In this document: in pieces, positions 1-56,593 of the stretch
How positions within the stretch are numbered: position 1 is the stretch's first letter
Layout: each line of letters starts with the position of its first letter
DNA from: a virus
Direction: 5' to 3' (one strand)
IMG/VR virus record: IMGVR_UViG_3300021300_000004
Length of the DNA: 56,593 bases
Program-made: the position numbers and the translations under genes
Notes under the pieces: generated by a model
Database searches by the model: none
The model's input: only the letters and a program-made list of their open reading frames with translations
What the model was told of the DNA's origin: nothing

Positions 1-179
1 GATAATCATCTCATCAGTTACATCTTTACTGTAATCTTTTTCAGTCAGTAAATGAATATTCAAATTAGATTCTTTCATATTATTTAACTCGTCCTGAATG
101 TCAGATATAGGAAACTCACAGTCTCCCACGCCTAAATATTTTTCAAGACATATACTAACAAAAGCAGACAAATTCGGTA
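1..179. repeat. Terminal direct repeat / circular overlap, left copy
   Basis: 1-179 equals 56415-56593 except C127 vs T56541. Confidence 0.97.
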
Positions 180-240
180 TCTCCACCTTTGCCTTATTCA
201 ATAACTCTTCCTCAATCTTTATTGTAGTTGTTTTTTTCAA
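1..240 (-). CDS. 5' part of a protein with an N-terminal ribbon-helix-helix (RHH)-like domain; spans the circular junction and continues to 56196
   Basis: TTG at 240 with SD AAGGTGA; MKKTTTIKIEEELLNKAKVEIPNLSAFVSICLEKYL is in frame with ORF 56196..56585. Confidence 0.75.
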   Translation of the reverse strand, partial: MKKTTTIKIEEELLNKAKVEIPNLSAFVSICLEKYLGVGDCEFPISDIQDELNNMKESNLNIHLLTEKDYSKDVTDEMII

Positions 241-241
241 C

Positions 242-2236
242 TTAAATCACCTTGTTTTTAATATTTTTTTTAACATTACTCAATGCAGTATTTAAAATCT
301 CTTTACTATTCTTTAAACCTAATCCATAACAGATGACACCGATTTCATGTTTAATGTCAGATAATAACAAATCATCAACACTGGTTAAATCATACTGTTT
401 CATTTTAGCAATAATCATATTCTCAGCATCATTCAAAACTTGCATCTCTGCATCAGACATGACACTTTCCAAAGTACCGGCAGTTTCCGGAGTCAGACCA
501 ATAGTTTCTAATGCATTGCAGTAAATACGGATTGCACATTCAGCATCAGTTTTCACCGCAACATCTCGCAGTTCACATTTTGCTCTTTCAATTGTCAAGC
601 GTTCTAATGCTCCAAGGTCACGGGCAGTGATTGGTTTTGCAGCATCAGATTGCAATGCCGCTTGCCTTGTATTCACATAAAAATCAACTAATAATTTTTT
701 AGCTGACTCATCAAGTCGTGGAAATATTTCCAGTTTTGCATAAGTTACATATTTCTTAAACAATTCTGGTTCAATAATATCAACATCATCAAGTAGATCA
801 TGTTTATTCAGTAGACTTGTTGCAAGTTCGGTATCGTGTTCAACTTCAATCTTATCATTCAAAGCAAATACTAAGTCGAACCTTGACAATGTTGATTCAG
901 GAATATTGATTTGTTCTTTGGTGTCTTTGAACTTATTAAACCTGCTGTATTTTGGATTGGCAATTGCAAGTATACTTGTCCGTGCAGTCATAGTTTGCAC
1001 TAATCCTGCTTTTGCCGGACTTACACTTAGCTGCTCCATCGGTTTATTCAAACTCTTTTGAGCACCTTTACTTAACTTGTCAAACTCATCAATACATAAC
1101 AGACCAGTATCTGCTAAGACTACACTTCCTGCTTGAAGTGTCCAAGCACCAGTCAGTTCGTCCTTGACTGCACTTGTGGTTAGTCCTGCTTTACTGGTGT
1201 CCGCACCATCAATGTCAATGAACTTCGGAACCCTTTTCTTTAATGCAGTAATGATTTGAGATTTACCAATACCAGGGTCACCAATCAATAATATGTGAGT
1301 GGTCCATCTGTCCATTGTTTCATGTTTAAAAACATCTTGGTCTGGTCTGTAACCTTCAAACAATTGCAAGACAAGACCCTCTTTAACAGTTTCATATCCC
1401 ACGATTTCAGGTGCAATGCTTTTAACTAATCTGTCATAAATATTCGGTTCTTGACTGAGTTTAATAATCTCTTCTTTATCCTCCTCAGTTAAACGATAAT
1501 CCTCAAATGCATTATTTACAGGATTAATATTATGCAGATTAATCAAAAATTCAAAGTCATTTTTCTTATTGGTTTTATCAGTTTGTTTCACTTGAAATTC
1601 ACCAAGTATATCCACAACATCACCCGCTTTGAGTTTATGCTGAGGACTTGCCAAATAATCTTGCATGTAACCTTTGAACTCCCTTGTATTTCCACCAGTT
1701 CTTAGTTCTAATGGTTCCTCTAATTTAACATACCTGTAATTACGGAACTCACTTAACTCCTGATTCAAACGGAATGACCGACCACCACACTCAGGACACA
1801 ATGAAGGTTCCACGAGAATATTATCATTAATATCAATTTGAATCAATCTCATGCAACTACGACATTCAAAAGTAGCAGTTTTCAGACCAGGTGTTGGGTC
1901 AGTAATGTTTTTAATCATTGCTTTTGCAGAAATAGTATCTCCGGCATAACTTGCATCAAGGTCATGCAGTAATGTGTTCGGTGGCACATCTTTGATTTTA
2001 ATTGTTATCCATGTTTTAGGATTGTTTTTAATATTGATTTCTTTTTCTACATCAAGGATAATGTTATTGTAATTGTCAATGTCAAAAAAATTAAGATTAA
2101 TGGAATTGAGGAAGTAATCATTTAGCAAAGTATAATCTACATCTAACCTTGCTGGTCCTTTCAATTCCATTAACTCTTTTTTATGATATTTTTCTATATA
2201 TTCAAGAAATACTTCATTTGGTTTTAGTTTTTTCAT
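242..2236 (-). CDS. mcm: MCM replicative helicase
   Basis: Zn finger CRSC..CPEC, Walker A GDPGIGKS, Walker B LCIDEFDK, arginine finger LSRFD. Confidence 0.97.
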   Translation of the reverse strand: MKKLKPNEVFLEYIEKYHKKELMELKGPARLDVDYTLLNDYFLNSINLNFFDIDNYNNIILDVEKEINIKNNPKTWITIKIKDVPPNTLLHDLDASYAGDTISAKAMIKNITDPTPGLKTATFECRSCMRLIQIDINDNILVEPSLCPECGGRSFRLNQELSEFRNYRYVKLEEPLELRTGGNTREFKGYMQDYLASPQHKLKAGDVVDILGEFQVKQTDKTNKKNDFEFLINLHNINPVNNAFEDYRLTEEDKEEIIKLSQEPNIYDRLVKSIAPEIVGYETVKEGLVLQLFEGYRPDQDVFKHETMDRWTTHILLIGDPGIGKSQIITALKKRVPKFIDIDGADTSKAGLTTSAVKDELTGAWTLQAGSVVLADTGLLCIDEFDKLSKGAQKSLNKPMEQLSVSPAKAGLVQTMTARTSILAIANPKYSRFNKFKDTKEQINIPESTLSRFDLVFALNDKIEVEHDTELATSLLNKHDLLDDVDIIEPELFKKYVTYAKLEIFPRLDESAKKLLVDFYVNTRQAALQSDAAKPITARDLGALERLTIERAKCELRDVAVKTDAECAIRIYCNALETIGLTPETAGTLESVMSDAEMQVLNDAENMIIAKMKQYDLTSVDDLLLSDIKHEIGVICYGLGLKNSKEILNTALSNVKKNIKNKVI

Positions 2237-2271
2237 GAATATATAACCCCCAATTTTACATTAAATCCTTT

Positions 2272-2808
2272 TTATTCGATTTTTACTTGTTTGTTATTAA
2301 CACGGACTACATAGAAACTGTTAAAACTAAATGTACCGTTTCTTTCAATGTTTTGAATGGCCATGACTTTTAAATTACCAATGAAATCAGTAAATTGTTT
2401 CAGATTCACATTCCTGAATACATTTTTACCTTTGGTGCTGCCTTCATTTTCAAGTTCAAGAATGGATTGTACAAGGTCAAATAATACACTACCTTTAACA
2501 ATACGGTCCACTTTGTAATCTGGTTTTTTCAAGTTAATGTTAATGTCAAGATATTGCTCTTCCTCATCATTTACTAATACTAATCTGATTTTGTGGACTG
2601 TTTTTTCTTTTGGGTTGCCGTGGTCATCAAATTCGTTTTCATCTGTAAATGTTGAGGTTAAAATACCGCTAACTTGTGGTTTTCCAGTAAACACTTCTTT
2701 ATTGGATAAATCTTTTAATCTGTATCCTGCGTATCCATCAGGGATTTCAATCATTTCCTCATAATCCATATCTAATGTAAACATACTTGTTGGTTCATCG
2801 AAACTCAT
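2272..2808 (-). CDS. Hypothetical protein, possibly OB-fold ssDNA-binding
   Basis: Beta-rich 178 aa between SSAP-like gene and MCM; function inferred from context only. Confidence 0.35.
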   Translation of the reverse strand: MSFDEPTSMFTLDMDYEEMIEIPDGYAGYRLKDLSNKEVFTGKPQVSGILTSTFTDENEFDDHGNPKEKTVHKIRLVLVNDEEEQYLDININLKKPDYKVDRIVKGSVLFDLVQSILELENEGSTKGKNVFRNVNLKQFTDFIGNLKVMAIQNIERNGTFSFNSFYVVRVNNKQVKIE

Positions 2809-3278
2809 TCTAATAATCCTCCTTCAACTTTCATTTGAACTCTTTTATTGTTAATTAAATCATTAATGATGACTAATTTGTCTTTGTATTTTTTAATCTC
2901 CTCATTCGCAGTATTGATTTTATCCTCAAACTCCTGTAAATGTGGTTTCATTACGGCATCTTTATCTGCAATAGTTGGTTTTGTGGTAATGTTTAACTCT
3001 TTTTTAAAATCAATGGTTCTTAATAACTCATCTTTTTTAGCTTTTAAATCTTGTTTTGTCTTAAACAAATCTTTTTCTAATGGATTTTGTTTTTCAAACA
3101 TGATAAACATTTTTTCATACACTAAATCATCAAGGGATAAGTTAAAAATACTTTTCATGATTCCCATTTCTTTTGCACTTTCTGAGATTTCATACTCAGG
3201 AATTACAATCATTTTTTTCTGATCCATTTCTACAACAATTGGCTCAGCATCTTGTTGCAGGTCTTTTTTTTCTGTCAT
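2805..3278 (-). CDS. Coiled-coil hypothetical protein
   Basis: Heptad-like K/E/L pattern; SD GGAGCTGA; overlaps next gene by 4 nt. Confidence 0.7.
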   Translation of the reverse strand: MTEKKDLQQDAEPIVVEMDQKKMIVIPEYEISESAKEMGIMKSIFNLSLDDLVYEKMFIMFEKQNPLEKDLFKTKQDLKAKKDELLRTIDFKKELNITTKPTIADKDAVMKPHLQEFEDKINTANEEIKKYKDKLVIINDLINNKRVQMKVEGGLLE

Positions 3279-3360
3279 ATCTTGTCAGCTCCATTTTTTT
3301 TATATTAAAAAAATATTATTAATAGACCAAAAGAATGGTCTAAAAATAAACTTAAAAATT

Positions 3361-4038
3361 TTAATCATTTTTGAAGGAAGGCATCTCCTCAGCAGGTGTT
3401 GCATCATAACCTGCCATTTTCATAATCCAACCAAGTGCCATACGGTACGCCTTACCCAATGCACGGGTTTGTGCCATGCTCATCATGCTACTGGTGTCTT
3501 TTTGAAATCCTTCTTTGGTTGCTGATGCCTCAGTCTGAGACAATACAGTTCCACCAACGATTTCACCATTTTCCATGATAGGATTACGGTACAAGGTTGC
3601 CCTTGCTTTGTACCCTTTGATTCTACCTTGCTTGTCAAGTATTTCGTCAATGACTTTTGTCACTGGTACGATGCCTAAAAAGGTTCCTAGGACTTCCCAA
3701 CCCTCAGTTAAAACATAAGGTTGTTTAGGGTCTTTTTTATTCAATCCGTATTTTACAAGTTTTTGTGTTTCAATGACATCTTTTAAGCAGTCTGCAACAC
3801 CTGTTGCAATACTTACTTTTTGTCTCATTGAAATTTCCGGATTTAATATTTCATAATCTGCTAATGCACGAGCATTTTCAGTTACTGGTGCAATTGCAGT
3901 TTCATTTACATCATCATCAGTTTTTTCAATTAACTCCTCATCAGATACAATTTCAACATCGTAACTTTCAACTTTCTCATCTTTTTCACTGATTTTATCA
4001 GCAGTTACAAATACTGCATCATCATCATTAAAACTCAT
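3361..4038 (-). CDS. Putative single-strand annealing protein (Rad52/RecT-like superfamily)
   Basis: MAQTRALGKAYR...GYDATPAEEM pattern resembles phage SSAP families; in replication cluster. Confidence 0.55.
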   Translation of the reverse strand: MSFNDDDAVFVTADKISEKDEKVESYDVEIVSDEELIEKTDDDVNETAIAPVTENARALADYEILNPEISMRQKVSIATGVADCLKDVIETQKLVKYGLNKKDPKQPYVLTEGWEVLGTFLGIVPVTKVIDEILDKQGRIKGYKARATLYRNPIMENGEIVGGTVLSQTEASATKEGFQKDTSSMMSMAQTRALGKAYRMALGWIMKMAGYDATPAEEMPSFKND

Positions 4039-4042
4039 ATGC

Positions 4043-4216
4043 TTAATCTCCTTGTAATTCTAAAATGTCATCAATACTGTGTAATAAACTTCTTAAAGTA
4101 TTTGCTTGTCTTGCAGTATCCTCTTGTAGTTTATTAATGCTTTTTAATTTTAATTGAGTTTCTTTTAACTCTTTTTTCACTTCTTTTTTAACAGATTCTA
4201 ATCTTTCAATATCCAC
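4043..4216 (-). CDS. Small coiled-coil protein (57 aa, not in ORF track)
   Basis: GTG start, MDIERLESVKKEVKKELKE..., fills the gap between neighbours. Confidence 0.65.
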   Translation of the reverse strand: MDIERLESVKKEVKKELKETQLKLKSINKLQEDTARQANTLRSLLHSIDDILELQGD

Positions 4217-4466
4217 TTAAATCACCACTCATTAAATCATTCGGATAACTATTTCCTAACTGGAAAACCCATATGCAGATAAAGAACAATGTTACTAATG
4301 CTAATAATAAAATAAAAGTCCAGTTAAGTCCTTCAAAGTTTAATGGTTCTTTCTGCTTATGCAATGAATTTACAGGTTCCAATTTCCTTGGTGAGAATAA
4401 ATTAATCAGTAACAGATAAATCAATTTAAAAATCATAATTCCATCTCCAAATAAAATAACACCCAC
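4206..4466 (-). CDS. Small membrane protein
   Basis: Hydrophobic WTFILLLALVTLFFICIWVF segment. Confidence 0.65.
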   Translation of the reverse strand: MGVILFGDGIMIFKLIYLLLINLFSPRKLEPVNSLHKQKEPLNFEGLNWTFILLLALVTLFFICIWVFQLGNSYPNDLMSGDLSGY

Positions 4467-4491
4467 AACATTTTACCATCAACAATAAAAC

Positions 4492-4917
4492 TCATGGACT
4501 CACCATTTCATAATTCGGAAATAAATCGGATAATTCCTTGTGCCTCTGAAAGTAACTGACAAAATCATAATCAACTCCATCAGTAAAATCATTATCCTCT
4601 GCTTTGATTAGTTCTTTAATAAATCTGTCTTTCAGTTTCTGAAATCCAACTAACCATGCTTTACCTTTTCTCCATTTAATAAAACCAGTGTCAGACTCTT
4701 CACACATATACATCAAAGGTTTTAAATCTTTATGCACATATGCAACAAATCCTTTTCTTTTACGATTACTATATACTAAAACAGTATCATTGTCAGGATT
4801 AACATAAATAATACGGTGTTTAGTATTTCCTTTTGCAACTCTTATGCAACCATCATGATCAAGTATGCCATGATAGTTTTCTTTAAATGAGTTGCTGTTT
4901 TTTGCAACTTGTGTCAT
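4492..4917 (-). CDS. Hypothetical protein
   Basis: 141 aa ORF with SD AGAGCTGA. Confidence 0.7.
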   Translation of the reverse strand: MTQVAKNSNSFKENYHGILDHDGCIRVAKGNTKHRIIYVNPDNDTVLVYSNRKRKGFVAYVHKDLKPLMYMCEESDTGFIKWRKGKAWLVGFQKLKDRFIKELIKAEDNDFTDGVDYDFVSYFQRHKELSDLFPNYEMVSP

Positions 4918-5089
4918 GTTTTATCAGCTCTTTAAATTCTAAATCCTCAATATCCATTGCGGATATTGTTGAGGTTTTTTCGTAGTCTAATTCATCTAAG
5001 TATGCTTCTATTGTTCCCTCAATGATTTCATCAGGAGTATATACAATAGGAGGTTCCGGAGGAGCACTATAATACCAGTCATCAGTCAT
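4883..5089 (-). CDS. Acidic hypothetical protein
   Basis: Likely start MTDDWYY at 5089 after GAGGAG. Confidence 0.55.
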   Translation of the reverse strand: MTDDWYYSAPPEPPIVYTPDEIIEGTIEAYLDELDYEKTSTISAMDIEDLEFKELIKHDTSCKKQQLI

Positions 5090-5102
5090 GATACGGGTCT
5101 CC

Positions 5103-5207
5103 TCAATCTTTTTTCTGGATTTTAGGTTTGAGTATCCTGTCCAGTTGTTTTTTCTGGTCTTGTGTGATAAAGTAACCACTTTGACCTTTGTAGTTTATCT
5201 TTTTCAT
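5103..5207 (-). CDS. Small basic protein (34 aa), first gene of leftward operon
   Basis: MKKINYKGQSGYFITQDQKKQLDRILKPKIQKKD preceded by GGAGTG. Confidence 0.55.
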   Translation of the reverse strand: MKKINYKGQSGYFITQDQKKQLDRILKPKIQKKD

Positions 5208-5317
5208 AATTGGTCGCACTCCCTAAAAATTTATTTTAGGTTGTTATGATTAATATTTCTCATTTGAGTTATATTAATCTAATTATTATTTTTGTATTTA
5301 TAGTATATATATTTGAC

Positions 5318-5339
5318 TATTCGAATATTGGAATATTCA
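5318..5339. promoter_or_regulatory. Putative operator in divergent promoter region
   Basis: TATTCGAATATTGGAATATTCA; 18/22 identical to 18553-18574; tandem GAATATT. Confidence 0.5.
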
Positions 5340-5397
5340 CATAATAATACCATTTAAATATACTAATATACAAATATTAATATATGGAAGTGATTAT

Positions 5398-5550
5398 ATG
5401 AGTGATATAGATAAAATAACAATAAGAGTTCCAACGGAACTAAAAAAAGAGCTGCAAATAATTGCAATACAAAATGACACCAACATGTCTGAAATAATCA
5501 AGGAATTATTAACAGACTATGTTAATAGTAAACTATATAACAAACAATAA
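5398..5550 (+). CDS. RHH (CopG/Arc/MetJ-type) regulator, probable repressor (50 aa, not in ORF track)
   Basis: MSDIDKITIRVPTELKKELQIIAIQNDTNMSEIIKELLTDYV; SD GAAGTGA; TTTAAATA box; divergent from replication operon. Confidence 0.85.
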   Translation: MSDIDKITIRVPTELKKELQIIAIQNDTNMSEIIKELLTDYVNSKLYNKQ

Positions 5551-5889
5551 CCTAAAAATAGTAACAAGGTTATTATTATGAATTGGGTTAAAATTGTTTG
5601 CAAAGGTTTATTCATATTTTCATTGTTTGGTCGCACTGTAATATAAATACTCTTTTTCTAAATCATATTTTATACCAATTTCACTTTAATAATCTGGAAA
5701 GGATTATGTAATTTGAAAAAAACAACTAATAAAAGATATTACATGTTTTGTCAGCTCTAAAAAAGAAACATATAACTATTTTTTTAATAGTTTTTTTTCT
5801 TTTTTACATACCCTTTTTTTTATCCTGAAATATTTATCACCACCATATACTCTTATTTTTTCACATCATCAATATAAAACATCATTGAG

Positions 5890-5901
5890 AGAGAGCATTT
5901 G
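5890..5901 (+). repeat. 12-bp direct repeat flanking recombinase 1, downstream copy
   Basis: AGAGAGCATTTG, also at 7100-7111. Confidence 0.7.
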
Positions 5902-5908
5902 GAAAGTA

Positions 5909-7045
5909 TTATTCATCAAAAATATACCACTCCTTAATGTCATCAATGTCTTTCTGCATCTTATCAAACCGTTCTTTCAACTCAATATTCTCTTGCTTAA
6001 TAAGTAAATACTCGTCTGAATAAACATCAATCTCACGGACATCAGTTAAAATAAGCACACCTTCTAATGCTTTAACATACTCATTCCTTAAAGTTTCCTC
6101 ATCTTCAAAGAAATATACATCATCAACACTGCCATTTGACTTACCTTGCAAAACATTAACAAGATACCTTGACATACCATATTTTTCCAACTGCGATGCA
6201 TGAAACTTCCTGAGCATATGACCACGGAATCGATTAAAAGTTCCTGCTTTACCAAGTCCAAGTGCATTATTCAAATCATTAAACTTCACATCAAAATGAC
6301 TGTTACTAATCTGAAACAGTTTGTCTGATGGTTTCAATAATGGTCGATGGTATCTTTTATTTCGCTTATCCCTTACTCGTAAATAATTAATGATTTCATT
6401 CACTGCCTCAGGACTGCAAAAAGTAATGAAATATTTATTAGTCTTACTCCGGCGTAACTTAAATGCAGGTATAATATTCTCTTCACATTCACTCAGTATA
6501 TCCAATGCAGTATTCATATCATCTGATTGATGATAAGGATAAGTCGCAGTAATAAAATCTTGAATGGATAAACTTAAACAATCCACACGACTCATGCCGG
6601 TGCTGACCAGGAATAATATTAAAGCTCGCATCTTGGGTTCTGATAATTCAACAGCATCACGGATAATCTGTCTTGTCGGTAAATCATCAGCAGTAATGGG
6701 TTCACTTACATTAGCATTTTTAAGATTCCATGCTGGAAGTTTACCGATTTCAATTTCATGATGACTGTAAAAACCTTTGACTGCTTTCACATATGATTTT
6801 GCACTGGATAGTTTCATATGGTCTTTGCAGTAGATCATGTAATTAATGAGTCGATGTTTTAGTTTTCTGCGTTTCCATCTGATGCCGTCATCTTCCTCAG
6901 TATCTGCTTCCATTATCAAGTCATGCAAACTTAGTCCTTGAAATGTACTGTAATGATTTAACATGTATCTCATGCTTTTTTCTGTTTTTTTTCCAAGTCC
7001 TCTTGTTGTTATATATTCTTGCAAGTAATATTCATTTGATGTCAT
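5909..7045 (-). CDS. Tyrosine recombinase/integrase 1
   Basis: STGMSR (R), HMLRKF (HxxR), LQGKS, C-terminal catalytic Tyr region DDVYF. Confidence 0.92.
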   Translation of the reverse strand: MTSNEYYLQEYITTRGLGKKTEKSMRYMLNHYSTFQGLSLHDLIMEADTEEDDGIRWKRRKLKHRLINYMIYCKDHMKLSSAKSYVKAVKGFYSHHEIEIGKLPAWNLKNANVSEPITADDLPTRQIIRDAVELSEPKMRALILFLVSTGMSRVDCLSLSIQDFITATYPYHQSDDMNTALDILSECEENIIPAFKLRRSKTNKYFITFCSPEAVNEIINYLRVRDKRNKRYHRPLLKPSDKLFQISNSHFDVKFNDLNNALGLGKAGTFNRFRGHMLRKFHASQLEKYGMSRYLVNVLQGKSNGSVDDVYFFEDEETLRNEYVKALEGVLILTDVREIDVYSDEYLLIKQENIELKERFDKMQKDIDDIKEWYIFDE

Positions 7046-7099
7046 AGTTTGGTCCCCGTAATATTATTATCTTTTTTTTTAATTATCAAAAATTTTGCA

Positions 7100-7111
7100 A
7101 GAGAGCATTTG
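7100..7111 (+). repeat. 12-bp direct repeat flanking recombinase 1, upstream copy
   Basis: AGAGAGCATTTG identical to 5890-5901. Confidence 0.7.
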
Positions 7112-7263
7112 AAAACTAATCATATTTTTGGAAAATACATGATTTTCAAAGTATTTGTTATTGAGAAATGATGTGATTTTCATATATTTTCCAGTAAATT
7201 TTTCATGCTACTTCTGGTGGATATATTTATCAGATGTATTATTTAAAAAATAGTATAAAAAAA

Positions 7264-7291
7264 ATTGTTCGCTCCGTATGGAACGAACAAT
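7264..7291 (-). terminator. Hairpin followed by T-tract on minus strand
   Basis: ATTGTTCG/CGAACAAT stem with inner TCC/GGA; T-run follows on minus strand. Confidence 0.55.
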
Positions 7292-7377
7292 AATTCGTGT
7301 TTTATTTCGGAGTGTAGAAATAGCAATATATTATATACAAACACGAGAACTTGAACCTAAACTTATTGACTTTTTTT

Positions 7378-7638
7378 TTGTAAGTAACTAAAAAAAATTG
7401 TTATTCGCTTTTGGGACCTTAACAACAATGGAACACTTAGGAAAAAATATTGTTGTCCCCTTTTTTCCATCATAGCACTTTTTTATAAAAAAACAACAGA
7501 AAATATAAAAGAGGGAAAAAAATGAAGTTTCCTTGTTTAAAAAGATAGTAAAAAAACAAGGAGACTTCAAATTCTTAGCTGCGATGAAAAAATCAATTTT
7601 TTTTCCTTTATATGTCCTTTTTTTTATTTTACTTACAA
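7378..7638. ncRNA. Candidate structured non-coding RNA
   Basis: 10-bp closing IR TTGTAAGTAA/TTACTTACAA; 15-bp stem at 7524-7568; GGGAC/GTCCC and ACAACAAT/ATTGTTGT stems; strand unresolved. Confidence 0.45.
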
Positions 7639-7640
7639 TT

Positions 7641-7683
7641 ATAATATATGTACTCGTTTATTATTAAAGTTCAAATTAATGAA
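7641..7683. repeat. Repeated element P, copy 1
   Basis: ATAATATATGT-N13-TAAAGTTCAAAWTAATGAA, same spacing at 47887-47929. Confidence 0.8.
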
Positions 7684-7687
7684 CCAC

Positions 7688-8110
7688 TTAAAACAAGTTA
7701 AAATGATGCACACCAGTAATCTTAGACCTTTCACCATCAATACAAGCAATCTCAGACACTAATAACAAAACATCATCACCTTTTTTAGCAATGATTTCAG
7801 CAGTAGTATTCAGATGATCAACATTCATATCAACATTTTCCCTTGCAGCAAAACATGATCCAACTGGTTCGATTTTCAGTTCCTGAAAACTGATGTCATA
7901 TGACTCAACTTTTTTGGAGTTTTCAAATTCAAAATATTTCAGACTGATTGCTGTACTGTCACGATGTGTTGTGATGACATCTGATATTTCTGTGCCTTCG
8001 GGCAGTAATTCTTTTATGACATCATTGTAACTTTTATGTCTATCGTTTTTTAGTTTGTCAAGTTTGTCTTTTACTTCACGAGTTACTTTGATTGTTGTTA
8101 TTTCACTCAT
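7688..8110 (-). CDS. Protein with N-terminal RHH-like domain
   Basis: ITTIKVTREVKDKLDKLK...SYNDVIKELL. Confidence 0.65.
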   Translation of the reverse strand: MSEITTIKVTREVKDKLDKLKNDRHKSYNDVIKELLPEGTEISDVITTHRDSTAISLKYFEFENSKKVESYDISFQELKIEPVGSCFAARENVDMNVDHLNTTAEIIAKKGDDVLLLVSEIACIDGERSKITGVHHFNLF

Positions 8111-8403
8111 ATGTATCCTCTCTGTTTTTTCAATCTTTTTATGTTGTTTAATATTCTTTGATTACTGGCCTCAGGACTGTGGTCGATTGGTCTGCTGCTG
8201 CAATTTAATCTGTGTCTGCGTTCCATTTCTATTGCCTCATTCATGATGTCTGTCATTGAATAATTGTAATTTTTGTATGATGTATTTTTTAAGATTGTTT
8301 TTATTATTTCCTCTGGACTAATTCCAGTTTCTTTTGCGATTTCCATTATTGCTGTTTTGCCGGTTCGTAGTGGACTGCCCACTATAATATTCTCATCAGT
8401 CAT
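8107..8403 (-). CDS. Hypothetical protein
   Basis: Stop/start-overlapping ORF in array. Confidence 0.65.
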   Translation of the reverse strand: MTDENIIVGSPLRTGKTAIMEIAKETGISPEEIIKTILKNTSYKNYNYSMTDIMNEAIEMERRHRLNCSSRPIDHSPEASNQRILNNIKRLKKQRGYI

Positions 8404-8405
8404 AA

Positions 8406-8915
8406 TTAATCACCATGTTTTACAGGTGTAAATGAAACATGCCTGTCTCCACTTTCAAAAGGATAATTTAAAGGTAACAAGTCTCTTTTTGCAAGGTAAT
8501 GATAAATATAAACTACCTCCTGTAATAATGATTCAAGTTCAGCTAACCTTGCCAACCGGTCATGCTCAGCATCATAAGTATTACTAACTGGATTACTTAC
8601 CGGAGCAGATACAGGTTTATGTTGGTATACTTTTATTTTAGCTTTGATTAATTTAAATACATTATCCTGCCATAATTTAAGTTGTTGGTTTTCACAGACT
8701 AATGATTCAATTTCATTTACATCTGCACGAGGACTTGATTTTAGTTCAGTATCTAACTCATTCAATTTGTCAATAACTGGAATTAACTTCATTTTGAGGT
8801 AATAAGCATCTGCAAAATCTCTATATGAAACATCAAATAATTTATTGCCCTCCTCATAAATAACAACATTTTTTTCTTTTTCATAACACCTGCTTTTAAA
8901 TCTTTTTTCAGTCAT
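8406..8915 (-). CDS. Hypothetical protein, MTEKRF-start family
   Basis: Shares N-terminus with neighbours. Confidence 0.7.
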   Translation of the reverse strand: MTEKRFKSRCYEKEKNVVIYEEGNKLFDVSYRDFADAYYLKMKLIPVIDKLNELDTELKSSPRADVNEIESLVCENQQLKLWQDNVFKLIKAKIKVYQHKPVSAPVSNPVSNTYDAEHDRLARLAELESLLQEVVYIYHYLAKRDLLPLNYPFESGDRHVSFTPVKHGD

Positions 8916-9355
8916 CGTTTCAACTCCAAAGTTATAGTTCCATTTTCATTTTTGATTGTGTACCCCATATGGATTATCAACCATTTTAACTGTTGAGTTT
9001 CTTCTTTGACTGCCTTGTTTTCTTTTTTTAATCTTTGTAGTTCTTCATATTGTTTATTAACAATATATTTAGTTTTCAATTGTTGTTTTAACTGCTCATT
9101 TTCTTTTTCTAATTGGTGTTGTATTTGAGTTCTTGTTTTTATTTCATTCGTTATTTGAGTATTTTCTGTGTCTAAAAATTCAATCATTGCTTTGTTGTCT
9201 TGGTTTTCTTCTGCTAACTCATTCAATGTATGAGCATCGTTTAAGCAATCTGCCTTTCGTTGTCTTGGATGAAAGGCATATTTCTTTTCTCTGTCAAATA
9301 CACAATACCCATCAATCAAATTACTTTCTGCAACATAAAATCGTTTTTCAGTCAT
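8912..9355 (-). CDS. Coiled-coil protein, MTEKRF-start family
   Basis: MTEKRFYV; long heptad region. Confidence 0.7.
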   Translation of the reverse strand: MTEKRFYVAESNLIDGYCVFDREKKYAFHPRQRKADCLNDAHTLNELAEENQDNKAMIEFLDTENTQITNEIKTRTQIQHQLEKENEQLKQQLKTKYIVNKQYEELQRLKKENKAVKEETQQLKWLIIHMGYTIKNENGTITLELKR

Positions 9356-9615
9356 TCAGATAACTCCTTTTTTGTTAATTCTAATTCTTTTCTTAATTCT
9401 CTTTGCACATCATTTAACTCATTAGCAGTTTTAATATTTTCCAATATGACTTTTTTATTCTCATTAACTATTTTACGATTCCATCGTTGCAACAATCCTA
9501 TTTCTAAACTTTTTGCAATGCGATATGCAAAAACAATTAAAAAAACCAATACTGGAACTAAAATAATAATATACAGTATTGTCATTAATTCAAATGAAAT
9601 TAAAATTTCAGTCAT
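9352..9615 (-). CDS. Membrane-anchored coiled-coil protein
   Basis: N-terminal TM segment ILYIIILVPVLVFLIVFAY. Confidence 0.7.
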   Translation of the reverse strand: MTEILISFELMTILYIIILVPVLVFLIVFAYRIAKSLEIGLLQRWNRKIVNENKKVILENIKTANELNDVQRELRKELELTKKELSE

Positions 9616-9940
9616 TCAAAATCTCCTCCATTTGCCTTGCCATCTCTTCACTACCTAAATCATCAACTAATCGTTCCATTAATGCTAACTGATTACTACG
9701 AAATGCTAATGTTTCTTGTAATTGACTATTTTTGTCTTTGAGTTCCTTATTTACATTATTTAACTTATTCAATTTATCTACCACTTCTTCACCAGTCATA
9801 CTGTCTGCAAATGCTTGATAATCCTCATATTCCACTTTCTCATCAAACTCTTTTTCAGATATTGTATATGAATCAAAGATATAATACTCATCTTCCCACA
9901 TTCGTTTGAAGTATCTTTTTTCAGTCATTTTAAACACCAT
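9608..9940 (-). CDS. Hypothetical protein, MTEKRY-start family
   Basis: Internal MTEKRYF start near 9928. Confidence 0.7.
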   Translation of the reverse strand: MVFKMTEKRYFKRMWEDEYYIFDSYTISEKEFDEKVEYEDYQAFADSMTGEEVVDKLNKLNNVNKELKDKNSQLQETLAFRSNQLALMERLVDDLGSEEMARQMEEILND

Positions 9941-10187
9941 TCATTAATTGATTTTCAACATAATCTTTTGTGAAAATATAAACACAATCATCTTCCTTTA
10001 CAAATACGGGGTTACCCTCCTCATCGTACTCATCATCTTGATGCACCATCGGATAATCTGCATCGTATATTTCCTCATCATCACAATAATCAATTCCCAA
10101 AGCCAATATTTTCACTGGTTTGTCCTTTGGAAATTTACTTAAACATTGTATCAACTCACCACAAGTTTGTAAACTATTATCAATCAT
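9930..10187 (-). CDS. Acidic hypothetical protein
   Basis: Coupled ORF in array. Confidence 0.65.
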   Translation of the reverse strand: MIDNSLQTCGELIQCLSKFPKDKPVKILALGIDYCDDEEIYDADYPMVHQDDEYDEEGNPVFVKEDDCVYIFTKDYVENQLMNGV

Positions 10188-10192
10188 TCACA

Positions 10193-10393
10193 TCACCCAT
10201 AAAAATAATCATCACATTGTGTCCCGTTTGTCTCTTCAAGGTCATGACCCATCAAACATTCACTTTCACTTTCAAAATGCCAATTTCCATTACAATTCCA
10301 TTCATGATAAGTTGTTTTTAAATTACCACAAATGCTGCAACTACGACCATCATTATATTTATCTTTATTCATTAATGATCCACTCCATAGCAA
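10193..10393 (-). CDS. Small Cys-rich (Zn-binding?) protein
   Basis: CSICG...C...C motifs. Confidence 0.55.
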   Translation of the reverse strand: MLWSGSLMNKDKYNDGRSCSICGNLKTTYHEWNCNGNWHFESESECLMGHDLEETNGTQCDDYFYG

Positions 10394-10749
10394 TCCTTAA
10401 ATCTCATTTTTTCTGACCCTTCTTTAATCTTATCTAAATCAATAATTTCCTGACCGACAGAAACCTGCACTCTGGATATTGCTTCCAATTCATTATCACT
10501 TAACCTTGGAAGTTCTGAAATACTAATGATAAATAATAATGTCCTTACATCTGCAATACATATTGAATGCATTTTAAATGCTTCTTTAACTGCATTCTTT
10601 AATTCCTGATAATCTTTGTTTAAATCATTTGCAATAGTTAATGCCTCTTCAAGACTTAATCCCTTTTTACCGGTTAAATTATCTTTAATTGTCTTGCCAA
10701 GATAAAATCCATGTTCATAATTGTTTTCAATGGTTAATCTTTCAATCAT
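10372..10749 (-). CDS. Hypothetical protein
   Basis: SD GGAGG upstream. Confidence 0.65.
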   Translation of the reverse strand: MIERLTIENNYEHGFYLGKTIKDNLTGKKGLSLEEALTIANDLNKDYQELKNAVKEAFKMHSICIADVRTLLFIISISELPRLSDNELEAISRVQVSVGQEIIDLDKIKEGSEKMRFKDCYGVDH

Positions 10750-10893
10750 ATATGCCTCCTTTATTGATATAATTCATTGCTTCATTAACTGTTAAATCCA
10801 GATTAAATTTCATTTGCCACCAAAAAATTTCAGGCCATTGCAGATAAAAATCATCAGGATTTGACTGTTTAACATTAATATTAATAGTTAAAT

Positions 10894-11172
10894 TCATAAT
10901 CTCAAACCTTCCGTATCCTCAGTTATAACATCACCATCAATAAATGGTTTTTCACATTCAGGACACCATAACCTTGTATAACTTAATCGTTCCAATGGAT
11001 AATCACAGACAGGACAATAATAACTAAAATCTGATGCTTTCCACATGTCACAATAATCATTTTTCACAATGTCTGCATCTTTCAAGCTACAATGTATCAT
11101 ACCGGCATGAATTGACATGCAAGAATATTTACAATTGTAACATCTCTTTTTACGGATTTTCGGTTTTAACAT
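10894..11172 (-). CDS. Zn-finger protein
   Basis: CYNCKY, CPVC, CPEC. Confidence 0.7.
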   Translation of the reverse strand: MLKPKIRKKRCYNCKYSCMSIHAGMIHCSLKDADIVKNDYCDMWKASDFSYYCPVCDYPLERLSYTRLWCPECEKPFIDGDVITEDTEGLRL

Positions 11173-11656
11173 AATTTAAATACTCCTTAAACTCTTCCCG
11201 CTCCCACCAATTATTAACAGTAACATCAGGAACAGTACCATGAACTGCAACATAATTGATAAAAATACACATTGCTTCTATACTTGCAATTGGCAGTAAA
11301 TAGTTAGTTTCATTTTCCCTTAAAAATTCAACACCGTTAAAATGCTCAACAATGCTGACAAGAGGCATTATGCCTTTTTCCTCATCATTATAGATAATTG
11401 ATTTGAGCTTATGATACTCATCATCAGTCAAATGATTTAACTGACAATAAGATGCCAACATTCCAGTATTAAATCTCATGTGTTCTAATTTTCTTAAATG
11501 CTCTGTTAATCTTTCTGCGGTTTCCTCATCTTTACATTCAAAATCATCAACGAACCTATTTTCAACTAAAACACTATTACCTAATTGAATATAACTTGAA
11601 AACTGCTTACTGACACGAATTTCTTTTAAAAAATGATTAAAATACTCCTCACTCAT
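11150..11656 (-). CDS. Hypothetical protein
   Basis: 168 aa coupled ORF. Confidence 0.7.
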   Translation of the reverse strand: MSEEYFNHFLKEIRVSKQFSSYIQLGNSVLVENRFVDDFECKDEETAERLTEHLRKLEHMRFNTGMLASYCQLNHLTDDEYHKLKSIIYNDEEKGIMPLVSIVEHFNGVEFLRENETNYLLPIASIEAMCIFINYVAVHGTVPDVTVNNWWEREEFKEYLNYVKTENP

Positions 11657-12306
11657 TTATATTCCTCCATAAAATCAGCACTCCTTGCATTATTCACATC
11701 TAACAACCTTTCAACATCATCATGACCAACTAACTTGGCAGCTACCAAACCCTCAACCATCATGAAACCATACCCATAACGGACAAACAAATGATAATTA
11801 TTATCAATTAAACCAAGGTCAATAGTTTTCAAAGGCATATTACATAAACATGATTCCAGTAAACCACAAGTAAAAACAGACTCATACCCAAAACACTTAA
11901 CCAATACATGCTCAAAATGATAATCATCTTTAAAAGTATCCACAAAAGTTTTAATTGGAATAGTCTTGTAAGATACATTACTCATTTCATCATCTAAACG
12001 GTGAAATCCACACCAATAATAACTTTGACTGTACTCTTTCCAATCACCAGTTTTATTAAAATCAATAAAATAGTGATTCGGATCTACCAGTATAGTATTA
12101 GGTTTGCTGATTTCATACTGTTGAAAATATGCTGGGTCTATTGTTATTTTGATGTATACTGTATGACTTCGGTTTATGGTTCTGAGTATTGCCTTGTCTT
12201 GATTAAATGTGAATGTCCCATATTCACCGTTAAAGTCATGGGTTTCCGGTAATAATTGGATTAATTCTCGGAATTTGGTTAAGTTAATTATATTATAATT
12301 ACTCAT
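11653..12306 (-). CDS. Divergent PCNA/sliding-clamp-like protein
   Basis: N-terminus FRELIQLL...FTFNQDKAILRTINRSHTVYIKITIDPAYFQQYEISKPNTILVD follows the PCNA N-terminal pattern. Confidence 0.55.
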   Translation of the reverse strand: MSNYNIINLTKFRELIQLLPETHDFNGEYGTFTFNQDKAILRTINRSHTVYIKITIDPAYFQQYEISKPNTILVDPNHYFIDFNKTGDWKEYSQSYYWCGFHRLDDEMSNVSYKTIPIKTFVDTFKDDYHFEHVLVKCFGYESVFTCGLLESCLCNMPLKTIDLGLIDNNYHLFVRYGYGFMMVEGLVAAKLVGHDDVERLLDVNNARSADFMEEYK

Positions 12307-12317
12307 AATTATTTCAC

Positions 12318-12680
12318 CTACCTGAAAAATGCGCTGCTCATATCAACATCATTAAAATTAAATATAAACCTATCACCATCACAAGATGTATGTAAAAATT
12401 CACATTCAAATTCATCACAGAAATCACTTAATACACGAATATCAAACTTAAAATCCAAACGAATATCACGATTACCATTTAAAAATTCATTTGTGTAATA
12501 TGTCATGTTTTTTTCTAATCCAAAAGTATCACCAAAAGTTAATACTCTAACATGCACATCGTATTTTTCTAAAAAATAATTGATTATAGCATATTTAAAA
12601 TTCTCAATAATCTGCAAATGTTTGCTCCTGTAACTAATGCTTTCTTTTAACTCTTTCACAACTTGTTTATTATCGTACAT
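12318..12680 (-). CDS. Hypothetical protein
   Basis: SD GGTGA. Confidence 0.65.
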   Translation of the reverse strand: MYDNKQVVKELKESISYRSKHLQIIENFKYAIINYFLEKYDVHVRVLTFGDTFGLEKNMTYYTNEFLNGNRDIRLDFKFDIRVLSDFCDEFECEFLHTSCDGDRFIFNFNDVDMSSAFFR

Positions 12681-13158
12681 TTAACTCACCATTATACTCA
12701 CAAGTTAATTCATCATAACCTCTTTCACGATTAAGAATATGCATCAAACTTCTAATGTCAGATGGTTTATGCATACTAAATAACTCACCCTCATCACCAT
12801 ACTTGATAAAATAATCATCAATGATTTTTAAAAAAGGTTTATTGGATATTTCTTTTAAAATATTATCCAAACATTCAAGGCATTTACATTTAATCATGAT
12901 TTCCTCAGAACCAATAACCTCAATAATCAATTCAAAATACCTGCTGAACCAATCATCAACATTAACCTCAACATATGCGACATCATCAAAAGTTAAATCC
13001 TCAGCATTATACCTGAAAGTAAGATAATGTAACTTACGATTAATGATAACATATTCCATGAAAGGTAAATTAACATAACCTGTAATTTCATCATCAAAGT
13101 TTCGGCAGATTAACATTCCGGTAGGTTGATCATCTATTTTTCTCATTTCAATTTTCAT
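12670..13158 (-). CDS. Hypothetical protein
   Basis: SD GGTGGA. Confidence 0.65.
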   Translation of the reverse strand: MKIEMRKIDDQPTGMLICRNFDDEITGYVNLPFMEYVIINRKLHYLTFRYNAEDLTFDDVAYVEVNVDDWFSRYFELIIEVIGSEEIMIKCKCLECLDNILKEISNKPFLKIIDDYFIKYGDEGELFSMHKPSDIRSLMHILNRERGYDELTCEYNGELNVR

Positions 13159-13177
13159 TTATTCCACCAACATTTTT

Positions 13178-13900
13178 TTAATTTTTAATAACCCCTTCTT
13201 TTTCCATTTCCTGAAACAACCAATCACGATATTTTTGAGGTGTTAAACCTTTATTTTTGAATGAATACTTAATTAATTCATTATCAGGTTTAACAATTAA
13301 AAAATCATATACTTTATCCGCATCTTTTTTATCAGCATAAGTTCCGAAGGAATAGTTGCTATTATTAATCCTCTTATAAACAGTATATTTTCCATTATAT
13401 AGGTAAATATGTAATTTTGCAGTTACTTTTGAGTTTGAGTATTCAATACCAAATTTATTATATAATTCTTGTTTATATTTACTGGCAACTACATTTGAAT
13501 TGTTTTTAGATAATTCAAATAACTTCTCATACTCTCCACCCGAATAAGCAAGTAACTTATCCTCAACCTCATCAATATGCTCAGGTGAATGACTGGAAAA
13601 ATCTAAATCATCAAAATATAATCGTATACCATTTCTTTGTTTTACTCTTTTAAAATTATCCTTAGGATTAACAGTTTCCTCAAAAGGAGTATGCATAAGT
13701 TCCGGTTCGTCCAAATCAATAGTTAAATAACCTTTATCAATCATCAAATTTTCAAGAAACTCATTAATAATGAGAGTTAAGGAACGAGGATTATCCTCGT
13801 CCATCTCATATTTATCCAAAGCATCAACAGTTTCCTCATTGATTCTAAAAGTGTATTCTTTTAATCTCATTCCAATCATGCCCTTGTTTATATGCTTCAA
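13178..13900 (-). CDS. DNA-binding protein, N-terminal RHH-like plus C-terminal AP2-like domain
   Basis: YTFRINEETVDAL...LTLIINEFL; YTVYKRINNSNYSFGTYADKKDA. Confidence 0.55.
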   Translation of the reverse strand: MKHINKGMIGMRLKEYTFRINEETVDALDKYEMDEDNPRSLTLIINEFLENLMIDKGYLTIDLDEPELMHTPFEETVNPKDNFKRVKQRNGIRLYFDDLDFSSHSPEHIDEVEDKLLAYSGGEYEKLFELSKNNSNVVASKYKQELYNKFGIEYSNSKVTAKLHIYLYNGKYTVYKRINNSNYSFGTYADKKDADKVYDFLIVKPDNELIKYSFKNKGLTPQKYRDWLFQEMEKEGVIKN

Positions 13901-14978
13901 ATGCCATATTCATTACATTAACATACCAATGATAATATAATGGAGTATATCCGTAACCTTTTTCATTATTCCTTCTTTTTAAATCATGGAATAATCCACT
14001 ATCTGTTTCTTTTGATGTATTCACATAATGATATAACTTAGGTAAAAATTCACCAAAAGTTTCCAAATCGGTTTGTGGAGATATATTCATATACAAAAAT
14101 ACACTGTAAAATTGAGTTATATTCAAAGTTGATTCAGATTTCACTAAAATTTTATTTAATGAGTCCAAAGTCTTTTTAACTTGTGTTACCCAACTTTTAG
14201 TTAATGGAACTACACGATATAATTCTAATTCTTTTAAAAGTTGATTATTATTATAACAAGTAACTTCCTTGCTGTATTTTTCATAATCTCTAATAAACAA
14301 GCACATTCTGGACAAATAAGTATATTCATTATATCTGCGTTTTCCGTTAATGTAATCCCAGATGTTATGTTTTTTCAATGGTTCTAATGTTTTCATTAAT
14401 GGACTTCCTTGCATTGCATGGATTCTTTCACCAATTTCTACATTAACACCGCTGCTGTTTCTTCTGATAAAGTAAGTGATTGCTTCCTCATCAGACATGT
14501 TTTCTAAGATGTCCACAGATATTTTTACACCCATTAATGCACCGTAAATAATAGGTTCGTCTTTCTTTAAATCGCTGCAAGTTTTACCTGTAAGTTCAGG
14601 ATTATATACTCCGTTGATTTTGAAAGCATCATCATTTACAAATGGTGCAATTGCGGTTAATACTCTTTGTTTACCATCGACAAGTTCGTAATCGTCATTG
14701 CCAAGTTTCCTTACTGTAATTGGTGGGACATTTTCACCACCAAATCCTATGATGGTTTCCATTAGTTCTTTTTTGATTGGTAATGTCCAGATTTCTCCTC
14801 TTTGATATGGTGCATCATGTAATTTTCCTTGTTTGACCAGTAGACTTATGTGTTGTATTGTCCATTGGCCTTGTGTTTTATGCACGGTTGAGTTCATTTG
14901 TCCTGCTATTCTTATTTGCATTTCGTCATGAGTTTCGATATGTTTTTCTTTGTTTTTTTTACGACTTTTTTTTGACAT
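13845..14978 (-). CDS. DUF262 (ParB/Srx-fold, GmrS-like) domain protein
   Basis: PYQRGEIW and ELVDGKQRVLT motifs. Confidence 0.8.
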   Translation of the reverse strand: MSKKSRKKNKEKHIETHDEMQIRIAGQMNSTVHKTQGQWTIQHISLLVKQGKLHDAPYQRGEIWTLPIKKELMETIIGFGGENVPPITVRKLGNDDYELVDGKQRVLTAIAPFVNDDAFKINGVYNPELTGKTCSDLKKDEPIIYGALMGVKISVDILENMSDEEAITYFIRRNSSGVNVEIGERIHAMQGSPLMKTLEPLKKHNIWDYINGKRRYNEYTYLSRMCLFIRDYEKYSKEVTCYNNNQLLKELELYRVVPLTKSWVTQVKKTLDSLNKILVKSESTLNITQFYSVFLYMNISPQTDLETFGEFLPKLYHYVNTSKETDSGLFHDLKRRNNEKGYGYTPLYYHWYVNVMNMAFEAYKQGHDWNEIKRIHF

Positions 14979-15037
14979 GTTATTGTCAGCTCCATAATTT
15001 TATTCATACTATTAATAAAATAATATGATAAGTATAT

Positions 15038-15096
15038 TTATGTTTTAATAATATATAAAAGTATATGTTAAAGTATACTATAAATATTAAAAAAAA
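15038..15096 (-). promoter_or_regulatory. Duplicated promoter Y, copy 1 (TATA TTTATATA plus upstream GTATACTTTAACA motif)
   Basis: 52/59 identical to 48781-48839; directly upstream of gene 14978. Confidence 0.8.
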
Positions 15097-15116
15097 ATAA
15101 AATAAACGGTAACACA

Positions 15117-15165
15117 CCCCCTCACAATACAATAAATATGTAAATACTGTAAATACATATTTACA
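15117..15165. repeat. TGTAAATA/TATTTACA iteron cluster X, copy 1
   Basis: Three octamers; 15117-15147 matches 40120-40151 at 29/32. Confidence 0.75.
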
Positions 15166-15233
15166 ATAATACACAACACACACTATAAAGAAAAAAAAAT
15201 AAGACCAGGAAAAAAATATAATTTTTTCATGAT

Positions 15234-15719
15234 CTACAAAACAACACGCTTAGACTTCCAACACTCACCACCAAACCACAACTCAACAAAATCACCTTTA
15301 CCATACTGCAATGAATGACTTGTCAAAATTTTCATTTTAACCGGATACTTCTTAACGACCTTGACCTTCTTAGTAACAACTTTTTTAATCCTGTAATTGT
15401 CTGAATCAAACTCATCAACAATATCCCAACCATCATAATATTGATTATCCCAATATTCCCATGATGGCACAATATCATACTGGGTAATTTTCTTATTCTT
15501 ATAATAAGACACAGTCTTATACTTACCAGTTTTAACAGTAATTGATTTGGTTTTATGTTGTTTTTTAGCAGTTTTTAATTTTTTATATTGTTTGTTGGAA
15601 ATTTTACCTTTATATTTTCCGTACTTGAATGTCTTTGATGCAGCTACATCACCAGCACCAACAATCATACCAACACAGAAAATAAAAAGAATGATTAAAA
15701 TAACAGACTTGTTATTCAT
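15234..15719 (-). CDS. Lys-rich exported/membrane-anchored protein
   Basis: Signal-peptide-like N-terminus ILIILFIFCVGMIVGAGDVAA. Confidence 0.7.
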   Translation of the reverse strand: MNNKSVILIILFIFCVGMIVGAGDVAASKTFKYGKYKGKISNKQYKKLKTAKKQHKTKSITVKTGKYKTVSYYKNKKITQYDIVPSWEYWDNQYYDGWDIVDEFDSDNYRIKKVVTKKVKVVKKYPVKMKILTSHSLQYGKGDFVELWFGGECWKSKRVVL

Positions 15720-15994
15720 AAAACTAAATCTGTTATATCATCTATTAAATATTTACTATGCCTTTCAAAACCATCACTAACATGATACTGCAAATATAGA
15801 TAGAACAAGTCATTTTGCAAGACTAAACAAATCTGAAACACATTACTAATCTCATCATTATTCACAGTAACCGTAACATCATCACAGGAATAAGTTATAG
15901 ACTCCTGCTCATACAATGCAGATTTAATATTCATGACATGACGATTATCACTAAGACTAACCTCTAAAACTTTAATAACACCAATCAAATTCAT
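15716..15994 (-). CDS. Hypothetical protein
   Basis: Coupled ORF downstream of endolysin. Confidence 0.6.
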   Translation of the reverse strand: MNLIGVIKVLEVSLSDNRHVMNIKSALYEQESITYSCDDVTVTVNNDEISNVFQICLVLQNDLFYLYLQYHVSDGFERHSKYLIDDITDLVL

Positions 15995-16001
15995 AACTAA
16001 A

Positions 16002-16895
16002 CTACCTATTTACATTAACCATAAACCATGATGGATTAGTCGCAAGTAACTTACCATTACTGCACCAGATTTCAGTCAATGCCTTACCATTCGCAGACAC
16101 AACACACGCAGGGTCACGACGAATCCACTTACCACCAGTATGTTTAGCATGTCTTAACTTTAATCTGACATGACCCTCACCACTTGACTGACATCTGACA
16201 TGCTCAACAATAACATCATAACCCAACGCTTTTGCAATATGCCAGAACAAATGACATGCATCTGTACAGTTTGGTTTTTGACCACCATTTTTCAGATGGT
16301 CGATTGTTTGTTTGTTGCTGAGGAAGTCATTAAAGTAATGACCATATCCACGGTCTTTGACTTTGCCAAATGCCTCATCGATGGTTTTTACTACACCAAA
16401 GACTTTTACAAAATATTTAAATACAGTGTCATTTGATTGTATTGGACTTGCAGTATTCTTTTTGATTATTCCACTATTGAATTTGCAGGTATTTGGTAAA
16501 CGATTATTTTTATCACTGAACAATATTATCCTACTGAATGCATCAACTAATACTAATGGGTGAATTTTTGTATTTTTGAATAATGCATAATTCGGTGCTC
16601 TTGATTCCTTGTTTATGAATGAATTTGTAGTTTTACATATGGTAATGTAATTTTCCTTTTTAATGTCGGTGTTGATTTTGTCACCGGTTGGTGCTGGTGC
16701 ATTGCTGATTGTTTTATTTGTAACTTTTGATTTATTATTTACAATGGCATCTGCAAAGATGCTGATTAATTTACCATAATTGTATTTTACATTATCGACT
16801 TTTACACTTGCCGGTACATTCTTATTTTTGGTTATATACTCTTGGGTTTTTTCTGCAATCTTTATAATTTTCTTATCCATAACCATTCCTCCCAT
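16002..16895 (-). CDS. pei: Endolysin: pseudomurein endoisopeptidase (PeiW/PeiP-like) with pseudomurein-binding repeats
   Basis: Two PMBR-like N-terminal repeats; transglutaminase-like triad NCTD (C), GHVRL (H), RDPA (D). Confidence 0.88.
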   Translation of the reverse strand: MGGMVMDKKIIKIAEKTQEYITKNKNVPASVKVDNVKYNYGKLISIFADAIVNNKSKVTNKTISNAPAPTGDKINTDIKKENYITICKTTNSFINKESRAPNYALFKNTKIHPLVLVDAFSRIILFSDKNNRLPNTCKFNSGIIKKNTASPIQSNDTVFKYFVKVFGVVKTIDEAFGKVKDRGYGHYFNDFLSNKQTIDHLKNGGQKPNCTDACHLFWHIAKALGYDVIVEHVRCQSSGEGHVRLKLRHAKHTGGKWIRRDPACVVSANGKALTEIWCSNGKLLATNPSWFMVNVNR

Positions 16896-17033
16896 TTATT
16901 TTATTTTGAATAGATAATTATCCTGATACTCATTCTGAGTACATCTGCCATTAGACAAATAAGGACAATGATTATAATTTTTCTTACAAGTTTGCCTATA
17001 ACAGCAACCTTCACAAATATTCTCATCTGACAT
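16896..17033 (-). CDS. Small Cys-rich protein (45 aa, not in ORF track)
   Basis: MSDENICEGCCYRQTCKKNYNHCPYLSNGRC. Confidence 0.55.
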   Translation of the reverse strand: MSDENICEGCCYRQTCKKNYNHCPYLSNGRCTQNEYQDNYLFKIK

Positions 17034-17037
17034 ATTT

Positions 17038-17274
17038 TTATCCTATTGCTATAATATTACTGGAATCACCATCAATAAAAACAATAATACAAGTATTGCC
17101 AATTACTGGTGTTCCGATGCATTCAACATACTTAAAAACAGTCTCATCATCTAAACGGACATCAATAAAACCATTATCATAAATTTTATTGATTTTGCCT
17201 TTTTTCGGTGCAGGGTTATCATTTGAATTTGCCCTGACAACTTTTATGATCTCATCAATTAATTCGTTTGGCAT
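17038..17274 (-). CDS. Putative baseplate spike N-terminal OB-fold protein
   Basis: GKINKIYDNGFIDVRL...PVIGNTCIIVFIDGDSSNIIAIG resembles Mu gp45/T4 gp5 OB modules; SD GAGGTGA. Confidence 0.55.
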   Translation of the reverse strand: MPNELIDEIIKVVRANSNDNPAPKKGKINKIYDNGFIDVRLDDETVFKYVECIGTPVIGNTCIIVFIDGDSSNIIAIG

Positions 17275-17319
17275 GGAAAAAATCACCTCTGCTAAAAAAA
17301 ATATAATAAAAAAAATAAA

Positions 17320-17395
17320 AGGTTGGTATGGGATTTGAACCCATGATATACTGCTTACAAGACAGTCGCCTTATGCCTGACTAGACTAACCAACC
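17320..17395 (-). tRNA. tRNA-Thr(UGU)
   Basis: Cloverleaf GGTTGGT/ACCAACC, D stem GTCT/AGGC, anticodon loop CTTGTAA, T arm ATGGG-TTCAAAT-CCCAT; U73; no encoded CCA. Confidence 0.93.
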
Positions 17396-17432
17396 ATTAA
17401 AATAAAAAAAGTATAATAAGGAAAAAAAGTCA

Positions 17433-18491
17433 TTAAAGAGTTACATTATAATCTTGACCATAGAAATTCAAGTTAATATTAATTGTAAACTCCTCATGCT
17501 TAATTTCCTTATGTATCTTACCAATAGTCACATTATCCATAACAGACATGTAAACTTTCTTAAACTCCTCAGGATTAGTTTTAATATAAGTCGCATGTAC
17601 AATATCACGACTACGACCTTGCAACAAGTCAATATTATCCTCACTTAAACCAATATTGGACGCATTAAACTTACGCAGAGTATGTGGCCTGAGGAAACGA
17701 TAACTACCCTTGAAACCAAAGTTTAACTCATCATTAATATTGTTAAAATGATAAGTAATTTGCCTTGTTGTGAAATCCCATAAACTATCACTAAATTTCA
17801 AGTTCTTGTCTTGCTCTTCACAAATCTGCAACCGTAACAGTAACCATTCACTGATTGCATGTGCTGCCTCAGGTGTGCAAAAAGTATAATAATTCTTTTT
17901 GGTTTTCTGCCTGTACAAGTAGAATGTCGGGACAACTGGTTCAATACTACCATAAATTTCCTCAATGATTTCATGTAATGTTTCACTGGTATAGTATCCT
18001 GCACAAGCATTAATGAAATCACCAACAGTCATATTAGCACATTCAGTTCTGCCGGTCCCAGATGATGCCATGAATAAGATTAATGAACCGACTCTTATTC
18101 CAGCAACTTCAAAAGCCATTCCGATTTGTTTTTTTGTAGGTAAATCAAAATATGTGGTTTCGATTTTATCCTCAGATTGTATCGGTGGCATTTTTGGGAG
18201 TTCAACATCAAAATGATTATAGATTGTATATATGGATTGCATATGTGCTTTTATGGTGCTTGTTTTCAGTCTTGTTTCTGTTTGCAGATGTGTTCTGAAT
18301 TGCAGTAATCTGTTTTTGATGCTTCGGCGTCTTTTTTTGATTTCAATGTTGTTTTCCTCATCAATGGCCTCATTGATTAAGTCATCAAGGGTCATATCGT
18401 AGTATTCTGTGTATTTTTTGATTGTGCTGCGGTATCCCTTGATGGTTTCAGGTTGCAGATTTCGTTCTGTTATAAATCTTTCAAAGTACAT
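17433..18491 (-). CDS. Tyrosine recombinase 2 (candidate adhesin-tip invertase or integrase)
   Basis: SSGTGR, HTLRKF, LQGRS, HATY; paralog of 5909..7045; abuts silent cassette and tRNA. Confidence 0.92.
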   Translation of the reverse strand: MYFERFITERNLQPETIKGYRSTIKKYTEYYDMTLDDLINEAIDEENNIEIKKRRRSIKNRLLQFRTHLQTETRLKTSTIKAHMQSIYTIYNHFDVELPKMPPIQSEDKIETTYFDLPTKKQIGMAFEVAGIRVGSLILFMASSGTGRTECANMTVGDFINACAGYYTSETLHEIIEEIYGSIEPVVPTFYLYRQKTKKNYYTFCTPEAAHAISEWLLLRLQICEEQDKNLKFSDSLWDFTTRQITYHFNNINDELNFGFKGSYRFLRPHTLRKFNASNIGLSEDNIDLLQGRSRDIVHATYIKTNPEEFKKVYMSVMDNVTIGKIHKEIKHEEFTININLNFYGQDYNVTL

Positions 18492-18542
18492 ATTTTATCA
18501 GCTCTATCTTTTTTTTATGTACTTTATGATTTTGTATGTACT

Positions 18543-18587
18543 AATATTTAAATATTCATATATTGGAATTATCAACACTGAATATTT
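18543..18587 (-). promoter_or_regulatory. Promoter/operator region of recombinase 2
   Basis: 14-bp palindrome AATATTTAAATATT containing a TATA-like box; 9-bp IR AAATATTCA/TGAATATTT. Confidence 0.55.
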
Positions 18588-19112
18588 TTAATACAAATAT
18601 ACGAACTCCACGATATTTATCTCTATCGTGGGCAAGAGTATTCTTTAACAAAATCAAGTGGAAGTGTATTAAATCAAGCATTCGACTCCGATGTTGCATT
18701 AACATTCCCATCTCATTGTGAAATCAGTTTTGAAATCTATTCTACTGGTGGAACATCAAGTAATGAGCATAGATTGTTTATTCAACCGAATAGTCAGTAT
18801 GTAGTTGGTACTCAATCATCAAAAGCATTATTTGTACAAAATCATGGAACAAGTGGTAGTAATGGTGCTTTTGGTTATCGTAACTCTTCTACTGCCTCAT
18901 TCGGAAGCAATTTTAGTGGTTTTAGCATAAATGAATATCATGCTGTTAAGTTTGTGCGAAATGGAACAAGTGTAACTTGTTATTTCGATGATGCTCAAAA
19001 AAGAAGTGGAACAATCAGTTTCCTTGATGATTATACTGATTGGAACTTCTACTTCCACATATGGAACAATGGAACAATGAAAATAAAGAATATACAAATC
19101 AAAGAACTATAA
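18582..19112 (+). other. Silent alternative C-terminal cassette of tail adhesin (inverted, no own start/SD)
   Basis: Frame open from 18582: IYELHDIYLY...KNIQIKEL mirrors TYTLEDCHYY...KNIKIKPL of the expressed tip; stops interlock at 19107-19112. Confidence 0.85.
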
Positions 19113-21425
19113 TGGTTTGATTTTTATGTTCTTCAACCAGTTATTTGAATTTCCTCCACTTTCAATATGTATCAATTTCGCTAATGTAATGTTTTGGTCG
19201 GAAACAGTCATTACAGAACCATTATTCAATGAATACTGGTATTCACTACCAGTATAAATGAATTTAATGTTATTTTCAGTATTTAATTGAATATTAGTCG
19301 GATAAGAATAAGTGGTATTACTTGACTTGTAAACAATTAATCCGTTCCCACCAGCCCTTGCATATTGTCCGACAAGCATTCTATCATTAGAAGCATTTCC
19401 AATATCCAAATAAGGCATACTTGAACTATTTGTTCCTTGTTTAGAATTATATTCTAACTGGAATGCTCCATTAGGCAAAGGAATATTCAAAGTAGTGCTT
19501 GAAGTAGAATATGTATTGTCATTGTAATAATGACAATCTTCGAGAGTGTATGTTTCTGATGAGAAAAAAGTACCACTAAAAGCGTAAAAACCAATATCAC
19601 CAACACCACCGGAATTATATAATTTATCCGCCTTACCAGTACCATCAGTATTAACAATATCAATTAAATTATGAAAGACATAAGTTCCAGATGCAGAAAT
19701 AACACTTGAAAAATCAAAATCATATGAGGATAAATCTTCATAATGAGTATTATCATAAACATCAGTATAAATCAAAAGATTATCCTGAAACTTAACATCA
19801 AGAATATTACTAGCAACATCAACAATATACCTACCATTATAATAAACAGTAAGACCTGTATCAGTCAATTTAAGATAACCTACATCGTCGCCCACTTGAA
19901 CACTTGTAACTGACGCAGACTCACGAGAAATCTTAAAAGCATCACCCACTACACTCGGATAATGTGAGTTCTGACTGGTCCAAAACTCCACAGGTTCACC
20001 ACTTGCTGCAACAGGATTGTCGCTGTTATCAAGTAATTCTACTCTTAAAGTTGCAGTATCCGCATCATGGTGTGAAAGAATGGTTTTTCCATTGACCTCA
20101 GTAATACTGCATTTTGTGTATGCGGGATTAACTGTAACCGGACTTGAATAGGCACTGTTATATGTTGCATCACCTGCATAATAAGCTCGGAGTGTATAAC
20201 CAGCATAAGATGTTATCATATCTGATATTTCACCACTGCTATTTGTTAAAGTTGATACGATAACATTATCTGATGAATCAAGGACTTGCAATGTAACGCC
20301 GGATATTCCCACACCTTCATATTTTATTGATGCTGCAATGTCAATAATGTTAAGACCGGCACCTCTCCTGCTTGCAGATAATGTTAATACAGGTATTTTC
20401 TTTGAAACAATTAGACTAACCGTATTTGAAGTTAAATCATTTGGATTCTTACAAGTAATATTATGATTTCCTGAAACATTGCTTATGAAATTGAATGTTG
20501 CAACACCGTACTCATTTGTGTTACTGGAACCAAGTAATGTTTCACCATCATAGAAACGAATTTCCTGATTATCCACGGGTATTCCAGTTTCATCAAGATA
20601 TGTTGCTGTTAAAATTGCAGTTTCACCAATAGTTAAATTTGAAATGTTACTGGATAATATCAGACTTTCATTTACTTTGATGATGTGTTGATCATGAACT
20701 ATATTGACTGTTGCATCAAAACCAATAACATGATCCAAATTCAATGTTTCAAATGGTATGTTTACAGGTGTTCCATATTGTAAGGTAATTATTAATGGTG
20801 TTACTGTTATGTTGTCTGTACTGGCATCTGTGCAGACATTAACATCACTGATACTGTATACTTTCATTTTTATGGTGTATGTACTGTTTCTGAACCGTGG
20901 ATTGATTAATGTTATTGTTCCGATGTTGGTTAATGTTTCATTTGTGATTAGTATTCCGTTATCCACGATTGTTGTACTTTCAAGGTTAAAGAGGTAATCT
21001 GCATATTTTCCATGCACGGTGGAATTGTTGATTTGGATTTCCTCTTTGAATGGGTAATTTTGTTTTAATCTGTATACTAATGCGTTGAATTCATTAACTG
21101 TTAATGTGTCCTCGATTTGTTTATAACCAGTTAATTTTATTAGTCTGATAAACTCATCATCGTCTGAAACGAAATCATAATAAGTTTCCTCAGTATTTTT
21201 ATTTGCGATTATGCATTTGTTTTCCAGTATTTTATCATCATTGTTGCTTGATGTGATTTTTTTACAATAGAATAACGGATAAATCCTGTAAATACTGTCT
21301 GTAATGATTGTTTCAACTATGAATAAATCACTGGATAGTATTTCTGTTAAACTTAAATTTATGTTTTTTACATTTAATCCGTGGAAATATTGTAATTCAG
21401 GATTGGTTATGTCTGTAAAATACAT
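19107..21425 (-). CDS. Tail fibre / receptor-binding adhesin with Ig-like repeats and variable C-terminal domain
   Basis: Ig-like segments LTATYLD...VDNQEIRFY..G and LRAYYAGDATY; last gene of baseplate operon. Confidence 0.8.
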   Translation of the reverse strand: MYFTDITNPELQYFHGLNVKNINLSLTEILSSDLFIVETIITDSIYRIYPLFYCKKITSSNNDDKILENKCIIANKNTEETYYDFVSDDDEFIRLIKLTGYKQIEDTLTVNEFNALVYRLKQNYPFKEEIQINNSTVHGKYADYLFNLESTTIVDNGILITNETLTNIGTITLINPRFRNSTYTIKMKVYSISDVNVCTDASTDNITVTPLIITLQYGTPVNIPFETLNLDHVIGFDATVNIVHDQHIIKVNESLILSSNISNLTIGETAILTATYLDETGIPVDNQEIRFYDGETLLGSSNTNEYGVATFNFISNVSGNHNITCKNPNDLTSNTVSLIVSKKIPVLTLSASRRGAGLNIIDIAASIKYEGVGISGVTLQVLDSSDNVIVSTLTNSSGEISDMITSYAGYTLRAYYAGDATYNSAYSSPVTVNPAYTKCSITEVNGKTILSHHDADTATLRVELLDNSDNPVAASGEPVEFWTSQNSHYPSVVGDAFKISRESASVTSVQVGDDVGYLKLTDTGLTVYYNGRYIVDVASNILDVKFQDNLLIYTDVYDNTHYEDLSSYDFDFSSVISASGTYVFHNLIDIVNTDGTGKADKLYNSGGVGDIGFYAFSGTFFSSETYTLEDCHYYNDNTYSTSSTTLNIPLPNGAFQLEYNSKQGTNSSSMPYLDIGNASNDRMLVGQYARAGGNGLIVYKSSNTTYSYPTNIQLNTENNIKFIYTGSEYQYSLNNGSVMTVSDQNITLAKLIHIESGGNSNNWLKNIKIKPL

Positions 21426-21426
21426 T

Positions 21427-23178
21427 TTATATTCCCTCCCAATCTATATTATTAATAGTGTTTTCGTTTTGCCAGTCTGCACGGGTTACAACAGCATTTG
21501 TCTTGTACACCCAGTCTGTACCGGTTACACAATAACAGATACTTTCAGTTTCCTTGTTTTCAACTGGACTTGTAAAGACACAAGTTTCAATTTGCGGATA
21601 ATAATATTTAGCAAAGACATGACTTTGATTTCTGTAATTTTCAAAGAATGGTAATTTATTATCCTCTTGCAGACTTTCATGTGTTGCTGTATTGATTGTT
21701 GCGGTTAATCCACATCTGATTAATGCTTGTGCAAATCCTATGTTGATTTGATTTTCACATAATGTATTGTCTTGATAATCTATGTCAAAGATACTGTTTG
21801 TGATTTCAGCATCACCATCTGTCTGATAAAGGAATGCTGGATTGTCTTTATCCACATAAGTTAAATCATTATTCAAGTATTTGCAGTTATCCACGGTTAA
21901 TTGTCCACCATGGAATATTGCACTATGATTGTTAATGAATGTGCAATCGTTTATTCTGGTTATGAAATCTGAGTCTACGCTTAAACTTTCCAAGTCTACA
22001 TCACAAAAGATGCAGGAACCGAGATTGTTATAGTCTGCTGCAATGTTGTTTGTGAATTTTACTTTTGTTAGTTCTAATATTGAGTTTTCTTTTTGTATTA
22101 TTGCAGGACTACCTATATTAAGTTCTGCATTTTTGAGGATTAATTTAACTCCCTCGTTTAAAATGATTGAATGATTGTTTAAAGTTAATTTGTTATCCTC
22201 ACCATACACTATTACATCACTACTAACTAAAATATTTGAAGTTAAACCAATGTCTGCATCAAGTTTCAAAACCTTAATACCCAAAGCTAATTGAGTCATC
22301 AAATCAACTTCATTACTAATAGTAACATACTCACAAGGAATAATAATATCAAACACACCATTATTCACATAAGTATTAGCTTTAACATTTAAACTAACTT
22401 TAACACTATTGGTATCCAATTTATTAGTTAAATCCAAATCAAAACAATAATCCTCAATATCCTCATCATAAGTAACCGGCAATACAGCATCATCATATAC
22501 TATTTCCATATTCAAAGGAGTATCATCAACCATACTACCACCAGGTAAATATTTCTGATCAACTCCTAACGGAATGTGATTAATTTTACCGACAGTAACC
22601 ACATTATCAAAATTATAAATTAAGTCCGTTTTTTTCAATAAACAAAGAATATATTCTTTTACAGTGCCTCCAATGTAATTAACACCGGAATTTAAAGTAA
22701 CTGACCCTGCAACACGAGTAGTATTATCGGATAAAAATTTAGCATAAATAGTAACAGAGTTTCCCTCATCAGCCTTAGTAAAAATAATTGTTGAATGGTC
22801 ATCGAGTGTAACTAAATCTGCCATACTGTAACTAAAAGAGGTTGCAAAACTACATAAATACAAATATAATTTAACACTGGACTCTTCTGTTATTAAAGTA
22901 ATGACTCCATTATTATAATTATTGTTAGTTGAAGTACGATAAATTAAAGAGCCGTCGGACTTTCTAAAATAACATTTACCTTGCCATAAATTATTGTGTA
23001 CTTCAAAACTAAAAGTATGTTGATTTCCACTTATAGTATGAGAAACTTTTACAAAATCATACTGCACATTCAAAAACTCATCAGTACCAATCAAACTAGT
23101 ATCAACAACAAAAAACTCATTAAAAACAGTATTAATATCTATTGTATTAATATCTTCAACAGTTAAAAAACCAGTCAT
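21427..23178 (-). CDS. Baseplate/tail fibre protein with beta-helix-like C-terminal half
   Basis: Repeats such as CTFINN, CKYLNN, SIFD; position in tail module. Confidence 0.6.
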   Translation of the reverse strand: MTGFLTVEDINTIDINTVFNEFFVVDTSLIGTDEFLNVQYDFVKVSHTISGNQHTFSFEVHNNLWQGKCYFRKSDGSLIYRTSTNNNYNNGVITLITEESSVKLYLYLCSFATSFSYSMADLVTLDDHSTIIFTKADEGNSVTIYAKFLSDNTTRVAGSVTLNSGVNYIGGTVKEYILCLLKKTDLIYNFDNVVTVGKINHIPLGVDQKYLPGGSMVDDTPLNMEIVYDDAVLPVTYDEDIEDYCFDLDLTNKLDTNSVKVSLNVKANTYVNNGVFDIIIPCEYVTISNEVDLMTQLALGIKVLKLDADIGLTSNILVSSDVIVYGEDNKLTLNNHSIILNEGVKLILKNAELNIGSPAIIQKENSILELTKVKFTNNIAADYNNLGSCIFCDVDLESLSVDSDFITRINDCTFINNHSAIFHGGQLTVDNCKYLNNDLTYVDKDNPAFLYQTDGDAEITNSIFDIDYQDNTLCENQINIGFAQALIRCGLTATINTATHESLQEDNKLPFFENYRNQSHVFAKYYYPQIETCVFTSPVENKETESICYCVTGTDWVYKTNAVVTRADWQNENTINNIDWEGI

Positions 23179-23181
23179 ATT

Positions 23182-23382
23182 TTATTCCACCTCTGTAACA
23201 ATTCCAGTAATCTTGTCAATGCTGAAACATCGACCTTTTAATTCCAGATAAAAATCAGTGCTCCTTTCCACAACTTGACTAAGAATGCTGTAAAAATCAA
23301 TTGTAAATTGCTCTTCATAATCAAATTGCAACATTAACTGACTCACTAAATCCTCATCAGTAAAATACTGACTCACAACCAT
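23182..23382 (-). CDS. Small baseplate-region protein
   Basis: Coupled ORF. Confidence 0.55.
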   Translation of the reverse strand: MVVSQYFTDEDLVSQLMLQFDYEEQFTIDFYSILSQVVERSTDFYLELKGRCFSIDKITGIVTEVE

Positions 23383-23837
23383 GTTAAACCACTCCCAAGG
23401 GCAAATTTTTTACTTAAAATATTCTTTGTCTGCTCATCAGCAATACACATAAAACCCTCATGCAAATACTCATTATCCGAAGTTAAAGTATTATCATGAG
23501 GATTAAAATTAGCAACATTCTTAAATAATGTTAAACCGTAAACATCAATCAAATACCTTGTGGTTAAATGACCCAATCGTTCATAAACAATCCTCTCACG
23601 ATAATCAGTATCAGACTCACCAATCTGCCTATAAACACTATAATCAGTACCTATAACATCAAGATAAGCACCCTCTGCCTCACTAAGAAACACATTACTG
23701 AAAAAATCACTATTATAATACTCATCTAACCAAGCACCAACCGTTTTATCAATAACCTTACTTGCCGGATTATTCATATCCTTTAAACTACAATTATCTG
23801 CCAAACGATTAATAATGCCCTCACCAAAATCAGACAT
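23373..23837 (-). CDS. Baseplate wedge protein (P2 gpI / Mu gp48-like)
   Basis: AEGAYLDVIG...RQIGESDTDYRERI follows baseplate J. Confidence 0.7.
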   Translation of the reverse strand: MSDFGEGIINRLADNCSLKDMNNPASKVIDKTVGAWLDEYYNSDFFSNVFLSEAEGAYLDVIGTDYSVYRQIGESDTDYRERIVYERLGHLTTRYLIDVYGLTLFKNVANFNPHDNTLTSDNEYLHEGFMCIADEQTKNILSKKFALGSGLTWL

Positions 23838-23843
23838 AATATC

Positions 23844-25049
23844 CTATGCTCCTACAATTGATTGATTAATCTCAACAGTACCTAACCTTAAAACACCATT
23901 AGCTGCCGGACTAACTGTTGTAATCTCATCAGTATCACCAGTAATGAAACATTGCACACCTTCAACAAAATTCAAATCCTGCAATGCTGAATACAAACCA
24001 TTACGAGTTAAACTCTCATCAATATACAAACCAGTATATTCAAGTCCATCACTTGTTGTTCCACCATCAAAGTAACAAGATAATAATTCCTCAATAAGAT
24101 TATTATCAATAAGAGTTTCAACATCAAGATTAACAGTTAAATTAACTCCGGTATAAGTTGGTTTCTCAACACTAAATTTATGATCAAGTACAATATTCTC
24201 AGTCATAGTGAACTGCACAAGAACTTGCATGAGTATGTCATCAGGAGTTTCTTTTACATTACCATTTACCAATACGATTTTAGTATACTTCGGTTCTTGG
24301 TTATCTGTATCATCAATGAGTTTTACATCATGCACACCAGTAACAGACTCAGCAAGGTTCTCATAATATCCGAGACTGCCGAAAGTGTCCTGACGAATGA
24401 AACCTAGTAACCTCTCACGATAAACATCGTCCTCTTCATAATCAGTTCCACCCGTAAAATCTTCAAGATTAGTACATGTTACACTTTCATCAACATTCTT
24501 ATCATCAAGAACTGTTAAAGTGTTGGCAGGGATATTTCCCTCAGTTCCCACAGTTAAACAGGTACAATACACTTCACTTGATGTGTCACCTGCGATAATT
24601 GTGCATTCAGTATCTGTTTCAAATTCTAATCCGAGTTCGGAATCAACAATTACAGTTTCCTCAGGAATTACAATATCCTCAGTTACCGCTTCCGGTATGC
24701 TGAATGTTACTAAACCTATTGCCTCTTGACCTTGGTCTCTTGGCAAGTTGATTAATGGATTGGCACCGTGTAAATCTAACCATTCACCATAACTGGTTGT
24801 TATGAATGCAATCTTAGATAACTCATATTGGTCTTCCATTAAGGTATACAAATCAACAGCTATGGATTCTAAAAGATTTCTTATTTCAGAACCCTCATTG
24901 AAATCAGTTACTCGTGTTTCTCCGATTTCTAATTTTTCATTATAATAATCAATCATTTGTTGAACTAATATAGTTCTGCTTATTTCATTTCCAACAATAT
25001 TATAAAAACTTTCATCAGTTATTGGCAATGTCCACACCACCATCTTCAC
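23844..25049 (-). CDS. Baseplate J-like protein (Mu gp47-like)
   Basis: GEWLDLHG, GTEGNIPANT, GGTDYEEDDVYRERL; probable TTG start near 25028. Confidence 0.9.
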   Translation of the reverse strand: MKMVVWTLPITDESFYNIVGNEISRTILVQQMIDYYNEKLEIGETRVTDFNEGSEIRNLLESIAVDLYTLMEDQYELSKIAFITTSYGEWLDLHGANPLINLPRDQGQEAIGLVTFSIPEAVTEDIVIPEETVIVDSELGLEFETDTECTIIAGDTSSEVYCTCLTVGTEGNIPANTLTVLDDKNVDESVTCTNLEDFTGGTDYEEDDVYRERLLGFIRQDTFGSLGYYENLAESVTGVHDVKLIDDTDNQEPKYTKIVLVNGNVKETPDDILMQVLVQFTMTENIVLDHKFSVEKPTYTGVNLTVNLDVETLIDNNLIEELLSCYFDGGTTSDGLEYTGLYIDESLTRNGLYSALQDLNFVEGVQCFITGDTDEITTVSPAANGVLRLGTVEINQSIVGA

Positions 25050-25440
25050 TTATAACAAGATTCAAATTAAATTCGGAGTCCTCATCATAATATAAAGTTA
25101 AATAGGTGTTGATTTCACCAACACTATTATATTGTAACTCTATATCATAATTTAAAATCCTTGGTTCTGCATCTAAACAGTTACTAATTTCTAATTTCAT
25201 GAAATCCAAAGTATCTTTATCATGTTTCCAACCAATGAAACCGGTTAAAACACTCCCATAATCCATATAGTATAAACCAAGACTATTCAGATTATTATTC
25301 AAACGATTAAGAATACTTTGAACGAGATTATCCTCATCAGAAATCAACACTAAATCTCCATTTTTAAATTCCCAGTTACTGTTGAAATCAGTACCTAAAT
25401 CATCAATGTCCTCCACTATTCTCACCTCGTTCACTGGCAT
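25015..25440 (-). CDS. Baseplate wedge gp25/Mu gp46-like protein
   Basis: NLVQSILNRL...YGS...LDAEPRI; start MPVNE likely. Confidence 0.75.
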   Translation of the reverse strand: MPVNEVRIVEDIDDLGTDFNSNWEFKNGDLVLISDEDNLVQSILNRLNNNLNSLGLYYMDYGSVLTGFIGWKHDKDTLDFMKLEISNCLDAEPRILNYDIELQYNSVGEINTYLTLYYDEDSEFNLNLVISEDGGVDIANN

Positions 25441-25627
25441 ATAAACCAGGGCAAGACTCAACAAAATTATTGTTTTGGAAAATATGTCCGTTTTCACCAA
25501 TGCGGAATACATAAAAACCATCAACAACCTCATAGTTTTCAACAACCTCATCTAAATCAACAGAACCAGTTTCTTTTACAATAACTTTGTCTCTAAGTTC
25601 CCTTTTAACAACTTCTTTATCAAACAT
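25403..25627 (-). CDS. Small hypothetical protein
   Basis: SD GAGGT; 74 aa. Confidence 0.5.
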   Translation of the reverse strand: MFDKEVVKRELRDKVIVKETGSVDLDEVVENYEVVDGFYVFRIGENGHIFQNNNFVESCPGLYASERGENSGGH

Positions 25628-25650
25628 ATACTATGCAACCTCACTTTTTA

Positions 25651-28068
25651 TCATTTATTAAATTTTGCACTGTTGTATTCCTTATGACGAATTCCGGATC
25701 TATAACACAAGTCAGCAGTTTTCCATTTACCACCTATTTTAACACCATTCAAGTAATGACCTTCAACATGGTAAATAACACAAGGTATATTCTGCACATC
25801 ACAACATGCCTTGAATAATCTTGCTCTTTCAGCACAATTTAAACTCTTTGGGTGTTTGAAAGCATCAGATGCGCATTTGTACTTGCAATCATAATAAGAT
25901 GGAACTGTTGTCGGAATAATAGTGCATAATTTTTTATAAACTTCCTTTGCAGTTTTGCATTTCTTAACGAATTTATGATAATTAGTTCCAGTTTTACCAA
26001 TAGTTCCTTGTGCTAGTTTGGACTCTGATTTATTCAAGAGTTTACTAATGTTAATTCTACCAGATTTGGTTGCAAGATAATAACTGTCATGACAATGTCC
26101 TTTGCCATCACTTCTTTTGCTTAGACCATTATCTTTTTTAACATTAGTCTTTTTACTGGTTTTATTAGTTTTACTGGATTTATTATTCTTACTAACTGCA
26201 TCATTATATGCATTCAAGAATGCCCTGTAATTATCCTTATAATTACTGATTGAACTTCCGAATGGATTTAACTCTAAATCCATTGTGAATTTATTACCAT
26301 CATTGTTAATAGTTGTGCCTTCAATATACCATCTGTTTAATTGATAACCACTAAATCTTGAATAACTACTGTTTAAAACATTTGCAATAGTTGTGAAATT
26401 ACTTAAATCAAACTCTTGCGGCAATTCAGTCCATAAAAACATGTTGGTATGCACATTCTTTAAAACCGGATTACCCAACGGAACAGTAATGCTTAATTTC
26501 AGCAAGTCACGAACACTATCTTGAATCTGCTCAGATGCCTTAGCTTTTTCCAAAGCAACATTATTTGCAACATTACTGGAAACAACAGTTTTCCTTGTAG
26601 TTTTAGTTTTTGCAGTTGGATTATTCTTTTTGAAACCAGGGAAATGAGCTGCAATTTCTTTTGCATTCTTACCATTTGCAATGCCTATACCTGCGTTTAA
26701 TAGTTTTTTACGAGGATTACTCCAACCTTTGAAACTTGAAGGTGAAAAATTGTCATCATGAGCACGGACAAGCCATTTTAATTTATCATTTAGTTTAGCA
26801 CCACCTTGTCTTTCTAAATGTCCGATAACCATACGGGCATTTCGTTTCTTTAAGATGTTATGATAATGACTGCTGTAACATTGCTCTTTAAGTGTTCCGG
26901 CACATAATCCACCGTATAATGTGAAATAAATACCGTTCTTTTTAACTTTGGTAATGTCATTGTAATGTGTACTTGGCCCTATTCCACCGACAGTTACCTT
27001 ATATCCTCTTTTCCTGAGGAGTTTGGCAATATCATTCATGAGTTTTTTATCAGCACTTTTGCTGTGGATATTATCAGTATTCATGTATACATGAATGCCT
27101 GACCCTTCTTTTCCAACGGTTTTTGTTGAAGTAACCGTTTTTTTAATCTGAGTGGTTTCATTTGGGTTATTAATACTGGTTGATATGTCACCAAAGAATG
27201 CAGATAAATCTAATTTAAGTAATGTTTGACTGGAATAGAACTTATTAACTTTCAAATCATCATTACTGTTTACCTCCACACCAGTTATGATGTTTGTTGT
27301 GTCAAATGTGAATTTCCTATTAGCAACCTCTGCGGTTGTTAAGTATAATCCACCACTTAACCAATCTGCTTTACTAAATGGTTCAATATGCAATATTCCA
27401 TACTGGTCAAAATAAACATCGATATAATGACCACTGGCAAAGATAATATCCCTTATAGCTTCAATATAGGTAGTGTTACGGATAATTAACCTACTGGTAT
27501 TTTTCATTACATTGCCTTTAATACCATTATCCCAGAAACCCTGGTCATACATTGCCAATGGTTTCAGACCGGATAATGTTTCTTTCCATGCAGGATTTTT
27601 CCTTGTTTTACTGCTTGCTTTGTTAATGCCTACTCGTCCACCAGTCATTAAAAAGATTAATACTTGGTAATAAGTCTGTTTAGCATTTCCTTTCACTAAT
27701 TCAAACTTGCCTTGATATTTACGGGACCAGTCTTGACATTGATATTCATATAAACCAGTGTCCTCATCATAATCGACTTTCAGGATTAATCCTCCAAAGT
27801 TTTCATGATAAGGTGAAATAATCATTACTGCAAAAACACCGGTTGTCAGGTCAAGATATTGCGGACTGGTGAATGTTGCAGTTTTTTGTCGCATGTCAGT
27901 TTCTTTTATCTGATATTTGCTCCAATGAATATTATTCATACCATTTATTGCATTTTTAGTTAAGTGTAATGCATTTGCATTTACCATTCTACCAATGAGG
28001 ATATAAGACTGGTTTTGCACGAGATTAACATTATAATAAGTTTTTTCAACTGTTTTTGTTAAAGCCAT
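25651..28068 (-). CDS. Baseplate hub fused to a transglutaminase-like (Pei-type) cysteine peptidase
   Basis: Hub-like N-terminus; C-terminal LNCAE (C), EGHY (H), KTAD (D) triad. Confidence 0.7.
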   Translation of the reverse strand: MALTKTVEKTYYNVNLVQNQSYILIGRMVNANALHLTKNAINGMNNIHWSKYQIKETDMRQKTATFTSPQYLDLTTGVFAVMIISPYHENFGGLILKVDYDEDTGLYEYQCQDWSRKYQGKFELVKGNAKQTYYQVLIFLMTGGRVGINKASSKTRKNPAWKETLSGLKPLAMYDQGFWDNGIKGNVMKNTSRLIIRNTTYIEAIRDIIFASGHYIDVYFDQYGILHIEPFSKADWLSGGLYLTTAEVANRKFTFDTTNIITGVEVNSNDDLKVNKFYSSQTLLKLDLSAFFGDISTSINNPNETTQIKKTVTSTKTVGKEGSGIHVYMNTDNIHSKSADKKLMNDIAKLLRKRGYKVTVGGIGPSTHYNDITKVKKNGIYFTLYGGLCAGTLKEQCYSSHYHNILKKRNARMVIGHLERQGGAKLNDKLKWLVRAHDDNFSPSSFKGWSNPRKKLLNAGIGIANGKNAKEIAAHFPGFKKNNPTAKTKTTRKTVVSSNVANNVALEKAKASEQIQDSVRDLLKLSITVPLGNPVLKNVHTNMFLWTELPQEFDLSNFTTIANVLNSSYSRFSGYQLNRWYIEGTTINNDGNKFTMDLELNPFGSSISNYKDNYRAFLNAYNDAVSKNNKSSKTNKTSKKTNVKKDNGLSKRSDGKGHCHDSYYLATKSGRINISKLLNKSESKLAQGTIGKTGTNYHKFVKKCKTAKEVYKKLCTIIPTTVPSYYDCKYKCASDAFKHPKSLNCAERARLFKACCDVQNIPCVIYHVEGHYLNGVKIGGKWKTADLCYRSGIRHKEYNSAKFNK

Positions 28069-28083
28069 ATTGCACCACCTTGT

Positions 28084-28863
28084 TTATTTGCATAATGCTT
28101 TTAAAGTTGCAGCATTAACCTTACCAGTGACTTTGAGTTTCTTTTTAGGTTTTTTCTTATTATATGCCTTTTGGAAATTCTTAACTGCATTTGTAGTGTC
28201 TTTGGTGAATGTGGTGTCCTTGCCGTTTTTAACCATTGCCTTATATTTCTTTTTGGACAAATGCCCTTTGCTTGACAAGACAGTATTCAGATAACCAACA
28301 CATTTATTTTTCAATTTATATTTCAAGTTTTTTGTTTTACATTGACTTAACTTCCATGATGGAGTTGAATGTAATTTTGCAGTTTCAAACTTCTTTAATG
28401 CTTTTAAAACATTAGTATTGGTGTTTTTATACTTGTAAGTCACTAATGGAGTATATGTGATAAACTTTAATTTCCAAACAGTATGAGTATCATAAACCTG
28501 TTTCCTTGAATCATTATCAATAATAATGTAAGTATCATTGGGAATGTCAATAGCATCAGTAACAACCCAAATCGGTTCCATATTCTTAATCCAATCAGAT
28601 AATTGTTTAGTAACCTTAACATTATTCCATAACTCATCACGACCAATAATGACTTCAATTTCAAAAGTTATACCTGTACTGCCGTTATTAAAAAAATGCT
28701 TATACAGTAAACCAGTATTAACATCACGATTTAAATCAGTGATATTAATATTCAAATCAGGTTTAACATTAAAACCATTGTCACTAATAACATGCAAGTT
28801 AATTGCATTACTCACATCATTATTAACCACAAGATTTTTAGCTAAAATTTTAAAATAATTCAT
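28084..28863 (-). CDS. Tail tube initiator-position protein with C-terminal peptidoglycan-binding-like domain
   Basis: FTKDTTNAVKNFQ...LKVTGKVNAATLKAL matches the PG_binding_1 pattern; follows TMP. Confidence 0.7.
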   Translation of the reverse strand: MNYFKILAKNLVVNNDVSNAINLHVISDNGFNVKPDLNINITDLNRDVNTGLLYKHFFNNGSTGITFEIEVIIGRDELWNNVKVTKQLSDWIKNMEPIWVVTDAIDIPNDTYIIIDNDSRKQVYDTHTVWKLKFITYTPLVTYKYKNTNTNVLKALKKFETAKLHSTPSWKLSQCKTKNLKYKLKNKCVGYLNTVLSSKGHLSKKKYKAMVKNGKDTTFTKDTTNAVKNFQKAYNKKKPKKKLKVTGKVNAATLKALCK

Positions 28864-28866
28864 GAT

Positions 28867-30981
28867 CTACACACTCCTTCCGGCAGTTGTATTATTCCAC
28901 ATGAAATAATCCCGTACAACACCAATTATTTCATCAACTCTTTCCCGTTTATCAACACTACCAATGTTTAATGTTAAATTCACTGTTGTGCCTTGACTGT
29001 TATCATCAGAACCAGTATCATTAGCAGTTGTATTGAAATCAAATGTTGGATTTCCAAAACTATTAACCATATTCCTTGCAACAGAACCCATATCAAAATT
29101 AAATCTTCTTGGTGCATCTTCCATGGCCTTTAATTCGCCTTCAAATGCATCATACATATAACCCGGTGAATGCTCACCAGAACCAGTAATCCAACCGATA
29201 ACCATTCCAGCACCACCAGCAGTTAAGGTGTTTGCAATTTTCATTGCGAAATCCTGTGCCATTTGCAACATATTATTTAACTCACCTAATAATCTTCCAG
29301 GTAATGAACTTATCCATGACATGAATCCATTGACTGCATTAAGTGCTCCGTTTATCATTCTTTGACTGAAATTGTTTCCGAAACCTAATGCTCGTGCAAG
29401 GACATTAATAAATATTATTCCTAATTGTGCAGGTAATGTTGCGATAAAAGCTAATACACGGATAATTGTATCGATTACTTGATTTCCGGTTAATTCTACA
29501 TTTGCAGGTAGTAAACCACCAAGTGTTGTGATGTAAGTCCATACTTGTTGCAAACCAGATATAATCCAATTGACAAAATTAGCAACCGTGGTGTAAATGA
29601 TTTGCCCAACCATGACGAATGTTGCACCAAGATTATTTACAGCATTCCGTACTTGCTCATTATTAAAGTATAAGTAAACAAGTAATCCTATCAGGAATGC
29701 AATTGCTAATGCAACAATCATAACTGGATTCGCTGACATTGCAGCATTTAATAACCATTGTCCTGCCGCTGAGATTTTACTTGCTAATCCCAAAGTTTTC
29801 AGTAATGTGATAATACCATTTATTCCAACTGCGAAACTACCGACTTGACCTAATAATCCTATTACACTTGTTAATGGTGAAATGATTGGTGCAAATGTTA
29901 AGCTCATATCTTCCCATGCTGCGCCTAATTGGTCCACAAGGGTTTTGTGTTCTGCTTCCTCATTTGCTAATTCTTGCAGTTGGCCTTCATATTGTCCGGT
30001 TAGTTGTGTTGCATTTTCAATACTGCCCGCTTGTAATCCTAATGCTTGTTCTAATGCCCTTGTATCACCGTTGGATTCTTTCAATGCTTCACTTAAACCG
30101 GATAATGCTGCACGACCACCACCGAATTTTTGTGTTGCACCGGCAATAATGACTGATGCTTGGTCTACATTGAACCCTAATTCTTTGAATTGTGCATCAT
30201 ATTTACGGAGGAAATTATAATAGTTGTCCATTCCTCCAACGGTATTACTATTTGCATAAGCCAGTGCATTAAAACTTGATGAAACATTATTCATATCTAC
30301 ACCAAGCACACTTAACTCTTGACCGAGACTATTTACACGACCGGCACCCATACCGAAAGCATCATTAATCTTATCCAAGTCTGTTGCAGATTGTGCAAGG
30401 TTTCCACTGGAAACTCCAATTTGGTCCAATGACTTGACATACATCATGGCCTCTTCCTGTGGGAATGTGGCATTACTGATATATGAAATCATACTCCTGA
30501 GTTGTGGTTCTGCAATACCTGTCTGTGTGGCCAATTGACCAACGGTAATTGATGCAGTATTCATCTCTTGACTTAAACCCTCTGCCTCACTTGCAATACC
30601 ACTAATCTGCTCAGCAGCACCAAGCAGACTTGCACCTTCAATTACACCAAGACTTTGACTTAACTCATCAGACTCAGTTTGTGCATTATCAAGACTATCA
30701 CCTAATGCATCTGCACTTGTACCGGCATCATCTAATCCTGAACTGTCAATTGAACTTGTACTGCTACTTAACTCATCGGCACTTGTAGCTGCATCGTCCA
30801 AAGATGTGCTTGCACTATCAGATGCAGTACCTATCTCATCAACACCAGATGATAATTCGGACATACTGGCACTTGCACTGTCAGCATTAGCTTGCAACTC
30901 TTGAACTGCACTTGACAAATCAGTAATCGGTGTTTTATCCGCTTCCGTATTAATCCGAATATTTAACTCATTTGTAGCCAT
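28867..30981 (-). CDS. Tape measure protein
   Basis: 704 aa Ala/Gly/Ser-rich helical protein with hydrophobic core after TAC. Confidence 0.9.
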   Translation of the reverse strand: MATNELNIRINTEADKTPITDLSSAVQELQANADSASASMSELSSGVDEIGTASDSASTSLDDAATSADELSSSTSSIDSSGLDDAGTSADALGDSLDNAQTESDELSQSLGVIEGASLLGAAEQISGIASEAEGLSQEMNTASITVGQLATQTGIAEPQLRSMISYISNATFPQEEAMMYVKSLDQIGVSSGNLAQSATDLDKINDAFGMGAGRVNSLGQELSVLGVDMNNVSSSFNALAYANSNTVGGMDNYYNFLRKYDAQFKELGFNVDQASVIIAGATQKFGGGRAALSGLSEALKESNGDTRALEQALGLQAGSIENATQLTGQYEGQLQELANEEAEHKTLVDQLGAAWEDMSLTFAPIISPLTSVIGLLGQVGSFAVGINGIITLLKTLGLASKISAAGQWLLNAAMSANPVMIVALAIAFLIGLLVYLYFNNEQVRNAVNNLGATFVMVGQIIYTTVANFVNWIISGLQQVWTYITTLGGLLPANVELTGNQVIDTIIRVLAFIATLPAQLGIIFINVLARALGFGNNFSQRMINGALNAVNGFMSWISSLPGRLLGELNNMLQMAQDFAMKIANTLTAGGAGMVIGWITGSGEHSPGYMYDAFEGELKAMEDAPRRFNFDMGSVARNMVNSFGNPTFDFNTTANDTGSDDNSQGTTVNLTLNIGSVDKRERVDEIIGVVRDYFMWNNTTAGRSV

Positions 30982-30986
30982 AACTT

Positions 30987-31169
30987 TTAACCTACCGTTA
31001 ATATTGCATCTTGTTTGGATTTAAATTTCCAAACAACTGTTCTCATTGCATGAATACTTGAAACTTGCAATGGTGTTAAACCACGCATTTCACCATTGTT
31101 TAGCTTGTAACCGGACAAGTATAATTCTGATAAATAACCATACTGTCCGTTTTCAATATCTAAAACCCC
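30987..31169 (-). other. Probable -1 frameshift extension of tail assembly chaperone (gpGT-like)
   Basis: G GGG TTT TAG at TAC end; -1 frame open for 59 codons up to the TMP start. Confidence 0.6.
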
Positions 31170-31570
31170 ACCAATTCTTTAACCAGTTCTTTTTGCTCTG
31201 CCTCATCTTGTTTGATTCCAGATACTTCACAGATTAATTTGAAAATATTATCTGCCACACCACCTGGCATTGATGAGATGAGGTCTTTTGGGAATTCGGA
31301 TCCATCTCTTTTGAATAAGCATTTGCTGAGTATGAGATTTGTTAAATCAGTTTTTTTTCTTTTGAATGTTAAGACTGATTTATTCCATTCCTCTATTGTG
31401 ACTGGTCTTATTTGTGCTCCGACTTTTTTTATTCCGTTTTTTGTTGGGAAATCGACTGTGATGTCGATTTTGGTGTCTTTGCCTTCAAGTATTAATACAT
31501 CTAAATCGTATATTTCCTCTTCTTGTGAAAGGTATTCTAATTCTTTTTCTTGTTTAGTTTTCTTTGCCAT
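31160..31570 (-). CDS. Tail assembly chaperone
   Basis: Position between tube and TMP. Confidence 0.75.
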   Translation of the reverse strand: MAKKTKQEKELEYLSQEEEIYDLDVLILEGKDTKIDITVDFPTKNGIKKVGAQIRPVTIEEWNKSVLTFKRKKTDLTNLILSKCLFKRDGSEFPKDLISSMPGGVADNIFKLICEVSGIKQDEAEQKELVKELVGF

Positions 31571-31751
31571 AAATATTAATCCTCCATTTGATTAAAGTTA
31601 ATTAGTATTGTTATTGTCTTGTTTTAATTGAAAGACAATTCCATTATCGTTGATATAGTTTAAATAATCATATAAAAATAAAAAAAATATGTATACTAAA
31701 CATATAAGAAAAAAAGTTTAAAAAAAATTATAAGAAATCAATTAAGATTTC

Positions 31752-32147
31752 TTATTCATATTTCCTTTCCCTACGAGCAGCACGGAACTTCAAATTTTCA
31801 ACAGTCTGCTCATCAGGATTAATCTCATAGTCATTACCATCAGTTAAACAATCATAGAAATTATCCACAACAGTATAAGTTTCATTATTATTATGGATAA
31901 CTTCCCTGATAGTAACCATTTCAGGTATTGCTAACATACCATCAACAGTTTCAGACAATTCCTTATGAGTTGCCATATCCTCATACCTAACCTTTGAAAT
32001 CTCAATAGTCCAAGGGATTTTATCAGAACCCTGAGTAATGACACCATCAAAAGTCGGTGTACTTGATGAATTAGTCTCAGGAGATGCTTTAATCCCTGTA
32101 CCATACATCATCTTTTTACCTTTAATAATAACTTCCTTATCAGCCAT
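31752..32147 (-). CDS. Tail tube protein
   Basis: 131 aa beta-rich, directly after sheath. Confidence 0.75.
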   Translation of the reverse strand: MADKEVIIKGKKMMYGTGIKASPETNSSSTPTFDGVITQGSDKIPWTIEISKVRYEDMATHKELSETVDGMLAIPEMVTIREVIHNNNETYTVVDNFYDCLTDGNDYEINPDEQTVENLKFRAARRERKYE

Positions 32148-32149
32148 AC

Positions 32150-33196
32150 TTATTCAACCTCGATTCTAACATACACATTAATAGTTGTAATAACACCAGC
32201 AAACAAGAGACTGTCAATATAAACTTCCACGCAATCAACATCAGTTTTAGCAACACTATAATTAATGTCCTCTAATAAATCCAATGTATTAACGCATAAG
32301 TCTTTAACCCTATCAACTTCTTGTTTAATTTCATTCAAAGTCTTAGGTTTGTTTTTATCACCAAGGAACTTATGTAATGCAAATTGTTTCACTACATAAT
32401 CCCTTACACGATTAATATACAAGTCATAACCGTTTGGTTGCTCACTGTTCACAACAACATAACGGTCATTAGCACGGTCTTGACATTTAACAGTAGTAAT
32501 ACCTGCTTCCAATAACTTTTTACCGTTTCCACCAGTTTCAAAACTTAACTCAGGAGTTACACCGGTAATCCCTTCAACAGTTTTCATGGTGAAACTGTTA
32601 CCAACATTCATACCTGCGACTAATCCACAGTAATATGCTGCACTTTCTAATGCAGATAAAGTAGTATCACCAATAATGAATTGTTGAGTTAATAAACCGT
32701 AACAGAAATCACCTGCTAATGCTGCACTTGCAACATTCGCATCATCAGTTGCACCAGTTAAAGCACCGATATAACCGGCAGGGAATTTCATTTGGAAACA
32801 TTTTTGCAAGTATTGGTCAATCATTGGAATAAAAGTATCAGATAAAGGAGCGGCAATAAATAATATATCCCAGTCCTCACCTTTAATTTTAGCCAAAGAA
32901 CTGGTTAAATTATCAACAGTAATGTCTTTATATACAGTTTGACCTTCTTTTGTGGTTACATTGACACATAAAAGACTTGATGCACCTTTAAACAAATAAG
33001 GAACTACCGCACAACCATTATAAGATGTGTCAGTCCCAAAGTTTTCCTGAGCATCACCAACAGTAGCAAATAATTGTGGGTCAGTTTCAGTGGAATCAAA
33101 AGCACCAATTACTGCAATTTTACCACTCATTCCTGGCCTGTTAATCAATTGTGTTTTCTTTAAAAAAATATTAACACTTGGAACCTTAGCAGTCAT
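32150..33196 (-). CDS. Tail sheath protein (short form)
   Basis: N-terminal PSVNI, IAVIG; C-terminal INRVRDYV sheath pattern. Confidence 0.8.
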   Translation of the reverse strand: MTAKVPSVNIFLKKTQLINRPGMSGKIAVIGAFDSTETDPQLFATVGDAQENFGTDTSYNGCAVVPYLFKGASSLLCVNVTTKEGQTVYKDITVDNLTSSLAKIKGEDWDILFIAAPLSDTFIPMIDQYLQKCFQMKFPAGYIGALTGATDDANVASAALAGDFCYGLLTQQFIIGDTTLSALESAAYYCGLVAGMNVGNSFTMKTVEGITGVTPELSFETGGNGKKLLEAGITTVKCQDRANDRYVVVNSEQPNGYDLYINRVRDYVVKQFALHKFLGDKNKPKTLNEIKQEVDRVKDLCVNTLDLLEDINYSVAKTDVDCVEVYIDSLLFAGVITTINVYVRIEVE

Positions 33197-33205
33197 AATA
33201 ATCCT

Positions 33206-33382
33206 TTAATCTCCCATTTTAATTTTTTTGAATTTGTTAAGAACTTTATCAAATTCCTTTTTATCTTGAATTTTTAGATCATTCCTTTCAATGTAAAATT
33301 GGAATCCAACTTTTAACATGTCCGGAACTTCTAAATTTTCAATTTCAGTTATATAATCAAAATCATTCTCTTTTTTTGACAT
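33206..33382 (-). CDS. Small protein (58 aa, not in ORF track)
   Basis: MSKKENDFDYITEIENLEVPDMLKVGF... fills the gap. Confidence 0.55.
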   Translation of the reverse strand: MSKKENDFDYITEIENLEVPDMLKVGFQFYIERNDLKIQDKKEFDKVLNKFKKIKMGD

Positions 33383-33388
33383 ATAAAA

Positions 33389-33862
33389 TCATTCCAGTTT
33401 CATTTTATCCAAAATCACTCTGCAAACTTTATAATCCTCATCAGAAACAGTGAAATCAACAGGTTCGGTTGTGCATTGAACCATGATATGACCTCTTGTT
33501 AAAACATAATCCCTGTTGAATTCAGGATTAATATTCCTGATGACTGGTTTGTTTGGGAATTTATCAGTATTATTCATGATAACACTGCAAATTTCCTTGC
33601 TAACAGTTTTAATCAAGGTTATAGCTTCCTCATAATCCTCTTGCTTTGTAACAATCAAGATTTCAACAAGGTCACGGAACTGTGAAAACTCATAACCAGT
33701 CATGTTATTTTCACTTGACACACAAGCAACAAAAATACTGTTAGACTCTTCCGCAACTCTTTTATTGGGATACTGAATAAGGAAATCACATAATAAACTG
33801 TCAGGATTATTGGTTTGCTCATCAAGTAATAAATCAAAAATAATATTATCAGTAGACAACAT
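33389..33862 (-). CDS. Tail terminator-like protein
   Basis: Size and position upstream of sheath. Confidence 0.6.
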   Translation of the reverse strand: MLSTDNIIFDLLLDEQTNNPDSLLCDFLIQYPNKRVAEESNSIFVACVSSENNMTGYEFSQFRDLVEILIVTKQEDYEEAITLIKTVSKEICSVIMNNTDKFPNKPVIRNINPEFNRDYVLTRGHIMVQCTTEPVDFTVSDEDYKVCRVILDKMKLE

Positions 33863-33868
33863 AAAAAA

Positions 33869-34402
33869 TCAGTTTCTATTAATAGCAATATTCACTTTCC
33901 TTAACATTATCTCCTCGGCAATCTGACTTGTACGGTCAAATGCAGGAGCAACAAATGGACGAGGTCGTGCAGGACCAGCACTTTTACGGAAAACCAATTC
34001 ACCAGATGGTGCATAAAATGCTAATGCTTTTGCACGGATTGGATAAACTGGTCCTCTGCCGAATTCTAAGGCCATAGGGTAAATGTGATTGATGGTTGTA
34101 CCGACAAGATAAGTGTACTCATCAACCTCCTCAGCATAAATGCTTGATGCTAACATACCACTTGGATTGTCGCATACTTCACTTATGATTTGGTCTTGAA
34201 AACTACGGTTTCGCTCTGCAATGTCCTGAACACCTTCTTGACTTCCTTCATGAATGCCTGTGATTAATTTATCAACATAATCAACTGCATCATCAAAGAT
34301 GCCATCAATGTCCTCTGTTTCAAGTAAGGATTTTAAATCCTCTAATTCTGTTGTATCGACCTCAACACTAATTTCTGTGTCAAGTTCGTCCCATGCACCC
34401 AT
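33869..34402 (-). CDS. HK97 gp10-like neck/tail completion protein
   Basis: ALEFGRG...RPRPFVAPAF. Confidence 0.8.
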   Translation of the reverse strand: MGAWDELDTEISVEVDTTELEDLKSLLETEDIDGIFDDAVDYVDKLITGIHEGSQEGVQDIAERNRSFQDQIISEVCDNPSGMLASSIYAEEVDEYTYLVGTTINHIYPMALEFGRGPVYPIRAKALAFYAPSGELVFRKSAGPARPRPFVAPAFDRTSQIAEEIMLRKVNIAINRN

Positions 34403-34459
34403 TTTCAGTTATCTCCTTTCACACCATAAAAAAAATAAAGTAAGATTTTTTTTTAAAAT

Positions 34460-34831
34460 TCAGTATGCATAGAAACCATAAGACTTAGAAGGTTTTAACA
34501 TTTCCTTAGCTTGAATAATAAGTGAATCTCCATAACCAATAGTTACAGACTCATCAATATTATCATTACTGCGTATATTGTATTTCCGCCAAAGCAAACC
34601 GGCAGTCCATAAGATTAATGCTGTATCTACACTCATTAACTGTAACAGTTGAGTTTCATTTAACTGAGTATAAGCACATGCATAATCCTTAGCAGTACCG
34701 TAAAAATGAATGATCTCCTTAGCAGATATTTTCTTATTATACTTTGTAGCTGCTAATTCGGTATCATCTAATACCCACCCATCTAATTTTAATAAGGTTT
34801 GTGAAATGATTTCAGACTCTTCCATTTTCAA
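34460..34831 (-). CDS. Head-tail adaptor
   Basis: Helical 123 aa protein after capsid genes. Confidence 0.6.
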   Translation of the reverse strand: MKMEESEIISQTLLKLDGWVLDDTELAATKYNKKISAKEIIHFYGTAKDYACAYTQLNETQLLQLMSVDTALILWTAGLLWRKYNIRSNDNIDESVTIGYGDSLIIQAKEMLKPSKSYGFYAY

Positions 34832-34872
34832 ATCACCTATTCTTTAAAAAAAAGAAAAAAAAGATGTTTTTT

Positions 34873-35184
34873 TTAAGATGCAGTTAATGTAATTGACATG
34901 GTAGTTGTTTCTGCTGTGATGTCCTCAGTAGCAGTGTAATCAACATAACCTTCACAGGTTACACTAACAGCTACACCAGTACCAATAGCAACACCACTTA
35001 CTGTACAACCTCCGCTACTACCAGTACCATTAGCACATGATTGACCACCAATAGTGACAACAGCACCTTGTACTGGACCATTACTATCAGTTACAGTAAC
35101 ATTAATATCTACGGTTGTGGTTTCTTCCTGTCCACCTTCGTCATCGGAGGATTGATTATTCTCCGCCCCCGCTGGGAGTAACAA
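34873..35184 (-). CDS. Ig-like domain ORF, probable frameshift extension of MCP
   Basis: INVTVTDSNGPVQGAVVTIG...VSVTCEGY; overlaps MCP end in +1 frame; no internal ATG until the last residues. Confidence 0.75.
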   Translation of the reverse strand: MLLPAGAENNQSSDDEGGQEETTTVDINVTVTDSNGPVQGAVVTIGGQSCANGTGSSGGCTVSGVAIGTGVAVSVTCEGYVDYTATEDITAETTTMSITLTAS

Positions 35185-36241
35185 CTTTTGCAGCTAAAAC
35201 ATCTTTATTCCATAAGATTAAAGTGTCAAAGTACACATCAACAGATGACAAGTATGCTTTATGGTCATGCTCGTAACTGTTCTCGGAAGTGATTTCATCA
35301 AGGAAACCAAACACAATGGATTCAGGGTCTGCTAATAATATTTGTTCGCCCCAATCATTTTCCGGAGTGTCAAGGAAATCAGCAACAACAACAGGAGTGT
35401 TCCAAATGGATAATTCACCACCGTGGAAGTATAATCTGTCACCCTCACCAGTTTCCCTTGCATCTGCCTCTTCAACAAGTAAACCGTAAACTAAGTTGGA
35501 AACATAGAATTTAGCATTAGACCTGTTTCCTTTCTGTATGGAATACTGAGTAAGCATTTTCTTTAATTGTGGAATGAATGGTTTTGTGGAATCAATGTCA
35601 GTAAAGTAACCCATAGGTTCTTGTTTAACACTGGTTGGGTCTGTTTGTGCAGCCGCATCATATGCAGTTTTAACAGCAGTTAATTGTTGGAAAATACCAT
35701 CAAGGTGGTCCATACCATCTTGTGTTGCACCAGATGCTTTTTTAATTCCATACATACCAATTGCTTCGGCAGAAACACCAGCTCTTTCTGCAAGTATTGC
35801 TTCCATTCTTGGTAAGAATGATGCTTTTTCAATATTCTCTAACAGGAATGTTTTTGCAGTCCATGTGAAAGCACTGAAAGGCACAGCAATAAGGGAGTTT
35901 CTGCTGAACTCAGGTACAACCTCATTAAGGGCAGTGGTATAATCATCAGTTAATTGTGCATCTTTTGGTTTACCGGTAGATGCAGTTAATCTGCCCATGT
36001 ATTGTAATCTTGCTTTTACTCTGAGGTATGAAATATCATACTCTTTTGCGTCCATTACAATAAATCTGCATTCGTTAATAATACTGGTTTGATTATCAAC
36101 ATGAACAAGGAAATTATCTGCCTCGGTCTGTTGTTTCCAACCAGGGTTATATACACCATTTTGTTTGTTTGGGTCATTTGCCCATTTTAATATGAATGGG
36201 TCACCATTCACAATGTTTTCTCTTGTAATAACAGTAGACAT
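35156..36241 (-). CDS. Major capsid protein (HK97 fold)
   Basis: 361 aa after protease/scaffold; FLLENIE, IWNTPVVV, LADPESIVFG. Confidence 0.85.
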   Translation of the reverse strand: MSTVITRENIVNGDPFILKWANDPNKQNGVYNPGWKQQTEADNFLVHVDNQTSIINECRFIVMDAKEYDISYLRVKARLQYMGRLTASTGKPKDAQLTDDYTTALNEVVPEFSRNSLIAVPFSAFTWTAKTFLLENIEKASFLPRMEAILAERAGVSAEAIGMYGIKKASGATQDGMDHLDGIFQQLTAVKTAYDAAAQTDPTSVKQEPMGYFTDIDSTKPFIPQLKKMLTQYSIQKGNRSNAKFYVSNLVYGLLVEEADARETGEGDRLYFHGGELSIWNTPVVVADFLDTPENDWGEQILLADPESIVFGFLDEITSENSYEHDHKAYLSSVDVYFDTLILWNKDVLAAKVVTPSGGGE

Positions 36242-36285
36242 GTTTTATCAGCTCAATTTAAATTTTTAATTTTTTTATAAAAGAT

Positions 36286-37287
36286 TTAATTTTTAATTTT
36301 ACAACCGAATTCGTTTCTACCAGATTTTTTATAGAAATTACTTGAAACTTCCGGTGTCTCAACATTCTCGTTTTTAACGGTTTGTCTTTTGTTGATTTCA
36401 ACATCAGTCTCATTGGTTTCTTCGGTTTCCTCTGATTGCTCTTCAACTGGTTCGGTTTCAGTTTCTACTTCCTCAGTTTCTTCGGGAGTTTCATTTTTAT
36501 TAACTGTAACCTCCTCAGTTTTAGGAGCACCCATTTTTTCAAATGCAGATGTAATACCAGTTGCCACTGCCTCTGGGATTTTTTCTAACAATTCTGCATT
36601 ACTCATATCAGCAGTTTCGGTTTTATTCACTTCAACCTCTTCGGTTTCAACAGTATTCTCAGTTTCTGTTTTAACCGGTTCGGTTTCAGTAGCTCTTTTA
36701 TTAATGCCGATTTTATCCATTATCCTTTCCCATGCGGAAACGGATAAGGTTTCGTCACCAATATTTTCAGTTTTATTTTGCTCTGACATATTCTCAACCT
36801 CTTTCGCATTCTTATTAATGTAGACATTATAATCCATTACTTCCAAACCGTACATATTGCTTGGTTTATCAACAAAAGAAATAAACAAGGGTATTACTTC
36901 CTCTGCGTCATCTAAATCACGGTAATTTATTGATTTATTAATAAACCAAAATTTTTGAGTTAAAGCAATATCTGAAACACTACCAAGACTTAAACCGGTA
37001 ATGTTTCCATCAAGAATGGATTGTATAATCTCCTCATTAGTTATCTTAAAAGTTGCTAACCATGAACCAGCAGGTGCGACTTTACCTGCAATAATAGTGT
37101 CTGCTTCACTAATCCAATTTGCCAATACATCTACACCCTCGTTTCTTATACGGGTGTGCATGGTATCGGTGTCACGGTTGATGTATTTAGTGAAGATTTT
37201 CTTGATGTCTTGTTTGTTCAGGACATCGTTTTCATGGTCTGGTATCCCGTTTGGGATTACAACACCAGTTACATATAATTCGTTCAT
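36286..37287 (-). CDS. Prohead protease (XkdF-like) fused to acidic scaffold
   Basis: PDHEND, DTMH, PAGSWL, GNITGLSLG; Glu/Thr-rich C-terminus. Confidence 0.8.
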   Translation of the reverse strand: MNELYVTGVVIPNGIPDHENDVLNKQDIKKIFTKYINRDTDTMHTRIRNEGVDVLANWISEADTIIAGKVAPAGSWLATFKITNEEIIQSILDGNITGLSLGSVSDIALTQKFWFINKSINYRDLDDAEEVIPLFISFVDKPSNMYGLEVMDYNVYINKNAKEVENMSEQNKTENIGDETLSVSAWERIMDKIGINKRATETEPVKTETENTVETEEVEVNKTETADMSNAELLEKIPEAVATGITSAFEKMGAPKTEEVTVNKNETPEETEEVETETEPVEEQSEETEETNETDVEINKRQTVKNENVETPEVSSNFYKKSGRNEFGCKIKN

Positions 37288-37450
37288 AAAAATTTCAACT
37301 CAAAAAAGTGGATCATGGTTTTAGTAATCGAATACTTTAATCTCAGAAACATTAAAAAAATTAAGAATAATAAAATGTAAAAAAATTGATTTATTTTTTT
37401 TTTAATTTTCTGTTTTAAACCATGTGAATGACATAAAATATAATCTAAAA

Positions 37451-37484
37451 TTAGACTAAGGACAAAAAAATCGCCTTAGTCTAA
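37451..37484 (-). terminator. 11-bp stem hairpin between minor head and protease genes
   Basis: TTAGACTAAGG / CCTTAGTCTAA. Confidence 0.5.
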
Positions 37485-37558
37485 AAAACAAAAAAATGGA
37501 GGCCAATATTGAATGACACCCCCACCAAAAAATTATAAATTTGGTGAGACTAAAAATT

Positions 37559-38428
37559 TTATTTGAAATCCATCTCACACCAACAACAATACGCATTACC
37601 TGGTGAACCGGCAGGGTCCATCGGATACATCATCTCATCAATTTCCAAAGTAGCATCATTAACCACAATAAAAGGTTCATCAATATTCACAGTCTGCATA
37701 TGATTACTCATATGCCTTGTAGTCTTACCGCCATGTGTATGAATCCATACTTTTTTAGTGTAAACATCTGATTTACCTTCATTCCTGTAATTGTCATTAA
37801 TGGATTTTATCTCTTCAAACTTGGATTGCATCTGACTTGACCTTATCATGCTCCTTGCTGTACCTTCCAAGTCACGATAAGTAAAAACATTTGATGGAAT
37901 ATTCAAACCCTCAGACACTAATAAGTTATTTGCTTGTATTGCCACCTCTTCTAATATTTGTCTGCGGTTGGCAAGACTTGATTCTTTCTGCTGTCGGATT
38001 AATCGTTCGTATTCCTTTTGAGGTATCTCATATTTACTTAATACCTGCTCAACATAATTTAAGTTTTTAACAATCCTTTCAAGCTCTGCCTCGACAATAC
38101 GGTTTAATTCCTTATTGGCCTTATTCCGTATGAGCATTTTATTTAGGTTATCATTACTTGTATACTTTGAATTTATTATCCTGTTATAATTCTTGTAAAC
38201 CTCAGGTTTATTCAAAATAGCCAATTCCGCCCACAACATGGCATCAGTTGGTTTCTCCGGATTGCCCTCATTGAAACTCTTGACATAATCATCAATTTGA
38301 CCATTGTTAAAGAACTGAATTTTATAAGCTACACTTTTAGTCCTTGCCTTATCAATCCTGACTTTCTCTTGAAAATACTTCATTGATTTTTGCAGTCTCA
38401 ATAAAATCACCAATGTTATAAAACTCAC
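37559..38428 (-). CDS. Minor head protein (Mu gpF / SPP1 gp7-like)
   Basis: KVWIHT...TTRH...DEPFIV...MYPMDP...CCWC. Confidence 0.8.
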   Translation of the reverse strand: MSFITLVILLRLQKSMKYFQEKVRIDKARTKSVAYKIQFFNNGQIDDYVKSFNEGNPEKPTDAMLWAELAILNKPEVYKNYNRIINSKYTSNDNLNKMLIRNKANKELNRIVEAELERIVKNLNYVEQVLSKYEIPQKEYERLIRQQKESSLANRRQILEEVAIQANNLLVSEGLNIPSNVFTYRDLEGTARSMIRSSQMQSKFEEIKSINDNYRNEGKSDVYTKKVWIHTHGGKTTRHMSNHMQTVNIDEPFIVVNDATLEIDEMMYPMDPAGSPGNAYCCWCEMDFK

Positions 38429-39752
38429 TTTCCTCAGGAGTATCCTCTATCATGCCGAAAGGTTGGCCATGGAAATATCTTTCATTATAGATTGGGTTAT
38501 TCTCATCAATTTCCACATCGTTAAATTCAGGAAATGTCTTGCTTATTTTATTGATAGCTTGACCAAATGTGATGAGACCAGCATCAAATAATCTCATTGT
38601 AATGTCTGCCTCAATTTCCTTACGGTCAATGAATACAGGAGTTTCAATATCAACTTTCCCATCATATTCAAAGTATTTACTATTGAATTGATTCATTTTA
38701 TTTTCCAATGGTCTTTGACGATTACTTAACTCCCTTGTATAAATTTCATATAAAGTATTTGTCTTATTGGAGTTCATTGACTCTGTTGTATCATCAATGA
38801 GTAATCTTGCTTTTGGTATCTTGAATGTTGCAAGGATTTTACCATCTGATTTGTCAGCTAATTGAATCAAGTAATCATAATTGGATTCTGATATTTGAAT
38901 GTAATCAACAGTTAAAGGAATGTTCGGGTTTAATGTGGTTAATTCCAATGTGAATAAACCATTGCCTTTTTCCTCCATGCGTTCCTCTAAACTATCAACC
39001 TCATCTGAACCATCAAGACCAGGAGGTCTGATAATTGTCAGTATACCACTGATGAGATTTCCATCACTGATTTTCTTTGCATCTAACATATCTAAACTGA
39101 CTGATGCGCTGACATGATTGAAACATGAAATCCACATTGGATAATCAAAGAAACTTGACTTACGACCACCACCCAACCATAAACAAGTTGGTAGATCATC
39201 ATCTTCGGGTCCATATTCCAGATGTGATAATTTCATTTTAATGTCATTTTGACCTGCTACGGTTTGAACTGCATAGTAACTTATACCTGTTGGATTGTCC
39301 TTTGTTTTCTGTTTGGTTTCTTTGCTGATGTATAATGTGTCAGCAGGTATTTGGTATAATCTTGCTGGTTCTTTGTTTTTATCGTAGACTATTTCACTTG
39401 CACCGAACCCGTAACTGAACCAATCGATGACTTGGTTTCCTAGTTCGTCTTGGTTGTTTTCCCAGAACTGTTTGATTTTTTCTGATGTGTTTTCATTTGT
39501 GTTGTTATTGTTGGTTACGGATATGTCGTTGAATACGGTGTCCTCTGCTAATACTTCTATACAGGTTTTGAGTAGTACATTTTGGTATATGAGATTGTCG
39601 CAGAGGTCTACGCTGAGGTATGGGTATATTCGTGTTCCGTTTTTGTCGTCTGGTTTGGTGGTGGTGGGTTCGAGTAGTGTTTGGATTTGTGTTTTGTTTA
39701 TTTCGTATTGTGGGTTTATTTTTGAGGGTGTGTTTATTTCCATGTTTATCAT
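38352..39752 (-). CDS. Portal protein
   Basis: 466 aa after TerL; WFSYGFGASEI, LYQIPADTL. Confidence 0.8.
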   Translation of the reverse strand: MINMEINTPSKINPQYEINKTQIQTLLEPTTTKPDDKNGTRIYPYLSVDLCDNLIYQNVLLKTCIEVLAEDTVFNDISVTNNNNTNENTSEKIKQFWENNQDELGNQVIDWFSYGFGASEIVYDKNKEPARLYQIPADTLYISKETKQKTKDNPTGISYYAVQTVAGQNDIKMKLSHLEYGPEDDDLPTCLWLGGGRKSSFFDYPMWISCFNHVSASVSLDMLDAKKISDGNLISGILTIIRPPGLDGSDEVDSLEERMEEKGNGLFTLELTTLNPNIPLTVDYIQISESNYDYLIQLADKSDGKILATFKIPKARLLIDDTTESMNSNKTNTLYEIYTRELSNRQRPLENKMNQFNSKYFEYDGKVDIETPVFIDRKEIEADITMRLFDAGLITFGQAINKISKTFPEFNDVEIDENNPIYNERYFHGQPFGMIEDTPEESEFYNIGDFIETAKINEVFSRESQD

Positions 39753-40063
39753 TTGCCCTTTTTTTGTATTTTAATGAATTTTAATTAATTATTATAAAAA
39801 TTAGAATAATGAGGTTAAGGACAAAAAAAGTGTAGTAATTAAAATTATGAAGAGTTTAAAAAAATTTGAGGTTTAAAATTCATTATCTCAGTGTGCATTG
39901 TTTGACGATGTAATTGAATTATTTTTTTTGTCCTTTCTCATCTTATACTCTTATATGTTTGTGTTTTTTTGTGTGTGGTGTTTTTATATGAATATTTGTA
40001 TTACTTTTTATTATATTTAGTATTACTATTAAGATTATTACTTATTATTATTATTTTTATTAC

Positions 40064-40264
40064 TATATTGTATTTACAGTATATACTATTATTACATATA
40101 TCCTAATAAAGGGTATATCCCCCCTCCATAATACAATACATATGTAAATACAATATATACAAAAAGTATTTACAATATTTACATATTTACGATAATATAC
40201 ATCATATCCTATAAACAAAAAAAAATACCACAACAAGAGTAAATACAATAAATACCTATTTACA
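40064..40264. repeat. TATTTACA/TGTAAATA iteron cluster X, copy 2, with 15-bp inverted repeat
   Basis: TATATTGTATTTACA (40064-40078) / TGTAAATACAATATA (40143-40157); further near-copies at 40167, 40176, 40184, 40239, 40257. Confidence 0.8.
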
Positions 40265-40524
40265 ATATTACAGCACAATCACTAATGACAATTTCCAGAA
40301 AACAAGAATAATAAAAAAAAGAAAAAAAGTAATAACAACAAAAACAAAAAAAATAAAAACCAACATTACACTAAACACAACATAAATGTCAGTCAAGCCC
40401 ACCACCAACAGAAATATCAAAAATACAGTATGAGAAAACAACACTCTCAACAATAAACATTCAAATAAACATAGGATAATAAAATAAAAACAATACCTCC
40501 GCAATGATGGACTTGACAAACACA

Positions 40525-41946
40525 TTAAATCGTTAAACTCAAACCAGTAACAGTTTTCTGCATCTCCTCAAAAGCATAACTAACACTATCTAACTCATCA
40601 GGAGATGGATAAGTTTCCATAACAGAACGGTCAGGGTGCACATAAATATACTGGTCCTGCAAAGCACGAACCGGACTATAAGCAGAACCATCAACACTGA
40701 CATCATACAATAATGGAATGTCTTTATTAATCAGCATATTGCCATTGCGGACATGATAAGCATGAGGATAAGCTCTGTTATACTTACTGCCGGTGCTTGA
40801 TGCTGTTGTGTCCATAACATAGAAACCTAATTTTGCACCAAGGTCTGTGAATAGGTTTTGCCAATAATTCAAAGCATAATGAGGCGCACTCCCTTGCTCC
40901 CTTTCAAAGTTTATAACTCTTGGTTTGTACTGTTGATTACGGATAATAAAATCACGCAGTCTATACTCCGGATTACTGGAAGGTGTACTGTCCATATCAA
41001 CCAAAACCAATTTACCATTATCAAAATAAACTAAACATGACATGGCAAACTTATCAGTACCAGTTGAAGCGGGGTCTACACCAATGGTGCAGTAAACTGG
41101 TGTCCAGTCTTTGAAGTCATCTTGACTGATTAGACTTTTCATGAATTGTGATCTGTTCATGAGTAATCCTGATGTGATGACTGCGTCCCAATTACCATAC
41201 TTTAACTGTTGTTTGGTTAATTCATCTAACTTGTCTAACTGCTTACTATACTCTTCTTGATTCAAGTATTTGTTATCAGTATAAGCAGATGAAATAAAAG
41301 GTAATTCTGATTTTGGACTAATGAACCTTGCTTTTACCCAGTCATGACCTCGTCCTCCAGGGTTGCTTCCTGCTCTCATACGGATTGGTATCGGACTATA
41401 CTCTAACTTACGCAGTCTTGAATGCAGATAACTATATTGATTCTCAGGAAATTGTGTTAATTCATCAAATCCTACAAATTGCAGCTCAGCACCTTGATAT
41501 GAATTCAAGTGTTTATTATGATTCAAGTAACGAAAGGTTAATGTTGCACCGGAATCAAAGATAAATCGTTTCTTTTGCTCTTTCCATGTGACAAGTCCCT
41601 TGTCCTCTAATGGTAATAGCCATTGTTTCGCACGGTCCATTATCGCATTTGGCATGTCTAAATCTTCAAGTGTACGTCTAATAATAAGGGCATTGTAATT
41701 ATTCCTTAGATTACCTTTATCATCTTCAACCATAAAATCCTTGGTGACATATTGTAATGCTGCCATCAGTAATGCATCACTTTTCCCTCCACCTGCTTGA
41801 CCACCATATAATAGTTCCTCACTATTATTGGCAAGGAAATATACTTGCTGTCTGAATGGAGTGTGCGGTATGTATGGGTTTTTACAGACTGTCTTTATTA
41901 TCAGTGCTTTCTGTTGGTTGCTCAATCTGTTTAAAGAAATCAACAT
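40525..41946 (-). CDS. terL: Terminase large subunit
   Basis: YGGQAGGGKS, FVGFDELTQF, GSNPGG, IGVDPAS, DELDSVS. Confidence 0.95.
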   Translation of the reverse strand: MLISLNRLSNQQKALIIKTVCKNPYIPHTPFRQQVYFLANNSEELLYGGQAGGGKSDALLMAALQYVTKDFMVEDDKGNLRNNYNALIIRRTLEDLDMPNAIMDRAKQWLLPLEDKGLVTWKEQKKRFIFDSGATLTFRYLNHNKHLNSYQGAELQFVGFDELTQFPENQYSYLHSRLRKLEYSPIPIRMRAGSNPGGRGHDWVKARFISPKSELPFISSAYTDNKYLNQEEYSKQLDKLDELTKQQLKYGNWDAVITSGLLMNRSQFMKSLISQDDFKDWTPVYCTIGVDPASTGTDKFAMSCLVYFDNGKLVLVDMDSTPSSNPEYRLRDFIIRNQQYKPRVINFEREQGSAPHYALNYWQNLFTDLGAKLGFYVMDTTASSTGSKYNRAYPHAYHVRNGNMLINKDIPLLYDVSVDGSAYSPVRALQDQYIYVHPDRSVMETYPSPDELDSVSYAFEEMQKTVTGLSLTI

Positions 41947-42511
41947 ATTTTTCCATTTCCTCTTCAAAAGGTATATCCTCAACAATTTCAGCGTTCACAT
42001 CAATTAATCCATCAAATTCAAAACTGCTGTAAGTGGAAGGTCTGCCGCATAAGTTGCATAATAGTTCGTGAGCTTCCTTTAATAGGTTACTGACATCTTT
42101 GGTCATTTTAATCCTTGTAACAAGACTGTACTTCTCACCATTGTCTTTGTAAGGTCTTTCAATAACCTCACCTAATAAGTTATTAGCATATTTAATTAAT
42201 CCTTCTATGTTTCCGAGTAGTACATCGCTCATTCCATCAAATGTGTCCTCTCGTTTCTTTGCCAGTTTTAATTGTTGGTCTGCATCGTATATTTTGACTC
42301 TTTCAACCCAACACCATTTAGTGCATAACCTATTTAATGCATCTCTTGTTTTTTTCAGATTTTGAGTACCTTCAAGTATTTCTGCAACTTTGGTAATGCT
42401 CCGTTCATGAGGTTTTAAATCACGATACATGACAAACTTGTTAAAACTTTCTTGTGTTTCTCTTGGTAATGCCTCGTAGCATGATAGTTTCCCTTTTGCC
42501 ATTTTAATCAT
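41882..42511 (-). CDS. terS: Terminase small subunit (putative)
   Basis: HTH-like RSITKVAE...WCWVERV; directly upstream of TerL. Confidence 0.65.
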   Translation of the reverse strand: MIKMAKGKLSCYEALPRETQESFNKFVMYRDLKPHERSITKVAEILEGTQNLKKTRDALNRLCTKWCWVERVKIYDADQQLKLAKKREDTFDGMSDVLLGNIEGLIKYANNLLGEVIERPYKDNGEKYSLVTRIKMTKDVSNLLKEAHELLCNLCGRPSTYSSFEFDGLIDVNAEIVEDIPFEEEMEKYVDFFKQIEQPTESTDNKDSL

Positions 42512-42517
42512 CTAAAA

Positions 42518-43483
42518 TTATATTTTGTTTAATATGTTTTCTTTGATGTGTAATGCAATAGCTTTCATGAGGTTTGGCGGCACACTATTTCCAATCCGTT
42601 TCCATTGTGCAGATGGTTTACCAATCCATTTATAATTTGGTGGGAATGATTGCAATAATGCTGCCTCATCTGAGTTCATGATGCGGTTTCCCATTATCAT
42701 TTTCCCATATCCTTGAAATGTTATTGTTGGACATGGTTTGTTTTCATTGATTTTTATGTTGTTAAAGTAGCTGCCTTTTGGGTGTATTTTTCCAAAGTTT
42801 TCACCTGGTTTTACTTTGTCAATATTGTTCAGAACCCATTTTGTTGTTGGTTTCAGATATGGGTATTTGCTTTTGAATCCTTTTAGACATTCTTTTACTG
42901 TTTTTGGTCTTGTTTGTGGTTTTGGGTGACTTGCCGGTATGCCTAAATCTTTTCTTACGCCTATGAATATCATTCTTTGCCTTGATGTTGCACAATCATA
43001 GTACATTGCATTCATTAGCTTTGCTCGTACATCGTAACCTGAGTCTTTTAGTTGGGTTAGTATGTCTTTAAAGATTAGTTTCATGTCTCCTTTCACCATT
43101 CCGGATACATTTTCCATTACGAATGTTTTTGGTTTTAAACCTCGTAGTAATCTGATGTATTCATTGTATAATTGGTTTTTAGGGTCGCAAAATTCACGAT
43201 TGCCACTAATGCTGAAACCTTGGCATGGTGGACTGCCATCAAATAATTCCAATTCACCAACACCAATGCCTGTAATTTCCAATACCTTATCCACAGATAA
43301 GTTATGAATGTCACCATGATAAATAGGAGTATCAGGGAAATTCAAATGATAAGTTTCAACTGCATGATTATCCATTTCCACAGCTAATTTAACATCATAT
43401 CCTGCCTGTTTATAACCGCAACTACTGCCTCCACAACCACTAAAAGTGGATATAACTCTCGGTTTAATTTTTTGGGAGTTCAT
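42518..43483 (-). CDS. DNA (cytosine-5) methyltransferase
   Basis: FSGCGG, GSPPCQGFS, ENV, RQR, GNSVPP; start MNSQK at 43483. Confidence 0.96.
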   Translation of the reverse strand: MNSQKIKPRVISTFSGCGGSSCGYKQAGYDVKLAVEMDNHAVETYHLNFPDTPIYHGDIHNLSVDKVLEITGIGVGELELFDGSPPCQGFSISGNREFCDPKNQLYNEYIRLLRGLKPKTFVMENVSGMVKGDMKLIFKDILTQLKDSGYDVRAKLMNAMYYDCATSRQRMIFIGVRKDLGIPASHPKPQTRPKTVKECLKGFKSKYPYLKPTTKWVLNNIDKVKPGENFGKIHPKGSYFNNIKINENKPCPTITFQGYGKMIMGNRIMNSDEAALLQSFPPNYKWIGKPSAQWKRIGNSVPPNLMKAIALHIKENILNKI

Positions 43484-43572
43484 ATCCACACCTTGGACAT
43501 GTGATTGATTCAACAGTGTCAGCTATTGACTCATCATATTCAGGTTCGTCATCTGGAATTTCAAAGTAACTT

Positions 43573-44043
43573 TCATCTACTGTTTCCTCTTGGTCCCCCC
43601 CCCCTCATATCTACAATGTCTGAGGTGGGTGTATCATAAATGAGTGGATCATCATCAAATTCAAATTTTTGTACTTCAATGTCGAAACCTGTTAGACTTA
43701 CATCAAATTCTTGTAATTTTAAGTCATCAAGTATGTTTTGTAATTTGTTTTTATCCCATTCACCAGACAGGTTGTTGAGTCTGATGTTTAATGCTTTTTC
43801 CTTGTTAATATCCGGTTCGTTGATATAGATTACATCAATCATAGTGTAACCTAATTGTTTTAATGCAAGGCATCTTTGATTTCCACCAACGATATGATTA
43901 TTATACTCATTAACTATGATTGGACTTATATATCCAAACTCATTAAGACTGGTTTTTAACTTTTCCAATTCCACGGAACTAATCTGTCTCGGGTTATACT
44001 CAGGACTAATCAAATCATCAATTTTCACTTTTTCTAATTTCAT
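43573..44043 (-). CDS. ParB-like nuclease-domain protein, truncated by G10 tract
   Basis: YNPR...SLNEFGYISPII...IVGGNQR; out-of-frame continuation to 43464 ends TCPRCGYELPKN. Confidence 0.85.
   Translation of the reverse strand: MKLEKVKIDDLISPEYNPRQISSVELEKLKTSLNEFGYISPIIVNEYNNHIVGGNQRCLALKQLGYTMIDVIYINEPDINKEKALNIRLNNLSGEWDKNKLQNILDDLKLQEFDVSLTGFDIEVQKFEFDDDPLIYDTPTSDIVDMRGGGPRGNSR
43595..43604 (-). repeat. G10 homopolymer (C10 on plus strand)
   Basis: Ten consecutive C on plus strand in an AT-rich genome. Confidence 0.9.
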
Positions 44044-44066
44044 GTTTTATCAGCTCATATTTTTTT

Positions 44067-44336
44067 TTAGTATGATTTCAGATTTGCATATTTCTTAAAC
44101 AAACAATGCAAACTAACAATCTCATTTTTTTCCAGATAATATTTAACAATCTCTTTCATGGTATCAAAATTATCCTCTGATTTTCCACGATGCAGCACAA
44201 CTTTATCATTAAATATTATGCTGAAATCAATTAGTTCACCACGAGGCACAATTTTATGAATTTTACTAATTGTATCCTTATCAATAAGGTCATCTGTAAT
44301 GTTTACAAAATTCCTTGTTTCCTTTAAAGTAATCAT
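44067..44336 (-). CDS. Hypothetical protein
   Basis: Coupled ORF. Confidence 0.6.
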   Translation of the reverse strand: MITLKETRNFVNITDDLIDKDTISKIHKIVPRGELIDFSIIFNDKVVLHRGKSEDNFDTMKEIVKYYLEKNEIVSLHCLFKKYANLKSY

Positions 44337-44608
44337 AAATTATACTCCGGATTTACTGCCTCTTCCGGTTTCCAATCACCATATTTTTTATCATCATTGC
44401 GAGTTAAAACCATCTTAAAATCATAGTGTATACCGTACATTTCTAATGATGTTTTTACTTTACTCATTCCAATGTCCTCACATTCTTTTATCATTTCTTC
44501 AATGGGTATATTTTCATTATAGTGTCTGCTTGATGTTAATATTCCCAGTATCCATTGCATTAAACGGTCTTTTTTTATTTTTTCAAATTCTTTATTTTTG
44601 TCAGTCAT
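44333..44608 (-). CDS. Hypothetical protein
   Basis: SD GGAGG. Confidence 0.6.
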   Translation of the reverse strand: MTDKNKEFEKIKKDRLMQWILGILTSSRHYNENIPIEEMIKECEDIGMSKVKTSLEMYGIHYDFKMVLTRNDDKKYGDWKPEEAVNPEYNL

Positions 44609-44636
44609 ATTATTTGGCCTCCATTTTTATTTTTTT

Positions 44637-44990
44637 TTATTTGTCATTTTGCAGATGACTTAACTCTTCCAGTTTCTGCAATAACAGTTTCTCTGCTATT
44701 TCCTCTGCTCGCTCATCAATATGCTTATCAATAGTTTCCAGTTCCTGCTTTTTCTGATGCTCTTTCCACTTATCAATACTTGCTATAACGATAATGGCAC
44801 AAGCCAATGCGATTAAACCTATAACTATTGCAATTTCATTAAACCCTTGAAACCAAGGGTGATTTGTAATACCATTAAAAATAAGGACTACACCGGTTGA
44901 AAATAAAGCACCTGACAATGATGTTTTCACAAAACCGAATGTCCAGATTGCCCGCCTATATGGTATTTTATTGATTAATTTCTCTGTCAT
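44637..44990 (-). CDS. Two-TM membrane protein, holin candidate
   Basis: Two hydrophobic helices plus charged C-terminus. Confidence 0.5.
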   Translation of the reverse strand: MTEKLINKIPYRRAIWTFGFVKTSLSGALFSTGVVLIFNGITNHPWFQGFNEIAIVIGLIALACAIIVIASIDKWKEHQKKQELETIDKHIDERAEEIAEKLLLQKLEELSHLQNDK

Positions 44991-45348
44991 CTGCATCAAC
45001 ATCAACATCATTTTCAGGTTGATCATCACCAATTATTTCAACTTCGGCACCAGTTTGAATGTTAATGAAATTTTGTATTGCATCAATTTGAGCTTGTGTT
45101 AATGGTACTGGTATGTGTACTGTGTCAGTGTCCTCATCAAAGAAATTATTATGTCTGCTTGCATTAAAGTAGCTGAATATTCCTAATACTATTGCGGTTA
45201 AGAAACTTGCAATTACTGATATGTCCCATGGAACATTGAATCCAAGACTTACAAGGTATGGTACAATGTAACCAAGGAGTATTAAGAATATACTGTTTAG
45301 TATAGTGGTTATATTACCAATATTTAAAAAATTATTCTGTTTTGTCAT
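44968..45348 (-). CDS. Two-TM membrane protein, holin candidate
   Basis: LNSIFLILLGYIVPYLVSLG and VIASFLTAIVLGIFSYF. Confidence 0.5.
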   Translation of the reverse strand: MTKQNNFLNIGNITTILNSIFLILLGYIVPYLVSLGFNVPWDISVIASFLTAIVLGIFSYFNASRHNNFFDEDTDTVHIPVPLTQAQIDAIQNFINIQTGAEVEIIGDDQPENDVDVDADDREINQ

Positions 45349-45580
45349 TTTTATCCTCTTCCTCTTTCTTAGTTTTGATTATTTTGAAATCAAGGTCGTT
45401 ATCTAATCGTACACCTGCAACATAGTTATGAGTATTATCACATATGAAACCACAAATGCATGTGATTAAACCTGATTGACTCATTTTTAAATGGTATCGT
45501 TTACAAACGGGACATCTTGTTTCTGTGATGTCGATTTCAAGTTTGTAAGCATACTTTTGCTGGTGCATTTTACTGTACAA
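45332..45580 (-). CDS. Zn-ribbon protein
   Basis: CPVC...CICG..C. Confidence 0.6.
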   Translation of the reverse strand: MYSKMHQQKYAYKLEIDITETRCPVCKRYHLKMSQSGLITCICGFICDNTHNYVAGVRLDNDLDFKIIKTKKEEEDKNDKTE

Positions 45581-45643
45581 GACATTAACCTCTCTTTCAT
45601 TATTATACTCTAATAAAAATACTTTAAAAAAAATTAATTATAA

Positions 45644-46453
45644 TTATTGAATGGGTTTCAAACCCAATGCTCTTTTGGCATTTCTGACTTTTTCCAATTC
45701 AGCTAATGGATTCGGGTCTGCTTTACCATGAAGGTTTGCGCCTTTGCTTCCCAGTGCACCTTTTTGTCTTTCAGTCATGACATTTTTGTATCTGTGATAA
45801 TAGTTACGGTTATTGATACGGTATTGTTCTGCAAGACTGTACTCTTTACATTTGTTTTTACAGTATTTCTTATGCTTTTTAGTTGGTTTGAATAAGCGTC
45901 CGCACCAGTTACATTTAGGCAAATTGTCAAATATGACTTTGACTATGTTTTCAAACACTTCCTCAGGTTTATCATGTACATAATCAACCTTTTTTACATT
46001 ATCCATTTCATTTATTAACTGGTCATATTTTTTTATCAGGTCGTAATGTTTCTGATGTGTATAATCCTGCTCTGCCATATAGGTATCAGTTCTTATGACG
46101 ATGTATAAATCCATTAATGGAAAATAACGATTGATTTGTTTAATGAATGTCCGTGGTGTGTTTTTATCTGTATTATAAACATAACTGGATAATATGCTCC
46201 TATCCCATATTACAATGTCATAATCCTCCCAGTTTTCACCATAGTAACTAAATGACCTGTCAAATGCCATTAGCAATGCAATCTCATGAGGTAATAATTG
46301 ATAAGATTTCAATATTTTTATTATTTCAATATTTGCCGGTTGAATTGCTAATCTGCACTTATACGATTTTTTAGACAGGAATTTCATTAACTTTTTACAC
46401 ATAGTTGATTTACCAACACCATCAACACCTTCCAAAGCAACATGCAAAGTCAT
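45644..46453 (-). CDS. tmk: Thymidylate kinase fused to C-terminal Zn-finger domain
   Basis: LEGVDGVGKST P-loop, DRSILSS; CNWC...YCKNKC. Confidence 0.85.
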   Translation of the reverse strand: MTLHVALEGVDGVGKSTMCKKLMKFLSKKSYKCRLAIQPANIEIIKILKSYQLLPHEIALLMAFDRSFSYYGENWEDYDIVIWDRSILSSYVYNTDKNTPRTFIKQINRYFPLMDLYIVIRTDTYMAEQDYTHQKHYDLIKKYDQLINEMDNVKKVDYVHDKPEEVFENIVKVIFDNLPKCNWCGRLFKPTKKHKKYCKNKCKEYSLAEQYRINNRNYYHRYKNVMTERQKGALGSKGANLHGKADPNPLAELEKVRNAKRALGLKPIQ

Positions 46454-46824
46454 TTATGGTTTCCTCCTCTCTTATTCCTTTCAATTCCTAATTGTTCACA
46501 AGCATAATCAAGTCTGCGTTTATCCCAAGCATTTTCATTATACCATTGGACTATTTTTTCAGCATCACTTAAACTGTTGAAACTTCCGTAGAAACTGGTC
46601 ATGCGTTTTTTGTTATTTCTGCGGCGAACATGATATTTTCCATTAACTTCATGTATGTATGGAGCAACTTTTGTGCTGTTTATAGGGTACTTTTTCTTTT
46701 GATGTGATGCGTGGTTAAAATAATCAAAAGCATCTTTCAAAGTTAAGTTATATTTAGACAAACTTTCACTTATTGTTGCACCATCTCGTATGTCTCTCTG
46801 GAACTTATCATAAACACTAATCAT
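46450..46824 (-). CDS. AP2-like DNA-binding protein
   Basis: YIHEVNGKYHVRRR...FYGSFNSLSDAEK. Confidence 0.55.
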   Translation of the reverse strand: MISVYDKFQRDIRDGATISESLSKYNLTLKDAFDYFNHASHQKKKYPINSTKVAPYIHEVNGKYHVRRRNNKKRMTSFYGSFNSLSDAEKIVQWYNENAWDKRRLDYACEQLGIERNKRGGNHK

Positions 46825-46830
46825 AAAAAA

Positions 46831-47043
46831 TCACATATCTAAAATTTCAATACATTCCTCAGGACACACATCAATGCAGACTTCACAGTAAGCACATTCA
46901 TAAGCATTATGCATAAAACACTTAACAGTCTCCTCATATGTTAAAGCACCATTCGGACAAGTATTAACACATTCAAGACAATAAGTACATTTACTGTCAT
47001 CAATACGGACAGTACAAAAATTAACTCCCTCAGCACCAGTCAA
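46831..47043 (-). CDS. 2x[4Fe-4S] ferredoxin
   Basis: CTYCLECVNTCP and CAYCEVCIDVCP. Confidence 0.92.
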   Translation of the reverse strand: MTGAEGVNFCTVRIDDSKCTYCLECVNTCPNGALTYEETVKCFMHNAYECAYCEVCIDVCPEECIEILDM

Positions 47044-47049
47044 TTCAAT

Positions 47050-47604
47050 TCACCTCACAGGTTGATTATCATAATCCCAGTAAGCTAATGATCCAACAAC
47101 ACCCTTTTGCTCCTGATACTTATTACCGCATTCACCATAAACACGGTCAGGGATAGTGTCCAGATGCTCAAAACATAACTGGCAGATACGCATACCGCTG
47201 TGCAGCATGATTGGTTGGTGTGCAAGGTTTTTGATTTCAAGTGTAATGTTGCCTTTGAAACCTGGGTCTATGAAACCGGCAGTTACATGTATTGCAACAC
47301 CAAGTCTGCCGATGCTTGACCTTCCTTCGACTTTTGCAGATAAACTTTTTGGTATTTCAACCCATTCCTTGGTTGTTGCAAGTATAAATTCATTTGGTGG
47401 TAGTACAATTGCATTGGCATTGATTATATTATACTTGGGTTCGTTATTTTTGATGTCCAGTACCTCTTCGGTTTTTACCGGACTCCAAAATTCATTGCCT
47501 AATCTGAGGTCCACACTTGATGGTTGTATTTCCTCAGGATATGGTTTTATGATTATTTCCTCAGATTTTAGTTTTTGTTTTATGGTTTTGTCTGATAGTA
47601 TCAT
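47050..47604 (-). CDS. dcd: dCTP deaminase (possibly dUMP-forming)
   Basis: IQPSSVDLRL, VEGRSSIGRLG, AGFIDPGFKGNITLE. Confidence 0.95.
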   Translation of the reverse strand: MILSDKTIKQKLKSEEIIIKPYPEEIQPSSVDLRLGNEFWSPVKTEEVLDIKNNEPKYNIINANAIVLPPNEFILATTKEWVEIPKSLSAKVEGRSSIGRLGVAIHVTAGFIDPGFKGNITLEIKNLAHQPIMLHSGMRICQLCFEHLDTIPDRVYGECGNKYQEQKGVVGSLAYWDYDNQPVR

Positions 47605-47628
47605 GTTTTTATTCTCATTATTTTGATG

Positions 47629-47886
47629 TTGTAAGTAAATAAAAAAAGTAGGACATATGAGGAAAAAAACATTGATTTTTGCAGTTTATTTTTGGAGATA
47701 ATATAAAATGATTATAAAGGGGTAGTAAGAATGCTAAAATTAGATTTGAAAGAGGGACTGATTATTAAAAGTTTCAGCGTTAAGTTAAATTTTAGGTTAT
47801 TAGTTTTTTGGGTTAAAAACTAAGGGTTTACATCAAGTCTAAGAAAAATAATCAGTATCTTTCATATAATTTTAACATTCTGTAAA
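47629..47886. ncRNA. Second structured non-coding element candidate
   Basis: 47629-47680 matches the reverse complement of 7588-7638; IRs ACTGATTATT/AATAATCAGT and TAGTTTTT/AAAAACTA. Confidence 0.35.
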
Positions 47887-47929
47887 ATAATATATGTTGG
47901 TGAATGGTTATAAAGTTCAAAATAATGAA
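47887..47929. repeat. Repeated element P, copy 2
   Basis: Same bipartite motif and 13-nt spacer as 7641-7683. Confidence 0.8.
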
Positions 47930-47937
47930 TGATTTAA

Positions 47938-48150
47938 TCATTCATCAATTGGTTTGACAGGAATAACAGTAACCTTGTCATAAGTAGATTTTATTGCAGG
48001 TAACAATTTCAGGAACCAGTCATGAGTCATAACATAAGACTGCATACACACAACCTCATCATGCACATAAAATCTGATTTTAGTGTAATCAATCTCATCG
48101 CATCTTTCAATTTCAACATGTGTGACATTTGGGTTAAAATAAACATACAT
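47938..48150 (-). CDS. Hypothetical protein
   Basis: SD GGTGGA. Confidence 0.6.
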   Translation of the reverse strand: MYVYFNPNVTHVEIERCDEIDYTKIRFYVHDEVVCMQSYVMTHDWFLKLLPAIKSTYDKVTVIPVKPIDE

Positions 48151-48179
48151 AAATAATCCACCATTAAAAAAAAGAGTTT

Positions 48180-48407
48180 TTATTTGAGGAATATTGATTC
48201 CTCATTACCGTTCAACAATTTAGATGTCCAGCCGTTGGTTAATGCAATTTTCCCGTTGATTTTTTTGCCGGTTACATTAACATCTGAAACTTCATGTAGT
48301 CCTTGACCGAGGTTTCTGGAATACATTTCAGCATCATCAAAAATGAATGTGATTTCATCAGTCGGGTTGCATTTTTCAAGTATACGGATAAGTTCTTGTG
48401 CTTTCAT
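48180..48407 (-). CDS. Hypothetical protein
   Basis: SD GGAGTTGA. Confidence 0.6.
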   Translation of the reverse strand: MKAQELIRILEKCNPTDEITFIFDDAEMYSRNLGQGLHEVSDVNVTGKKINGKIALTNGWTSKLLNGNEESIFLK

Positions 48408-48452
48408 GTCTGATCAACTCCATATTAAAAAAAATTTTTTTGGTGAAATTTT

Positions 48453-48761
48453 TTAGTAATTGATTTCACCGTATCTTAAATCTATGATTTCATTAATCAT
48501 GTCTTCTAACATGTTTGCACTCCAAGTTCCACTTACTGCTTCTATGAAGTCGCATAGTTGGTCGGTGCATAATATTGCGGAAATGATGTCGTAAAAATCA
48601 ACTGGTGCAATGAGGTTAGTGGTTTTTTTGGTGCCGCATTTGGTATCTGTGATTGTGAGTGTTTGGTATGCTCTTTTGTTGTTGTTGGTATAGATTTCAA
48701 AGGTCAAGTTTTCAATTGTGTTTTCACAAATTTTTGTTGTTTTCATATGTTTGGTCTCCAT
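48453..48761 (-). CDS. Hypothetical protein
   Basis: First ORF after promoter Y copy 2. Confidence 0.6.
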   Translation of the reverse strand: METKHMKTTKICENTIENLTFEIYTNNNKRAYQTLTITDTKCGTKKTTNLIAPVDFYDIISAILCTDQLCDFIEAVSGTWSANMLEDMINEIIDLRYGEINY

Positions 48762-48780
48762 TGTAATTTGATAATTATAC

Positions 48781-48839
48781 TTATGTTTTCATAGTATATA
48801 AAGGTATCTGTTAAAGTATACCATAAAAGTTAAAAAAAA
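48781..48839 (-). promoter_or_regulatory. Duplicated promoter Y, copy 2
   Basis: 52/59 identical to 15038-15096. Confidence 0.8.
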
Positions 48840-48974
48840 TAAAGGACACCAAACACTCCCAAAAGGAGCATTCAGCACCCCTTATTTTTCCACAGATTCA
48901 AAGGTGAAATAATAGATAAATCAAAGAGAATACAAATACAATTAAATAATATGCAATTACACAATATAAATAAA

Positions 48975-49661
48975 TTACTCATAAAACTCATCATGCAACT
49001 GCAACAAAATCATATCAGCCGTTTTTTCACCAACACCCTTCACTTTCAACAAATCCTCCTTTTGCAAACCCAAAACATCATCAACAGACCCCAAGCCCAA
49101 AGTATCACAAATATTCTTAGCAGTAACATGACCTACACGATGTATATTATTATTCAACAAACGATAAGCCGGACTGCCCCTTGATTTAGGAAATCTTTTC
49201 ACAATAGGTCGTGTGCTTGTGCATTTACGGGCCACCTGCTCCATGACTCCAAATGCAGTTTTACTGTTTGGAACCTGAATAATGCTGGTGAAATTCACAA
49301 GACTTGCAAAACCACCGTAAAATTCAGTGTTACTTAAATCACGACCAGTAACCCAATATTGCTTATCAGTAACTCGTTTTTTATCCTCATCAGTACCAAC
49401 CACAATAACAAAATGATAATCAAACTTATTAGATTGATTCAATGCTTGGTTAAATACACGATAATCTTTCAAACTACTAATATAATCATCAACAGTCTTA
49501 TACTCAAAAGCAACTTTTATATTTGAATCGTTATCAACAAATACATAATCACCATAAGGTAATTCAAGGACATAGGTCTGCAAACCCATATCCTCTTTAT
49601 AATACTGATAAGCCGGAGCAACACGGGATTGCTCACGGTCATCAATAAAAACAGTCATCAT
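48975..49661 (-). CDS. ERCC4-family nuclease with HhH (putative junction resolvase)
   Basis: IDDREQ, YGDY, FEYKTVDDY; C-terminal VKGVGEKTA. Confidence 0.88.
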   Translation of the reverse strand: MMTVFIDDREQSRVAPAYQYYKEDMGLQTYVLELPYGDYVFVDNDSNIKVAFEYKTVDDYISSLKDYRVFNQALNQSNKFDYHFVIVVGTDEDKKRVTDKQYWVTGRDLSNTEFYGGFASLVNFTSIIQVPNSKTAFGVMEQVARKCTSTRPIVKRFPKSRGSPAYRLLNNNIHRVGHVTAKNICDTLGLGSVDDVLGLQKEDLLKVKGVGEKTADMILLQLHDEFYE

Positions 49662-49849
49662 CTTTTGAACACTCCCAGTTCAGTTAAGATTTCTGTTTCC
49701 TCTTTGGTTAATTCTCTGATGTCCTCTGCAATGCTTATTAACTTTTTACGGTCATTTTCAGACTTCATTTGTTTTTTCAATTCTCTTTTGGAATCCTGCA
49801 CTGCTTTTAACTTTGCTTCTAATAAATTCATATGTCTTGTCAGCTCCAT
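49658..49849 (-). CDS. Small coiled-coil protein
   Basis: Heptad pattern. Confidence 0.55.
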   Translation of the reverse strand: MELTRHMNLLEAKLKAVQDSKRELKKQMKSENDRKKLISIAEDIRELTKEETEILTELGVFKR

Positions 49850-49859
49850 ATCATAATTA

Positions 49860-50081
49860 TTATTTTTTACATTCTAAGTTACCGGAAATAAGAGTAATAA
49901 CTTTATCAGTTTTTTTAGTTACCTTATTCTTATTATACACAACATGAACATCAGATAAACGATATAAGCCAGTATCAGTTTTAATATAAATATCCAGTTC
50001 ACCGGAATGCAAATCACGGTAATGGTCGTTTATCTCATTTCTCACTTTCGCATATAAATCATTTTTAGTATTCAAACTCAT
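49860..50081 (-). CDS. Hypothetical protein
   Basis: Array ORF. Confidence 0.55.
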   Translation of the reverse strand: MSLNTKNDLYAKVRNEINDHYRDLHSGELDIYIKTDTGLYRLSDVHVVYNKNKVTKKTDKVITLISGNLECKK

Positions 50082-50104
50082 ATTATCAAAATCCTCATTC
50101 TATA

Positions 50105-50443
50105 TCAAAATTTCAAATCCTCAACATTATCACAGAAACTAACATTAATCCTGACATGATCCAAATCCCTGAAATCATAATCCATCTTGAAACCATAAAA
50201 AAACATTGGATTCACAACACCAACACCATCAATAACTGATGACCTTGGATAAGTAACTGCCTCTGCGATTTGACCGTTATTTCTTTCAAATGTAACATGT
50301 ATAATATCTGCCGGTGTTGGGTGTATGCCTACACGATGCAGACATCTTAACATGTATCGTGCGTAGTTTTCCAATTCTTTTAATGCTTTCCAGTATGCTT
50401 TTTCTATGTTTGGCATTTTGATTGTTATATCTGATGCTTTCAT
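50105..50443 (-). CDS. Hypothetical protein
   Basis: Array ORF with SD GGAG. Confidence 0.6.
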   Translation of the reverse strand: MKASDITIKMPNIEKAYWKALKELENYARYMLRCLHRVGIHPTPADIIHVTFERNNGQIAEAVTYPRSSVIDGVGVVNPMFFYGFKMDYDFRDLDHVRINVSFCDNVEDLKF

Positions 50444-50733
50444 AATTTTACTCCTATTTGTGCTGCTAATTGTCGGATTACATTTTTTCCGATGTCAGTT
50501 CTTTCATTACAATATGCATTCATGATTGTTTCACGGATATTGTTTAGTTCCTCTTCGGTTTCCTCATACCTGTTTAACAGTGATGTGATTTTTTCAATAT
50601 TTTTCATGTTGGTTTCCAGACAGTTTTTATCACTGGTTATGTTTACATGACTGATTGGTTTGTCATTATAGTATTGTATGATGTTTATGTCTGTATACAT
50701 AATGTCCTCTTGAACTTGGGTTTTAAAGCTCAT
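50440..50733 (-). CDS. Hypothetical protein
   Basis: Array ORF. Confidence 0.6.
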   Translation of the reverse strand: MSFKTQVQEDIMYTDINIIQYYNDKPISHVNITSDKNCLETNMKNIEKITSLLNRYEETEEELNNIRETIMNAYCNERTDIGKNVIRQLAAQIGVKL

Positions 50734-50941
50734 TAATACTCATCTCCTTAACAACATTATCTATATCCACAGACACTTTCCTTGGTTCAATGATTATCTC
50801 ATGACAATCATCATCAATGGTTATTTCCATTGCTTCAATGTAGTGTACGGTTGTGTCTGTAATGTAAAATAAAGGGTATCCTTTCATTATTTTGAAAAAT
50901 AATTTTAAGAATATTCCTGCAATGTGTGTTTTAATCATCAT
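50723..50941 (-). CDS. Hypothetical protein
   Basis: Array ORF. Confidence 0.55.
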   Translation of the reverse strand: MMIKTHIAGIFLKLFFKIMKGYPLFYITDTTVHYIEAMEITIDDDCHEIIIEPRKVSVDIDNVVKEMSINEL

Positions 50942-50942
50942 T

Positions 50943-51188
50943 TTAGTTGCTCCATTTTCTTGACAGGTCTTTATCGTTGAATACGGTTTTTTCTTGACAT
51001 TCTTTCATACTGCTGATGTTGTCCTGAAAGAATTTCAGACACATGTCTCTCTTTGGATTGTAGTTATCACAGTTAAGATGGATATTTTGTTTGCAATTGT
51101 CGCATCTATTGTCTTTATCATATTTGTTATCACAGTATAATATGTCATCTTCACTGTATCTGTATTCACAGTCTTTAAAATCACTCAT
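50943..51188 (-). CDS. Cys-rich small protein
   Basis: Multiple Cys incl. CDNCK. Confidence 0.6.
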
Positions 51189-51418
51189 TTTTTCACCTGC
51201 TCATAAGTTTCATAAAATATATCTGGTTTACATGGGTAAGGTTCACCATGCACACCAATTATGATGAAATCTCCTTTGTCTGCTTTCATTGTGCCTTCAA
51301 GGGTTTCAATTAACATTTCCTCATCTGTTTGATATGCTTTTACCACTACTGGTTTTTTACGATATTCTTTAAATTTACTTTCATCTATATTTCCTTGTTT
51401 AACAATATTATTGGTCAT
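51185..51418 (-). CDS. PGDYG-like phage protein
   Basis: [12 protein letters not shown]...TLEG...[21 protein letters not shown]. Confidence 0.8.
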
Positions 51419-51597
51419 TTTTCCCAAAACTCCATTAATCCATTGTGACCCCATTCTCGACCACAATCTTTGCAAATATATTTAACATAACATTTTTCAA
51501 GGTCATTCGGGTCATAATACTTTTCAATTTCAATATCCTTACTGCCACATTTAAGGCATTTAGGAATCCATATAATCTTAGGACCATCACTCACTCT

Positions 51598-51927
51598 TTA
51601 TAACTCCATTTCTTTTTTAATCTTATCCAAATAAACAACCGGCACATCATATGCTAATGCAATATCATGTTCCAGATTGCAACCTCTGGCATTTTCCCAA
51701 CCATAACCCATAGCAAGCACATCTGCCATGCTCATAAACAGTATTGATTCACTAAAACATTCTAATGCTGATTTTTCATTATGGTTTTCAATTACTGTAC
51801 TCATTATCTCACAATTATCATCGTAATAGTCAAATAATAAGTTTGCCATTTCGTTTCTTTCATCTGATATTTCTTTATCTGTTTTGTCCTTCATTGGACT
51901 GCTTAACATGATTTTAATTTTACTCAT
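51598..51927 (-). CDS. DUF4406 / nucleoside deoxyribosyltransferase-like protein
   Basis: LSSPM...ADVL...GWENARGCNLE. Confidence 0.7.
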   Translation of the reverse strand: MSKIKIMLSSPMKDKTDKEISDERNEMANLLFDYYDDNCEIMSTVIENHNEKSALECFSESILFMSMADVLAMGYGWENARGCNLEHDIALAYDVPVVYLDKIKKEMEL

Positions 51928-52082
51928 AAATTAGTCCTCCCTTATTGAATAATGCTCCTTATCAATGGATTTGACTTTAATGTCTTTGTCATGCTCATTT
52001 ACAATTTCTGCAATTAGTTTCATGTCTCTTATGCCGTCCCATTTCAGGATTGCTATTCCAGTATCAATTTGAAACAATCTAA

Positions 52083-52403
52083 TCATTTAAACGCCTCATC
52101 AATTTTAGTCTCTTTCTTAATCCATTCAACATAATCCTTACGAATAATCAAAGGTTCACCATCATTTGCCGCCTTTTCCAAATCCTTAATAATATCCAAT
52201 AAAACAAGTTTCAGTTTAGTATTCTCATATCTAATCTGAGTATTCTCATCTGCCAAATTAGAAATTAAAAATAAACTGGATTTAGCTGTACTAACATCAT
52301 AAACTTGCCTTTCAATAATATCCACCAGATACCTAAATCTTGGGTGTTCCAACTTATCCATATTTATAATCCTCCATGTGTTTTCAAGAATGAAACAATA
52401 CAA
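52083..52403 (-). CDS. Hypothetical protein
   Basis: Likely start MDKLE. Confidence 0.55.
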   Translation of the reverse strand: MYCFILENTWRIINMDKLEHPRFRYLVDIIERQVYDVSTAKSSLFLISNLADENTQIRYENTKLKLVLLDIIKDLEKAANDGEPLIIRKDYVEWIKKETKIDEAFK

Positions 52404-52639
52404 GCAATAATCATAATCAAACCAATGAAACCATAAAAATAATATCCATAATATGCACTGGTGAAATAACTATGATTATAATCAGGACAAGTAAAAACCT
52501 CATCAAAAGGTGTATTTCTGCAAGTTTTCTCATGACCTTTACCACAACCAGATTGTCTTATCACAGGCACATCAGGATAATAATCATACCAAAAATGCTT
52601 ACACTTAAAACAATCAACACCTTCACTCATTCGCTCCAC
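52364..52639 (-). CDS. Cys-rich membrane-anchored protein
   Basis: CFKCKH...C-terminal TM segment. Confidence 0.6.
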   Translation of the reverse strand: MERMSEGVDCFKCKHFWYDYYPDVPVIRQSGCGKGHEKTCRNTPFDEVFTCPDYNHSYFTSAYYGYYFYGFIGLIMIIACIVSFLKTHGGL

Positions 52640-52768
52640 TCCTTAAAATCCTCATAAAACTTCTCATAATCCTTTTTATTCAAAATAAGAATAGGTGCCT
52701 GACACCTATCATCACAGATAACTGTCAAACCCCTGAACAAATAACTAATGTCATTAATCATAGAACCA

Positions 52769-52978
52769 CTATTCCCGATAGATCATACAAATAATCATAC
52801 CTTGAATCTCAATCAATTCATGAGTTAATTCACCTCTGCGTTTCTCAACATCAGTTAGTTCCTCAACTAATGCATCAGATTTAGCCACTAATTCACTAAA
52901 TGATAATTCATTGTTCTTGATTTGCTCTTCCATTACTTTTTTAGCATTTTCCTTAAACTCTTTCACATTAAATTCCAT
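52769..52978 (-). CDS. Small coiled-coil protein
   Basis: Array ORF. Confidence 0.55.
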   Translation of the reverse strand: MEFNVKEFKENAKKVMEEQIKNNELSFSELVAKSDALVEELTDVEKRRGELTHELIEIQGMIICMIYRE

Positions 52979-52983
52979 ATTCT

Positions 52984-53220
52984 TTAATCCTCCTTAGATT
53001 CATAATCATATCTTCCAATATGCTCCGGCAATATACCAACCTTAACAGTAACCTGACCATATTCATATTTATGCTGAATATCCGTTAAGTCAAATTCATT
53101 AAAATTTTTCTGTAACATATTAACTTCCTCATCAGCATTCTCAAAGTCCATTAACTCAAATGTTACAAATCTTGATTTTTTCAGTAAGCTAATCAGATTA
53201 ACTAACAATAAATCATTCAT
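52984..53220 (-). CDS. Hypothetical protein
   Basis: Array ORF. Confidence 0.55.
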   Translation of the reverse strand: MNDLLLVNLISLLKKSRFVTFELMDFENADEEVNMLQKNFNEFDLTDIQHKYEYGQVTVKVGILPEHIGRYDYESKED

Positions 53221-53495
53221 TCTAATACCTCTTCAAGATTAATATCAAACTCTTCCATTAACCAATCACTAACCTTATCCAACTGCTCATTTAATTGAGT
53301 ATTCTCATCAGATAAACGCTTATTTTCCCTTTGAAGTTTACTCCTCACTTCACGATAATGTTTCAAATAATTATCCTGACGATTCAATAAATCTTCAAAA
53401 GGAATAGTGCAGTCAGCAAGACTAACACCAGTACGATATTCCTGTCCAGTTTCATTATCAGTTAATGCATAAGCACCTAACTTATACCTCTTCAT
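53217..53495 (-). CDS. Coiled-coil hypothetical protein
   Basis: Array ORF. Confidence 0.6.
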   Translation of the reverse strand: MKRYKLGAYALTDNETGQEYRTGVSLADCTIPFEDLLNRQDNYLKHYREVRSKLQRENKRLSDENTQLNEQLDKVSDWLMEEFDINLEEVLE

Positions 53496-53854
53496 AAACC
53501 ATCTAACTCCCAGTAAGTATAAAAATTAAACACTTGATGCAATGCTCTATTAAAATTACCATCAAAACGAATAGCACGGTCATCTACATAACACAATGCA
53601 GGAGGTTTAACATTAGTAACCTCATCAACAGTAATCTTATTCTCTTTCAACCATTCCTTGACCTTGCTTGTATCTCTCGCAGTTAAAATAACCACTTCAT
53701 ACAATACACTTAATCTTTCAATAAATTCCTTTGCTCCTGGTTTCAATTCAAATAAATAATCAGGGTCATAAAAAGAATAATTATTCAGGACACCATCAAA
53801 GTCAATGCAGACCACTGGTTTGTGCCTTTTCATTTTACCAATACATTTACACAT
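53492..53854 (-). CDS. HAD-superfamily phosphatase / nucleotidase
   Basis: CIDFDGVL, ILTAR, YVDDR. Confidence 0.85.
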   Translation of the reverse strand: MCKCIGKMKRHKPVVCIDFDGVLNNYSFYDPDYLFELKPGAKEFIERLSVLYEVVILTARDTSKVKEWLKENKITVDEVTNVKPPALCYVDDRAIRFDGNFNRALHQVFNFYTYWELDGL

Positions 53855-54016
53855 AAATATCTCATTCCCTTATCATTAAATTAGTAACATTAAACACCGT
53901 AACCATTATACAACACACTATTTGCATTAAACTATATGTTACAATATCAAATACTTGAAACCAACAATGACATATAGCTAAAATAGCTTGAAACAATACA
54001 ATACTAAAACTAATTT

Positions 54017-54277
54017 TCAACAATGTTTCCATAATACCCCCTCAGCATCAGATAATAATTTATTCTCATCTTTATCCATTTCATTCACCACATGATACAC
54101 AATATGAAACCGTATCACAGTTTTACATACCGGACATCTAAAAACAAAACTTTTACGGATAAACATTAATAATAATCCGAGTTTACTGAACTTGAAAGTA
54201 TAACCACATTTGCATCTCCGTAGTTTCGGATCTATGTTTTCGGTTTCAGTTACATGATAATGAGTTAAATATTTCAT
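54017..54277 (-). CDS. Zn-ribbon protein
   Basis: CKCG...CPVC. Confidence 0.6.
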   Translation of the reverse strand: MKYLTHYHVTETENIDPKLRRCKCGYTFKFSKLGLLLMFIRKSFVFRCPVCKTVIRFHIVYHVVNEMDKDENKLLSDAEGVLWKHC

Positions 54278-54617
54278 GTTTAATCATCACTCATTCCGGT
54301 TATCAGGTAGATTAATATTCCTATAAGCAGTATTCCCATTATCATTTGCAGGTTAAACATTGACATTTAAATCACTCCATAATGGAACTGTAACGGTTAT
54401 GATTTTCAATTTTGGTCTTGGTAAGTCAATGTTTTTTTTCTGCATTATTTCATGTACATTAATATAAAATCTTTCATTCATTGTCTGGTCGCACCTCATT
54501 AAAATTAATAAGTTAATGATTGATTAAAATAACAGTTGCCCTTGCAACAATTAAAATAACCAACACACTAACCACAAATAAGAGATAATAACAATAAAAA
54601 CACTATCAAAAATGTAA

Positions 54618-55163
54618 TTAAGTTATATCAAACTCCTCTAAAATACGAGTCTTGCACTCTTCATTCCAACCCATACATCGAAACCTATTAACAATCTCAC
54701 GCACCGTATCCTCAGAAACCTTATCCGCAGGGATACTGGCAAAAACCTTATTCCGACCATCAATAAATTTCTGAATAATATAATGCCTATTCACCAAAGT
54801 ATAATTCTTAGGTTTAACCTTTAACCTGTTAATCTCAAACTTAATCTCAGGTGTAATAACCCAATCATTGGATAAACATAATGCTGCAATATACTTAGCA
54901 TCTTCCTCAGATTCAAACTTACCCACATGCTGATAAATACCAGCAGTCTGTTTCTGCACAGTAAACTTACCATCACGAGTTTGGCGGTAAAATTTAGCAG
55001 TAGTTGAATTCATATGTCTGACATCAGGAATATCGCCATTATTCCTTGCTTGATTACGCATATGACTATATTCTCTACCATTCAGACCATGTATGCGGCG
55101 GACATCATGAGCTGTTAAATTCAAATTATTATAATCACTTACAAAATCCTCATAAACAGTCAT
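54618..55163 (-). CDS. Protein with tandem AP2-like domains
   Basis: FYRQTRDGKFTVQK...HVGKFESEEDAK and second NYTLVNRHYIIQK repeat. Confidence 0.5.
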   Translation of the reverse strand: MTVYEDFVSDYNNLNLTAHDVRRIHGLNGREYSHMRNQARNNGDIPDVRHMNSTTAKFYRQTRDGKFTVQKQTAGIYQHVGKFESEEDAKYIAALCLSNDWVITPEIKFEINRLKVKPKNYTLVNRHYIIQKFIDGRNKVFASIPADKVSEDTVREIVNRFRCMGWNEECKTRILEEFDIT

Positions 55164-55164
55164 A

Positions 55165-56178
55165 CTACATCATTCCTAAACTTTTTCTTTTGGTTGGGTT
55201 ATTAACAACAGGTGTTTCTTTTTCTTCAGGTTTTAAAACATTCAATATACGGGAATTATTATAGTTAATGCATAAACTGTAAAACAAGAACTCATCAATA
55301 TTCAAATGCTTAAAACCTTTATATGCTTGTCTAATTTGACTGAATAACTTACGATTACCGTTACTTTGAATACTTAACAATAACATATATGCATCATTAG
55401 CTTTCAAACCAGTCAAGTTATCATTAATGATCAATGTATTATCCTTCCTGATACGGACATCAATATTCTTACTATTTTCACAAAACTTGCCCATAATCTC
55501 ATCAAAAGTACCTACACGCAGATTGTAAATAACTTTGGATAAGTAAACATAGTTACTGCCGATTGCGGAATATAACTTATTGAATTGTTTAAATGTTAAA
55601 TCATTCTTAATCTCATTCAAATATAATAAGCAAGGTAATGAAATTTTAAAGTCCAGACGGTAACCTTGTTTTGTGGTATGAGTAATATGTCCGGTTTCAT
55701 TAATCTTGACATTATTGAATAAAATCTGTTGTTTTGGATTAACTGTGAATAAGTCATCAGGATTATTCTTAACATTATTCGGTTTAACCTCATTATCCTT
55801 TTTGGAGGCATGGATTTTATCAAGTCTTGCCTGTACTTTCTCATTATGCTTAGGGTCTTTCACCAATAATAAATCGTCATGATTTTTTTCACACATATAA
55901 GTTAATTCCTGAGTATTGGATTTTACTTTTTTCATATCCTCTTGCAGTTCCATGATGTATTTATGTGCTAAGTGTAATCCTTTGCCTTTTCTTTCAAAGT
56001 CTTTCATTAATTGTGTAAATTCGTTTTCTAAATGTTTTACATTATCATTTAAAATCGCAAGACCTTTACTGAAATTATCAAATTCAGCATCACTAATACC
56101 CACACCACCATTATTGGCAGTTTGGAATATTTTCATAAATCTTTCAACTTCCTCAATATCCTCAAATTGTAATAACAT
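55165..56178 (-). CDS. Coiled-coil hypothetical protein
   Basis: 337 aa; SD GGAGCTGA. Confidence 0.7.
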   Translation of the reverse strand: MLLQFEDIEEVERFMKIFQTANNGGVGISDAEFDNFSKGLAILNDNVKHLENEFTQLMKDFERKGKGLHLAHKYIMELQEDMKKVKSNTQELTYMCEKNHDDLLLVKDPKHNEKVQARLDKIHASKKDNEVKPNNVKNNPDDLFTVNPKQQILFNNVKINETGHITHTTKQGYRLDFKISLPCLLYLNEIKNDLTFKQFNKLYSAIGSNYVYLSKVIYNLRVGTFDEIMGKFCENSKNIDVRIRKDNTLIINDNLTGLKANDAYMLLLSIQSNGNRKLFSQIRQAYKGFKHLNIDEFLFYSLCINYNNSRILNVLKPEEKETPVVNNPTKRKSLGMM

Positions 56179-56195
56179 ATTTTGTCAGCTCCCTT

Positions 56196-56593
56196 TTATT
56201 TGTATTGTTTATATAACTCCATTGCATAAGAATACTCATCACATAACATAATCTTATCCTTACCAGCATAATAATGTAAAGTTTCCATCATTTCCCGCAA
56301 CTCCTCAGGTTCACAACCAAGGACATTAGCAGACTTCACTAATGCAGGTTCATAAACAGTTTTACTATTCCTGTAATGAGACCAGACATTTAACCATGCC
56401 TTATTATTCTTACTGATAATCATCTCATCAGTTACATCTTTACTGTAATCTTTTTCAGTCAGTAAATGAATATTCAAATTAGATTCTTTCATATTATTTA
56501 ACTCGTCCTGAATGTCAGATATAGGAAACTCACAGTCTCCTACGCCTAAATATTTTTCAAGACATATACTAACAAAAGCAGACAAATTCGGTA
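56196..56593 (-). CDS. 3' part of junction-spanning RHH-domain protein (starts at 240)
   Basis: Frame continuous across the terminal repeat. Confidence 0.75.
   Translation of the reverse strand, partial: PNLSAFVSICLEKYLGVGDCEFPISDIQDELNNMKESNLNIHLLTEKDYSKDVTDEMIISKNNKAWLNVWSHYRNSKTVYEPALVKSANVLGCEPEELREMMETLHYYAGKDKIMLCDEYSYAMELYKQYK
56415..56593. repeat. Terminal direct repeat / circular overlap, right copy
   Basis: Matches 1-179 with one mismatch; implies a 56,414-bp circular or terminally redundant genome. Confidence 0.97.

Follow-up and report, generated by a model that had tools for sequence, protein, structure and literature searches.

Organization of the adhesin locus

The DNA analysed here is a 56,593-nt sequence (IMG/VR record IMGVR_UViG_3300021300_000004), referred to at its full length as the window, from a myovirus-like virus of gut Methanobrevibacter-type methanogens. 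A preliminary description had drawn attention to a tail adhesin gene, an opposing reading frame and a nearby recombinase gene, and every element it reported is confirmed to lie where it was placed. The features of the locus are the following.

17320..17395, minus strand: tRNA-Thr(UGU), identified with ARAGORN; a neighbour of recombinase 2 and at most a putative part of the switch
17433..18491, minus strand: recombinase 2, predicted XerA-like two-domain tyrosine recombinase and proposed invertase (profile alignment to XerA 5hxy)
18492..18584, no strand: spacer from the silent head to recombinase 2, identical in all four module alleles and presumably holding the recombinase promoter
18585..18617, plus strand: silent head, in which the junction element recurs inverted and degenerate (20/33 identities), the core AAATATAC lying at 18595-18602
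18603..19532, no strand: variable or invertible module of two convergent tips, substituted as one unit in genomes that are otherwise identical
18603..19112, plus strand: silent tip B, predicted to be lectin-like, start-less and promoter-less (no start before codon 65)
19107..19532, minus strand: expressed tip A, predicted lectin-like receptor-binding domain (AlphaFold2 and Foldseek), including the stop codon
19533..19565, minus strand: expressed head, a 33-nt junction element coding F-S-S-E-T-Y-T-L-E-D-C, with the proposed core inside it at 19548-19555
19566..21425, minus strand: adhesin constant part, N-terminal anchor and Ig-like stalk (residues 1-620; Pfam matches)
19107-21425, minus strand: complete adhesin gene, 772 aa

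The adhesin ends, as had been described, in a tip that runs from E-T-Y-T-L-E-D-C-H-Y-Y to K-N-I-K-I-K-P-L and makes up its last ~147 aa. The constant part matches the Pfam families Big_1, Big_3_5 and Invasin_D3 and shows 99-100% identity to its counterparts in isogenic genomes with other tips. Likeness to the adhesins of relatives stops at the expressed head, and a head of this type is kept at all stalk-tip junctions examined. The opposing frame is open from 18582 to 19112 (176 codons), reads I-F-L-I-Q-I-Y-E-L-H-D-I-Y-L-Y at its beginning and K-N-I-Q-I-K-E-L at its end, and indeed has no early start, the first in-frame ATG, GTG or TTG being a TTG at 18774 (codon 65). The stops interlock at CTATAA (19107-19112), which is Leu-stop on either strand, and the tails form an 18-nt inverted repeat that is 16/18 complementary (19086-19103 / 19116-19133), in agreement with the 16/18 match given before. 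The distance from the cassette to the start of recombinase 2, estimated at ~100 bp, measures 90 nt.

The silent frame as an alternative adhesin tip

Structure prediction, which had been proposed as a check, gave the same fold for both tips. The AlphaFold2 model of tip B has a pLDDT of 91.1 and that of tip A 81.5, and both matched a levanase CBM (8a9y_E), galectins and LamG domains with a Foldseek probability of 1.00 (TM 0.5-0.64). A two-sheet jelly-roll sandwich of the concanavalin A type is typical of galectins, LamG domains, CBM66 and GH16, and the models predict this concanavalin-A-like lectin / glucanase fold for tips A and B alike. The two are also homologous by BLASTP (E 9e-5, 24-27% identity). 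A search of 1.8 billion representatives with tip B returned 117 proteins at E<=1e-3, mostly matched in the C-terminal domain of 400-880 aa adhesins (long Ig-domain proteins), and judged by sequence tip B is one member of a large family of lectin-like domains found at C-termini.

Adhesins of 412-414 aa share 75-87% identity with tip B in their C-termini. The expressed tip of P0120, another virus, shares 87% amino acid and 93% nucleotide identity with it, and the nucleotide homology begins exactly at ATAC; homology of the silent side to the expressed tip of L025/L028 likewise starts right at ATAC. The naturally expressed junction of P0120 reads S-S-E-T-Y-E-L-H-D-I-Y, which is the product expected from a crossover at the core. 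The suggestion that a crossover at AAAYATAC would join tip B in frame is supported, and the predicted junction S-S-E-T-Y-E-L-H-D is found naturally in an expressed homologue. In silent tips M1 to M4 the called starts fall 17-65 codons in, at a position that differs per allele. Together, the evidence supports the plus-strand frame being a silent, start-less alternative tip with the same predicted fold as tip A.

Recombinase 2 and its association with tip cassettes

The catalytic domain of tyrosine recombinases is C-terminal and carries Arg, Lys, His-x-x-Arg, His/Trp and Tyr; a SAM-like core-binding domain accompanies it. A profile of 28 recombinase 2 homologues aligned to XerA 5hxy has the catalytic Arg (box I, G-R-x-E-C), His-x-x-Arg (P-H-T-L-R-K) and Tyr (G-R-S...Y) in place, with an Arg instead of the usual His in the Tyr box. 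NCBIfam XerA matches the N-terminal half (E 1.6e-8), and Pfam gives a weak SAM_4 match alone. By these marks recombinase 2 is predicted to be a tyrosine site-specific recombinase. The family has 619 homologues at E<=1e-20 and 2-9 copies per host genome; the nearest annotated relatives are provirus integrases of Methanobacteriales viruses (30-34% identity), and phiCh1-type records are absent among the tblastn matches at E<=1e-5. A second recombinase (recombinase 1) lies at 5909-7045 in the non-structural region. We rejected a serine invertase of the Gin/Cin/Min kind, as the adjacent enzyme is a tyrosine recombinase and Pfam finds no resolvase domain in 18 window ORFs. A diversity-generating retroelement was also rejected: the genome had been said to have no reverse transcriptase, and no match to that family was found by Pfam in 15 of the 16 ORFs of at least 300 aa (17433, 19107, 21427, 23844, 25651 and ten more; all but 5909-7045), nor was a direct repeat of the tip found.

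In at least seven virus lineages, tip cassettes lie next to a homologue of recombinase 2, with identities as low as 46%, and a recombinase that adjoins the cassettes and is distinct from the element's integrase is found in the window and seven other lineages. At 69-76% recombinase identity the order adhesin-tip, inverted tip, recombinase recurs; it is also seen in L045, L046 and L053, and L066 has four alternating tips. At least seven start-less cassettes adjoin the recombinase P0256 (46% identical). They occur on both strands, and a 13-15-nt repeat stands at the head of each (seven cassettes in L078), the first head following immediately after the recombinase stop codon. In L075 a separate 419-aa integrase sits at the provirus end and the recombinase 2 homologue abuts the cassette array. 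Swapped or extra tips at the Y-x-L-x-D junction, which had been suggested as something to look for in relatives, are seen.

The heads as a candidate crossover site

Both tips open with a conserved 33-nt head, in inverted orientation, and the expressed and silent heads align codon for codon with 20/33 identities in the window and 26, 27, 26, 30, 27 and 26 of 33 in six other modules. The preliminary description had seen no long inverted crossover repeat, and this weakness is real, the window's heads being the weakest seen. Its proposed AAAYATAC core is present as AAATATAC at 18595-18602 and as the complement of AAACATAC at 19548-19555. When the 56,560 plus-strand 33-mers of the window are compared with the expressed head, just 9 reach 20/33 or better, and the best match within the scanned interval 18300-19000 lies at 18585, in register with the frame; the match exceeds chance. 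Heads are not significantly more alike within modules than between them (26.0 vs 25.0), with 466 of 5040 permutations reaching the observed sum. A short repeat heads each cassette in the cassette's orientation, as 33-nt heads here and as the 13-15-nt repeat in L078. We also considered the head as a mimic of the host dif / XerA site, for which the crossover site should be a near-copy of a site single in host chromosomes, and rejected this: among 103 genomes of the genus, 2 contain the head pattern, in each case within a proviral adhesin gene.

Module replacement and the search for inversion

An identical recombinase 2 is present in at least 24 contigs, and these carry four tip-pair module alleles, with tip C, D or G standing in place of tip A in isogenic genomes. 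Across the alleles the flanks show 0-2 mismatches in the 3 kb to the left and none in the 2.1 kb to the right. BLAST places the boundaries between the window and L041/L043 at 18602|18603 and 19532|19533. Three different silent tips are joined to one slot half-site at an identical ATAC. In three assemblies the break falls exactly on the heads, and the Logan contigs of one run show several alternative continuations past 18602. Breakpoints vary within the heads, the silent slot of M3 being different to the left of the core, and tips are mosaic, L053 and L041 having the silent tip in common over its first ~200 nt only; this pattern is compatible with homologous recombination. Among the four alleles no tip is common to two, and none occurs in both slots.

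Inverted molecules were sought in assembled sequence. No flipped module was found in the at least 24 contigs with the identical recombinase, where each of the four alleles has one orientation, and no strand-changing joint in the Logan contigs of four runs, the latter being weak evidence because contigs drop minor variants. For the P0161 lineage 5 of the 17 contigs on record were aligned, and for the P0256 lineage 6 of 9; within each lineage these are colinear. In this assembled sequence (at least 24, 5 and 6 aligned contigs plus the Logan contigs) the alternative arrangements of a shufflon do not appear, and the sole changes seen are whole-module replacement and contig breaks at the heads. Since no contig shows a flipped module, inversion is something that we infer.

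Proposed mechanism and alternative explanations

We consider it probable, though by no means assured, that this module serves to switch receptor-binding tips, with recombinase 2 inverting the tips between the heads. The constant part of the adhesin ends in the conserved junction F-S-S-E-T-Y-x-L-E-D-C, followed by a lectin-like tip of ~145 aa, and a second tip lying tail-to-tail on the other strand, without start or promoter, opens with the inverted head. Recombinase 2 would pair both heads and exchange strands in or near the AAAYATAC core, inverting ~0.95 kb (18603-19547) and fusing tip B in frame; the product would be an adhesin of 795 aa whose junction reads S-S-E-T-Y-E-L-H-D. A change in glycan or receptor specificity would follow, and with it a change in host range. 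We infer that recombinase 2 acts on the heads and that the reaction is inversion, which may still be ongoing in the window genome, where the silent head is more degenerate than any other seen. Of the recombinase-driven host-range switch first suggested, the silent tip, in-frame fusion, synteny and swapped tips hold up, but an inverted molecule was not found in the contigs examined. More tentatively, the recombinase 2 family could be a previously undescribed shufflon-type tyrosine recombinase clade, widespread in gut methanogen viruses, that may also swap whole tip modules between co-infecting genomes. Such an exchange at two inverted heads, like recombinase-mediated cassette exchange, would account for four unrelated tip pairs without flanking polymorphism.

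An unlikely alternative is that the module was once invertible and is now a frozen relic, its silent tip serving as raw material and its tips changing only by homologous recombination or gene conversion between co-infecting relatives, with heads and tails as short homology, much like silent pilS or vls cassettes. The weak window heads (20/33), the lack of a flip in any contig, the mosaic tips (L053/L041) and varying breakpoints are consistent with this, as are a dN/dS of 0.68 between tip B and its expressed homologue and the intact silent tip kept by a lineage without recombinase 2 (9 contigs and G001). However, at least 24 contigs have an intact recombinase 2 of identical sequence, the synteny of this enzyme with cassettes reaches down to 46% identity, and the flanks are free of imported polymorphism right up to the heads. 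The joining of three silent tips to one slot half-site at the same ATAC also argues against a relic, and the arrays of head repeats, which begin right at the recombinase stop codon, have a purpose-built look.

It is rather improbable that recombinase 2 is instead an integrase or second integrase, with its attP at the adjacent tRNA and its closeness to the cassettes coincidental. The tRNA-Thr, which the window group carries, does lie 37 nt downstream of recombinase 2 (in L030 its place is taken by a tRNA-Trp 46 nt downstream), and the integrase annotations of its nearest homologues and the expansion of the family to 2-9 copies per host genome would fit. Five other lineages, however, have the cassette but no tRNA beside the recombinase, the virus has recombinase 1 in its non-structural region, and L075 keeps its integrase apart from the array. 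Moreover, no host tRNA matches the viral tRNA (five genomes), which is only 83% conserved between relatives and has viral genes on both sides in all contigs. We regard it as very improbable indeed that the plus-strand frame works as a normal gene expressed on its own, such as one for a second fibre or a chaperone: it does have 176 open codons, within which gene callers place shorter ORFs, but the called starts differ in every allele, 64 codons lack a start, and beginning at codon 65 would delete one third of the fold. It is also the sole plus-strand coding frame, all other listed genes being on the minus strand, it opens with a copy of the stalk-tip junction that would be meaningless in a free protein, and its close homologues are in-frame adhesin C-termini.

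If tip switching is correct, recombinase-linked exchangeable lectin tips would be a main determinant of which methanogen strains are infected, and would account for the tip locus being the single hypervariable spot in otherwise identical genomes. To our knowledge, isolates exist for very few viruses of gut or rumen methanogens, and next to nothing is known of the receptors they use or of their host ranges; the tips and heads would then offer a handle for host-range studies and for phage-based methanogen control.

Comparison with known systems

The preliminary description likened the locus to the Mu G loop. Mu Gin, P1 Cin and p15B Min are serine invertases with a Fis-dependent enhancer, and their segments include chaperone genes (U/U'). 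Tail-fibre inversion in these phages (summarised in PMC6109161) resembles our locus in having a constant N-terminal fibre part outside the segment and opposed alternative C-terminal parts inside, crossover sites in the coding junction, an adjoining recombinase gene and a host-range switch as the outcome, whereas the methanogen virus has a tyrosine recombinase and no chaperone gene. The enzyme makes the system Rin-, shufflon- or phiCh1-like rather than Mu Gin-like. In the R64 shufflon, the tyrosine recombinase Rci, encoded beside the cassettes, swaps PilV adhesin C-termini at repeats inside the coding junction. The array of at least seven cassettes beside P0256 resembles it in layout, R64 being a plasmid pilus system with 31-bp sfx sites that have a conserved 19-bp arm (Rci and sfx sites: PMC11852207).

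Two known systems come closest to this locus: the Rin shufflon of bifidophages and the Int1 module of phiCh1. The Rin shufflon of Bifidobacterium prophages (Bb423phi1 and relatives; PMC6109161) also belongs to a gut virus and has a tyrosine recombinase without an arm-binding domain, separate from the phage integrase, at one end, the constant N-terminal part of a receptor-binding protein at the other, and start-less variable C-terminal cassettes in both orientations between them, with a short repeat before each. Its host is bacterial, however, its rix site is an 11-bp non-coding-type repeat as opposed to a 33-nt coding junction, and its inversions were seen in prophage and virion reads (PMC6109161) but none in the methanogen virus contigs; the window has two cassettes only, and the likeness is one of layout.

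Tyrosine-recombinase tail-fibre switches are already known in the archaeal viruses phiCh1, phiH1 and ChaoS9 (PMC6471424), so the novelty is narrower than had been assumed. The phiCh1-type invertible module was the subject of Rossler et al. 2004 (as cited in PMC8371274). phiCh1 is likewise an archaeal tailed virus with a tyrosine recombinase separate from its integrase (int2), in which inversely oriented fibre sequences swap the expressed C-terminus and change adhesion. We nonetheless rejected a phiCh1-type Int1 module as such: int1 lies inside the invertible segment between two near-complete fibre genes, whereas recombinase 2 lies outside and only the ~145-aa tips are duplicated, abutting tail to tail with overlapping stops, and the hosts, halophiles and gut methanogens, are unrelated. 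If tip switching is correct, this locus would add a new archaeal virus group to those with tyrosine-recombinase adhesin shufflons, so far known from plasmids, bifidophages and haloviruses; the group would have a recombinase clade and a coding crossover element of its own.

Adhesin tip module and its silent counterpart

At 56.6 kb the window is a contig of complete size; it comes from a myovirus-like archaeal virus whose genes include those for a tail sheath, baseplate J, the large terminase and the pseudomurein endoisopeptidase Pei. Pei indicates that the host is a pseudomurein-walled methanogen. G001 is the nearest of the genomes compared, and other members of its genus have related proviruses. 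All listed window genes lie on the minus strand with the sole exception of the plus-strand tip frame. No match to the window region, the adhesin or this start-less tip (tip B) was present in the annotated phage collection, and an IMG/VR scan using the adhesin found no relatives.

Features of the window
242-2236, minus strand, MCM helicase
13845-14978, minus strand, protein with a GmrSD-like N-terminal domain
17320-17395, complete tRNA-Thr(UGU) gene after recombinase 2
17433-18491, minus strand, recombinase 2, a tyrosine recombinase
18585-18617, plus strand, silent head (stalk-tip junction element)
18603-19112, plus strand, tip B, the silent tip
19107-21425, minus strand, tail adhesin, 772 aa, ending in tip A, the expressed tip
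19533-19565, minus strand, expressed head
42518-43513, minus strand, C5 cytosine methyltransferase

The preliminary description had proposed that recombinase 2 swaps the receptor-binding tip of the adhesin. Every element that it described is present, while its interpretation is supported only in part, the inversion itself being deduced. The adhesin lies at the coordinates given, the frame on the opposite strand is open from 18582 with its first start codon (TTG) at codon 65, the tails of the two tips match in inverted orientation at 16/18 positions, and the stops interlock at CTATAA on both strands. The AAAYATAC cores are found at 18595-18602 and 19548-19555, and the recombinase gene starts 90 nt away.

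Tips A and B are weak homologues (E 9e-5). Searching with tip B among 1.8 billion representatives returned 117 proteins at E<=1e-3, the long ones mostly carrying it as the C-terminal domain of 400-880-aa proteins and many of the short ones being ORFs of ~170 aa beginning at the boundary of the domain; these short matches are other cassettes. Sixteen Ig-domain adhesins of 412-414 aa contain tip B at 74-87% identity (90% clustering). In the homologous protein P0120 the expressed junction reads S-S-E-T-Y-E-L-H-D-I-Y, exactly the junction that a crossover at the AAAYATAC core would create in the window, and its expressed tip has 93% DNA identity to tip B, with the similarity starting at ATAC. The dN/dS between tip B and its expressed homologue is 0.68, a value that is not decisive. 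At 176 codons the tip B frame is the longest on the plus strand, but antisense frames of 161-162 codons also occur, so the case rests on homology and not on ORF length. The predicted structures, of good confidence (pLDDT 91 for tip B and 81.5 for tip A), both match the concanavalin-A-like lectin/glucanase sandwich of galectins, LamG domains, CBM66 and a phage Dit carbohydrate-binding module, and on these models it is plausible that the tips are glycan-binding receptor-recognition domains.

Junction heads

Alignment on the Tyr codon shows a common 33-nt element, coding F-S-S-E-T-Y-x-L-E-D-C, at the start of all stalk-tip junctions and silent cassettes. The absence of a long inverted repeat, noted previously, holds for the window genome (20/33) but not for its relatives, whose heads match at 26-30/33.

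Identity of expressed and silent heads
Window (module allele M1): 20/33
M2: 26/33
M3: 27/33
M4: 26/33
G039 provirus: 30/33
IMG/VR virus 3300028833: 27/33
IMG/VR virus 3300021295: 26/33

Homogenisation of heads within modules was tested and was not significant. Of 103 genomes of the genus, 2 contain the head pattern, in each case within a proviral adhesin, and the element does not represent a chromosomal site of the host. In the sequencing run of the source sample (X1), a 44-nt unitig at depth 31, compared with 11.6 for the virus, covers window positions 19533-19562; it contains the 30-nt expressed head next to other flanking sequence, which includes a second core facing the head, suggesting another, more abundant head-to-head cassette pair in that sample.

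Variation among related viruses

At least 24 contigs (ENA, JGI, Logan) encode an identical recombinase 2 protein. Four module alleles were distinguished, and all eight of their tips differ.

Tip pairs of the module alleles
M1: tips A and B, as in the window
M2: tips C and E
M3: tips D and F
M4: tips G and H

What sets the alleles apart is the block 18603-19532; the flanks show 0-2 differences in the 3 kb to its left and none in the 2.1 kb to its right. Silent tips B, E and H share one slot half-site and are joined to it at an identical ATAC. The half-site of M3 differs, and the silent tip at L053:7437-7664 shares its first ~200 nt (94%) with that of an M2 contig (L041) before diverging completely, so breakpoints are not all at one position; the tips themselves are mosaic.

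Three assemblies of the M3 virus break at the heads: a 53.6-kb contig starts at module offset 0, a second assembly ends at offset 925/927 and a third begins within the silent head. Two other sequences continue past 18602 in run X5, and in run X10 tip C follows the stalk and tip A faces another head. Individual samples thus contain more than one form of the module, and the forms branch at the heads.

In a sister lineage (nine contigs and G001), recombinase 2 is gone except for its last ~35 codons (L048:7356-8064; G001 contig C24:1-230, L002) and the silent tip is intact, as would be expected if the loss is recent or if the tip does not depend on the enzyme. The deletion has left the silent head abutting an AAGATAC motif of head-like sequence within the recombinase gene.

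No flipped module was seen in any aligned contig, an all-against-all comparison of silent and expressed tips found no tip in both slots, and no strand-changing joint was present in the Logan contigs of runs X1, X4, X5 and X10, which are contigs rather than reads and drop minor variants. The sole joint listed, 17320 to 19076 in X4, was rejected as an AT-rich match at tRNA-level depth. IMG/VR scans gave no match to the two predicted inversion junctions, but the control head pattern found five loci, none from this virus group, making the blank result uninformative. Consensus contigs give the majority orientation, and selection for the tip fitting the local host would keep one orientation, as selection does in lytically grown Mu; the absence of flips is thus weak evidence. 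Inversion of the module is what we infer.

Recombinase 2 and cassette arrays

Pfam barely detects recombinase 2. Alignment of a 28-homologue profile with archaeal XerA shows the catalytic Arg, His-x-x-Arg and Tyr at their expected positions. The protein has a two-domain, Xer-like build without an arm-binding domain and belongs to a family of 619 proteins at E<=1e-20, its nearest annotated relatives being integrases of Methanobacteriales viruses (30-34% identity). The virus encodes a second recombinase elsewhere. A metagenome scan with recombinase 2 found only three loci. Genes of the family are multiplied in host genomes G014, G023, G039, G086 and G012 (2-9 matches each), with three neighbouring copies on G086 contig C117.

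Adhesin-tip, inverted start-less tip and recombinase follow each other in this order in related loci L030/L031 (recombinase 76% identical), L033 (72%) and L036 (69%), as well as in L045, L046 and L053. One IMG/VR virus has the same order with the recombinase two genes further on, and L047 has a recombinase without a silent tip. A small gene, absent from the window, lies between silent tip and recombinase at L045:1572-1814, L046:1094-1384, L036:5607-5981 and L033:5708-5929; the opening motif of its product looks ribbon-helix-helix-like by eye, and the protein may act as a regulator or a directionality factor.

Longer series also occur. L066:1821-5668 (IMGVR_UViG_3300031867_000290) alternates adhesin-tip1, inverted tip2, forward tip3 and inverted tip4, with no recombinase found on this 69% complete fragment. 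Beside P0256, a recombinase 46% identical to recombinase 2, at least seven start-less cassettes of ~115 aa (L078:1429-4157; also L075, L077 and L079) make up an apparently complete shufflon of a Methanobrevibacter provirus. The plus strand of L078 carries two of the cassettes and the minus strand five; all begin with a 13-15-nt repeat coding Y-S-A-N-N, and the first head directly follows the stop codon of the recombinase. The provirus has a separate 419-aa integrase at its end. The array has the anatomy of a shufflon and links the recombinase 2 family with arrays of cassettes, not with integration.

Alternative explanations

The architecture has no other sensible reading than activation by DNA rearrangement, given the start-less homologous tip, the inverted junction copies, the dedicated non-integrase-like recombinase and the head-repeat arrays. 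We consider a tip switch driven by recombinase 2 the probable form of this. It is rather unlikely that the module is frozen and now varies solely by homologous recombination. An integrase role for recombinase 2 at the adjacent tRNA is more doubtful still: a complete tRNA gene follows the enzyme in the window and in L030 (Trp(CCA), L030:7106-7181), but none is present in five other lineages. The window and G001 share only 83% identity in the viral tRNA-Thr, for which five genomes yielded no matching host tRNA.

That the plus-strand frame is an independent gene seems very improbable. The silent tip does not stand alone as a gene: its first 64 codons include no start codon, gene callers put the start 17, 30 or 60 codons in when run on sister alleles, and the frame begins by repeating the last residues of the stalk, which would be functionless in a free protein.

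Comparison with known systems

In the part of the methanogen-virus literature that was covered, no report of such modules was found, and neither the MSTV1 paper nor the gut archaeal virome paper mentions them. Mu, P1 and p15B share the layout of the window, but their enzyme is a serine recombinase whereas here it is a tyrosine recombinase. In the archaeal viruses phiCh1, phiH1 and ChaoS9, Int1-driven inversion of tail-fibre genes was shown experimentally (PMC6471424; Rossler 2004, as cited in PMC8371274), with the recombinase located within the segment and flanked by two fibre genes. The closest analogue of the window module is the bifidophage Rin shufflon, which has been presented as the first tyrosine invertase encoded by a phage (PMC6109161).
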